Part shown: piece after piece, positions 1 to 64,000 of the stretch
How the letters are laid out: each line of letters opens with the position of its first letter
Numbering within the stretch: position 1 is the first letter of the stretch
From: Lama glama
Taxonomy: Eukaryota
DNA length: 64,000 nucleotides
NCBI GenBank assembly: GCA_028534125.1
Contig: CM052816.1
Span: forward strand, 13,578,001 to 13,642,000
Reading direction: 5' to 3'
Made by a program: the position numbers and the translations under genes
The notes under the pieces: model-generated
What the model saw: only the letters and a program-made list of their open reading frames with translations
Told to the model about the DNA's origin: nothing
The model's database searches: none

Positions 1-2204
1 TCCTAACTTACTCCATGACTACAGACCTCCCTCATACCTCTCCCTGCTCTCACAGTCCATTCTACAGAATTTAACACTTCGGAATACAACTCTTCTCTTT
101 GCATTGTTTCTAATCTCCAAATAAATCCCCCATGACCAGTTCTGTCTTACACTTCTCTAGGGACCCACTCACCACCGGTACTGGGCATTCATTCAGTCCA
201 AAAAATTCACTCCTGACTGGGGGACAAGAAGGTTAAGACAAAGGCTGCGCCTTCTTCTGTCTCCTCAGCGGGGTCAGAAGCAGGTCATAGTGACCTGGAT
301 GAGCAAAGTGTCCTTAAAGCCCTTAGAGCAAGTTTTCCCATTGTGAGTGCTGCTGGCACTTACAGCACGTCCCGGTGAGAGATCGCAAGTGAAGCTGATA
401 GACTTTACAGGGGAAAGATGAAACAGCGCCTCCTGGAGCACGCAGGTGGGAGGTTCCACCCAGATAGCCAGGGAAGGGGTAGGCCACTTACCCTGTTTCC
501 GGTCCTGATGAATTAAGCATGAGCACACGTTTCTGGAGTTACTAACATGGACTGCGGTGGGTGCTCCCCCTTCCCCACAGGACTGCGACCTGGGTTATAT
601 AAACACTGTTGCCATAGTTATAATTCAGGAAGTTTTGCTGTTTGACCTCAAAAAAAATTCAACCTCAAAGCAGGGTAACACTGACTCTCGAGACCACAAC
701 AGACCATCAGAGGGTAAGACCTGCCAAATTCCTTCAAGCTTCTAGAAGGAACTACTGTATTTTGGGTAAGAAGCAAGCAACAAGAAGCGGAAACTCTGCA
801 ACATTATGCAATTTCCTTGCATTTCATATTCAGAAATCCTGAAAGCCCCTATAAGTAACTTCCCTAGCTTTCAACCCAATATCAGAGTCACAGCCAATGT
901 AAACAAAAACTGGATGCCAAAGAGGAAAGAAGAAACAGAAGTAATGGACAAGTCGGAAAAGTATTTCAGGAAAATTTTAAAAGCAATGGCAAGGGCACAC
1001 GCTCACTTGAAATCAAATGCACAACAGTAAGGAGATGGCATGTGAGCCAACATGCATGTAGGATGCAGCCAGTTCAGAACTCGCGGCGTCTTCTGGCTTT
1101 CACATTTCCTGGCTTCATGCTAAAGTAACTTTAGAAAGTGGGTGTGAACCCACTAGCCCATCACCATGGTGTTTCCGTGGGGAGAGAGGGACCACATCCC
1201 CATCCCCCAGACAAAAACCGCAGTCTTCAACAGAGCTTGTCTTTTTGTGTCCCTCTCTCCCCCTCTCCCCATGTCTTTGGAAACAGTGACACAGCTCCAT
1301 CAGCAGAAGAGTGAATCTTGCTCTTTTGTGCTTTGGAAAAACTGCAAATGAGAAATTCTTTGGTACAGTATCCATGGTCCCATAGTTAGAGCATGTGAGG
1401 TTCTCCTGCTGGAGCAGGGCCCTGCCCAAGAGAGAGGACAGCCAGAGGGTGAGTCACACACAAGATCCACTCCTTTTGACATCCAGTCCCTCCATCCTCC
1501 AGAGGACTTAGGGCAATTGGCATTTACAATGATCTCATTAATGCACACAATGCCCCTTTGTGAGGCAGGAGGTGAATTTATCCAGCACAGACACAGGTGA
1601 CTTCTGTCTTTGCCTCAGACAAGGGTGAGGTCAGAGTACTGCATTTCTAGATAGATGACAAAGCTGAGCTCCCTTGGATGCCAGTCCTATCCTAAATTTA
1701 GGAACCATCCTGATGCCAACACATGCGTGTGCAGCAAGGGGTTTGGGGAACAGTCACTCTTTGATTTCCTTGCTCTGAGCTGCTGGAGAGGGGATCCCTG
1801 GTTCTGTGACATGAGGAATCTCTATATTTTCTGACAGTGTCCAAGGAGCACAATGGGGTCTACAAAGTAGAAGGGTAGATTCCTAGAATTCTTTCTGGTT
1901 CTACAGAGGTTAAAAGATATCAGGCTGAGTCCTTCCTCCTCGCCGCACAGCATGAAAGGGAGGAGGTTTATCAAGATTCTACAGGATTGCCCGCACAGTG
2001 ACCACGGTAGAGGTAAAGGTGGGGCCTTGGAAAATGAACATTTGCTCCTTGGCTACCCAGCCATCATCCGTTCTTCTTCAGGGGCCCACACCTCTCCCTC
2101 CATCACAGGCTGAGTTCATTTCACTTGTAACTCCAGGGGAGACAGACTGTCTGACTTAGGTCAGGGCAGCCAGAACAACACATTCACCCCCTACTCCCAC
2201 CACT

Positions 2205-3600
2205 TACTTTGAGAAATTTTCAAACATACAGGAGAAAAGAAAGAGCTCACAGTGAACGCACATATACCCCTCACCTCCACTGTACAGTTGTTAACACAGT
2301 GTTATGTTGCTTTATCCCGTGTCTAGCCATCAATCGTCCACCAATCCAGCTTATTTTTTGATAAATTTTAAAGTCGGTTGCACACATAAGCACTTCTCAT
2401 CCAAACACATCAGTGTGTTTATCACTTACAAAGCTGAATATTAATAAGGTTTGTCAGTCTTTGTAAAAGTTACCTACAGCGAAATGCACCATTCTTCAAT
2501 GAGCTGTGACAATTCGACACGTGCGTGTGCCCTGAACCCCCAACAAGGGAAAGACTTTTCCATCACTTCAGACAGTATTCTCAGGCCTCTTTCCATCTTA
2601 CCCCCAGCAAATGCACACGCACGCCCAGCCATTGTTTGGTTGCCTTCGGTTTGTTTCCACCATTAGTTTTGCCTGTTCTTGAGCATCACACCAATGGCAT
2701 CATCTTATATGTACTTTCTATGGCTGCCTTATTTCACTCAGCATAAACTTTCTGAAATTCATCCGTGTTGTGGCTTGAATGAATACTTCTGGTCCTTTCA
2801 ACTGCTGAGTAATATTTTATTATTTAAATATATCACTGTTTATTGATTCTCCGGTTCATGGACACCTAGGCTGTTCCCTCTCTTGGCTATCATAAATAAA
2901 GCTGCTCGGAATGTTTTTGTGTAAGTCTTTTGGAGGCCATATGTTTTCATTTCTCTTGTGTAAATATTTAGGAGTGGAATTGCTGGATTACGAGGCAGGC
3001 TTTTTAAAAATTTGTTATTAAATAAGAAGCTGCTAGGCTCTTTTCCAAAAAGCTTGTTTCACACTCTCACCAATAATGTATGAGTTCTGGGTGCTCCACA
3101 TACTCACCAACACGTGATACTGTCAGTGTTTTAACTTTAGCCATTCTGGTGGGTGAGTGGTAGTAACTCATCATGGTTTCAAGTAGCATTTCTCTGATGA
3201 CTAATGACGTTGAGCATTTTTTCTTGTGCTTATTGGACATTCTTAATCTTCTTTCATGAGGGGTCTTTTGCCCATCTTTTGATTGTCTTGTTTTCATTAC
3301 TGAGGTCTATGAGCTTTCTCCACATTCTGGATATAAGTCCTTTGTCAGATGTATGGTTTGAAAATATTTTCTCTCCTTCTGTGGCTTGCCAATTGACTTT
3401 CTCATTGGTGCTCCTTGATAAGCACGTGTTTTTAATTTTAATAAAGTCAAATTTTTCGTATTTTGTAGAGCTATTGCTCTCTGAACTCTATTAAGAAATC
3501 AGTGCTAGCCCCAGATTACAAAGATTTTTATCCTGCATTTTCTTCTGGAAGTTTTATAGTTTCAGCTTTTATGTTTAAGTTTATGATTCATTTTGAATTA
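2205..3600 (-). mobile_element. Ancient L1M LINE remnants (3' UTR and ORF2 C-terminus)
   Basis: Minus ORF 3067..3297 contains KKCSTSLVIREMLLETMMSYYHSPTRMAK, an L1 ORF2 C-terminal motif. Typical antisense L1 text such as ggagtggaattgctggat and tttgtcagatgtatggtttgaaaatatttt is present. Confidence 0.85.
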
Positions 3601-4697
3601 ATTCCCCTAGTTCCCTTAGTTTGTAAACATAATTTACAGGTGCTTCTGAGTCACAGCCCAGATTTGGAACTCACTGGTTTAAAATACAAATTTATGAACA
3701 AGTAGCCCTAACCCATCTTGCTCCCTGTCCCCTGACCCCCCACAAAGTTGTCACATGGAATCAACCCACATCAGCTTTGGGGGCCCTCAGATCATTAACA
3801 ACTGGTATGTGTTCCCTACTCCCAGCTCACAGGACAAGGGGGTAAGTATGCTGAACTTCGTAAAGATCTTTTGTATGCTCAAGGATAATTTTCAGGGTAC
3901 ATGGCTAACCACATGGCTGCCTCTAAGCTATGATCTGAATAGGCAGGGAGCCTGGGAGCTGACAAGTAGTCTCAACCAGCCACCGACTTCTTGTGTAACC
4001 CTAAGCAAGCCTCTTGCTCTCTCTGGATCTTAATTCCCTAATCCATCAAAAGAAGGGCTGGGAATAGATCTGCTTAAAAATTCCAGACTCCCTTATTGCC
4101 TAATCCTTTTAAGATCCCACCATCAAAAACGGATCTCCTTTTGGGCCTGAAGGGCTCAAGTCAAGGCTCCAACCACTTTAAGGGTTTCCTCTTACAATGG
4201 AAGGGTAGCACCTTCTATCTTATCAGCAACCTGCTCAGCTGGGATTTGCTGACCATTAAGAATGAGGTCCTGTAAATTTAGAGGAACAGGGAGTAAGAAC
4301 TGAAAAGAAAAAGGAGGCAGAGTCGGAAGGCTGCTGATCAAAGACCAGCTCAGCTTACTGAACAACGTGGTTGAAAGCTGACCAGGAAGAGAGGGGTTGT
4401 TACTAGTGCTCATATCAAAAGCCCGAAGTGCCTGACGCTTCTCTTGCTGCTTCTGCAGAGGGGCACAAAGCAAGCCGTACACAGAGCCACCAAGCTCAGC
4501 TATGAGCACAGCCAGCCACCAAAGTCAACTGGGAGGACTAAGCCCACTGGGGTCCCCTCCCCAGGGTGGCGGACATGCCTTACGTCTGACCTGAATTTGA
4601 GAGCAAGGCATATAAACACACAAATCAAAAGCCACAATGCAGTGACTAATCCTTTTACTTGTCTCCTTTTGTACACACCTATGAGCATCTCTGGGGC

Positions 4698-4849
4698 AGA
4701 GTCAGCAAACTACAGCCCGTGGGCCACACCCAATCTGCCTGGGGGAAAGATCTTTTGAAAACAGCTGTGCTAAATCACTTCCATATTGCCCATGGCTGCT
4801 TCTGGGCAGCAGGGCAGCAGAGCTGAGTTGTTTCAGCAGAGACCATTGG
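4698..4849 (+). mobile_element. MER58A-like hAT-Charlie element, 3'-truncated
   Basis: cagagtcagcaaactacagcccgtgggcca...ccatggctgct...gcagagctgagttgtttcagcagagacc resembles the recalled MER58A consensus. Confidence 0.7.
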
Positions 4850-5359
4850 AGGATATGTGCATATTCCACCTTCCTAGGTTTTGGATGGATTCACCAATTT
4901 ACACTCCACCAGCGGTCTACCTTGAGAGTTCCATAGCTTACTCTAAAAATTCCCAAAGCGCCTTCCTTGGCTCTCTTTACTTCTCACACTGCCTACACAC
5001 AACACCTGGAAATTTCACCCGCTTTCAGAGTTTCAGCAAATGCCTCTATGCAGGTGGCACCCACCTCCAAACAGACAACCCCACCCTCCCCCTGGCTTTC
5101 TAAGGAGCACACCTCTGTTTCTCACTACTTGCTGGTCATCTCCATCTGTGTATTTCCCTGAACCTCAGAACCCAGCATCCATTCCTCCTCTCACCACCAA
5201 GAAGGGTTTCTTGAGGCAGTGAGAACAGTAACACCTTAAAACTTGTGAACAAGCAGCTAAATGAGAACTTGTTTTTAGTTGGTTGATGCAAGTCCATTTA
5301 CTAGGAAATAAAAATACACAAACATATTTTCACATAGCCACTCTGCTCCTTTCTAGTTG

Positions 5360-5490
5360 TGACACTTCTCTGTGCCTCACTGCCCCCACCCATAAAATGG
5401 GAAATCATCCCACCCAAACCGAAGGAAGAGATACCAGCAGTAAAGCTGCGGGCACAGGGCCTGGCACACAGGACATGCTCAGTAGTTAAT
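5360..5490 (+). mobile_element. MIR SINE fragment
   Basis: ctctgtgcctca...taaaatggg...gcacagggcctggcacacaggacatgctcagta matches MIR core and tail. Confidence 0.7.
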
Positions 5491-5499
5491 AATCAGTCT

Positions 5500-6207
5500 T
5501 GGTTAATGGCATCACTATTATCTCAGTAACCTGGACCTAAAATCTTAAGGTCCTGTCTTTTTACTCCTACACCTAATCAGGTGACAATAACTATATTTTG
5601 TTTTCAGAATCATGATCATATCTGTTCCTTCCTTTTTAGTCCCAAGATTCCTGTTGGGGAGTTCAGCATCTCTTCCTTAGAATGTCTTCAAGTGGTTTAA
5701 CTCCTGCCTTCCCATTGTCAGAACGTCCTTCACGTGGCCACGGCTCTGAAAACACTTCTGCTTCAAAACCTTTATGGTCACATCATCCCTGACAGTGTAA
5801 TGTCCAAATTTCTATAAGAGGTCTCTGACGAGATGGCTCCAACATTTACTATCTTACTTCCTACCTTCTCCTCCCCAACTTCATGCCCCAGCTACATACA
5901 ACAGCTGGCTATTCCCTACACCTATTTAAAGAATCCTCGTTCCTACATTTATGGCCAAGAAAGCCCTTCTACCCACCTCTGCCTATGCATAGCCTTCAAA
6001 GCCCCTATGAGAGATATTATATGCCTCCTTTATGAAGCTGTCTTCAACTCTCTTGTCTCAAATCATCTCTTCTACTTCAAAGCACTGTGTTTACACTTCA
6101 CAGTTATCACTTCCACTCTGAAATAAAGGCAGGGTGACAGGTTTATCCCTGTAGGTCCCAGAGGGCCTTGTGCAGAGCTGGCATTCAGTAAACATTTGAT
6201 GAATGAC
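5500..6207 (+). mobile_element. L2 LINE 3' remnant
   Basis: Degenerate L2-like text ending in ctggcattcagtaaacatttgatgaatga, an L2 3' terminus. Confidence 0.55.
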
Positions 6208-6599
6208 TTTATGAACCAAAGACATTTACAGTGCTGTCAACACACATCCTATGCTCAGTTTACATTAACTTAAAAAGTGCCAATCCAAACACCCAAAGAT
6301 GTTACGAAATTAAAAATGAATTTAGGACTTAGAGAATCCTTCACATGGGTGAGCAGGCACCTTGGACAAGTGCTTCTGGGTCACATCAAGACAACGCAAA
6401 GAGAGGAGGACCAGAGATGGCCACACCCTGGCCACCCAGAAAGATGGTCCAGAAAGTTTCTGGTCTATCTTATTCCTAAAAATGTCAGGCTGAACAAACT
6501 AAACTTGTATTTGGAGTCAGTTTAGCTAACTGTAGACATGTTATGCCTCAAAGCCGAGGGCACCGTGTCCTTTCAAAACCTTGCAAGAAGAAAGGTACA

Positions 6600-7056
6600 C
6601 AGGCAAACCTCGCTTTACTGGGCTTCATTTTATCACACTTCCCAGATCTTTCATTTTCTACAAATCAAAGGTTTGTGACAATCCTCTGTTAGCAAGTCTC
6701 TTGGTGTCATTTTCCCAATAGCATTTGCTCACTTCATGTCTCTGTGTCACATTTTGGCAATTCCCATAATATTTCAGGCTTTTTCACTATTCTTCTATTT
6801 GTTATGGTGATCTGTGATCTGTGATCTTTGATGTCACTATTGTCATTGCTTTGCCATTTTTCAGCAATAAAGGTATGTTCGGGGGTTTTTTTTAGACATA
6901 ATGCAACTGCACACTTAATAGCCTACAGTAGAGTGTAATTTTATAAATTTTGCCCATACTGGGGAACCAAAACATTCAGGTGACTGGCGTTACTGCAGTA
7001 CTCACTTTGTTGTGGTGGCTTGGAGCCGAACCTGCACTGCCTGTGAGGTGTGCCTG
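6600..7056 (+). mobile_element. Tigger1-derived internally deleted (non-autonomous) DNA transposon, about 457 bp
   Basis: TIRs CAGGCAAACCTC (6600) and GAGGTGTGCCTG (to 7056). The left ~250 bp follows the Tigger1 5' end (tttgctcacttcatgtctctgtgtcacattttgg) and the right ~200 bp follows the 3' end (tttagacataatgcaactgcacacttaatag). Confidence 0.88.
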
Positions 7057-8934
7057 CACAACGCGAGGGTGCGATCGGACACAAGGCATACAAAACAGAC
7101 CCTGTGGTGAGATGGCTTTCCCTCCTTCCGCTCCCCAAGCGGCCCCACGGGGCTGCCAGGCCGTATGACCCGCCCTCCCCGCGTCAACAGCACAGCTTGC
7201 CCGTAAAGTTTACACAGGGGAGACAGACCCCCCACACCATGAGACACTCCCTTGTCCCGCCCCGGAGGGGAGCCAGCAGCCACGTTTAGGGGGCTCACAG
7301 CCCTGATTCTGTTCTAATATTCTGATTCACACCGCAGAACGAAATGACTGTTCTCGTTAAAAACAAGCCCGCGTCTTATTGCCAGCGCAGGCATTTCCCA
7401 AGTGCCCCAGCCCCGAGCTGGCCTGGGCCAGCAGCCAGCCATCCGGCCCGCTCCAGCAGCTTATGTAAGACCTGCCGGGTTTCCACCTTTGGCTCGGGGG
7501 GTGGGGAGGAGTGTGTGAGGCAGGAAACAGACCCAGATCGAGCTGTCAGTCCGTCATGTCTGCACAGCCTGCTAAACATTCGGTCACTGGGCTTCCTGAA
7601 CCTTCGAAAGCAATGTAAGGTGAACCGGATCGGGCGAGCTTACGGGCAGCAACAGCAAAAAGGGAGCCTCGGGTCAAACGGATTGGAGAAGACTCCAGAG
7701 CGGGCTCATACACCGAGAGCCTCTAAGAGTCCCTTTTCTATGCCGGCAGGCTGCAGAGTAAAACGCAGGCAGGTGAGTAACTGCAACAGACACTAGGAGA
7801 CAGGAAACCTTTCCCTCCACTGATAACTTCGGAGGTTTGCAAAGAAGGAGGGGGAAGTGTTGAACTAGTTCTGAGCCGGGCTGGGGTGCGCCGACACCGC
7901 GGCTCCCCACACGAGGACAAAGACAATTCCAGTTTGATTATGGCCCAAAGCTCTGGAGAAGAGACGGGGGAGGCCAAAAGGAGGAAGCACTTCTAAGCAG
8001 AAAGTATACAGAGAGATCACTGGATTGAAGATAATTCTGCCCTGAAGAAGAGGAGGCACCCCGCGGCTTGTAATAACAACAACTGTCGGGAGCACGCTCA
8101 GCCCTTCAAAGACCTTGCCGAACATGAACTTGCAGCCCACCTAATCAAGCAGACTTCGCAGCCTTAGAGTGGCCACGGCCTCATGCCTTGATCCAGGGAT
8201 ACGCACGCACGACCAGAGAAAGCCCAGCAGAACGTTTGGACTGTATTCTGTGCTAATTCACGCTTTGTTAATTTGGCCCAAGTTGCTCTGGGGAGAGATG
8301 TTTCAAGAGAAGCGTAATGGCAGAAGGGGAAAGGGTTTGGTCTGACACTCACTGGCGATGTGACCTTGGGTAATATGTCCCAATACTGATGACAAGAGAC
8401 AATTATGGGACACACCTCTGCAGGATACTGCTACAATTAAATGTGCTAACGCATGAACACACTTAGATGTCTCTGGCACATCACACACACTGATGGGGTG
8501 GCTATTTATTATTACTATTTGCCTGGATGGTAAGTTCCCTGAGAGCTGGAATCAGGGCTGTTGGGTTAGGATGCCCTAGAAATACCCTAGGATGGTGCCT
8601 AAGAAGTAAGTGCTTAGTAAACACATGTGGTCCACCTTGCTTGAAGTGGAAGAAAACTATAGAATAAAAAGGTTGGGTCAGAGCTGGAATGAGAAGTTCA
8701 GGAGCTGAATCGTCCACTCAGTCAGGTTGACGGTCCAAGGCCCCGCCGATGAGTGGCTGGGACAGGCCAGGGCAGGATAGACAGCATGACCATTAGACCT
8801 TGACCAGACAGATGGGGGGAGGAAGAGGTTGCCGTCCCACCGGTGCTAAAAATGACTGAATGCTCACACACTTATGGTACCCTGAGCCCCAAAGGAGCCT
8901 GCCTTGCCTCGCCGTCATCACCACCAGCAAGGCT

Positions 8935-9140
8935 ATTCATTTATAGTATTTAATGATCACTTACTAGGTGTCAGGCACTGCACCATAAGGGACACACATC
9001 ATTTAATCCTCCCAACACACTGGTGAGATAGGTACTGTTATTATCCACATTTTATAGTGAGGAAATAGGCTTAGAAAGTTACTTAACTACCCAAGTAGCA
9101 GGTGAGTGAGGCTGGGACTGGAATTCATGGTGTCAGACAC
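8935..9140 (-). mobile_element. MIR SINE
   Basis: cacttactaggtgtcaggcactg...atttaatcctc...gataggtactgttattatccacattttatagtgaggaaa is antisense MIR. Confidence 0.8.
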
Positions 9141-9269
9141 CAACACCCATGACTTTTATCACAAACGAGGGGATGCTACCTCCTCATGCAGCCTCTTCTA
9201 TCTGCATTTTTCTCTTTGTGGTGACTACTAACATTCATATTTGCCTTTACAGGAAAGACAAGTTTGCGC

Positions 9270-10000
9270 TGGAAAAAATGGCCAAAGACAGCACAGGCAA
9301 TTCACAAAAGAAGCTATCCAAATGGTCTCCACATCATTACTCATCAAGGAGATGCAAATACACACCCAATGGGATACTATTATACAAACCAGAATGGCTA
9401 TAATTAGAAAGACGGACAAGTCCAAGTGCAGATGAGGATGTGCAACAAGTAGGACCTTCATACTTTGATGGTGGAAATGGAAATGGGTTCAGCCCTTTGC
9501 AGACTACTTGGCAATATCTACTAAGGTACACTTATGCCTCCCCTATGACCCAGCAGCTCCACTCCCAGGGATACACTTAAGAGAAATGAGAGCTTATGGC
9601 CAACCAAAGACGTGTAGAAGAATATTCCTAGAAGCTTTATTCATGAAAGCTCAAACTTAGAAACAACCCAATGTTCATCAACAAAATAGAAAAACACTTG
9701 TCACATCTTCCATACAATGAAATATTTTACACCAATAAAAAAGAACAACTACTGCTATATGTAAGCATGGGTGAATTCCACAGACATAAATTGAGGGAAA
9801 GAGGCCACCAAAAAGAAGAGTGTAAGACAGATGATTCTACTTACATGAAGCTCAACAGGGAAATGAATCAATGGTAATAGAGTCTGAAGAGTGGTCCCCT
9901 GAAGGGTGGGGGAGGGAGGCTGAGTGCACCAGGGAGCCTTTTGGGATGTTCGACATGTTCTGTATCTTGATCTGGGTGCTGAATATATATTTATAAATTT
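9270..10000 (+). mobile_element. Ancient L1M 3' fragment (ORF2 end plus 3' UTR)
   Basis: tcaaggagatgcaaat...ccagaatggctataatt...ctatgacccagcagctccactcc...aaacaacccaatgttcatcaac...atgttctgtatcttgatctggg. The ORF 9241..9435 translation includes SLLIKEMQI...RMAII. Confidence 0.85.
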
Positions 10001-11194
10001 GGCCTGAAAGTGACAATAGATCATGGGCCCCCCTATTGATATTCATCCCTGGAAGACCTTACTCTGGAGTTTCAAGCTACTGGTCAGGTCAGGCAGGCAG
10101 GCCTCGCTGCTGACCTCCCAGTCCCGTCCCTCCCCTGCTGCATGCCTAACACAGGGACTGCAGAGAGTGAACCTCCCATGGGATTAGCTCCTGGGAGTCG
10201 GTCACAGTGGAGCATTTCCCTTAATGCTCATACAAACACTCTCTTTGCCCTGGAAAGAAATAATGCAGCCTGAATATCAATTTGGGGACTCGGCCCCTGA
10301 ATTTTCTTTTTCTTTTTGATTGTGTACAGAAAGAATCTATAAGTCTTTCCAAAGCGGTCAGTCTCCTCCTGCTATTTCCTTCTGCGGGACTTCACAGGGC
10401 AGCCCATCAGTGACACATCTGGTCCTCAAGAGGCACATCTACATGGGTCGAATCCTAAGTGAAAACACTGAGTCAGGAGGCATCGTGAACACCCTCCGGA
10501 CGCACCACGATTCCCTGCAGAACGAACCAGCTTTCTGAGCAGACTCACCGCAGCTGAAGACACAGATCGAGTTGGTGGGGAGGAAAACTCAGACACCAGC
10601 TGGGATCTCAGAATTTAGCAGACTTGTGAGGGGAGAGGGCGGGGGAGGGAGAAACAGCAGGTAGTGGAAACTGTCAAGAGGACACGGTATTTATTAAGGG
10701 GAGAAAAAAAGAGGAAACAGTAAGAAAAAGTTCTTATAAATCCCAACTTAAAATAATTTTTTTTTCATAAATGACAACCATCTACGATGCTTACCAAACA
10801 AAATTAATGATAATTCCTTAATACCACCTAATAGGCGGTCCATGATGAAATTTCCACAACTGCCTCAAAAAGCTCTTTTTGTCATTGTTTTGCTTAAAGC
10901 AGGGTCCAATCCTGGTCCATAGAGTACATCTAGTTAGGTGAGAAAAGTCACTTTTGTTTTAAACAGTTTCCCCTCCCTCTTCCTTTATCACAGTGTTGCT
11001 AATGGAGGACTTTAATCAGCAATGTTTTAATTTTTTTTTAAATCCAAAGAAATGTAGTAAAGGTTCTGATGTGATAAACCCGACTGGTGATAAAACTGAC
11101 CATAATACCAGCCATTATGCTTCTCTGTATTTTCTCCTCAATTTCAACCTTTACAAAAAGGGCAAACTCCCTTCTTGACATAAAGTTCCAATAA

Positions 11195-11400
11195 TAAAAT
11201 CATACATTCATCAGGTGTGCATTGGTGGCAAGCATACTGTGCCAAAGAAGTCTGATAGATTAGCTCATTTAACTGTACAAAGAACTCTATGAGGTTAGTG
11301 TTAAAAAATTACCCCCAACTTGACAGATAAGAATCTGGGGCACAAGACTATTCACATAGTAAGTGATGAGGGCTGAATTCAACCCCAGGTTGTCTGAAAC
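11195..11400 (-). mobile_element. MIR SINE
   Basis: tagctcatttaac...aactctatgagg...cccaacttgacagataagaa...gctgaattcaaccccagg. Confidence 0.65.
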
Positions 11401-12779
11401 CGGACCACACAGGGGATCATCATTCTCCGCCGGTGTTTCAGGTTTGCGTTTGAATAGCTTAGATCAAGCTTGGGAGTGGCCACTGGCTAAACCTGGCCAG
11501 GAGGTGGGAATACAGGTAAACAGAGAGCATGTCTTTCTCCAAAGGAAACCAAGGATTTCTCAGATATTACCTCATACACCTCATCCCTGGAGACAAAGTG
11601 AGGTGAAGAAATGCGAAAACAAATTTGGGGCGGCAGTGCTGTTGGGGGAAGAGGCATCCACTGATATACCAATGATGACCTTGAACCCTAGATGTGCCAT
11701 ATAGCCCCCCCCCCACCGAGTACAACTAAGACCTAAGGAGACAGAACTGGATCCCAGGGCAATTAATGCAGAAAGGAAAAATTTAAGACTAAATGTGTTC
11801 ATTCTTGGAAAGATCTGCAAGAGCCTAGGAATGAAATGGAATGTGCTCTCACGACGTCAGAGTCATTGAACATAAAGTCAGGGTGGTCAGGAGGAACCGG
11901 GTCACCTTCCTGTGCAGCTGTGGGTGATCCAGCAACCAACCACTTAGCCACAGGCCTGAGGAAACCTTTTAAGGTACCACTCACATTTCTTTGTGCTGGT
12001 GAAGTTACCCTGGAAGGAAAGCAGTAGCGGTTAAAACAGAACAACACAGGATACCAGAGGCTCGCTGAGCTATGCTAACGACATCCAGCCTGGTGCATCT
12101 CTGACTCACCGACTTTCTCGGTGAACTTCTGTGGTCCAAGGAGGATAGCAGATCTGTCTCTGGGGAGACAAAGCATGAACTGTTTCTGCTTCCTTCCCCT
12201 ACCACCTTCCATTCTCTTGCCTAACCAGAAGATGGCTAGCGACTTCTGGAGGCAGCCGCATCGGACCCCGCCAAGTGGGGAAAGTTAAACTCACGATGTC
12301 GACTCCCTCCCCAAGGAACTACGGGATTCAGTGCTAAGACCTGAGGTTAACGTCCAAAGCTCAGCACCATACAGGGAAAGAAAAACGCCCACCTGGGCTG
12401 ACCCGTGGAAGCCCTGTGACCTCCGGTCAAGTCAAGAAAGATTTGCTAACTGTCTATGTACTTTTGAAACAAAGCAAGAAATCAAAATAGAATTCTTCCT
12501 CTGCCTTCTTTGCCACATCAGGTTAACTGACAGCAGCAATAACAAAGTGTTACGTATCTGTCTGAAGTTCCCTTTATTTGCTGAGCAATGCCACAAAAGA
12601 AAAGGCACAGATCATGAACCAAGCAAAGCCACAGACTCAAGGACAAACTCAGGGCTGAGGTGTTACGTTCCTACAGCCTTCTTTACCCAGCACCACCAGT
12701 AGCCCCACCTCAAGCACGTCCACACGACTCCTTTCAGTAGCTCATCACGGAAACATCTACCTGCTGCTCTGCATGCCCA

Positions 12780-13150
12780 GGATCCAGTCCCCTTTCCACG
12801 GTTAACACTCCTCAATCCTCCTTGGGGGAACTACCCCCTCCCCCATCTCTGTCTATGTGGTCAGCTGGAGCCAACCCCAGGGCCAGCACAGGACTCAGTT
12901 CTGGCCCAACAGTCACAGTGACCACGTCAGGGACAGACCTGGTCCAAACCAGTGAACCAGGCAGCCCTGGGACTTCTGCTGGAAGTCTGAGGAAAGAGGC
13001 ATACTCTTGTGTGCTGAGGTTGCTAAGTGGTTAGAGGGTCAACCAGAAGCTGCTGGTGTACAGAAGCCTTTCTGTGACACAATCAGAAGCCCCTACCTGA
13101 GTAGGATGCCAAGCAAAAGAAAAGCAGGAGCCAACAGGCTCAGAATCTAA
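12780..13150 (+). mobile_element. Old MLT1 (MaLR) LTR fragment
   Basis: gccctgggacttctgctggaagtctgaggaaagagg...gctgaggttgcta...agaagctgctgg resembles older MLT1 subfamilies (J/K/L). Confidence 0.5.
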
Positions 13151-13985
13151 ATTTCCTGTAGTTCACACACTACTTAAGTTGGTTTGCTGGTTTTTAGGAA
13201 TTGAAATTCCACGTACGGGAAACCAGATGTTTCCACAGAACTGTCTTTCCAATCTAGTTTAGTAAGGTCTCCATTTATAAGTTTGACGTGTCAAAAATAG
13301 CTTTTCCTGGCAGGATATCTTATGAACTCTGCATTTTTCAATACAATGTCTTATTGGATGTGCTTTTCTTCCTTGGCTGAATTTATGTTCAATGGATATA
13401 TTTACGATGGATGGGTATTAAAGACTTCATGGAGATGATATGAAAACACAGTAGCGATGACTGTGTCAAGTGTCCTGGTGTTAGAGGCACCTTATCCTTG
13501 AGCTACTTTCAGGGTCAGCGAAAGCACAGGCCAGGAGGATCTGTCCTTCCCTCAGTCAAACACCCTCGCTTGTCAGAGGCAGCAGATGCTCTGCACAGAC
13601 AGCTAGGATGACATCAGTTCATTTATTTCCCTTATAAACTTACAATTTCCTTAAAGGAGGTGCTTTTTAAATGCTTTCATACTCTTATTTCAGATGGATT
13701 TTCCAAAACACTCTTAAGGAGTAAAGCAGTTGTACAGAATCATCACCATGGGGTAAAAAAAATCTGCAAAATCCTTCCTGGGAAAGGACTTCCAATGAAG
13801 TGAAATAGAATAATGATATTGCATCTTACTTGGGTGTAAGGTTCTGAAGCTAATATATAAGGCAAAACTCAGACAGAGTGAGAATGTCTCCTGAAAAGCC
13901 CTCAAGCTGTGCACACAGCATAATGTACTTTGCTTTGTTTAAACTGTACTGTCCTGCCAGCTGGAAAGTTCCACAAAGAGATTTT

Positions 13986-13999
13986 CCACCATCTGGTGG
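13986..13999 (-). promoter_or_regulatory. CTCF-like motif
   Basis: Minus strand CCACCAGATGGTGG (1 mismatch to core). Motif only. Confidence 0.4.
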
Positions 14000-14086
14000 C
14001 TCCTACAGCTGAGCACCCATCAAAGCAGTTGCCTGTGTTCAGAGGTCACACCTCAGTGGTTCTGCCTTCAGGATGCTTCTAGTTGA

Positions 14087-15066
14087 ATCATTAATTATCA
14101 GAGAAATGCAAATCAAAATTACAACGAGGTATCACCTCACACCAGTTAGAATGGCCATCATTCAAAAGTCCACAAACAATAAGTGCTGGAGAGGCCGTAG
14201 AGGAAAGGGAACCCTCCTACACTGTTGGTGGGGATGTAGTTTTGTGCAGCCATTATGGAGAACAGTAGGAGATTCCTCAAAAGACTAAAAACAGACTTAC
14301 CTTATGATCCAGCAATCCCACTCCTGGGCATATATCCAGAGCGAACCTTAATTCAAAAAGATACATGCACCCCAATGTTCATAGCAGCACTATTTACAAT
14401 AGCCAAGACATGGAAACAACCTAAATGTCCATCGACAGATGACTGGATAAAGAGGCTGTGGTATGTTTATACAATGGAATACTACTCAGCCATAAAAAAG
14501 AATAAAATAATGCCATTTGCAGCAACATAGATGGACCTGAAGAATGTCATTCTAAGTGAAGTAAACCAGAAAGAGAAAGAAAAATACCGTATGATACCAC
14601 TTAAATGTGGAATCTAAAAAGAAGAAGACGACAACAATGACGACAAAGACAATGATGACAAAGATGACAATGAAGAAGAAGAAGAAGAAGAAGAAGAAGA
14701 AGACGATGACGATGATGACGATGACAACGACGCCGACGCCGACAAACGAACTTATTTACAAAACAAAAACAGAATCACAGATATAGAAAACAAACTTATG
14801 GTTATGGAGGGGAGTCAGTGGGAAGGGATAAATTGAAAGTTCAAGATTTGCAGATACTACTATATACAAAACAGATAAACAACAAGTTTATACTGTATAG
14901 CATGGGGAACTATATTCAATATCTTGTAGTAACTTATGGTTAAAAAGAATATGAAAATGAATATATGTATGTTCCTATATGACTGAAGCATTGTGCTGTA
15001 CACCATATATTGATTGACACAACATTGTAAACTGACTATACTTCAATAAAAATATATTTTAAAAAA
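14087..15066 (+). mobile_element. Relatively young 5'-truncated L1 (ORF2 C-terminus, artiodactyl/camelid-type 3' UTR, A-rich tail)
   Basis: ORFs 14073..14288 ([32 protein letters not shown]) and 14255..14530 (LPYDPAIPLLGIYP...TCTPMFIAALFTIAKTWKQPKCPSTDDWIK...MEYYSAIKKNKIMPFAAT*) are near-consensus ORF2 with a frameshift and a premature TAG. The 3' UTR ends aacattgtaaactgactatacttcaataaaa. Confidence 0.95.
14621..14743 (+). repeat. Compound trinucleotide microsatellite, (GAA)10 flanked by GAC/GAT/AAC/AAT triplets, inside the L1 3' UTR
   Basis: Unbroken 3-nt register, with pure (GAA)10 at 14672-14701. Confidence 0.95.
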
Positions 15067-18000
15067 CGATCAATGCATACACCTCAACTAATTTTATTAC
15101 ACTTTCTGAAGACTATCCAGGTGACTCACGACACAGAGACTGGAGTTGCCTTCATCCTGTATTGTCCTTTATTAAGCAATCTTGGGTACTCGGGATAATG
15201 AAGTTACAAGAGAAAGGGGTCACATTAGCATCATCTGATCTGGTGATTTTCAACCTATTAGTACATAATCCATTTTATCAAAAATCTATCAGTCCAACAA
15301 ATGGATCAATCAGATGTGACATTAATGTGTACATTAAAAAGATGAAAGCAAGGCAGCTCTGGGGGAAGCTGGGGGAAAGTCTTCTTTTCACCTCGACAAC
15401 CACAGAACCCCAGAGGGTCCTGAAACATAATTTGAAAAACTACCGATCTAGTGATGCCTCTGTTCTCCATGCTTTCACCACAGCTGCAGAATCGCAGGCT
15501 TAGAGAGGGTAAGCCACTTTTCCAGGGCCACACAGTAAGTGCCTCACTGGGCAAGACACTAAGTTTCCTGACTCAGTTTGCCACCGTTTCCATTACAAAT
15601 TTGCCCCTCCTCCACTGCCACCTATTCCAGCAGATGTGATCTTTCAAAACTGTGTGCGAAGGCCAAGGGCGATTTGGAAAGACTGAGGTTGGCTGCACCA
15701 GGTCAAGCAAGACTTCTGGGAAGAGGGGAGTTTGGTGCTAAATCTTACAGGACAAGCAAGTCTGGACTGAATTAATGGAAAAAGCGATTTGGGTGAAATG
15801 AATTGTTGGAGCTGGCAATAGTGTGGGGAGAGAATGGTGCCAAGTGAGAGTGAATGGCAGGTCTTAAAAAGGGACAGAGCCTGAAGCGGGGGCAGGGAGG
15901 GAGAAACAGAACAGGAGGGGAGCATGTTAGGGATGCTAAATAGCTGAGGAAATCCTATTTCCAAAAAGATGTAACAGCTTCCTGAAGATGACCCATCAAA
16001 TCCATCCAGCAGTCGCCCCATGGAGTCAGCGTGGGGGTGGAGGGACCAGCGCGGGCCGGGGCCCCACATCACAAGGCTGGAACTCGGGAGGGGGAGCTGC
16101 TGCCTCCCCGACAAGGATGAGTGCAGTGATAACTCCCAACAAACTAAACGAGCTAAACTTCAGAAAAGTACTTTGCAAACATTAAACCCATATATACAGT
16201 TACTGCTTTTTAAAAACAAAACATTAAGCCATCGTTGTGTATGAATTAATCCATTCCCGTGGAAAGCCAATGTCAAAAGGGCTCATGCCTCCGATTCTCC
16301 AACATTAACAAGGTGTGTGTAGGCATCAACCTGCCAAGATTTAGAAAATCAGGAGAACAAGATGACACAGAGGACACGGAGAACCAGAGGCCTTTCCGCC
16401 CCAGGGTTCTTGATTATGCTGTTTCAGATATTGCAACCGAGAAATCCAAGAAAAGCTCCACTGGTTATTTGGGTCAGAGCCACTGAACTACCCAGATATT
16501 CAAAAAGCAACCACTAAGGTACAGAAGAGACGAAGAAGACAGCAGGGGGAGGACCAGAGGCAAACGCACACTCCAAACTATGCCAGGAGCCACCGCGGCA
16601 AGAACAAAACACTATATATATAAAATGGAATGTAGCTGATCAAGCAAAGAAAAAGACAACAAATGGACTGTAAAAATAAAAGCATGCTGTAAAAATAAAA
16701 AAGGTCAAAGTTGAAAGTGCCAGGGAATTGCCACATCTAAAATAATCTCTTCAAAATGTATGTGGGAAAGGAAAGGGAAATGATTAGAAACCAGCAACAA
16801 ACAGAGAAAGCAAAGGAAGATCAAGGAAGCAAACTTCACATCGTCTGCTAACACTGTCTCCACTTCCCCCCTCAAAAGTGAAGGGGAGTCGTGTTTGGTT
16901 TTGTTGCTGACCTACTTCTGAGCCTCTGTGGTATAAATAAGCATAGTTTTATAAGGCCTGGGAGGAGGGGGAGAAGAGAAATGGCCTGTGTCTTAGGGTA
17001 CGTGACAGACGTCACTCCTTGAAAACACACTGATGGTTTTCATCACAGACCTCAGATGAGCTCATTTTATTATTTAAACCTCTTTTATTCATTCCGAACC
17101 AACAGGTGTTATTTTCAGTACTGTTATTTTTTACATAAAAGTAATACAGGTGCATGGGGTAAAATCAAACTCTACAGAAAAACATAAACAAAAAATGACA
17201 AGTTAAAAGTCCTCTACTCCCTCTCCCCAAAGATTCAACCATTAAATTTTTTCACATCATCACTAGAAAAGCAGTTATTTATATGCTAGGAAGGGCGTGT
17301 GGACAAACTCACAAACACCCTTTTATTTCCCCAAAGGAGATCCCGTTACTCAAAAAGGCCTGGTGTCAGCACTGTCACAGCACATCTCCCATCAGTACAG
17401 CCAGGCCTCCAGCAGGTGAAAAAATGGTGCCCAGCAACCTGCCGTCCGGACGCGCTGGCACAGACTGAATCAGCCCCACGCTGGTAAGGCACGTGAGCAA
17501 TGCCTGTTTGCCTGTCCGTCTGTCTATCTACCCATCCATCCATCCACTGTATTTATTAGCTTTTTCAAACAACGCTGCAATGATCTGCATCTATACCCAC
17601 ATCCCTAGCATTTGTTCTAAGGCACTCTGAGCGGTACGGGTAAGGGTCTGTTTTCATCATGCAGCTAACTCTCCATTAGGTAACTGCACTGAAAAGGTCA
17701 GGAAACACTACTCTAAAGCAACCCCGAATTGTTCCTTAGTAACAGTGAAGGTTTACCAAACTACGGTGTACAACGGAGTAAATGAAAACTTCCTTGGATA
17801 ACCTTGTATCAAATATATGGCAATATTCACCATTTTGAAGACATCATAGAAAACAACAAAGACAATACAAAGATTTGAGATCATAGCTTTCTATTTTAAA
17901 AAAAGGCCCACAGTGGTAACAAGCTTCTAAAGCAGTCCCTTGTTGTCTGTAAGCCCCCTGCTCAGATGAGTTCTCTTTCCTTCAGTGTTAGAAGGAAGCT

Positions 18001-18369
18001 GGTGGACAGCAGCTCGTCTCTGAGTAAATTGCTCTTAAAATGGTCCGGCACAGAGGCTGAGAGGCGGCAGGCCTTCCAGCGATGGAGGGTGAGCCAGCCC
18101 GTGGCCCTCACTGCTTCTCACTTTCTCTTCATCTCCATCAAACGACCTCACAACCGCGTATCGCTGCTCCGTATCTCAAACCTCAGGTATCGCACAGTCA
18201 GGAAATTAAGCTAACCTCCTGCTTAATGCCAGCCCCTTCAGATGTCTTTCCCCCAGACATGACGCAGCCATCTGTCTGTCTCAAATGTCACTCATCAGAG
18301 AAGCCTCCAAGCTCCCCCACCCCGCCCCAGGTCAGCCTGGTGCTGAAATGAACGAATTCAGAAGACGGC

Positions 18370-18490
18370 TTCACTAAGCTTCAGTTTCTCCAGTGCAACA
18401 CGGGGATGACAACTGTACCGACCCCACAGGACCGTGAGATAATACACGTGACACTTGCAGCAGAATGGTACATGGCAAGCACTCAAAGGG
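18370..18490 (+). mobile_element. MIR SINE fragment
   Basis: cttcagtttctccagtgcaacacggggatgacaactgtacc...gagataatacacgtga...gtacatggcaagcactcaa. Confidence 0.65.
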
Positions 18491-19344
18491 TATCGGCAAT
18501 TTATAAAATCACCGGTCTCCGTTTTTAAAAATGAGCCAGCACAGAAAAGAGTGCTCCGGCTCTAATAACCAGAAGAAATAGATGTTTGCTTAGAGATATG
18601 ACTAAACCTGCTCAAGCTTCCCATAGTACAGCTAATTACTTATACCCTGGGGCCCCCTCAGCCCAGGAGATAGCAGCTAATCCAGGGCTGCGATGAGGCA
18701 AGGACACAGCTGACTAGAAACGGGGTGGGGGTGGGGTCTCCAGGGTGCAAAGGACAGTGTGTGACACTTACTGCCAAGATCCAGGCAACTGGAAACTTCC
18801 TCTGCCTCTCATTTTCTTCACAAAAATGCTAGTTTGATTTTGGTTATCCATGGTTATTCTGCCCAGCCAACTAATCAAGAGTTTAAAGTATAGCTTCTAA
18901 CATAATCCCTTGCAAATGCCAGGTGCTAAAGAGAAACAGTTAAAACACTGAGGCGCTCTGTCTCCTATTAGGATATGGATCGAATACACAGCCACCACAC
19001 CAAGAATCCTAATAACGTACATCTCTGACAACAATGATTTTCAAGTCTGTACATCAGTCCTCAAATTCAGAATCTCCAATGTCACCTAAAGAATTTGTAG
19101 AATCTTGGATTTCACCAAAATGGGACTGAAATCTGAACTTAAATTATCAGAATCACATAAAATTTCATATTAAGAGAATTTTATACACTGGAAGATGGCT
19201 AATTTAGTCTTTGATTCGTTCATTTATTCCCCAAACTGCACATTCACTCATTCATTCCAAAAGTGGTTAGGTACCACCTTCCCTAGAAAGCCTTTCCTCC
19301 CTTGCCCACCCGTAATTTGCAGTAATTTTCTCAGAAGGTGACTG

Positions 19345-19805
19345 CTGTGGTCCTGGTTCAGGCTGGCCCCCCTATCACTCCCACTTCTGGCACCAGCACC
19401 TCAGTTTCCTCAAATGTCAGTCAGGTGGTTCCTGACCTACCCACTCACGTGACCCAAGTCTGGCCAATCAACATTGTATCCACCATGTTTGCAGCCACTG
19501 TGACTGGCTGAGGGCTGACCATGGGACTCAACTCCAAGACCTGGATGGGAACTCAAGGGGGGGAAAAATCAGGTCTTCTCACTAGGGCTGCTGGGGAGAA
19601 GGATGATGCAGGATTGGGGCCACTAGGGGTGGGCAGCTGGTAGGTCACACCAGCAGACAGGCAGCCTGAGAATGAAGCCAACAGAGAGGAGAACGGGAAG
19701 AGACCAAGCCTACCCCTGGAATTTTCAGATACATATGCCAAAAACGTCTCTTCTCTGCCTTGAGCCAGTTTCTGGTATTTGGAAGCAAACGATGCTGACA
19801 ACTAC
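19345..19805 (+). mobile_element. MLT1 (J/K-like) MaLR LTR
   Basis: gacccaagtctggccaatca...cagcctgagaatgaagccaacagagagg...cctacccctggaattttcagatacat...ttgagccagttt. Confidence 0.7.
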
Positions 19806-21023
19806 TGCTTGGCTCCACTGGTTTCTTCACATGCCCATCTTCCTCCACTAGATTGAAAGCCCATGAAGGGAAGAAACAATGTTTTACTGTCTTTCTTTCC
19901 CCATAATTAGCACAGAAGGCCTGGCTCCATATATGTGGCAGCATCGTGCTCAGGGGAATCTTCCTACAACCAACTATCCTCTTCAAGATGCACCCAGTTA
20001 ATTCGCTTAATGGGACCGCCAAGCTACGCACAAGGGATCTGATGAGGGGCTGTTTTATGCACTGACAGCAAACAACATGCTGCATCCTTATTACCTCTCT
20101 GTACACACCCCAGCCTCTAATTATCAACGACAGCCCCCTAAGTTTCCAAAGCGGTGCCACTGGAACAGCACCACATGAGAAGGACAGACCATGGCACGAA
20201 GGTGGTGAGAGCAGAGCGAACGGCTCCCCTGGGTGCGGTGCGTCTCAGCCTGGACGCCTGCCCCCCAGGCCGGCGCGGCTCTGAACACACGGTGCGAGTC
20301 TCTAAGGAGAGGAGCCGCAGCTGGGCGACATTCTCACCAGGCTCTGAGACGCCCCAACGGCTGAGAACCTCTGCTCAAAAGGGTACAATCGGCACTTCTG
20401 GCACTTCGTTCCTCCTCCCTTGCTAACTCAGTTAGGAGGAGATGACCATAACTCAGGGGAAAGACAGGAGATAATTCAACTGTAGCTCTTCTACCCACAA
20501 AAGATAAAGGGTCTCCAAGGAAGGGGGCGATACCAAATCCAGCTTTATTTACATGTGTGTTCAACCCCAGCCTCTGGTAGAGGACGGAATGATTTCCGAA
20601 GACTCATTGTCTCTAATAGGCATGAGTGGCAGTCAGCCAGAGCCCAGCTGGATGGAACTGGAAAAGAGCGTCATCCTCACGCTGACCCTCCTAACCTAGA
20701 AACGTTTTGTCACAGAACGGCTAGCCTACCTGAAATGAGAGGATGGTGTCATTTATCACAGTGGGAAACAGGAAGCAAACTAAATGCTCATTAGAAAGAA
20801 AGCTCCTTAAATATTATGGCATAAGACAATGCGATCAGCATGATTCATTAAACAAAGATTTAGTGAACACCTATTATGTGCCAATGCTCTGTTGGGAAAG
20901 TGAAGCCACAACCGCAAATCTAACAGCTCAACGTCTAACTTCAGTAACAGGGTAAGATGTCTGTAACAACCGTTCCAAGAGCACAAAAACTACAAGAGCA
21001 TGCAAAGCACAATCCCACTAATG

Positions 21024-21024
<1 letters not shown>

Positions 21025-21051
<27 letters not shown>
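21025..21051 (+). repeat. (CA)n microsatellite
   Basis: About 13 AC units read directly. Confidence 0.95.
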
Positions 21052-21055
<4 letters not shown>

Positions 21056-21439
21056 ACATATGTAGGTAAAGATACATGCACAAAACAGGGGATGCAGTGT
21101 CCTCCCATTAATGTAACTACATCTGCATTTATAGAGGACTGAAGTGACAGTCACTAAAATGTGACTTGCAGTCACCTCTAGAAGGTGGGAATTGGGGTAA
21201 TTATTATCTTCTTCATACGACTTCCATCGTGTTGTTGGGATTTTTAAAGTAAGTATATATATGTGCATGTTAAAATTTTTTTGAAATGTATCACATAAAA
21301 AAACAATCTGGAGATCCTAATGTGATTATTTTTTGAGAGAACAGAAGCTGAGGAAAAGTTATAGGTCTTTATTTTTAATTACAATAATAATTGCTCACCC
21401 TCAGGGCTACTGTGCAGTAAAACCAAATATAAGAGAACC

Positions 21440-21600
21440 GGCTGTCATCCCAGATGACCTGGGCTCAAATTTTGTGCCTGCCATTTATGAGCTATGTTCC
21501 TTTAGGTAAGTTACTTAATCTCTCTGTGCCTCAGATCCCTAAACTGTCAACTGAGGATAGTCAGAAGACCTACATTACAGCGCTGTTATGAGGACAAGAC
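21440..21600 (+). mobile_element. MIR SINE
   Basis: gacctgggctcaaat...ggtaagttacttaatctctctgtgcctcag...gttatgagga. Confidence 0.8.
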
Positions 21601-21999
21601 GAATTTTAACAACAAAGGGGAGGAAGTGTTGATGATGGAGGAGAAGGAGGTAAAGCTGCCTCAGATACACTACCCATGAACGTGTCTTGTCTGAAAAACC
21701 TCTGAGTGCAAACCCTCTGGCCCTTCTTTGAAGCCATTCCCATAAACAGTAGCAAGTTCCATCTCTTCAGGTGTATCAGGAGCTTTCGGCAAACTCTTGC
21801 TCATCACTAATCCCATCAGTTTACCCCTGTCTCAGACAGTATAGTTCACATCCATGAGCATCTCCACATGCACAAAAATGTTACTTCTCCAGCCCTGAAG
21901 TTCCTCTGTTTCCTAACAAACTGGGTTCTTCCCTTCTCTTTATGGTGCTCATTAAGCCTCATCCAAGTAGATCCTTCTGATTCTAATTATTGTTTTGTT

Positions 22000-22070
22000 T
22001 CCCTTCCCATCCCTTCCCATCTTATCCTATCCCATTCCATCCCGTACCTTTCCATTCCTTCCCATTCTAC
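22000..22070 (+). repeat. Degenerate (CCCAT/CCCTT)n pentamer repeat
   Basis: cccttcccatcccttcccatcttatcctatcccattccatcccgtacc. Confidence 0.75.
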
Positions 22071-24777
22071 ATATCTCAGTGCCTAGGCTGGTCTTTGAAA
22101 TACACTGATGTTTGAGGCATATTCTTCTTCCCTCCCACTTCAACCTCAACTCTGATTTGGATTCCTGTTCTTAGAAAACCATCTTCCCACCCATCCACCT
22201 ACCCACCCACCCTGCTGACTGACAACAGCAAGCAGAGCATTGTGCTGGATGCTAAGCCAGGGTGGGTATCTGAGACTAGGAGGTACCACAACACAATCAG
22301 AAATCAAACTGATACTATACACAACTTCTAGTAACCCAGCAGTTTAATAACCCTATGACTTGACTTCCCTGTACAACTGGAGTTGACTTTGTCTTATTGC
22401 CACTTGTTTTAATATGCATGTGGTCAAGTTGTATCTTTCTTTTTTCTTCTCCTGAATTTTATTCCAAATTATTTATAGCACTAAAAGAACATTAAGAAGA
22501 GGAATTTTAAAAAAAACCATCACCCTAATGGCAGTTTTATTTTCTTGTGTCTTCCCTATGTTTTTGTACGTGTGTGTCAATTTGCACATTATCATCAAAA
22601 CACACACACATGCTCATATTAACTTTCTACTTACTGAGTAAGCATTCTTCTGCATTCAGCATTTATGGTTTTAATAGCAGTATAAACATTCCAAGAGCTA
22701 CATACCATAGTTTACTTACTTATTGCCCTATTGATGAAAACACAGAGTAACTTTCATTTTAAAAGTTAACTCATGGATGAGTGTTCTTCCTGTACACCTT
22801 CCTTCCTTCCTTTTCAATTATGGACTTGGAATAAATCTTTTCAGCAACAGGATTATCAGACCAGAAAAAAACAATGCCAGGCTTTTAATAGCCATATGGC
22901 TTTCCTAAGAAGTTTTAACAATTAAACGTGTCTACAATCAACACTTTTGTTATCCACACTAATGGAAGGAAGCAGAGTTGAGGATAACCCAAGTTATTTC
23001 TGTTTGCAATTGAGAGGTCAAATATTTACACATACTTTTATAGATTATTTATCTTCTTAATTACGCTTCACAGGCCAACAGAAGGCATGCGGATAAAGAG
23101 ATAAGCTGTGTGAAAGTTCTCTGAAATATTAAAAGACCAACAGGAATTTGAATGCTGCTAGGGAACGAGGGGACGTCCATCACAGAACTCCAAGGGAAAA
23201 AAAAGCTATCTACACGCAGATCCTGGGAGCTGCCTGCAGAGGTATGCGTGTCCTCCCACAGTTTGCAATTGGAACAGCTTTTCTATTTCTGACTCCGTTC
23301 GGTTCTGAGTCCTCGAAGAGAAAAAGGCAAGTGTGGGGTCAATATTTGACCTTCATCTATTCTCTTTTCTCCACCATCCCAGGCATACAGAATCACTGCC
23401 ACTCCATATGCTGCAGAGCAACTCACTAAAAACAGAAAACAAACTGTCCAAAATGCAAGGGGGAAAGGACCGGGAGAGAGAAAATAAAAGCCGTATTAAA
23501 ACTATCTACTGAAGACTAAACTGAACAGCCAGTTTTGACAAGCCCTTTAAATCACCGTGCTCCTCCTATTTACACTGGATGGCTTTCAAAAGCTTGTCTC
23601 TATTCCCAGAGCTTGCATGCAAGGCCAACAAAACCACCATGGCTCTCAGCAGGGTCCCACACCGCCTGCGGCCCCACGCGGGGCAGGCACCCACGCTCCT
23701 GTGCAAGGAGTGATTTGATCCAGCCCAGGGGTGCACCCTTAAAAAGCGCCGCGTCACAACAAAACAAAGGTAACCCCTGCCTATTCTCTTTTAAGTTCTG
23801 TGGTACATCTGAAAGAAGTCTCCACTTGGTATTAGCATGTCTTCAACATTTAACAGTTGCTAACACTTTTTTTTTAACAGAGAGACAAGCTGGGTATAAA
23901 CTAAGAGGTTTGATCAAGTAAAAGTGTCTCATTATTTCCATTTGATTTATTTTGGGGGGTTTCCTTATACAGTTAAGTGACACCAGTTTACACAGTAAGA
24001 AACATATTTATTTTGTAAAAGGAAATTCTGTTAATAAAGAAAGTGAAACGAATCAAAGGCGAGTATTACGTAAACAGAACCAGTGTTATGGAAATATGAC
24101 CAGAATCGAGAGGGTTGTAGGAGAAACTCAAGTTCAGAAAACGGAATTAAGCCTCTTTACATTTTATATTTGTCACCTTTTATAAGTCTCATCTCCTCAA
24201 CAAAAGTGTTATATCCTTAAGAGGAAAGGGCTATGTTTTCATATCACGTGTCTTATTTCAATTATCTGTTATCCTGTATAGAAGCAGATGACTGGGCATT
24301 TCTGATTCCTGTCAGTTAAAACAAAAAAAATGAAAACCAGACACAGTAAGTTCAACAAAAATAGTGTAATTTCTGGTCTGTTTTATCTTGACTTCTCACT
24401 GACCCTTTTGCCATTTAAAAATCATTATAATTTAATTTTATTTATCTTGACTTCTGATTGCTTTTTGGTCTTTAACGACTTGGAATCCTTCAGCTTTCAC
24501 GTTTCCCCTCTATTAATCACTGTAAAGAAGGTTGCAGACATTCTAATAAAACAGGCAAAGTGATCCCTTTATACAGCATGCATATGTAGAGTCCTTTTGA
24601 TATTTATTTTGCCCCTAATTTATCAGTTTCAGAGTAGGATATTCACACATTCAGAGTTAAGCATTCTCTGTAGTTATGGGAAAGGTTGTGCCCACTCTCC
24701 GGTCTACCCCCAGTGCATCTGGCTTGCCTGTTTGGGGGTTCATGTAGAAGCAATGCTTTGCCAATAAACAGCTTTAT

Positions 24778-24850
24778 GGGAAGGAAGGTGGGAAGGAAGG
24801 GAGGGAGGAAGCAGGGGAGGAAGGAAGGAAAAAAGGAGGGAGGGAAAGTG
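24778..24850 (+). repeat. (GGAA/GGGA)n purine tract
   Basis: gggaaggaaggtgggaaggaagggagggaggaagcaggggaggaaggaagg. Confidence 0.85.
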
Positions 24851-25949
24851 GAAAAAGAAAACTGTCACCATTCAGTCTTGTTAGTCAAACAAGGAAAATT
24901 CTTGCAGATCTTCTGCCTGGCAGCCCATAAGCTGGAAACAGATTAAGACTATGAAGATAAGTCATCATTTCACTGCCCAGCAATGCAGATGATCTGGAAA
25001 CTTGGCAGAAAGGGTCTTGGCGTTCCTATTCTTTTTTCCCCCTATTCTTTTACATAGTCAAGAGCTGAAACAACCCCACCCAAATTGGACGTTGTGAATT
25101 CCTGTTTACTCAAGAAAACTCTACAGGGGGAGCTCAGGGAGGGTCCAAGGATGCAAAAAGCAAAACAAACAAAAACCTGAAAGCATGGTTTCACATTTGC
25201 GGGGTAAAATTCACTCAGAGGTGGCCTAAATGAAAGAGTTTCAGTTTCAGTAGGAAATGAAATATCTAGCACCGTCCGTAGAAGATAAGCACAAAGAAAG
25301 TTTTATTTTGGAAATAATTTCCGGGTACTTTTCCACCACCCGCATCTCTCTTGCTTCACTTGAACCTTTGAAGTTTCACATTAATTCAGTCTCGATACCA
25401 ACCACACAAGTATCTTAAAAAGTAAATGATATTTTCAAAGAAGCCAGGAGTGCTGAGGGTTAGGAACACTGGCCGGAGTTCAAAAGATGTGTAATTTCCA
25501 CTGGGAGAGGAACCTGTCATAATTTTAAATATACACTGAAAATGAAAACAACAAATTTGGAAGAGCATGTACAAGCAGAAAAAATATTAACAGCATAGAG
25601 AATGAAACGATACACTTCAAAGAGGACATCAGTAGACTATCAGTAATGTAATTTTGTTTAAGAAAGGCGAGACCTCTAAAAGTTGAATATTTTCAACACA
25701 GACCAGTTCCTTGTGGGAGAACGGAAAGTAGCAAGTGTTGGGGAGGCTAATCTTAACTCTTACTCTGATTAAGTGTGAGACCTCAGGCTAGTCATCAAGC
25801 CATTCTGATCCCAATTGCCAAACTGGTCATGAGGAATACCAATAGGTCCCATGGCAGGCTGCAAATTCCTAAAACTAACAGCGCTACTCCTGTTACACCA
25901 TGATTTCCCTTTGTGACAAAGGAACACGTAATGTCTTGAGAACTGTTTA

Positions 25950-26500
25950 ACATTCAACAAATAGTGACTGAGTGTCAGCTACATCCTGGGCCCAGATCTG
26001 GACCCTGGGGAGACAAAGGTGAGTTAGACAAGGTGTAATTCAAAGAATGCCATTCTAAGGGCAGGAAATGAATCATAAACAAGCAAACAGAGTAGGCTGT
26101 ACAGAAGACATGCAGGGTGATGGGACAGAAGGCAACAGAGGTCAGGAAGAGGCTAGATGGTAATGCTATAAATAAGGCAATTAGGAAACTAAGAACGTGC
26201 AATTCAAGCTGAGATCAGAAGACTGAGCTAGATAAAGAAGGCATGTGAATCTATAGCCATACCACCCTGAACATCCCCGATCTTGTCTGATCTCGGAAGC
26301 TAAGCAGGGTCAGGCCTGGTTTACTTGGATGGGGGAAGGCACATGGAAAGCTGATAGGCAGAATGGCTTGTGCAAAGGTCCTGAGGTGGGAAAGAGCTTG
26401 GTGTGCTGGAGAACAGAACGATGGTTAATGAAGCTGGCCTGTATGGCCACACCAGTAGTTTGAGTTTTATTTTAAGTTAACGGGGAAGCTACTGGGGTGC
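25950..26500 (-). mobile_element. L2 LINE 3' remnant, interrupted by the 5S pseudogene
   Basis: Begins cattcaacaaatagtgactgagtg (antisense L2 terminus) and resumes after the 5S copy with gtgcaaaggtcctgaggtgggaaagagcttggtgtg. Confidence 0.75.
26249..26333 (+). pseudogene. 5S rRNA retropseudogene, 3'-truncated, no poly(A)
   Basis: atctatagccataccaccctgaacatccccgatcttgtctgatctcggaagctaagcagggtcaggcctggtt--tacttggatggg aligns with the first ~87 nt of mammalian 5S rRNA, with mostly CpG-type changes. Flanked by gaaggcatgtga and gaaggcacatgg. Confidence 0.93.
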
Positions 26501-27040
26501 CACTAAAGTGGACAACTTTTCTCATTAAGCTTAGTCTTTTTAGGTACCAAAACATTAAACATTTTTTTGGACAGGAATTTCCACATTACATCATAGATTT
26601 TTCTCTTCTTAAACTGAGTATATGGAACTTAACTTTTTCCTGTTGACTTGGGCTCAGTATCAGTTATTCTTTAGTGCTGTCATCCACGGGGAGGGCAGAG
26701 GTGTTTGAACCAAGACCACTGGGCTTTTGTAACCCAATTTCTTTCTTCTTCCTCTGCTACCAAAACTCAGTCTTGCTCCTTCAGGTTGTCCCAGCTGCCT
26801 TATGGGAAACAACCTCAGCTATGACCGTCAGGCCGTGCGTGACGTGACATTGCTTTTCCTATGGAATCAAGTGTCTGGATTTTGTGATAGTTATTGCTGC
26901 TTGGAGGCTATTTCCACCACTAGGCCATTGGACTACAAAGACAGATGAACCCTAAATACAGTTGCCTTTATTTCAAGGTTTATAAGAGTGTCACAGATGT
27001 CAGGGCTTGTCCAAAGGGTGGCCACCAGATAATTTGGATA

Positions 27041-27656
27041 AGGTAGTCAGAATTCCAAAGATGACTCCCCCAAGACTTCCATCCTGTGGTTATTCAAATG
27101 CTAGCCTAGGTACTAATGAAGGGGTTTTGCCAATTAAAGCCTCAAGTCAGCTGACCTTAAGATACAGAGATTATCTGGATGGACTTAATCTAATCACACA
27201 AGTCCTTTCAAAGCCAAGAGTATTCTCAGGCTGGTAGCAAAAGAAGAAGTCAGAAAGACTGAGAGCATAGGAAGCCTTCCGCGTGCTGCTGATGGCTTGA
27301 AGACGGAGGAAACCATGTGAGGAGGAGCTGGGGCTGCCTCAAGAGGCTGTCATCCACGGGGGAGGGCGGAGGTGTCTGAAGGTGTGGGCCCCGGCTGACG
27401 GCAAGCTGAGAATTGTGGACTCGGGTCCTACAAACACAAGAAACTGAATTCGTCCCATCACGGAAAGAAGTCAGGAAGAGGACCCCGAATCCAGGTAAGA
27501 CAACCAGCCGACACTTTGATTTCAGCCTGAGCAGCGAACCGAGACACACCACGCTGGATTTTCTGAGCTACAGGACCAGGAGCTGATAAGTAGGGGGTTA
27601 TTTTAAGCTACTTGGTTTGTGGTGATTTGTTACACAGCAATAGAAAATTCACATAC
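27041..27656 (+). mobile_element. MLT1E-like MaLR solo LTR
   Basis: Starts ggtagtcagaattccaaagatgactcccccaaga, includes tcagctgaccttaagatacagagattatctggatggacttaatctaatcaca, and ends tttgtggtgatttgttacacagcaatagaaaattcacata. Confidence 0.85.
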
Positions 27657-28662
27657 TGGGTGAAGCGGGTGTCCAGTCAGTCAAGTAATCATAAAGCGAA
27701 TGAATAAATGAGCTTTTGTGATACCACTCCCACAAAAGTCTACGTAAGAGCGGAGCCCAATGATGGGAACACACCATGCAGAGCCAGCAGCCCTGGGTTC
27801 CAGCCTTGGCGCCGCCCCAGGTAACCATGGGATTCAACAGGGAACTCCCTTTCCTTCTCAACCTTTCTTCTTCTCTAAATAAGAGGCTGATGGTTAACAT
27901 CTCTTCCAGCTGCGACATTCTGTGAGATTAATCATTTCTGATTACATCAGAAAAGTCTACTGAAAACAAACATGCGTGTTTTTCTTTATCTGTTTTATTT
28001 TCCAATGTTGCTCATCTTTCCCTGCACACTAGTGTACCCGTGTCTCGGGGTCGCAGTATTTAAGGAAGGTTGCAGAACAAAAATCTACCAGTACTGTTAG
28101 TTTTAAATATATTCAATACATAATCGCTGCATTTATTTTTAGCTCTGGTTATAATAGCACCTCAGAGGCTTTTCAATCTTGTAGTTAACTAAATATTTAG
28201 GCAGTTAACACGGCTTATCGTTGCGTAAAAGCTGAGTCAACACAATCCTAACACTTATTTAAAACACAATCTAGGTTCCAAATTAGGGATGGGGGGAGGG
28301 AAGGCTATATATCTAAACACATGACTTAGAGCCTGAAAAATGTTCCTTGAATCAAAAAAAAAAAATGACTGTACATGTTTGGGGGCCTCTGTTCAAATTC
28401 TGGTATCTATCCTTCAAATTTTTCACTACTGATTTGTTTTTTAAAACAAACAGAGAGAAGGGCCCTTACACACATTCCCGTCTGTTATTTCAAATGTGCT
28501 CCTGTTAAGTTAAAGTTGCAAGTCATTCTTCACCGACACATGATGAAATAAAAACCTCTCTAGAAAAGCTATGCGGAGCTTATGCCGCAGTTCAAGTACT
28601 TTTCCAGATTGGAAAAGTGAGCATGTGATAATGAGATAATGTGTGAAAGTGGGAGGAATTGT

Positions 28663-28750
28663 GGGGAGAAGGCACAGAGAGGGAGGGGGGAGCGAGGGAG
28701 GGGGAGAAGGCACAGAGAGGGAGGGGGAGGGGGAGGGAGGGAAGGGGAGA
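28663..28750 (+). repeat. G-rich purine tract with a 27-bp direct repeat
   Basis: ggggagaaggcacagagagggaggggg at 28663-28689 and 28701-28727, with many G3+ runs. Confidence 0.85.
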
Positions 28751-30465
28751 GAGAGGTTTGCAGCGTTTGGAGAGGGACAAGCTTCCTAAGAAGTTCAATT
28801 GCTAAATTCTCTGCGCCTCAAGCTGAACTCTGAGCCATCGCAAAAGAGTGCTGGAGTACTTCCTAGAAAAAGCAGGGTGTACTGTGATAAACAAAGGTAC
28901 TTCCCAACACGGGGCAGCAGGGGACAAGAACAGTGCAGCACAGAAATCCAGATCCAACCAGAAAAGACACTCTTCTTTGTGACAGGGACCTGCCTGTCGT
29001 GCCTGAGTTGCGTGCATGGATCAGAAAGAGGGCTTCTTTATCACAGGAGAATTGGTACAAAGCCAAAGCCACAAGGTGAATATTCGTAACATGAGGACTA
29101 ACATTTTATGATCAAATGGTGGTCTTAGTTGGGGGTGAGGAGGCTGATTAGAACGTTAACTAGAAAAATGAAGTAACATATGATCAAAATAGGGTTCCTT
29201 TAAATAAGACATAAGTTCCTATTTCAACCTGTGCACAAAATCTTCATAGACTAAGTGCTGGTGAAAAACAGAACTTTTCCTACAAGATTTTACGATAATG
29301 CTGTAAGAGAGTCTTTAAGTTCGACCTTAACTGAACAATAACAAAAGACAGTCATTTGTGTATTTAAGGGCCTCATCAATTTTCCCAAGGTCCATTCTTA
29401 ATCCCTCCATTCAAATCATTCTTCTCTCACGTGTCTATTAAGTTGTGACCCTCACGTGTTTTCTCTTCATCAATTGCTAAGGGGTCTACCGCCCCCGGGT
29501 CCTCCTCTGTCCACGACCAGGCACACGATTCAAGGTCTCTAACACCACTTTTGTGGACTTCATAAAGTCCTGCGGCCTTTGCAAGATTTACAGTTTCTCT
29601 GTGCCCTGCTATCTGCCATTCCGAGCGAGACCCGGTCACAGACAAGATGTCTCAAAATAAATGAAAGTATTCTGAGAGGAGGACAACTGGTTTAAGTGGT
29701 GACTAATGTTATTAGCGGTCTGTCATCAGTTCATGTTTTCAATGAATCATAGCCTCTGCTTCCCTAGGTAAGCTCCTAACTTCCAGGACTCAGACAACGA
29801 AAACATAGAAAAACAAGGACCCCGACCCCCATAATTAGGCTTGAAGCCACACATAGCTTCATCATGCAGTGTGGGTTTAAGCCTTCTCAATTAATCCTCG
29901 GTTGTCTTCTAAGTGCAAGAAGCCCTCCAGGGATTCTTCTAAAGAAATAACTGGGCTGGCTGGATTCCACTCACCGCCACGGCCAGGATTCTGGCATCTC
30001 GAGTGAGCGAAAGCCAAGTTAGCACAGCGAGCTGCACGAGGCTCCGCTCCCAGCGAGCTCCATGCTGCATGGCGACAGCGCGAGGCGTGTCCTGGCCGGA
30101 GAGGCAGGCTCCAGGGAGAACAGCCTCTGGACATGGTCATCGCCACAGCCATTCTCCCTGTGAGGGGCCTGCAGGGTTCTCAGTGTTAATAACCCAAACA
30201 AGGTTCCTGATATAAAACATGGCGAGATGTTGTCTTTGGTCACTCCCTACAGAGCTTCCCGGACAGCATCAAACAAGGGCAGGCTGTGCTGCCACGCTCG
30301 ATGCCGGAGATTTGTAACCTGGGTCGACATGGAGGACCCCATCCCCCTGTAAATGTGTATTCACTGGACTGTTCACACAGTCTCTCCTCTCCTTCTCCCC
30401 CAAAACCCTCCACCCTACGTAATTTTCCTCCAGGCCAATCACAGTACATCACTAAGATTTTACAT

Positions 30466-30610
30466 GTATCGTATCTACTTGACTCTAAACACTTTTTTCC
30501 CTGAAATTGGAATGTGTCTCGTAATCCTTGTTTATATTTAATCAAATATTTCTGTCTTGCTTGCCAAAAAGTGATTATTAAATTAGATAGCGTGCCTTTG
30601 AATTGATGTC
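30466..30610. mobile_element. MER104/Kanga-like TcMar-Tc2 remnant
   Basis: cgtatctacttgactctaaacacttttttc...ctgaaattggaatgtgtctcgtaatc resembles the recalled MER104 terminus. Confidence 0.4.
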
Positions 30611-32811
30611 ATTTAAGCCCTACAGGCATTAAGCCTAGATCACATAGATCAGTAAAAAGGCACACTGCGTGTTCCTAAGCAGACGGCAACGGAAAGCCAC
30701 AAAGCCTAAGGGCAGATACTTCAGCTTCCCCATGAAGACACAGGGTGGGCAGCAGAACACAGGAAACGCAGCTGAGCTGGTGTTCTGTCACCACTGGACG
30801 CCAGTCAAGTTTCAAGCACTTTTCCACCGTCTCCTGAGTGGACGAGGTCCCCAGGACTGTGCTATTGGAAAAAGTTACTGATCTAGGCAGGAGGACCTGG
30901 CAGGTTCCTGACAGGGAGGGTGTAGACATCCCAACGGGAAGAGGGTAGCCTGGACCGACAGGGGGGCTGAATGTGCTCAGGACAGAAGGAAAACAGAGAG
31001 CTGGAGGAAGAACAGGCCCAAATGAATGACTCCAGCAGGAAGGAGAGAGTAATTCATCAACTTGTTAGAAAACATATTACAACAAAGAGAAGAGGTAACC
31101 TCGGGAATTTTCAATTATAAGAACAAAGGGACTTTACCAGAAGCCAAGAGAGTGGATGTAGACACAGCCAAGACCACGACCACAGCAGCAGAGGAAAACA
31201 GCATAGCCTGACTGGAGCCCTAAATTGGGTGAATACGGTAATAAGCCCTCAGAAAGAAATTCCATTTATGGGGTGTAACAGTTCTCTATCTCCTAGGAAG
31301 AGTGCATGAACAGATCTTGACTACTGTCTAGCGGTCTTTAATAATCACCCTGAAGTCCAGATGCCCTTTCCAAAACAGGCCACAAAACTAGAACATGCAG
31401 TGTTTGCAAATCCCTTGTAAAAACCCCTTTGTTGAGACGCTTGCCCTGTCTCATCTATTAAAGGATGTGGCGGACCCATGCCCTTCAGTGGTCCAAAGGT
31501 TCTGCAGGAATCTCTTGTACCAGACTGAGACAGCTCTGTGGCCCCCTCCCAGGTGCACAGCTGAAGCTCACCTGCAGGTCACAGTGTCTTACAGGGAAGG
31601 AAAAAAAAAGAAAGACAGTAAAACTCTTTTGGCTGGTCTCTTGTCAACTGGTACTCTGTAAGTTCCACCTCATTACAATAAAAAAAAATGATACAACAGT
31701 TTTGTCCATATAAGATGAGCTGCCTTAAATTTGACAAGGCCTGAAATCCCGAACCAGCAAGACGCAGTGTCCTCCAGGGTCAGGATTTGAAGGGCTAGCC
31801 CGTTAGGGAGGAAACAGGTGGTGAAACCAGCAGGGCCTTGAAATAGTCTGTTGAAAGCTCCCAACTTATGAGAGATGAGGCTCTGAAGCTACAAAACCCC
31901 ACATCCATAAACATTTCGTGTACAGAGACTTTCCTGCTTGGAGGTTTTACAGACAAACAAGTGGTTCAGTTGAAAACAACTAACCACTGTAGCGCACAGT
32001 ACCGGGAAAGGCCCGACACGAGGAGGAAGAAGGGGGCTATTTAAGACACAGGGCAGGTGTCTAACCTGTTGGCTTTTTCCATCTCTCAACACCTGGAGAG
32101 TGACCTGGACATAGTTTATACCCAATACCTGTTCACTTAAGCGAATTCCAGAGGCTCAAAATTTTGAAGAGCAACTGACATCCTCTCATGCATCCGTGAA
32201 GGAGGGTGACAGTGGGACTCGCATGAGGGACACAGTGGGTGGTGCGGGGCACTCTGTTTGCCAAGCTCCACTGCGGCACAACTTCAGTGCACTGGCTGGG
32301 GCGAGGTGTTAAAAGCTAAAGGCGACATCCTCCTCCCTGTGCCATTCCGCTGCTGGTGTCTTAATGATAACAAACAAGCAAGTGCAGTAACAGCCAACTG
32401 CCAGTGGGAATGGGAGTCCAGCAGTGACTCAGCTCCCTCAGAGCAAGTACCTGCTTCTAGCTTTGAATAAGAGAAGAATGGCCCGTGGACAGAGTCAGGA
32501 TCCTTCCTCATTTTAATTAACTCTCCCCCTTTCTATCAGCAGCCGTCCCCACCTCACACCCCCACCTCCACTATGGAACCCAGGCTGTCCTTGGCCTCCA
32601 GGCACGCCACGACATCCATAGAGAACTGGGAAGAACGAGAAGGTCACTCCTGGCAAATGCAAAAACAGATCTCAATGCCTGTGACTCAGACAACAGAAAA
32701 ACACACCGCTAAAAGAAAGCCCCCGCCAGAGGCCTCTCTCACAGCTGAACGCTGGCAGCAGAGGTGGTGTGTGCCCCCTCTATAATGCAGGGACCAAGAG
32801 AGGAAATTACT

Positions 32812-33311
32812 CTGTTCTGGCGAGTTGAATGGTGGCCCATTCAGAACCTAGGAAGGTGACCTTACTTGCAAAAAGCGTTTTCATAGATGTAACTGAGAAA
32901 AGATCATCCTGTATGACTGAAACATTATGCTGTACGCCAGGAATGGACATAACATTGAGAACTGACTTTACTTTAAAAAAAAATCATCCTGGAGTCTCCA
33001 ATGGGCCCTGAATCCAACGACAAGTGTCATTATAAGGAACAGAGTTCTCAACACGGAGAAGAGGAGACCAAATGTGAAGAGAGAGGCAGGGACTGGAGGG
33101 AGGCGGCCACCAGCCAAGGAATGCCTGCGGCCACCAGAAGCAGTGAGAGCAAAGGCAGCGTTCTCCCCTGGGGCACTTGGAGCAAGCACAGCCCTGCTGA
33201 TACCTTGATTCAGGACTTCCGGCCTCCAAACCTGTGACAGAATGAATTTCCGTAACTGTAAGCCACCTGGTTCGTGGGCATTTGTTTCGGCAGCCCCAGG
33301 AAACTAGCACA
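32812..33311 (+). mobile_element. MLT1B/C-like MaLR solo LTR
   Basis: gttgaatggtggccc...gccaaggaatgcctgcggccaccagaagc...cagccctgctgataccttgattcaggacttccggcctcca...ttgtttcggcagccccaggaaactagcaca. Confidence 0.88.
32912..32982 (+). mobile_element. Extremely 5'-truncated L1 3' end nested in the MLT1 LTR
   Basis: tatgactgaaacattatgctgtacgccagg...aacattgagaactgactttactttaaaaaaaa resembles 14978-15050 of this window. TSD atcatcctg at 32903-32911 and 32983-32991. Confidence 0.88.
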
Positions 33312-35939
33312 CCTGCCCTACCCCCAGCTCATAGATTCCTCTTGTGGTGTGTTCATCTCCACCCCAGCACACGTAGAAAAACTATCGAAAGGAGCAGCCA
33401 GAGCAGCGTGGGGACTTCCTGAGGCAGGACACTCAGCCATTCCAGGTGGTCAGATGTTGACTCATTGATCAAAGTTAGATTCTTATCTCAGAGCTGGAAG
33501 GACCCCCTTAAGACTGATAAGACCCTGAAGACTGACATGCCTACCCCCCTGACAAGTCCCTCTTTTTTTCAGATGGGGTCATTAGCCTGAAAGGGGGCTA
33601 ACTTGCCCAAAGTCCACAGCTAGCTGGTGAGACTAGACCCCAGCCCAAATCCCAACTCGGTCCTCGTCCGGCTGCCCCGAGTGCTGCACACAGGTGCCGG
33701 GGCCCGAGAGCGCAGTGCGTGTGGGGACGCAGCGGGTGCCTCCCCTCTTCTCCCTTTACATGTCTCGCCTTCCTCAATGGTCTTCCAAAGACAATGACCA
33801 TTTTGAGAGAAAATCGAGTTCACACTTCCGAGATACCTACCACCCCAGAACGTCTTCACAAAAAGGCACCAAAGGAGTCATTTGGTCTTCAGGCAGGACA
33901 CGCTCTCCTAACAGACACTGTCCTTACCCAGGACCGACTCCATAGTCCTGAACCAGTGGTTCTTCTCTTCACGTGATTCATGTCGCCCTCTCTGTGGTCT
34001 TCTCTAATCTAAACAGGTCTCTATCATAACTCAGCCTAGGATACGTTCAGCTAAAGCAAATCAGATTCACAGACCTCATAACCATGAAGTTGACCTTCCT
34101 GGTCAATGACTCAGGCCAGCTGTTAATGCCGGGAACACCGCACTTGGATAACAATAATGAAACCAAAGAAGTAACATGCAGGAAAAAAAGGATCACTTTT
34201 AAGGTGTCTGATTGGAATGGGGGATAGAAACTGAAAGGGACAGAGTTGTTCAGGAGAAAGGAAATGCAGTGTTGACTCTACCTTCCTTGCAAGCAAAACT
34301 TTTTAAAGCTACCCAAGAAGTTAAAAGGGAAAAAGGAAAAGAAATCACACTGCTGCTCTGAGTTTAACCGTTAACTGCGGCAGTCACAAAAGGGAAAATA
34401 CAAGCAGTAAGTAAAAAAGGAAAAGGAAAAAACTAAAAAAAAAAAAAAAAAAAGGAAAATACAAGCAGGTAAGTATCATCGGTATCAATCAGACACAGAA
34501 GCCTAATGGCAAGACTGAAAACAACCCCTAGCTGTGTGTTCCGCCTCCCCCTCTGCCTCCAGCCCTCCGACACCCTTCTCTCCCCCACCCCTCCCTCCCT
34601 CTGCGTCTCTCTCTCACACGAACGCGCACACACTCACTCGCTCTTCAAAGTCTGCCCCTTGGATAACTCATCTATGAAAGAAATGTGGTTATGCTTGATG
34701 TCTGGGCAAGCTTAAAGTGCGGGCAGACAGCAGACAGATGCACGAAGCAGTAAAGCCTTCCAAAGCCTCCTTCGTGGACCGAGACCAAAGAACATGCCAT
34801 TATGCTCCACTACTAAGACGAGAGAGCCTTCCCCCAAATATTTATTCTCGTGAAACAGTCAGGTCCACATGAAATGACCCAGAGGCAGTGGGCCACAGTG
34901 CTCTGACAAACTAAGAAACGCTATGAGCTTTTCTCCTGAGCACGCCCATGCACAGACACCTTGCACCCCACTTCAGAGGGCTCACACACATCACCACTAG
35001 GCCCCTCCTCAAGTCCATCCTTGGATCCCACCGTGAGAAGCTTTTGCTCACCAATCAGTGGAAGTGATTCAAGTTCCAGCTACCTCCTTCCCTCCTCACC
35101 CTTCACACTCGCCTTCTGTGTCTAATTCCTCTTCTTGCACCAGTCCTCTGTGGACTGTGACGAGTGCACAGACCACGTCAACTACATGGTGGCTGGAGTT
35201 CAGAACAATCTACAGAACAGTCTTGAACCCAGTAAGGACACTGATTGACACACCTACCCAAAGAAATAGCCCGCCTTCCAGGTAAAACTGATTCTGACGG
35301 GGGTGATAATGGACCTAACCACACAGCAGTAGAAGCACGAAACTCACTGCAATGAGATCTCAGGGCTAAAGAGATGACAGCAGATGTCTTACTGATAACA
35401 GCTCTGGTCCTGAGCCTGTTCACAGGGAAGAACGTATTAATCACTTGGTCTCTGAGCCCTTTGAAACAGAGACTGGACAGGATTACATCCTCAGTAGTGC
35501 CACGATCTTGTCTGCCAAGATACTTCAACGGTGCCTGGAAATTAAACTATAAAACTTCAGTAAGACATTTCTATGCTTGCTTAATGTACCGTTGTCATAA
35601 ATTAACAAAACTGGCCTGACAATTTCAGAATCACATTTCCCTCCAATTTTTAGCCCAAAGGTTTTTTTTCAGTAGTACTATTTTTGATTTCTTGCTTTGT
35701 ATCCTCTTCCCAATTCTGCTCCAAAAAATAAATACATAAAATACATCATACTTGGGTTTTTCTAAATCATTACAGTTCCACTGACTATAACTAACCCAAA
35801 AGGCAGCCAGCATAGATCTTGCAAGTCTTTAGACAATGATGTAATACACATGCAGGCGTATGTACAATCTTAAAGTCTCTGGAATTCACTCTGAAGTGGA
35901 CAGCTAATCCTTGCAGAACTGATGTGGGACAATGTGTTA

Positions 35940-36095
35940 TCTTCTCTAGTGCTGTAAGTACTATTCTTCTCCCCAGTTTACAGCTGGGTAAACTGAGGCT
36001 CAGAGATGTTAGGTAAGTTGCTCAAGGGTCCACACTAAAATCAGGATTCAAACTCAGGTTGGCTGACTCCAAAGCCATGCACTTAACCCTTTTCC
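35940..36095 (-). mobile_element. MIR SINE
   Basis: ccccagtttacagctgggtaaactgaggctcagagatgttaggtaagttgctcaagg...ggattcaaactcagg...tgactccaaagcc. Confidence 0.85.
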
Positions 36096-36683
36096 TACCA
36101 CCAGTGAATTTAACTAGGACCACAGGAATCCACCTGCACACAGTGAAACCCATTTGTGGAATTAGAATATTTATTATAATTGTCTCCTATTGAATTGCAG
36201 AGCTTCACAACTTACCATTCAATTTGGAAAAAATTACTAAAAATGTACAAAGTTTGTCAGATTAATTTTAGTGCATGGTAGTATTTAATGTAGTTGTCTT
36301 TCCTTAAGCATCTGGATTTTCTTTATCAAAATAAAATTTATTATACTGGTCAACCTCTCTATTATACCTCATCTCTGCAGGTGTGAGGGTGCACATGCAC
36401 ACACATGCATATGTGTAGACAGACCCACTTTTTTCTTAGGGTAGGTTTTTTACATTCTACATAACGGGCTAAAGTAAAGAATCGTCTCAGGGAATGGAAG
36501 GCTGACTGAGATCACCCCTTACCTAGTGCTCTCAGCTGCTTCAGCATGGCCACAAGGATGCTGGCGGTCACAGGTTCTCACACAACATGGCAATCTGCCC
36601 ACCAGAAACCAGAGCTCCAAGCGTAATTACGCACTTTCCACAAATTCAAGGAAAGCTGGCAGTTGGCAAGAAATTAAGATAAA

Positions 36684-36790
36684 TATACACACAAACACAC
36701 ACATATATAATACACATACACCAGTATATGTATATAGTATTATTATTATACATATATATACGTATATATGTGTATATATATACACACACA
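36684..36790 (+). repeat. Compound (CA)/(TA) low-complexity microsatellite
   Basis: atacacacaaacacacacatatataatacac...catatatatacgtatatatgtgtatatatacacacaca. Confidence 0.85.
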
Positions 36791-38909
36791 GAGACGGCCT
36801 AACTTTATTGTTAGTGCTACAGACAAACAATACACAACAGTTTGAAGATTACAAACTTCTCAACCAATTCCAGATCCTTGGTCTCTAATGAGCCTTCTCA
36901 CTTGAGACTTTCTCTGGTTCAGTACATTGGTTTCTGCCACATACCAAGAATCACTAAGAAATGGAGAAGAAATCCTGAGCAGTGTGGAAGGAAATGTAGG
37001 TAAGTTCAAAGCCGGTGGCTAAAAAGAGAAACACACCCCTGGGTGTTCTTTTTTTCATTCATTCATTTATTCAAAGAAGTATTTATCTAACGTGGATGCT
37101 CAGTCAATATGCTCCACGTTCTTGGTCTGGGGCTCATCTCATGCTAGGGGTGTGATGAAGAACAAGAAAGTCAAGACAGATCTCTACTGACAGTGGCCCA
37201 ATCATGACCAGAACCCAAGGCACTCAACACATGAACTCAACTGTAGAGTACATAACAGAACCAGCTCAACTCACTGCCCTCAAGTCAATTCAATGACTCA
37301 TGAGTGCTTATTAGGCAATCCAACCACGAAGCCCCATAGGTAAATAATTTTAAAGACAGAAAGATGATTAATCTCTGCCCTCAGTAAGTCGACATCTTCC
37401 TAGGATGACAGCACACAGAGATACAGACTAGGTGCAGAAATTGCCAAAGCCAGGTATCATTATCCATCCAGACGTCTGGCAGAGCCAACGCCACTAGGAG
37501 AAAGATGGCACTTATTTCTGCAAAGCAGTTCCAAGAGGTAAAGTCAAAAAGTACTCCAATGTATTTCAATACTAGGCACTCCCTCCCCTCAAAATGAAAA
37601 AAACAAAACCAAAAAAATCCACAACTATTTACTCTAAGAATGTTGATGATTTCCTTAGCCTGGCTCAAGAAAAGCTCTTTTAAGATTTATGGTACAAACA
37701 AAACTAATTAGCAGTGATTAATTATCAGAGGGCATATTACTAATCAGAGGAACTTCAGCTCACTTTCTGGTTCCCCTCAACCCCTTCCCTTATTTGCATT
37801 TAAAGCTAGAGGTAAAGATCGGGGAAGCTCACTTTTCTGGGCCCTGGGTCAAGACCACACAGCACGCAGGAGCCATGGCCGCTGGCTGGGGGCTGGCCAG
37901 GGCCGCGCCCCTTCTGCTCGGCCTTTGGCTGTAACCACTAGACCACACGTTTGTACTATTTTCCCGATGACCAAAAGGAAAGATTTATATAACCATACTA
38001 GAAAATGGCTTGTTTATATGTTCTGGTGTTTTCTTCCAGAATCATGGGCCAGGATATTTGGGAACACACTTAAAAATAATGTGGTCACAATGGTACCATG
38101 ATCCTTCCTAACTTGACCATGCTGGAGCCCAGTTTAGCAAACCTCCCCCTCAAAACATCTTCCAAAATGCTATCATGTTCCACACCTCACCACAAAGCAA
38201 ACAACCAAATTCACAGACTTCCTAATATTCAAAATATCTATAAAATAGCTGTCCATATACTTTTTAAAATACCATCCTTGACTTACATCACTAACAAATA
38301 TGACCACTTTCTGGCTTTTAGGGTATAAGAGAAAGCTGCAGAAAGGGACATAAGAGCTGTTCCATCATTCTTCAAATGAACAAAGTCACTGGGAAAAGAT
38401 CTTTTTATCGACTGCCTTTTCTGCAGAAGAAAGAAAAATTGAAGCTAGTCCAACCACAATCTCTCCTCCCGTGAATCATGGCCAGAACACGTCACAGAGA
38501 GCCGACAGTAATGGTGCTGCTGCTTGGGGTGGAGGTCACGCTACGGAATGTCTATTAAGATCACATTATGGCCTCAATGTCTTTCAACCGACAACTACAA
38601 TATAGATAAAGAAGCATAGTAAACTGCACAAGGAGGACTACATGATGTGAGCCGACGGGGTAGAAGACAAAATATTCAAAAGAAATAAACGTATTGTAAG
38701 AAAACCTACAAAATGAGATGGACTATAAATCAGAGAACTTTTGGAAGATGATAGGAATCTAAGTAAAAGTTACCAATTATTACCTAGGTGAAGAGGGGAC
38801 ATTGACAACAGTCCCGAAATCCACCCCAAGATGGGAACAGAGACGGGATGATGTCCTGATTGCAACGATCTGGACATCTGCTGCCAGTAATGTTCCTTTA
38901 GAAAGCCAA

Positions 38910-39203
38910 GCCTCTTAACTGTTCCAGGTTAAACAAAACTAAGGAGATGTGACAACTAAATGCAATGAGGAATCCTGGATCAGAAAAAAATAAGTGAGTG
39001 GGACAACTGGCAAAATTTGCAATCTGTAAAATAAAGAACAATACTGTATCAGTGTTAATTCCCTGGTTTGACGAATGTGCTGTAGTTCTGGATGATGTAA
39101 CATTTGGGATATCTGGGTAAAGGGTACTCTAGAATTCTTTGTACTATTTTTGTGACATTTTTATAACTGTGAAATGATTTCAAAATGAAAAGTTAAAAAA
39201 AAG
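38910..39203 (+). mobile_element. L1MC/ME-like 3' end
   Basis: gagatgtgacaactaaatgcaatg...atcctggatcagaaaa...tactgtatcagtgttaattccctg...gtactatttttg...atttcaaaatgaaaagttaaaaaaaa. Confidence 0.8.
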
Positions 39204-40159
39204 CTAATACACATACACACACAACTACAACCTCTGATAAACTCTTGACTTGCAAAAATGTCATCTTGCAGATGGAGGAAACAAAATAGAGAACTCTTAA
39301 TTTGGTCTTAATTCTGACTCAGATGAACAACTAACCAGGGACAGAAGCCTTCAGAGTTGTAGTCTCGCTCAAACCAACCTTTTCAGAGGAGGTCGGGAAG
39401 TATTTAACCTAGGCCACAAAAATGGAAGAAGTAACTCCCCCAAAATATGAAGCTGCATGTAGAGTTAACAAAACAGGGAGGAAGCAGAACAGCGACTGGC
39501 CTTTAGAGTACAGAGAGTGGCAGGTATCTTCGACCTCTTCTCAGAGATGGAGCCACAGGCAGAAGGACTGAAAGGGGCAGCACTCGCCAGGTGGAGGGGC
39601 ATGTCTGTCTCAGAGCTCTTAGGCTGAGAGCCCCTGCAGCTGTTAGAGACTGCGGCTCCCACTGCTCCTTGAGAAAGGATGGGATATTTCCAGCTTGGGA
39701 ATTAAGAGGGCCTTGTTAGCATCTGGGGAGTGTGACAGGCTGCTGACTGCTGCTGGAGCAGAGAGCACAGGCATCCTCAGGGTCCTGCTGAGATCACACG
39801 GCCCCGCGGACCAGGAGAGCGGCAGCTCAGATGAGACACAAGGACTACTCTTCATGCTCCCCACTCCAAACCTGAGCAGCAGGGGTGGGTTGCTAGAAGA
39901 TAAGAGGTGCCAACAAGGATGAAGTGGAGAAGTCCTATCAGCCAAAGAAAGAACACCTGAACAAGTTAGGTTTCTACTCTGGGCTTTAGAACACGCAATG
40001 GAGAGAAATGATGGGTGATCCCAAGGCCAGAAACTCAAAAACGGAAATAATAATAATCCTATACATAGCATGAATCACATGCCAGACACTGTTCTATGTA
40101 CTTCACACACGTTACTGTATAAAAAAAGAGAAATATGTATGGCTGGGTAGCGTGAGGAA

Positions 40160-40510
40160 GGATTTTTAATCTCATTAGTAATTTGAGATATGCAAATGAA
40201 AACAATTTCCCACCATCGGATTGACACACACATACAGACACAAAGAGACCCATAACATGCATTACCAGCAAAGGTGTGAAGACGACGGACACCCTCCCAA
40301 GTCATGGGTGGGGTATATCTGGGTGCTGTTCTGTGGAAAGGGTCATTTGTCAACATCCATTAAAATAGTAAATGTGCACATACCATTCAACCTACAATTC
40401 CACTTGGTAGGTAGCTGAGAAAAATGCTCAAATAGGTGGACGGTGAACTACGTGTGAGGTTTTCCATTACATCATTGTTTGTAATGAAAAGCTGAAAACA
40501 ACCTAAATGT
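40160..40510 (+). mobile_element. Highly degraded L1 ORF2 3' remnant
   Basis: ctcattagtaatttgagatatgcaaatgaaaacaa...ccattcaacctacaattccactt...ttgtttgtaatg...aaacaacctaaatgt. Confidence 0.65.
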
Positions 40511-41486
40511 GAAAGGCTCGCGGTTTACTAAACCATAGGAAAGTTAACCTAAGTCCAAAATTCTATACAACAGAAAAACCCATTTCTAGATGTGCAAGTA
40601 CAGGGATGAATACCCAAAGAAAGTTCTAGAGGGACACACACTAACACGTTTAACTCTGGAGAGACTTCTCCCTTCCAGTGTGGCTAGGAACGGAAGCTTC
40701 CACGACCCAAGTATGCCGTTACAACTGTAACTAACGCCAATGACAAGGAACCAATGACAGATGCTGAAAAGACTATGACTCACAGGGACCCGCTCCGTTA
40801 TTATTTTTATCTGATAACAAAATTAGCTCATGCTGACTGCAAAATTCAAACAATTCAGAAGTCCTTCTCACAACCAATCTTCCCCCTACCTCCCAAAGTT
40901 AAGCTAAAATAATAAAGACAAAAACAATGACAGGAGAGTATAGGAGGACACATAATCAAAGGAAAACTAACAGGGGCTCAAGCCTTGAAAGGCAGTGCTG
41001 TAAAGAGGAAGCCAACAGTGATCGGAGCCTTGCAGAAGATGCTGAAGACAACCAAAAGGGCCTTTATGTTCTATTTAGACCCGAAGAGGAAACACAGAAG
41101 TGAGAATACTGAACAGTGGATCTAGGAAGGCCTATAAAGGTAGGTGGGGAATTACTATGAAGCAGTTTCAGTGAAGAACAAGTCACACCAAACCAACCAT
41201 ACTTTCAATTTTCCTTAGGTTCACCCATGTGATTATTTGACAGGTAGATATTGAACAGCTACTCTGTGCCAGATGCTGTGGATAAAAGATACAAAAACCA
41301 AAAAAAGTGACAGTGTTCTTGTCCTTTGGAAGATTCCAATCCAGTAAGGGGATGGATATTAATCAAACAATCACACTAATCGATGTACAATTACAAGCCG
41401 AGACAAGGGCTTAAAAACCAGGAAGAAAGTCTCTCAAAACATCTTTGCAAAGAATGAAAGAAATAGAGGCCCATTGACAGAACACA

Positions 41487-42100
41487 GGGGTCCATGAACC
41501 TAGATGGTAGGGAGAAAACAACAATCCTTTATTGCCATGAGCCTCTAACTGAAATTTAGCATTTCCTTCAAACAGGAACGTGGGCGACAACCACACTAAC
41601 ATCAGCAGTATCTGTGACTCTGTCACCAACAGGAAATACAGATATTTACGTAGAATGTTAACTGTCATTGCAGGTAACCTGAAACATCTACAGGAGTTAT
41701 CAGACCTCCCCTTGCATCTTATTACTGAATGTGGTAAAAAGAAGCATTTGGTGGAGGGTCGGGGGAGGCCATGGCTCAGTAGTGGAATGTGTGCTTAGCA
41801 TGCACAGGGTCCTGGGTTCAATCCCCAGTCCCTCCATTAATAAGTAAATAAATAAACCTAATTATCTTCCCCCCAAAATAAAAAAATAAACTTAAAGGGT
41901 AGTTTTAAAAGGATTAAAAAAGAAGTATATATTTATTATGTCACAAATGGTTTTAACAGTCTGATAACCATACTTCTATACTTTCTTCCTTTGTAAACTA
42001 ATGTATACACATTTAAAAACATTACTCAGAGAAAGGATCTAAACGAATTCCCTGATTGCCAAATGAATCCATGGCACAAAGAAAATTAGTGGTCACTCAG
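41487..42100. mobile_element. hAT-Charlie family DNA transposon remnant (Charlie4-like), interrupted by a SINE
   Basis: ggggtccatgaacc...ctctaactgaaatttagcatttccttcaa...cagcagtatctgtgactctgtcaccaac...atttaaaaacattactcagagaaagg...ccatggcacaaagaaaattag. Confidence 0.6.
41761..41890 (+). mobile_element. Vic-1-type camelid tRNA-derived SINE
   Basis: ggggaggccatggctcagtagtgg (A box) ... gcttagcatgcacagggtcctgggttcaatcccc (B box) ... aaataaataaacctaattatcttccccc plus A tail. Matches the recalled Vic-1 consensus. Confidence 0.85.
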
Positions 42101-43399
42101 CTAGACTTTGGTACAAGTAGGTAGATGTGCATTTAAATGAGCTATACAATCAGGGAATTCAAATAACTTCAAATCCACCCACACAGTCCCGGGTAGCAGA
42201 AGCAACCCGCTGCCCAAAGAAAAATAACCTCAGTCGTCCTCAACCCTTCCTCTCAGTTTTGACTCAAGTTGTCTAACAAGTATTTGCTGAGTGTCTATGT
42301 CAGCTGCTGTGCGAAGCAACAGGAAAACAGCAGCAAACATCAAACGCAATTTCTATTCATGTAGCCCATCCTCATCTTGGTACCCTCATCGTCCATCTAT
42401 AACTGTCTGCTAAATGTCGCAAGAAGAATGCTTAAGACCTGAGTAAGCACCACCAGCATGTTACTAAGTTATAAGGTTCAAGCAAAAATTTTCTGGCCAT
42501 CCAAATTTTCATTTCTGAGAAAAGTTTCATCAATGCTCCATCATAAAACAATTTCACCTGATCTTCTCCTCTTTTCTCCCAACGTGTAGCTCAGGCTCTT
42601 CAATTAAACAGTCTCTGATTTTCACCAGAAATTCTTCTAAAAGACGTTTAACCAAAGGGAACAAGGAGAGAAGTGACGATTGTCAAATTTCTTTTGAAGA
42701 CTTGCACACACTGGTGTGATATAATCTGTACTCTTAAAAATTCTACCTAAAGAAAAACACTCACATGATTCAAAGATGAAGCCTGCAACCAGCTTCTTGA
42801 CCCAGTAAGAGAAAAAGAAATACTAACAAATAAATGGAAGCATAATCCAATTTCCCAGCAACCTGGGGCCAAGTGGAGGTGGGAGATGGGGAAATGGAAA
42901 GTAAACTGGGGACCTTACTTTCAGAGCTTCATCAGTTCACACTCCGTGACATTACAAAGACAGCTTTCACAAACTGGGCAGAAGTATCCTCTCAAAACAC
43001 CATCCCACTCATAAAGAAGTGAGGCCTACACCACATGAGAGCTTAGCGACTTCACTCCGCACCTTTTTAACCATCCAACCTCCTTTGATCGCTTATTTTA
43101 CTAAGAAAGGAAAATGCAAGTGTCAGCGGTAGAGTGGTGTGCTGAGCTTAGCAGACAGCTGGGATTACGACTTGCCAGGCCTGCGCTGCTTCATGCCCCT
43201 CAACTCAAAGCCTGAAGGTTCGGAATGACTGCTCCATGCAATCACATTTTCCATGCTAGTTTGAAAGCAGTTCCTGCACTGCAGCTCGGTGAGTCCGGGC
43301 AAGGTGACTAAATGAACTCTGCTTAAACAGGGCACGTAATGTAGAAATGGAGCTAGAGGTACCGCAGTATCTGCACCACCTCTCCAAAAAGATAATAGC

Positions 43400-43630
43400 A
43401 ACAAGTAACTTTTAATAAGCACTTCACCATGTACAGGCCTCGTGCTAAGCCTTTACATATATGTTGGTTCTTAAAAAACAATCTTACAGAAAGACACTAT
43501 TATTATCCCCATTTTGTAGGCAAAGAAACATGTTCAGAGAGCCTGGGTCATTTTCCAGTGTTAAGAGAGCTATTCATGGTGAGCAGGGATTGAAACTCAA
43601 GCAGCCTGAGCCCACATTTTTAACCACCAG
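43400..43630 (-). mobile_element. MIR SINE
   Basis: gtgctaagcctttacat...tattattatccccattttgtaggcaaagaaac...gggattgaaactcaagcagcctga. Confidence 0.8.
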
Positions 43631-44193
43631 GACAGTCTGCCTCTGATCCTGCGATCTCATCCGAACAGTCATCAATTGCACCTTAAAAAAAAACAGCTCA
43701 TCCTTTCGGACACCAGGCACCAAGCATAAGATGCAATGCAACCGCCCATTTATTCTAGGAGTTCTTGAAGAACTCAGGGCTGGAGCTTGGGCGTATAGCA
43801 GAGAAAGGTGAGAGGAGGGCACACTGTTCAGTCCAGAAGGACTAAGATAGAAGATTTCCTTAAAACGGAGGTGGGCAGTGGCAAGCCACGCTGTCTTGTC
43901 CTTTTATGACAGCAGTGGTTTTTCCTTATCTCTCCCTCTTTCCCCTTCTTCCACTGCAGCAGCCACAACAGAGGAGCTCCACGTTAAAGAGGAGGGTAGA
44001 CGCCGTTCAACTACAGCTTCCTGGTAACTCAGCAGTGTGTGCTGTAGTAGAAATGCCACAGAGCTAGAAGCTAAGAGGCCTGGGTTACAGACCCAAGATC
44101 ACCACTGACAGGCTTTTTTAGGCAGCGTTCCCTCTTAAATAAACAAGGGTGTGATACTGGCCTGGGGGTGGACTTCTTTCTACTCCACAATGA

Positions 44194-44275
44194 GGAGGTT
44201 GAGCCATTTGAAATCGCTCATATCTGGCCATTTTTTGACTTAAAAAAAAGTGGCAATTTCATAATTTCAAACTGA
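44194..44275. mobile_element. MADE2-like mariner MITE (about 80 bp, palindromic)
   Basis: aggttgagccatttgaaatcgc ... ggcaatttcataatttcaaact are degenerate inverted termini around tttttgacttaaaaaa. Confidence 0.65.
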
Positions 44276-44513
44276 TACATGGATTTACACACAATCTTGG
44301 ATGCTACGCCACCTGTTTCTTCTCCTCCAAATCTAATTCCACCTAATTCTGGCATCTGCCAACTTTCTAACTTTTTGGTTGTCAAAAGATATTCAAGTGC
44401 GGGCTCAAAGTTGAGAAATACTTAATTTTATTCAAGAATCCTTGGATGTGAAGGAAGACCATACCTCTAAAATAAGGTGGTAAGAGAAGCAGTCCCAGAC
44501 AGACACCATGAAT

Positions 44514-45013
44514 NNNNNNNNNNNNNNNNNNNNNNNNNNNNNNNNNNNNNNNNNNNNNNNNNNNNNNNNNNNNNNNNNNNNNNNNNNNNNNNNNNNNNNN
44601 NNNNNNNNNNNNNNNNNNNNNNNNNNNNNNNNNNNNNNNNNNNNNNNNNNNNNNNNNNNNNNNNNNNNNNNNNNNNNNNNNNNNNNNNNNNNNNNNNNNN
44701 NNNNNNNNNNNNNNNNNNNNNNNNNNNNNNNNNNNNNNNNNNNNNNNNNNNNNNNNNNNNNNNNNNNNNNNNNNNNNNNNNNNNNNNNNNNNNNNNNNNN
44801 NNNNNNNNNNNNNNNNNNNNNNNNNNNNNNNNNNNNNNNNNNNNNNNNNNNNNNNNNNNNNNNNNNNNNNNNNNNNNNNNNNNNNNNNNNNNNNNNNNNN
44901 NNNNNNNNNNNNNNNNNNNNNNNNNNNNNNNNNNNNNNNNNNNNNNNNNNNNNNNNNNNNNNNNNNNNNNNNNNNNNNNNNNNNNNNNNNNNNNNNNNNN
45001 NNNNNNNNNNNNN
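44514..45013. other. Assembly gap (500 N)
   Basis: Run of exactly 500 N, probably a fixed-size placeholder. Confidence 1.
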
Positions 45014-45368
45014 CCAGGAAATGATAATTACATTTAACATCCTCATGAACATACATGCAAAAATCTTCAACAAAGTATCGGTGAAAAAACAGCAATGTCA
45101 TGACCCATGACCAAGTGTGGTTTATTCCATGGATACAAGGCTGGTTCAGTATTTGGAAATCAGTGTAATGACATATTAAGAGGCTAAAGAAGAAACATCA
45201 CATGATCATATCAATTGATGCAGAAAACCTCTGGGCAGAATTCAACACCCATTTAAGATAAAAGAATCAGAAAAACAGAAACAGAAGGAAGCTTCCTCAC
45301 CTGAATAAATAGCATCTAAGGAAAAATAAAAAGCTAACACTTAATGTGAAAGACAGTGCTTTCCCCCC
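45014..45368 (+). mobile_element. L1 ORF2 (reverse transcriptase region) remnant abutting the gap
   Basis: catcctcatgaacatacatgcaaaaatcttcaacaaa (ILMNIHAKIFNK), ccatgaccaagtgtggttttattccatggatacaaggctggttca, atcatatcaattgatgcagaaaa. Confidence 0.88.
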
Positions 45369-46546
45369 TTTTTTGGTAGCCATTGTATTTATTTTTTTAA
45401 TTTACATATATGTACTGTTCATTGTTTCTAAGAACAGCTTAGAGCTTTAGCTTTGTAAACTTGCATATATCTTGCTCTGTATTATTAACTGTTATGCAAA
45501 CACTAGTTATTTGTTTATGCTCAGTTGACAGTGTGCTGAGTTCCATGTCTGTATACAAAAGAGCTGAGTAGAAAAGGACATGAAATCAACAAAGATCAGC
45601 GAACCAGGGTACGCTGGGAAAGAGACACGTGAATGAACTGGAATCATCTAGACCGGATACCCTGTTTCATGCAGACAGTTCTACAAGTCAGCAGAGGCCG
45701 TGTCTCACGTCCCTTGCACACATTTCCCCCTTTTGACAGGGCCTCTGCAAGTGATCACTACTGACCCTCTGACGGCATGGATTCTTTTTATCATTTACTG
45801 GTGGGACATGGTTAGACTCTACTCTTAAGATTTCTGTAACCTTGAGATCTGCTGATCCACTGGAGTTGAGATCCCTGGCATCAAATTAAGATGATACTCT
45901 GCCTCCAGGGACTTTTCCCCAAGGCTCTTACGTGGGTTGTACATGTCACGAGATGCAGAACAACCACAAGATTACATCACCCAGGAAGAGACCAGCATCT
46001 CTGAAATGGGAGCAGGGATCACATTACTAAACATACGTCCTTTCATGGACCCTGACGACCCCCTTGCTTATAATGGGATGTGGGCGAATGACGGCAATGG
46101 GAGGCCGAACCAGAGGGCGACGAGAAAAGACACGGCACCATCTGCACACACTGTTACATTCACGTATCCCATTAAAATGGATGTGAGGTAGCGCTCTGCA
46201 CCCTGCTTCATGGAGGCACCAATATACATGCAGTGAGCCAGACTGGACTCTGCCTCCTCTTAAGACCGCCGGCCACTGCCATTGCCTTGGTGAAGGCGGG
46301 GCTCTGGCGTGGTATCACACTGAACCCACACCTCAGACTGAGAGGCCAAAGCCCAGGGACTCCCTCCACACAGAAGCAGTATTGATATCCACAAGCATCA
46401 GCCCAGGAATGAAAAAGACCCTTTGATACATTGGTCTCAAGAGCCCAAGGGTTTATTTAGAGCTACAGCAAAACTCACGGCACTAAGGAAACAACAGAAA
46501 ACAAGGGACCTTCACTCTTGCTCTGCTTCCCTGAACTGTTACTTAC

Positions 46547-46625
46547 GGGTTCCCTGCCATCCATGGCTTCCATCCAGAGCCTCCGGTCCTCTTCAGACAA
46601 CGCCTGCATGGTGATAACCCCTGGC
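46547..46625 (-). CDS. ARHGAP26: ARHGAP26 (GRAF1) coding exon, end of PH domain (probably the orthologue of human exon 11)
   Basis: ctcctttctctgcag|G CCA GGG GTT ATC ACC ATG CAG ... GGC AGG GAA CCC|gtaagt = (R)[26 protein letters not shown], 79 bp. The first base completes the split AG|G Arg codon of the upstream exon. It lies within ORF 46475..46747(-). Confidence 0.95.
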
Positions 46626-49209
46626 CTGCAGAGAAAGGAGGACAGGGATGTGAATCCAGAGCCACAGGCACAGAGACCATGATGGAGGTGAGCCTCGAAG
46701 AAACACTCAGGCGACCAAGGGAGAGGCTGCTGGGGTTGGTGAGACACAGAGAGGCCCAGCCCTCCACTGTCCGGAGCCCCCTTCCCATCTCAGAAAGCAA
46801 AGCCGTCGCCCCAAATCCCTCTCAATGAGCCCGTCTCCCTCAGGGAGGCAGGAAGCGACACAGAAGACAGGACTCTATTGCAGGGAAAGGACATGGGGAG
46901 CAAAGGGATTCCTTTACGCTTGTTTGTTCCTTGAGATCATATTCATTCCTTTTCTCCAAAACGCTCACCAGAGCACCTTACTCCTGGCAGGAGAACAGTA
47001 AACACGTACCGAAGTGAAGCGAATTACTGCACTGGATAAAAAGAGGAGCAAACATCCAAACTGGAGGGACCCCGGTCTATCATCCAGTCCAATGCTTCTA
47101 AACTGCTTTTGGCACAAAAAACCTTTATGAGGGTAATGGGTGTTATAGTTCTGATTATATGAAATGCAAACAGTATTTTTTAAGTGAACCTTTGCCATGT
47201 CAGGTGCTAAGTTCTTTACCTGCATTAGCTCTTTTCATTCTCTCCTTGGAATCTGCTTGCTCCTTCAAACTGAGTACAAACCCTCCAGAAAGCACAGCTA
47301 CAATATCGAATGGTGTCTGCTGTGTTCTCGTCACAGATGCCACACAAGTAGAGGTGTGTGACGTAACAACGAACTTGGGAGAAGGGGCTACAAGCCCTCG
47401 AGGCTCCCTAAAGCAGAGGTTCTTGACTTAAGACTCACAGATGGGCCCCAGAAAGTCCATAAGCCACCCTCCCCCCACCCCAAATGTACATGCATTGTTC
47501 CATACAAACGAAACTGTCTATCAGGTTATCAAGGAAGGTCATGACCCACAAAATGTTAAGGATTGCTGGCTCAAACCCTCATTTTAAAGGAGGTTTAAAC
47601 TTGAAAAGTTAGAGAACGCCTAAAAGGGAGGCAGAGGTCCACTGAGTGAGAACTAATCAGGGTCCGATTACACCCGAGTCCACAGCACTGCTCAGGGTCA
47701 CAGGGGAGCTCGGCACCGACACACAGGAGCTCAGCGATGCCCGAGCAGCAGGAGCCCAGACCCGCAAGCACTGCTGCTTCTCAGAAATTCACATTCTCAG
47801 GCCCAGGCGCCCATTTCCCACCAGCGTCAGCACATCCAGCGCATCGGGCCCATGGGGTGTCTGCAGACTGTCGGCAGCCCTGGCCCCACCGAGCTGACCC
47901 TGTGGCTTGGCGGCTCAGTGGACTGATTCTCCTCTTCAAGCATCTTTCAAAGAGCCAAGCACAAAGCTATGACGGCTTTGAGATTACAAGTCTGTAATCC
48001 AGTAAGTAGACTGCGGAGAACTACTGGAGAACTCTCCAGTCCCCGGGCTCAGACCTGGGAGTGCTGCCCCAGGTGGTGTGGGGCCTGGACCCCAGGCTCC
48101 AGAGTCAGGCAGTCCTTTAACATGGACATTCCCAGCCCAGCCCCACTTTACTGGACCTGAACTTCAGGGCTGGGCCTGTGAACCTGGACTCTCGCTATCT
48201 CCCCAGGTGATCCCAATGCACAGAGAGGTCCCTCTGCCCCCACCTTTTCCTTCCTGCTCCCCCTGCCCTGAAGAGCAAAGATACCCTCCTCTCCGCACTG
48301 GGGGAGAGCTCCTCTCTGCACCAGTCAACGTGTCTCCGGTTCATTTCCTGCTAGGTGTTCACCAGCAAACAGTCAGACTGCAGTAGCTGCCTTGCATGCC
48401 CAGGTCTCAGGGACCTCGCAGATGTCGCACCAACTTCATGGCACACAGTGTGAAATTTCCACCCAGAGCCACAAAGAGGAAGTTCAGACCAATGCAGGGG
48501 CTGTGAAGGGTGGGCTGCTTGGCCTTAGGAACCAGGAAAGCCAACAGGATTTGTTTTCATTTTGAGAAGAAGTATCAAAATATAAGTTCTTTCCACATGT
48601 GGTTTTGTTTCCCTTTTTTGTATGGGAGGGGGTGGCGGAAAACCGAATAAAGTAGATTTAACACACTTGGTTCTGATCCTATCATCCCAAGCTCAGAAAA
48701 CCTTCTCAGCCTCATGTATGTACATCTGGATCATCGTACTATCTTTCCAGGCATCTAGAAAACACTCATTCAGCTTCAAGTGTCTTTTCCTGTGTTATAA
48801 TTTAAACCACTATTACATAAATCTCTCATGTGTGAAATTCCTAGAACCAAGGTAAATGGGTCAACTTTCTTTATTTTGGAATCAAGCAGTAACTTCCTTC
48901 CCACATTCACCATCCCTATGTCTTTACTAGTCACCAACCCTCAGAACAAAACAAAATGAGCAAAACTCTCAATGACCCTACACTTTCCCTGCCAGTCCCC
49001 GTAAGACGCGCACTTTCATTCGGGTACCAATTTAGCTCAAGTCTGAAATGCATCTGGCTTTTCATAACAAAAGAAGGGAGAGAGAGAGAGGGAAAGAGAG
49101 AACTCTTGAGCTGGGAGTGTGGGATGAGAAAAGGAAAATATGACACAATGAAAGAGAAATGGGGTAAATGATGAGAGCTCTTTGTAGCTCTGCAAAGACA
49201 TGTGATCCT

Positions 49210-49462
49210 CAGATGCAGAGAACAAACTAGTGGGTACTAGAGCGGAGAAGAGTCGGGGGGACAAAACAGCAGAAGGGGATTAAGAGGTACAAACCACAAG
49301 ATATAAAACAAGTAAGTCACAGGGATGTAATGCACAGCACAGAGAATACAGCCAATATTTATAATTTTGTATGATGTGTCATCTTTAAAAATATCAAATC
49401 ACTATGTTGTATACCTAAAACAAACAAAACATTGTAAATCAACTATATTTCAATTAAAAAAA
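49210..49462 (+). mobile_element. 5'-truncated L1 3' UTR (L1MA-like) with poly(A) and TSD
   Basis: cagagaacaaactagtgg...gattaagaggtacaaac...tcactatgttgtatacct...ttgtaaatcaactatatttcaattaaaaaaa. TSD aaagacatgtgatcct (49194-49209) and aaagaattgtgatcct (49463-49478). Confidence 0.88.
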
Positions 49463-49519
49463 AAAGAATTGTGATCCTATCAAACACTATAATCAAAGAA
49501 CACCTACAACACTAACAAC

Positions 49520-49700
49520 CCAGCGTCGTGTGCCAGATGCTGTGCTAAGCACTGGATGTAGAATCATTTCGTCTTCACAGCTACAGCAAGAGGCAGCTAA
49601 ACTCTCATTATCCCATTTAGCAGATGAGAAAACTAAGGCTAAAACAGGTTAAGTACCGTGTCCACAGTTACTGAGCCAGGGTCCAAACTGAGCAGCCTCA
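49520..49700 (-). mobile_element. MIR SINE
   Basis: tgtgccagatgctgtgctaagcact...cattatcccatttagcagatgagaaaactaaggct...aggttaagt. Confidence 0.8.
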
Positions 49701-50039
49701 TGCTTCACCCTTGCGCACAAGGCCACTGCCAACGGGAAGACACCGCAGCCCCCAGAGAGCGCAAGTTGACCACCCAAGTCCCCTGCCATCAAAAGGGACT
49801 AGGCCCTCCCACAAGGCCTTTAGTGAGCTCCTGCCTGGGATCAAATGAGGTCGAACGATTAAGAGCTCTGTAAAACCTAGAGTGCTTCATGATTGTAAGG
49901 ACTCAGAAGGCTGCTCCAGGCAAACATCCAGCCCCAAATCAGGCATCCAGTAACGTCCATTGTGACTGTGGCTTACTTTCTACAGCAGTGGTTCTCCACA
50001 TTTCTTCCTACCTCAAAATACCCGAGAGAGAGAAAGGCA

Positions 50040-51066
50040 ATGAGCTCTGTAAAAGAAGACAGAAAGCACTAACCTTAAACAATAAGAACAAATTGGACTT
50101 CACCAAAATAAACTTGCAGTCATCAAAAGATAACCCTTTGGAAAGCCAAAAGGCAAACTATGAAGTAAGAAAAGACGTGCACAGTTTATATCTCCGAGGA
50201 GACGCCTATCCCGAATATGCAAAGAATGCCAAAAAAATAAGTAAGAACAAAGTGAACAACCCAGTTCACAAAATGGGTAAAAGATCTGAATAGGCATTTC
50301 ATAAAAGAGGACACACAAACGGCCAACGAGCATAAGAAACAGAGACCAACATGATGACTCATCAGGGAAATGCAATTAAAACCACAAGGAAGTAAGACAA
50401 ACACCCTTCTGAATGGAGAGAATTCAAAAGACCACCAACACCAAGGACTAGCGAGAACGTGGTGTCACCGGAACTCTCATCCACTGCTGATGGGAGAGCA
50501 ACTTGATAAAACCACTTTGGCGATGTCTACTGAAACTAAATCCCTCTAGATGCACACCCAGGAGAAGTGAGCACACATGTCCACCAAGAGACACACCCAA
50601 GAATATTCAGTTTAATTCGTAACGGCCAAAATTTGCAGCCACCAAAACACCAACCATCCATTAATAAGAGAATACACGGTTGTATATTTAAACAAGGGAA
50701 CACCACGCAACAATTAAAAAGAACCAACTACATGGAATATGAATGAATCTCGTAGACGTGATAATGAAGGAAAGAGGCCAGACACAAAGGACTACAAACG
50801 GTATGGTTCGATTTATATGATGTTCAAACACTTGCAAAGGTCCCTCTATGGTGACAGAGACAGAACAGTGACTTTGTCTTGAGGAAGGAGTAGGGGCAGT
50901 GACTGGTTAGGGCACGAGGAAATCTTCTGGGGCGATAGAAATGTTCTATAACTTGACCTGGGTGGATACACGGGGGGGTGTGTGTGTGTGTGTGCGTGTG
51001 TGTGTAAAGTCAGTAAGATACAGTTAAAATTCATGCATTTTGCCGTGATTACATCTCAATAAAAAC
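50040..51066 (+). mobile_element. Ancient L1M (MB/MC-like) ORF2 end plus 3' UTR
   Basis: aaattggacttcaccaaaat...catcagggaaatgcaattaaaaccaca...catgtccaccaagagacac...gaatgaatctc...gccagacacaaa...aatgttctataacttga...tctcaataaaaa. Confidence 0.88.
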
Positions 51067-51149
51067 CGTTTTAAATAGCCCAGATACACGACTTCTCATC
51101 AGTACCTTAAGCTCACTAGTTATCCTGACTAGCGTTTCTATACTGTTCT

Positions 51150-51270
51150 TTAAAATGCAGTTAATAAGAGTACCTTATTGTGGGGTTGTTGTGAAGGTGA
51201 AGTGACCTATGTATAAGGCATTTCAAGTGTCAGAAACACAGTAAGTGCTCCAAAAAGCAGTTGTTAGCAC
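51150..51270 (+). mobile_element. MIR SINE fragment
   Basis: taaaatg...taataagagtacctt...gggttgttgtgaagg...acacagtaagtgctc. Confidence 0.7.
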
Positions 51271-52729
51271 AGGGGCCAATGAGGGGTGCGTGGGTGGAGG
51301 GAACAGATGTCCAGTGCGGGGTAGGGTCAAAATTATGGAGGGAAAGGTCAGGTATGGAAAGCTTAACAAGGAAAAGGAATGAGCCACAGGTGCTTCTGAT
51401 GTGCACGACCCCCCCCACAAAACACTCACGCAGCACTGAAAACTCACACCTCCACCACAGAGCAGGCCAGGCCACGGGCTGACACACAGGCTCTGACGTC
51501 ATGGCCATTTCCTTTTTCCTCTTGAGTAAAGCATCAAAGTGGCCTCCTTCCCCCTTCTGGAATTAATATCTGATCACTGATGGACAAAATTCTTTAGCAA
51601 ATTCTAGAAAATCTGCCAAGGCCCTCTCTCCACCCACCAGATGAGAGAAGAAACAAGTGACTTACAAGCCTTCTTTTGGTTAAGTCTTAAAATTCTACCT
51701 AAACTACAACACCCCCCGTTCACTCTGAATCAGCCCAAAGTCAGAGCCACACATCTGGACCAGCCTGGGAATCATGAGCAAGGATCTGCAATCTTCTCCA
51801 ACACCCCACCTCTCACACGACAGGGGCGATGCTCCTATCACAGGGCAGACTGCTACCCATCGCCGTATCTCCTCCAGCACTGCCTCCATGTAAAGCAATA
51901 CATCGTTTAGCAACACATTCAGGAGCCTGGGACCACAGAAGTCAGCTCACAGCCTTCTCACCAGCCAAGAGCAAGCAGAATCACAACCAGCCCTGATTCC
52001 AGGGTTACTCGACAGCCTCCCAACTCTAATCTTATTTCTGAATCTGAGTCAACAATGGTGAGCTCAATGGCTTGGCAATTCACCCACTTCCTATTGGACC
52101 AGGAAATGCTATTACTAACTCACTCCACCCCACTGAAACAAACATTCAGAATCTAACAGTACTGTTCTTTCTAAATCGACCTCCAAAGATCTAGGGTTTA
52201 CTCATTCATAAGACTATAAATCTTCTGCTGACCAGAGTTTACTCCCTAGCTTTAATCCACACAACAGCGCATTTCAAGGGTCGAGTTCACAGTGAAAGAA
52301 GGACTGTGGCACCTCAAGAAACATGCCCTCACAGACCTGTGCAGAAGACTTGCCTCACTATGCTTCGATAGGAAGACAGAGGGATATGATGAAAGTCTGG
52401 AGAACGGGCTGCCATCCACAGGCAAAAGGAGACAAGCAAGGGCCAAAGGAAGTGGTCCTTTGCTCTTGAAGTGCTACCAGGAAAACTGATCCCTAACCAC
52501 TCCTGGCCAACTGCAAGCGTTCAAGCTTCAGCAGATCTTCATTTACACAAAGATACGGCCAGAGCACAGTAATTCTGGTGAATGACGTCTCTTCCATGTC
52601 TGTGTAGATTACAGAGTCAAATGTCAATAGAGACCAGGCAAGTAAGCAAAATGAGGGAAACTGGTAAGAACCCTCACTGCCCAGAGGAAAATAAGCTTGG
52701 TCTCATTTTCCTTAAAACATGTAGCCCGC

Positions 52730-52770
52730 CCTTTCTTTCTTTCTTTCTTTCCTTCTTTCTTTCCTTCTTT
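52730..52770 (+). repeat. (CTTT)n tetranucleotide repeat
   Basis: ctttctttctttctttctttccttctttctttccttcttt. Confidence 0.9.
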
Positions 52771-53499
52771 GCACTTTTACTTTTTGATAGACTTATAGGA
52801 AAAAGGGAGTGCTTCCCCTCTATGGGAAAAACAACAGTGAAAATACAAAGTAAAGTGGCAGCTGTCACCTGTCATCATGGTGGGGGTGAACAGGGCATGG
52901 TGGAGACTGCGGTCAAGCAAGAGCACACGTCCCATCTAAAGGAGGCACCCACCTTTCAGCTCTATAAACAGCTGCACAGGGGAAGGCGGGATTCGGCGTT
53001 CAGATTTGTCCCATCTTAAAATGTTGCCTCCGGTGCTACTCAAGCCAAACCAAACATGTCTGTGGGCCAGCTTACAGCTTCTGGGGTCTGTGTTCGTCCT
53101 TCTCTGCCCCTCCCTACACCAGGCTCTCGCGGCATGTTGCAACGTCACCTTGTACACTGGGACCAACAGTGACGCAGGTCTGCATGCTTGATGCACCTCA
53201 CAGTTCAATGCAGCGGCGCCTTTCCGGATCACCAATGAAGGAGGAACTTGGGATACTTTCCCATTTTTTCCAATACTCAGGACCCAGGGTCACCACAGCA
53301 GGGCAACATTAATCTCCTATTTGGACACAGCAAGCTATGACTCTGCAGAACGATGCATGCTAACCAAACACTGACGGTCCTTGTGCATGACAGATCCTTG
53401 TGCAGGAGACGAATGTAAATGCCTGGGTTGGGTACCGGTGAGAGGGACGGAACGTGACTGAGGAACCAGAAGATGCGAACTGGCAGCCCCCAGACTGTA

Positions 53500-53715
53500 G
53501 CTAAGATTTACTGAGCGTTTATTACTGGCCAAGCCCGGGGATAAGGACTTTGCATTATCATTTGTTCCTCACAATGAAGTAGGCACCGTCATTATACTTT
53601 CTTAAAACACTAAGACTTAGAAATGACTTGCACAGTCGTGCACTGCTGTAAGTGGCAAAGCCTCAGCCTGAACTCAGCCTGCCTGACTCTAAAGCAAAGC
53701 CCATAGCCCATACCT
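53500..53715 (-). mobile_element. MIR SINE
   Basis: atttactgagcgtttatt...cattatcatttgttcctcacaa...aaatgacttgcacagtc...gtaagtggcaaagc...gcctgactctaaagc. Confidence 0.75.
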
Positions 53716-53731
53716 TAAGCACAATGCTGGA

Positions 53732-53745
53732 CTGCCCCCTGGTGC
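53732..53745 (-). promoter_or_regulatory. CTCF-like motif
   Basis: Minus strand GCACCAGGGGGCAG versus core CCASYAGRKGGCRS (1 mismatch). Motif only, binding untested. Confidence 0.5.
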
Positions 53746-53880
53746 ACGCAGTGACCAGCAACTTCGGGGGAGGCCGGGAGGGGGGAAGGGGGAGGAAGGC
53801 ACTTCTCTCTTTCACGCTCTCTCTCTCTAGAGGAAGGAAAGGGGAGAAGGAGGAAAGAACTTCCTCTCCCCCCACGGCGC

Positions 53881-53908
53881 CACACACACACACACACACA
53901 CACACACA
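53881..53908 (+). repeat. (CA)14 microsatellite
   Basis: Read directly. Confidence 0.95.
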
Positions 53909-55537
53909 TGCCCCTTAGGTTTTCAGAAGTAGGCTTCTAATCAATTCTTCAAAAAGGACCTGATCATAACGAACAAATGAACCAGAACCTATTACAGCCT
54001 GCAGCACTCACCTCCGGGGAAGGGAAGGTCCTAAAATAACGAGGACCACAGCAGTAATACTAGTCTAAAGAGCAGTATTGCCAATCACATCAGATAACTT
54101 CCCACATTTTTACTTTAAAGGAGACTGAATTCATGAAATATCAGGAAGCCTAGACAAAGACATCTTTGGCACATTAAGTTACATGGTCTTTAATGGAACA
54201 GATACCGACTGAGTGCCTGTTACGTGCCAGCCACGATGCCAGGCACCAGGGAGAGAGGAGGCAGCACACTGTAACACACGGCACCGGGGGGAAGCGGCAT
54301 TAATCGCCGGGATGAGCAACACTCAGGGAAAACGCGAACATTTGTTACTGTTGATAAGAAACTATGGAAAAGTATTCTAATTCAAGAAATCTTCTAGGTC
54401 ATTTGTCAGTTTTTTTCTTTGCTACTATTCTATCTCATGATGAAGAGACCTGTACATAAGTGGAGTTTCCTTGCTGAATTATTCCCTTTCTTCAGACTTA
54501 GGTAACAGCAAAATTTTGGTTAAGACTTCTAAAAAATAAACTCATTTTATATTTAGAAATTGGCAAATCAACTGGTATACCCGATCAACAAAACTCTAAA
54601 TTTCACTATGCAGACTAAAGAATAGAAAGAGAAATAAGAAATAGGAGTAAGTTACAGAAATAATATAAGGCTGCCTTATGTCACATCAGAGTCCATTAAT
54701 CAACACATCTGACTTACTTAAACCAGAATCTAACAGCAAATACTCTCATTTAACTTTTTTACAAGAAAAAAACCTCAGTAATTTAAAAATTACATGAATT
54801 CTAAAGAGTCCGAGAATTTCTTAAGGAGTTTATTTTACAGAACCGCTAAGGAGCAATTCCGAAAGTAAGATCCTCTCCCCCACTTTCCCCCCACCCAAGT
54901 CATGGAAGTCAGAGCAGTGTAACACCCTCCGAGGAAGGAAAAAGCTATTTCCTCTCTGAAATGTCAATGGCATTGAGACCAGCACTCCAACCAACTGGCA
55001 GGAAGGCAAAATCAAATATTATTTCAAACAAGGGGTGAGAAGGGGAGGGGAGGGGAAGCTTGAAACCAGGAAAAATGGATTCATCTGTTGCAACAGATAA
55101 AAACGCACACTGCACCAACAGGGAAAAGTAAGACTGCCTGGTTCTCAGCACACACTGGACAGTCCAAATCACCCATCTTTTTGTCAGCATCCTCAGATAA
55201 GCTGTCGCTGAAGCAAAGAGCCTGATGCTTTAGGTCAGAAAGCAAGGTAAAAAGGTAATGTTTAAACAGAGGCTAGGGTAACGGAGCATGCTCGTTTCTG
55301 CAGGAAAATGGGTATGAAATAACCCATCATACAAGGGTGGGAGGAAGGAAGTTCTAGAGAAAGAATGAGTCATTTAGAATCTCTTTACTTTAAGGGGTAA
55401 TAGTCACATGGTGGTTTCTTCTACAGGAACACACACACACACACACACAGAGGCACCACTGACTACCAAATGTTCATGTATAAAGGACAGCTAATTTTCA
55501 ACTGGACCTCCTAAGAGTTACTGATAGATATACAAAG

Positions 55538-55551
55538 CTGCCATCTAGAGG
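55538..55551 (-). promoter_or_regulatory. CTCF-like motif
   Basis: Minus strand CCTCTAGATGGCAG (1 mismatch to core). Motif only. Confidence 0.45.
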
Positions 55552-58114
55552 TTGAGCATGGAAACGAAGTCTGTTACATAAGATGACTGCTTTTGGAAAA
55601 CACAGTCTTAGACTCACACAACCTCGTGAAGACACACAAAAAAGCTCATGCATACACACCATATACCAAATTAGAATAGTATTATTTTAACTTCAAATTA
55701 GTATGGTTTCCCTTTGAGACCACAGATTGGAAGGGGGGGCTTCAATCTTTTCTCTTGTATAGGAAACATATATAAGTAATAGATTATCGCACATCGAGTT
55801 TGAAAATGGAATCTTCCCCTTTCCCACATACACACACTTAAAGCACCTGTATCCACGCTCAGTACACAGATGACTTGGAAAGTCATGACACTATATCAAA
55901 AAGGAACGCCATCAAAATGAAACCAACCGGCTCAAAGACATACCCTCCAAAGCTAAATCTCACCACGAGAACAAGGAAGCCCCGGGTGTTAGGGTAGAGA
56001 GGAAAACTTCAAAGGAGCAACATCTCCTGACAGAAAACTACATCAGCAGAGAATATTACTGCATTCCATCTTCACAACAAGCCTGCAAGGTGTGACTAGC
56101 CCCATTTAACAGATGTGCTTAAACCACCTGCCCAGACTCACACAGCTAGTAAGATGGATAGTAAGATGGAGATCCCAAAATGAGACTTAGAGCTGCTTCG
56201 ATTTTTTCCCTGCCTCCTTCTATAAAAACATACTTGAAATAAGGGTGGTGCCTCATTAGAGGGCTGGGCTAGATGTTTTAGATCTTCCATAAATCTTTCT
56301 AGCCTCCACTGTTCTTACTTTAATCAATCTCCCATTTTCCTGCAGCGGTTTTGTTTTTGTTTTGGTCCTACCTATTCAGAAACACAGATTGTGTGAAGTT
56401 TCAGTTTAAATGTCAACTAACATGATTAAGTTCCTATAATCTCTGACACAGGAATTCACCAAAGTCCCAAAGGAAAGAACAAAATAATCTAACTTAAAAA
56501 CTGCATTACCAGAAAAAAATCAAATTGCAGAACCACATGCACACAGTACTGCATTCAAAGCTGTAGCAAATGACATTATTCTGCCTCTGGGAGCAGATTA
56601 CCTGAGACAGATATTTAGAACTGGGCAGTATTATATAAAACATACCTAATTAAACAACCAGCAAACAAAGAAACGCTCATCCTCTGTTGTGCAAACACAC
56701 AGCACACGGTGTGAAGACAAGGACTGAGCAGACAGTAGCTGTTACATGCAGGCTGGGACCAGTTCAGAGAAAAGCTTGCAGAAAAGGAGGACTTCAGATT
56801 TGGTGTGCAAGAAAAATCAGATGATTTTTTTAAGAAGGAAAGTCCAAGAGATTCATAGTGCTTCATTAAACTTTCTATCTGTACCATCAGTAGAGTCTCT
56901 GGCAGGTAATGATGCTTAACAAATGAGGAAGGTAGGGAAGGGCAGAGGAAATGAGAATTCAGGGCATTCCGTTCACGCCATCATTCTGTGTAAGAGTAGA
57001 AGGGGGGAGTCCCTCTGTCTGTTACATTTTCCCCCCAGCAAATTCTAGACCTCCAAGTTTGCTCCAACACTCAACATACTGGTACATACACCTTCAGCTG
57101 CACGATGTGTGTGTGTCTGCGTGTGCCCATTCTATAATCCCCAGTGAGATCTGGAAAGCAAGGACTACGCTTGTCTTGGTCCCCATTACACCCTTGGCAC
57201 CAAGTCCCCTTGTCACCCTAATACATTGTCCTTTGCCGCCCACCTCTGGAGAGGACCAGTGCAGGCACTGGGGTACTCTACACAACACATATCGTCTTCA
57301 AATGTACGGACTTGCGTTGGGCTCAGCTAGTCCTGGAAAAAATAAAAACATTCTAATTGTTTCCTTTCCCCAAGTATAAACACTGCCCCTCAAGAGACTC
57401 CATTGATTCTGTGCAATCAAAAAGAAGCCTTTTGTGCCTATTATTTTCCATATGGTTTTAGGGGCCCCTCCTGGAAACATCTGGGAGAAAATATCCATGT
57501 GTTACATACATCTGTGAGAAATTTCTTAAAAATAAACAAATGCAGAGATGCTGAGAGATGACGACCACTGTGATTCTTTAGCTTACACAAATATTTTCCC
57601 TACATTTGCTTGGTAATTTCCATAAGATGCTGCATGGAGGGGAGTTAGTTATTCGAAGTGACTGAAGACAGACGTTGGCTGGAATCATACGCCACCACCA
57701 CTAACGGCTGCTTTTCGATGAAGTCCCAATTTTTGCCCAGGAATTTTACACTCAACTCCCTCAAAAAGAGTTAACACGCATGGAAGAAGAAATGATAAAT
57801 CTATTCTTTATTCAACTAAAATATCAAATAGAAACTTTCAGATGTTCGGTGCTATGGCAAAGAAATACAAAGTCACCAAAGAATGCTTCTCTATTAAAGT
57901 ATTAAAAAAAGGATGATTTTTAAACTGAAAAGCTCAGCTAGGCTACTGTAAAGAGCACCCAAAATAAGGAAGACAATTTACGTGCAAAGGCTGCTCTGTG
58001 ACGTGGGGCTCCTTGCCAGTGGGACTGTCCAAGGAGGGGGTGGGGCCGTCCATTTAAAAGGCTGATGGAGCTTTTTATTCCGCATCAGTGAGAGAGGCCC
58101 TCCCTAGTCAACAC

Positions 58115-58562
58115 GGTGTTAGTTTGCAGAGGATGCTGTCACAAAGTACCACAAACTGGGCTGCATAAACAACAGAAAGGCATCACCTCACAGGTCTAGA
58201 GGCTAGAAGTTGGAGAGCAAGGTGTAAGCAGGTGGGTTCCTTCTGAGGTACCCAAAGGAGAATCTTCTCCATGCCCGCCTCAGCTTCGGGTGGTCTCTGA
58301 GGCGTCTCTAAGCCATTCCTTGCCTGGAAGCCACATCACTCTGAGCTCTGCCTTCATGTTCACAAGGGGTTCTCCTTGGGCACGTGTCTGGCTCTACATT
58401 CAAATTACATCAGTCCTGTTAGATTAGGGTCCACCCTAGTGGCCTTATTTTTACTTGACCAACTCTGTAAAGACCCTAGCTCCAAATAACTTTCATTTTC
58501 AGACACTGGGGACCAGAATTTCAACACATGAGTTTGGCAGGTGCACAATTCAACCCATAACA
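58115..58562 (-). mobile_element. MLT1B/C-like MaLR solo LTR
   Basis: tgttagttt...gctgtcacaaagtaccacaaactggg...taaacaacagaaa...gattagggtccaccct...ctgtaaagaccct...cacaattcaacccataaca. Confidence 0.9.
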
Positions 58563-61124
58563 AGTATCTTCTAGGAAAATAAGAGAATATCCTTCTTTGG
58601 AGCATGTCGTGGCAACACCCACAACCACTGCACATCGCACACGTTCTGTTACAGTCAGGTATTCTAAGTGCTAGAGTCCTGAAACTGCATTTAAAACCAA
58701 AACCAGAAGAGAAATGCAAAGTAGCATCACAATGATTGGATGGACATGATACCATGAGCTAAGCAACTTCTCAGTTTGGAATTGAAGAAAGACACGAGAA
58801 TTTCTACTAACTTTCACTTCTCAGTGTTGTAAACCGTGAAGTCCTTCTGAAAGAAAACCGAAGACCAATGAAGAGCTACTATCAGCCTGGGAAACATTTG
58901 CTCAGAATAGTCCAGGGGTCTTCAGCAGCTTCTCAGGTCTGAAGCTCCCCCAAAACTAGTTCTGAAGAAAAAAAAAAAAAGGGCAGGCAACTAGAGAGAA
59001 TGGAAGGATGAGACGTAATTACGTGGAATTCTCTAATTATGTGGAAGTCAATATAGAAGGCTGTAGGATACAGAGAAGGGACTACAGGTCTAGTTTTGAG
59101 ATGTCAAAGGAAAAGAATTTAGGATTAAAAGGAGGTTTCTGAAATTCATTCACAGTACTACAGGGGATCTTTGACATAAGAAGTTCAAGAACGACAAATC
59201 TAAATCCCCAGACTCTGAATTAACACAATTTGATTTCCAGCTCATTCGTGGGTCAAAGAGTCACCACGGTTCTTCCTAAAGGAAGGGCATGGCAGGGATT
59301 AACCTCTTTTCAGCAGGATTTGAGCAAACTGACAGCAATGAGCTGGGATACAATGAAAACCATCAACTGGCAAATGGCACCACTGCTCTGATTGCTTACT
59401 TATGCTGGTCTCCTCGGTTAAACAGAAATGAGGGTCATGTTAAAAATAAAAGGCAAAAGAAGAAATGTACAAAAAAAAAAGTTTAAAAACCAGCATTCAT
59501 GGAGCACCTACTGTGTGCCCTGAGCCTGGCCGGTGCTCTCTCTGGATGGCCTCTAAGTTGGCAGCCATGCGAGGGCTTTCTGAAGGGCGCAGGGCAGAAA
59601 TGTGGGGACAGAGGCAAGTGTGCTGCTGTGGTTCACACACCACTCGTTCACATGCCAAATACAAATGACGACAGTGAGAAAGCAGGACTCGGGTTTCACA
59701 GTCAGCAAGCTGACGGCTCAGTGGAGTCCCCGAAATCCAAGTACAGACAGCACCGGGCTCATCCCTCAAAAACGTTTCTTAAAACGTCCTGAGCTGTGAG
59801 GCAGCAAAGCGCCCTGCAATGAGTTCCTCCCATCCTCCGTTCAAACCCCCTGAGCTCTGGGTGAGACTCACCCTGTAAACTGTAGTAACCCGGGGTCCTT
59901 GGAGCACACACGTCCCTGGGCTGGAGTGAGGGTTACATGAGAATCACATGAAACCACACGAACAGTGTTCAGCTTCCAGAAAGTGCTCTCTTACCGTTGG
60001 TTCCCACATCCCTCCTCCGTTGTTAACAAAAAAAGTGGGTTTTATTGTGGTTACTGCTGTTGCTTTTACCCTGCTACTCTGTGTCAGAGCCTGGTAACCA
60101 CCTTTCTAGCTGCACGCGCCTCTATATGGAGAAGAATTAAGCTCCTTAGTAAAGGAGACTGAAGTTTCTCTTCTTTTTAATTTTTATCTTGTTTTACTGT
60201 TGTTTGTTCTATTTTGAATAAGGAAAATGCATGTCTGTGCTCTGGGAAACTGTATCATGATAAGCCCGCTGATCAGTGCACCAATGAAGAGTAAGAACAG
60301 AGGACCACAGAAGGGCTTATTCAAAAGGGGGATTGCAGGGTCTGTCTTGCCGAAAGTTGGACTGTGTAGGTCTGGGGCGAAAACGAGCAGCTGCGGTTCT
60401 AACAAGCACCCGCTTGGATGCTGAGAGCGGGCAGTTCTCACCATACAGGAAGAGACACTGATGCAATCCACTCGCAGGCCTGACCTCCTACAACATTACT
60501 TCCTAAAGGCTACAGCTTCTGTTACAGAGTAACATGAAGTATCAGCCCTGAGCCTGAAGGATAAAAGCATCCAAGCTTGAGAACCACAAGGTCACATATT
60601 CTAAGTCAAACAAGCCATACTTCAGCACATAGTAATACCTTGATAGAATAAAACTCATAGCCATCACATCAGTATTCGTATATCCTACAGTTCACACACT
60701 CCCGGCACACTCTGAAACCTCGCGCTATTAACCAGAGCCATTCCCTCTGTGGCGTTCACATTTCCTAGGTGGCCAACCTTGCATCTTGCTTCCCCACGCC
60801 CCGTACCTCTCTAGCCCAGCAGGTAGAAGCTGAGAAGTCTATGAAAGGTAGAAAAGACAGCAGGACAGCTAGCAGCATCACCTCCTCACTCAGTGCACTG
60901 GTGAAAAAGCAAGACGTAGGGGAGTCTTCCAGGGAAAGGGGCTCTGGGCAGAGTTCCCAGGGATGCCTCCCCTGAGCACATGGACATGCCTTTTCCCTCC
61001 TGTCTCAGTCCCTTCCTGGATGTGTGAGGAAAAGGCAGAGAGACACTAAGGAAAATACTGCCCAACTGTAATCTAATCTTTGAGACCAAAGACAATGACC
61101 TGTATAGAAAGCAGAAAGGTGTTT

Positions 61125-61676
61125 CACAGATGCTCTGTGTTCTTTGAGGTGACGGCCAGTCGGGTGCAGCCGCAAGAGGAGACACAGAAGAGGCTCAGGC
61201 AAACAGAGTCTCGTATATTCACAGGTGCGGGACACAGGACGCACGGCACGGCACACAGGGCCACGTGGCAAAGAACCGGCATCATCCAGGAGACAAGTGG
61301 CGGGAGGGGAGAGCCCAGCCCACGACCTTCATCAGAGCTCCCACAGGAAAGGCAAGGCAGGGAAGGGTTAACCGTTCAGGAGCAGCTAGCCTGAATAACT
61401 TCAGGGCTGCTAGGCTATAGGAGTGGGTCCCTCAGCGCCTGTACCTGGCCCGGGATGCTTCAGGCAGAGGAATATTGCCTCCTGGGGTGCTGGGGCCAGG
61501 GGAGGCAAGGTGGCTCTGACCTGAAGTCCACACATCAGTGGCCCTCCCCAGGCTGAGCCCTCGGCTGACTCTAAGAATTGGCTAGCCCTGGAAGGGGCAG
61601 GATCTCCCCAGCCAGATAGCGTGTTAAGGTGTCAAAACATCAAAATAGACAGAAAAGTTAAAATACAAATAATACG
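61125..61676 (-). mobile_element. MER74-like ERVL LTR
   Basis: ggcagaggaatattgcctcctgggg...ctctaagaattggctagccctggaaggggcag...ctccccagcc...gtcaaaacatcaaaatagacagaaaa...aataatac resembles the recalled MER74/MER73 group. Left boundary uncertain. Confidence 0.7.
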
Positions 61677-62529
61677 AGAGAATTACCTACCCCCACCTCC
61701 GCTTATTAAGCGGGGACTTAGCAGCCTCATTCTGAACCTCAACCAAAGCCCCTCCATGTCACGCCAAGGGAACCAGAGACGGCGACTCAGAAGAAATCGA
61801 CTTCCCAAACCCACTCAGTATGCTGAATGTGACACATTCGCTCTCAGCTTATAATTGGGATGTGCAAAGCTTTTCTAGGCCTCATACAGGGGGAAGGTGG
61901 CAGGAAGTGTTGGTAAGGGTGGAAATGAGATGGAGGAACCACGGTGAGTTTTAATTGCCTAAAAAACAACTCTCTACAACTTCTGGGGAACTTCTGAAGA
62001 AGAAAACAATTCAGCTTCAGGAAGCATCACTGACCTCTTTTACAATCTAGCAGGAGCTGCGCTGCGAGGCATGCCCTTGTCCAAGGAGCCCTGCAAACAG
62101 ACGATCATCTCTGGGAACTACTTGTGTGACCAGCATCAAACAGCCGGCTCCCCTTCCACACAAGCACATCTGCTAACCCATCTTTCATGGATGCCAGGAG
62201 GAGGGATTCCCATAAATTCCACGCTGAGAGCAGAAAGATGCCTACAAGGGCTTAAAGCATCCTGATTGAGGATTTGTTTAAAATTAAGAATAACTGATCT
62301 CAGTTCGAGTCACCACCCTCTTTGTAATTTCCCCTTGCTACCCCAGCTCAGCCTACCCCTCCAAACAGCCCTTCTCCATTCCCTGCCCCTCTCACAACCT
62401 CCACACAGTGCACGATTGGGGTACTCTCTTTTCTTTACAAATTCCCTTTACTTTTCTGCATTTAGAGTCTAGCCTTACGAAACACTAGGTCTGATACACA
62501 TGCACAAGATGCTAATTAACAAGTTAAAA

Positions 62530-62755
62530 ATGGCAAATCATTGAGCATATATTATTTGCCATCCGCCCAGTGTTTTCTATGCGTTCGCTTCTCAAAGCTT
62601 TATAACTCCAGGAACTAGGTACTATTACCATCTTCATTTTCCAGAGAAGGAAATCAAGGCCCTGCAAGACTGAGTGACTTGCCCAAAATCACATGGCAAC
62701 TGAGCAGCCAAGTCAAACATTAGATCTGGGTTGCCTGACTTGAGAGCCAAAGGTG
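62530..62755 (-). mobile_element. MIR SINE
   Basis: taggtactattaccatcttcattttccagagaaggaaatcaaggc...gtgacttgcccaaaatcacatggc. Confidence 0.8.
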
Positions 62756-63816
62756 TCATGACGAGACCACTAAGAAGGGACACGGTGAGTTTCCACGAAC
62801 TTCGGATTCAGGCTAAGTGGGCACACTCTCTCCACGGGTGCTCGAGCAGCCCCGGCAGCTGCGACACAGGGAGACATCCCCGCGCCACAAGAAGGCACTG
62901 CAAACCGGGGTGCACGCGGAGGAGCAGAGCCCCGGCGGAACTCGGGCTCTGGATCCTCGACGGCTACTATAAAGAGGCCACGGGTAAACGTCCCAGGGAG
63001 GGGAGAAGCACCGGCTTGACAAAGTGGTGTGGCTTTATCTTTTTGTTAATAAAGGGGAGAAATTCAACAGCATTAAATGAGAATCATGCTGAGATTGAAG
63101 GCTCTTCATGCTAGCACTGCCGATCTTGAATAGGCAGCTCATATAAGCTTAACACGTGGCTCTCATTGAAAGAATTAACCTGTTGCCAAGTAAAGTGTCT
63201 CCAAGAACTGGAATGCTGTCAAACTAGCTCAACACCATGAAGTGGTACAGCTTAATGAGACTCTATAAATCTGGAGAAACACAACACAGAGCTCCCACTC
63301 CGAAGCCTGTGATCTTGCAAGAGGTCTGCTGTCTTTGCTGAGCGCACACACACAGCGGTGAGTGAAATGCTGTTAACTAAAAGCTCTTTTTTCAATTGAG
63401 CAGACTTCTCCCACTTTTCCCGCTACCTAATTCCTTCTGAATCATTTTATTAAATTAAAATTTTTTCAGTAAAAAAAAAACTCCAAAACCTGAAACAGTC
63501 ACGCTAAACAGTTTTCTTTAAACATATATTCATCCTCCTGAGATATAACACACATTCCCAAGAAGGGAGGCCCTAACATGAAAATAAAACCAAACAACCA
63601 ACCAGGGGCTCAGTGCTGAATCTAAAAGATGGGAGAGGATATACTGATTCTTGCACATCAGCAACTGCCCTGAGGTCTACTCCAAACTGAGTATGAGAGG
63701 AGGGATGGAGAAGGGAAAGAGGGGGGGAAACACCAGAAAGCTGTGGTCGAATGGACAAGGTGAGAGATCTAAATTCAGCAATATGTATTCCTAAGAAAAG
63801 CGGGACAGCTACTCAC

Positions 63817-63911
63817 CTGTCTACTGCTTCCACATCAAAGCAAAACCTCTTCTCGATAGAGTCTGTTTTCCGCCGTGTGCAGGACTTGAGGGTGACTGAC
63901 TCATCTTCTCC
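63817..63911 (-). CDS. ARHGAP26: ARHGAP26 (GRAF1) coding exon, PH domain (probably the orthologue of human exon 10)
   Basis: Minus strand reads tccccacag|GGA GAA GAT GAG TCA GTC ACC CTC AAG TCC TGC ACA CGG CGG AAA ACA GAC TCT ATC GAG AAG AGG TTT TGC TTT GAT GTG GAA GCA GTA GAC AG|gtgagt = [31 protein letters not shown](R). It is 95 bp with canonical AG/GT and matches the recalled GRAF1 PH-domain sequence. Exon number is from memory. Confidence 0.95.
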
Positions 63912-64000
63912 CTGTGGGGAACACACAGACCATCAAGATGAGGCCAGATCGTGGGCTCTGCTCCTCTCCAGGACAAACACAAACATCAGCAGGGTGATGA

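Follow-up and report, generated by a model that had tools for sequence, protein, structure and literature searches.

The secreted form of IGHM is the textbook composite terminal exon. According to PMC5928244, composite terminal exons are the commoner class of intronic polyadenylation sites (61.6% of 2675), it is chiefly skipped-terminal-exon sites and not composite ones that are associated with very long introns, and conservation around the cleavage site marks true sites. Human ARHGAP26 occurs once in the differential tables of that paper, which cover differentially used sites only. The site keeps 0.62904 of 2445 nt, or 1538 nt, of coding sequence, which is exactly the end of exon 17 (the end of exon 11 would be at 1107 nt, or 0.453), and its usage is 0.01 in naive B cells and 0.59 in plasma cells. 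Silencing of cryptic intronic signals by U1 (Kaida 2010, Berg 2012) is described in PMC5499120, which puts the median reach of U1 protection at ~1000 nt in human and mouse and describes selection against AATAAA close to donors.

The natural splice isoforms GRAF1a, b and c of the ARHGAP26 product differ just ahead of the SH3 domain (PMC4215711, PMC6912536), and the PH domain spans aa 265-369 according to PMC4215711. An engineered BAR-PH fragment causes more stalled tubules, and the proportion of tubule-positive T cells rises with it from 8.9% to 25.5% (PMC6912536), in agreement with the statement in a first-pass annotation of the present DNA that the BAR-PH unit alone tubulates membranes. The end of exon 11 also figures in other human RNAs. 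Circular circARHGAP26 (exons 2-11, 953 nt) takes the exon 11 donor for back-splicing (PMC12996625; coordinates tabulated in PMC6590048). The commonest CLDN18-ARHGAP26 fusion in gastric cancer joins exon 12 (24/26 cases; PMC6047683), and therefore the orthologous intron 11 parts BAR-PH from GAP-SH3 in tumors too.

The window, a llama stretch of 64,000 nt (G000:C1:13578001-13642000), carries ARHGAP26 on its minus strand, and a complete polyadenylation cassette lies at the start of intron 11. It resembles telescripted cryptic signals in that AATAAA stands close behind an authentic donor, within the protected range and in a long intron; it differs from them in having fuller accessory elements than most nearby intronic hexamers. 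With the composite class as described in PMC5928244, it has in common a read-through donor, a stop codon, a hexamer and the loss of C-terminal domains. The plasma-cell isoform of human ARHGAP26 in the tables of PMC5928244 is alike in gene, intronic 3' end and loss of the SH3 end, but it ends after exon 17, inside the GAP domain (1538 nt kept), whereas the window site lies after exon 11. The predicted 392-aa product is close to the engineered GRAF1 BAR-PH (aa 1-382) of PMC4215711 and PMC6912536, although that construct includes exon 12 and the predicted product does not. In two macaque models, XP_077793407.1 (X24) and XP_077793416.1 (X28), intron 11 is coding over its first 37 nt, and 10/12 residues are as in the camelid. 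In these computed models, for which no camelid equivalent was seen among 224 proteins, the 37-nt piece is joined to exon 13, and both GAP and SH3 are retained. A latent signal, a composite site and a donor at +37 are all known kinds of RNA processing. We consider it probable that the intron 11 signal is latent and silenced by U1, and that the intron is spliced normally.

Exon 11 and its donor

Ten consecutive ARHGAP26 exons were mapped from 16 neighboring stretches. One upstream exon is 100% identical to alpaca ARHGAP26 over 43 aa, so that both the gene and the camelid lineage are right. Two of the exons lie in the window, both on the minus strand: exon 10, an upstream PH exon (63817..63911, 95 nt), and exon 11, the last PH-domain exon (46547..46625, 79 nt), which ends in phase 0 at codon 369, the final PH-domain residue by the limits given in PMC4215711. 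Since the following exon of 37 nt (G000:C1:13569896-13569932) contains the exon-12 primer site published in PMC6047683, the window exon is exon 11 in human numbering. The first-pass assignment to ARHGAP26/GRAF1 and to its last PH exon is correct. Intron 11 measures 54,614 nt as assembled, an approximate length that includes a gap of 500 N; the gap lies at window 44514-45013.

The main 5' splice site, CCC|GTAAGT (46541..46549, minus strand), has 8/11 consensus matches and a U1 duplex of -7.3 kcal/mol, which makes it the seventh strongest of the ten mapped donors by duplex energy and joint third by consensus matches. Its intronic half is a perfect GTAAGT. The exonic AG is missing here, as it is in 7/10 mapped ARHGAP26 donors altogether, and the donors of two paralogous exons located in the genome (CCG|GTGAGA and GCT|GTAAGA) are likewise without it. 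Because both paralogous donors share the absence, the missing AG is inherited from the codon rather than tuned. By these measures, the exon 11 donor appears ordinary for ARHGAP26 and not unusually weak.

Two features had been proposed to predispose this intron to polyadenylation, and both bear on the view that the site is really used. The missing exonic AG is a weak argument, being common to 7/10 mapped donors and both paralogous ones. The great length of the intron is real (54,614 nt), yet as an argument for polyadenylation at this place it too is weak, since length fits mainly the skipped-terminal-exon class in PMC5928244. Use as a composite site would thus have to proceed from a donor that does not appear especially weak, with a long-intron argument that belongs to the other class of site.

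The polyadenylation cassette and its chance expectation

When the main donor is passed over, the frame stays open on the minus strand for 23 codons and TGA (46475..46546, with the stop at 46477-46475). The predicted read-through product is 369 + 23 = 392 aa, BAR-PH with a 23-aa tail, in line with the BAR-PH-only product first proposed. Downstream on the same strand follow TGTA (46464..46467), which we take to be a CFIm-type upstream element, the hexamer AATAAA at +90 of the intron (46452..46457), a candidate cleavage CA at +114/115 (46432..46433), a second CA that fits equally well as cleavage site (46425-46424), and GTCTTTTT, a candidate U-rich downstream element (46412..46419). The hexamer therefore lies beyond the unused donor with an in-frame stop ahead of it, TGTA stands upstream, CA falls 10-30 nt past the hexamer and a U-rich element comes downstream. 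Donor, 23 open codons, TGA, TGTA, AATAAA, CA and T-run were each confirmed at the coordinates first assigned to them, in canonical order. The downstream element is modest: T makes up 40% of the 40 nt past the CA and 30% of the intron.

A motif scan found a donor-like hexamer, GTGAGT (GCC|GTGAGT, 46473..46478, minus strand), which contains the TGA stop, lies ~20 nt before AATAAA and, besides the main donor, is the only GT[AG]AGT within 1.5 kb of the start of intron 11. It is a possible extra U1 site. As a working donor at +68 it was rejected, since the resulting frames remain open for no more than 45 or 47 codons. Folding of the intron's initial 157 nt as RNA gives no structural argument (z = -1.52; 13/200 shuffles equally stable), and none of 12 listed tandem repeats lies at the locus.

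How far does this arrangement exceed chance? AATAAA occurs 39 times in sense and 35 times on the opposite strand in the 46.5 kb of intron within the window, and 136 and 213 times, respectively, over 224 kb. A random sense position has AATAAA no more than 90 nt away with a probability of 0.052. Human ARHGAP26 has 22 introns; the corresponding probability for at least one intron is 0.41 for the ten mapped introns and 0.69 for 22. Behind the ten mapped donors, the first AATAAA lies at 2625, >3000, 366, 90, 1577, 540, 1551, 507, 2029 (past its intron) and 396 nt. When the initial 200 nt of the intron were shuffled by dinucleotides, AATAAA was present in 49/2000 shuffles. From 33% of random starts, the frame is open for at least 23 codons, and 102/136 sense hexamers have CA 10-32 nt past them. 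Over the 224 kb, a loose cassette test was passed by 13/136 sense and 19/213 antisense hexamers, and a strict one (TGTA within 20 nt, CA and five T), which was drawn up after this site was known, by 3/136 and 1/213, respectively. Single elements are thus not above chance, whereas their combination is in the upper tail. Because selection acts against AATAAA near donors (PMC5499120; 136 sense versus 213 antisense here), a hexamer at +90 should be rarer than the average rate suggests.

The other two sense hexamers that pass the strict test are at window 45393 and 45126 (minus strand), +1154 and +1421 of intron 11. The stretch that holds them is AT-rich (GC 0.30) and may be antisense LINE-1, which it resembles.

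The motifs, the exon map and the chance rates are established. For the latent signal that we favor, the mechanism would be telescripting: the +90 signal would be silenced by U1 snRNP bound to the exon 11 donor and possibly to GTGAGT as well, exon 12 would likely be joined in the usual way, and BAR-PH-only protein would not be expected in appreciable amounts. Cryptic intronic signals generally fire when U1 is limiting, and low-level firing may occur here where that is so. AATAAA at +90 falls well inside the ~1 kb protection range given in PMC5499120. The quality of the cassette, among the best 3/136, and the depletion of AATAAA near donors speak against this reading, as does the predominance of the composite class among intronic sites (PMC5928244).

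The same quality argues for a real composite intronic site in some cell types, which would yield the 392-aa BAR-PH protein with its 23-aa tail; overall, we regard this as unlikely. The cassette is complete and well spaced, in the top 3/136 sense hexamers, its stop precedes the hexamer, and the protein would be cut exactly at the end of PH. Moreover, the gene has a regulated intronic site elsewhere, with a usage of 0.01 to 0.59 in the human B-lineage tables of PMC5928244, and BAR-PH alone lifts tubule-positive cells from 8.9% to 25.5% (PMC6912536). It is reasonable, by analogy with the engineered fragment, to foresee a membrane-shaping effect of the truncated protein if its RNA exists; such a protein would stabilize tubules and could oppose full-length GRAF1 via BAR dimerization. 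If a composite site is taken to be used in a few percent of introns, and a motif match to lift that share about fivefold, a rough weighing leads us to infer a 10-20% chance that the site is used. Should it be so, the +90 site would be a natural source of the fragment, BAR-PH, with which GRAF1 tubules are stalled in the laboratory, and a built-in tuning of clathrin-independent endocytosis. For the present it is a candidate by its sequence, like a great many other plausible signals in introns.

The search for a shortened product

Of 272 database proteins examined, 224 carry the motif that ends exon 11; 205 of these continue into exon 12, 14 read on with VS, as the intron does, and 5 continue otherwise. 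The set is skewed to VS by one query, for which 120 of 503 matches were listed. The 23-aa tail occurs in 0/224 of the proteins with the motif, and the camelid-type tail in 0/28 short relatives (30-416 aa, of 118 candidates). The sole read-through model among the proteins examined is a vole prediction, and it stops after 12 codons. The BAR-PH-only protein that the first-pass annotation had proposed is accordingly absent from the short relatives and the exon-end-motif proteins examined, with a vole tail of 12 codons and not 23, and this counts against a composite site.

RNA records over 45800-46546, on the intron side, numbered 0 from 4/24 listed runs, which is too thin for inference: three of the four consist of contigs that come from a related organism or from mixed samples, and one is a targeted single-cell library sampled at ~1%. 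Word shares of 0.30-0.42 from the run listing were set aside, as they were not borne out by read placement. The start of the intron has a single match in its own genome, itself, and so no retrocopy of a short message is present there. All 8/8 matches of a metagenome pattern scan for mammalian orthologues were unrelated.

No report of an intron 11 site or its peptide was found in the literature covered, mostly open-access papers, and this too stands against the composite reading. ARHGAP26 does not occur in the supplementary files of PMC7338057 (4 files) or PMC8559711 (3 files, file 1 excluded); among the matches listed from the supplement of PMC6465371, it occurs as expression rows only, and the portion of the PMC7954529 supplement covered has at least 4 ARHGAP26 site identifiers without coordinates.

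Because no shortened product turned up, the +90 signal is likely a silenced chance signal. These negatives are soft: the reads are uninformative, short isoforms may go unseen where proteins are clustered at 90% identity and represented by a full-length member (such clusters do contain fragments), the human tables are differential only, and camelid annotation is thin.

Two observations concern other ends of the same gene. In camelid intron 17 (behind G000:C1:13527353) the first AATAAA is at +396, and the macaque model X29 reads through the exon 17 donor. Several UniProt models (pig, dingo, primates) end at ~340 aa with a related alternative tail inside the PH region; they are a candidate for a separate GAP-less isoform.

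A second donor at +37 and the linker between BAR-PH and GAP

The first 37 nt of intron 11 (46510..46546, minus strand), the counterpart of the macaque exon-12 replacement, would encode 12 residues and one base. They equal exon 12 in length (37 nt) and phase (0 to 1), and a candidate second donor, AAG|GTCCCT (46504..46512, minus strand), closes them at +37. This frame-keeping second GT would be used when exon 12 is skipped. Only the normal join and the join of the 37-nt piece to exon 13 remain open through exon 17; with both pieces in, the frame stops after 49 codons, and with both out after 10. The two 37-nt pieces would therefore be mutually exclusive by frame.

An isoform of this kind is annotated in a relative, by computed models. 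At least nine macaque models (six rhesus RefSeq and three UniProt), among the matches listed, splice at +37 in place of exon 12. They read EP-VSN[SN]SGKYSKNE-A-AQLD, in which the stretch is VSN[SN]SGKYSKNEAAQLD. Between the members of the RefSeq pairs X23/X24 and X27/X28, differences are confined to 10 positions of the linker stretch, so that one rhesus annotation holds both forms. The intron-start residues of camelid and rhesus are identical at 10/12 positions without gaps, and a GT at +37 is thereby implied for both; rodents agree with the camelid at 6/12. Splice-site context or the +37 donor explains this conservation over the first 12 codons better than a terminal exon does.

A functional +37 donor in camelids would lengthen exon 11 by 37 nt and join it to exon 13 with exon 12 skipped, the linker VYNSNKDSQSEGT being replaced by 13 residues; it is compatible with a latent poly(A) signal. 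The match of length and phase, the one-piece joins as the only ones open through exon 17, the six RefSeq and three UniProt macaque models with both forms side by side among the matches listed, and the 10/12 residues common to camelid and macaque all point to such a donor. Nonetheless, we hold it to be doubtful. With 5/11 consensus matches and -4.1 kcal/mol, the site is weak in the camelid, and 793/3432 intronic GT sites pair with U1 equally well or better. Among the 224 proteins that carry the motif closing exon 11, there is no camelid, human or mouse model of this form. The VS models of rat and birds (canary, rockjumper) use other lengths, and the vole frame closes at codon 13. The rat and bird models were thus rejected as support, the rat also carrying other replaced exons, and further replaced exons in the rat and in two of the macaque UniProt models are a mark of alignment artefacts. 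As a lead, the +37 donor is more specific than the composite site. If real, it would be an overlooked GRAF1 linker isoform where BAR-PH meets GAP. A peptide of this isoform would be SEAAQLDSIGFSIIR; EPVSNSSGK would be common to the linker and truncated isoforms.

The artefact signs in several models also agree with a third alternative, in which nothing here is functional: the hexamer would stay idle even in the absence of U1, and the forms modeled in macaque would be artefacts in which look-alike intron sequence takes the place of a small, distant exon. The likeness of the intron start to exon 12 is enough to attract aligners (score 27, 7/2000), and four phase-1 GT sites lie within the first 60 nt of the intron. 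Against this, rhesus RefSeq carries both forms together, and a cassette of this quality would be expected to fire once U1 is removed. We judge this alternative distinctly unlikely.

The two sites might also act together, with the intron start as a three-way switch: the near donor would give ordinary GRAF1, the +37 donor a linker shared by primates and camelids, an exon 12 look-alike encoded by the intron and without Tyr371, and failure of both a BAR-PH-only protein via the +90 signal. This is highly improbable. If it were true, a lengthened exon and a remote 37-nt exon that exclude each other by frame alone would constitute an unreported GRAF1 isoform switch. A latent, U1-silenced signal behind a normally used donor remains the reading that we prefer.

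The intron start resembles exon 12 at a 3-nt offset, with a local score of 27, which was reached by 7/2000 GT-starting 37-mers; the exon 12 stretch in that alignment is NSNKDSQSEG. The notion that the intron start is a duplicate of exon 12 was rejected, since the ungapped identity of 8/37 is background and the likeness was spotted post hoc.

The linker swap would remove Tyr371. The matching tyrosine of ARHGAP42 is, we assume, a Src site. One paralogous exon, which by its peptide we take to be ARHGAP42-like, occurs twice in the genome, in inverted orientation and 237 kb apart (G000:C1016798:975020-975106, minus strand, and 737996-738082, plus strand). The compared flanks are identical, and the doubling is probably an assembly duplication.
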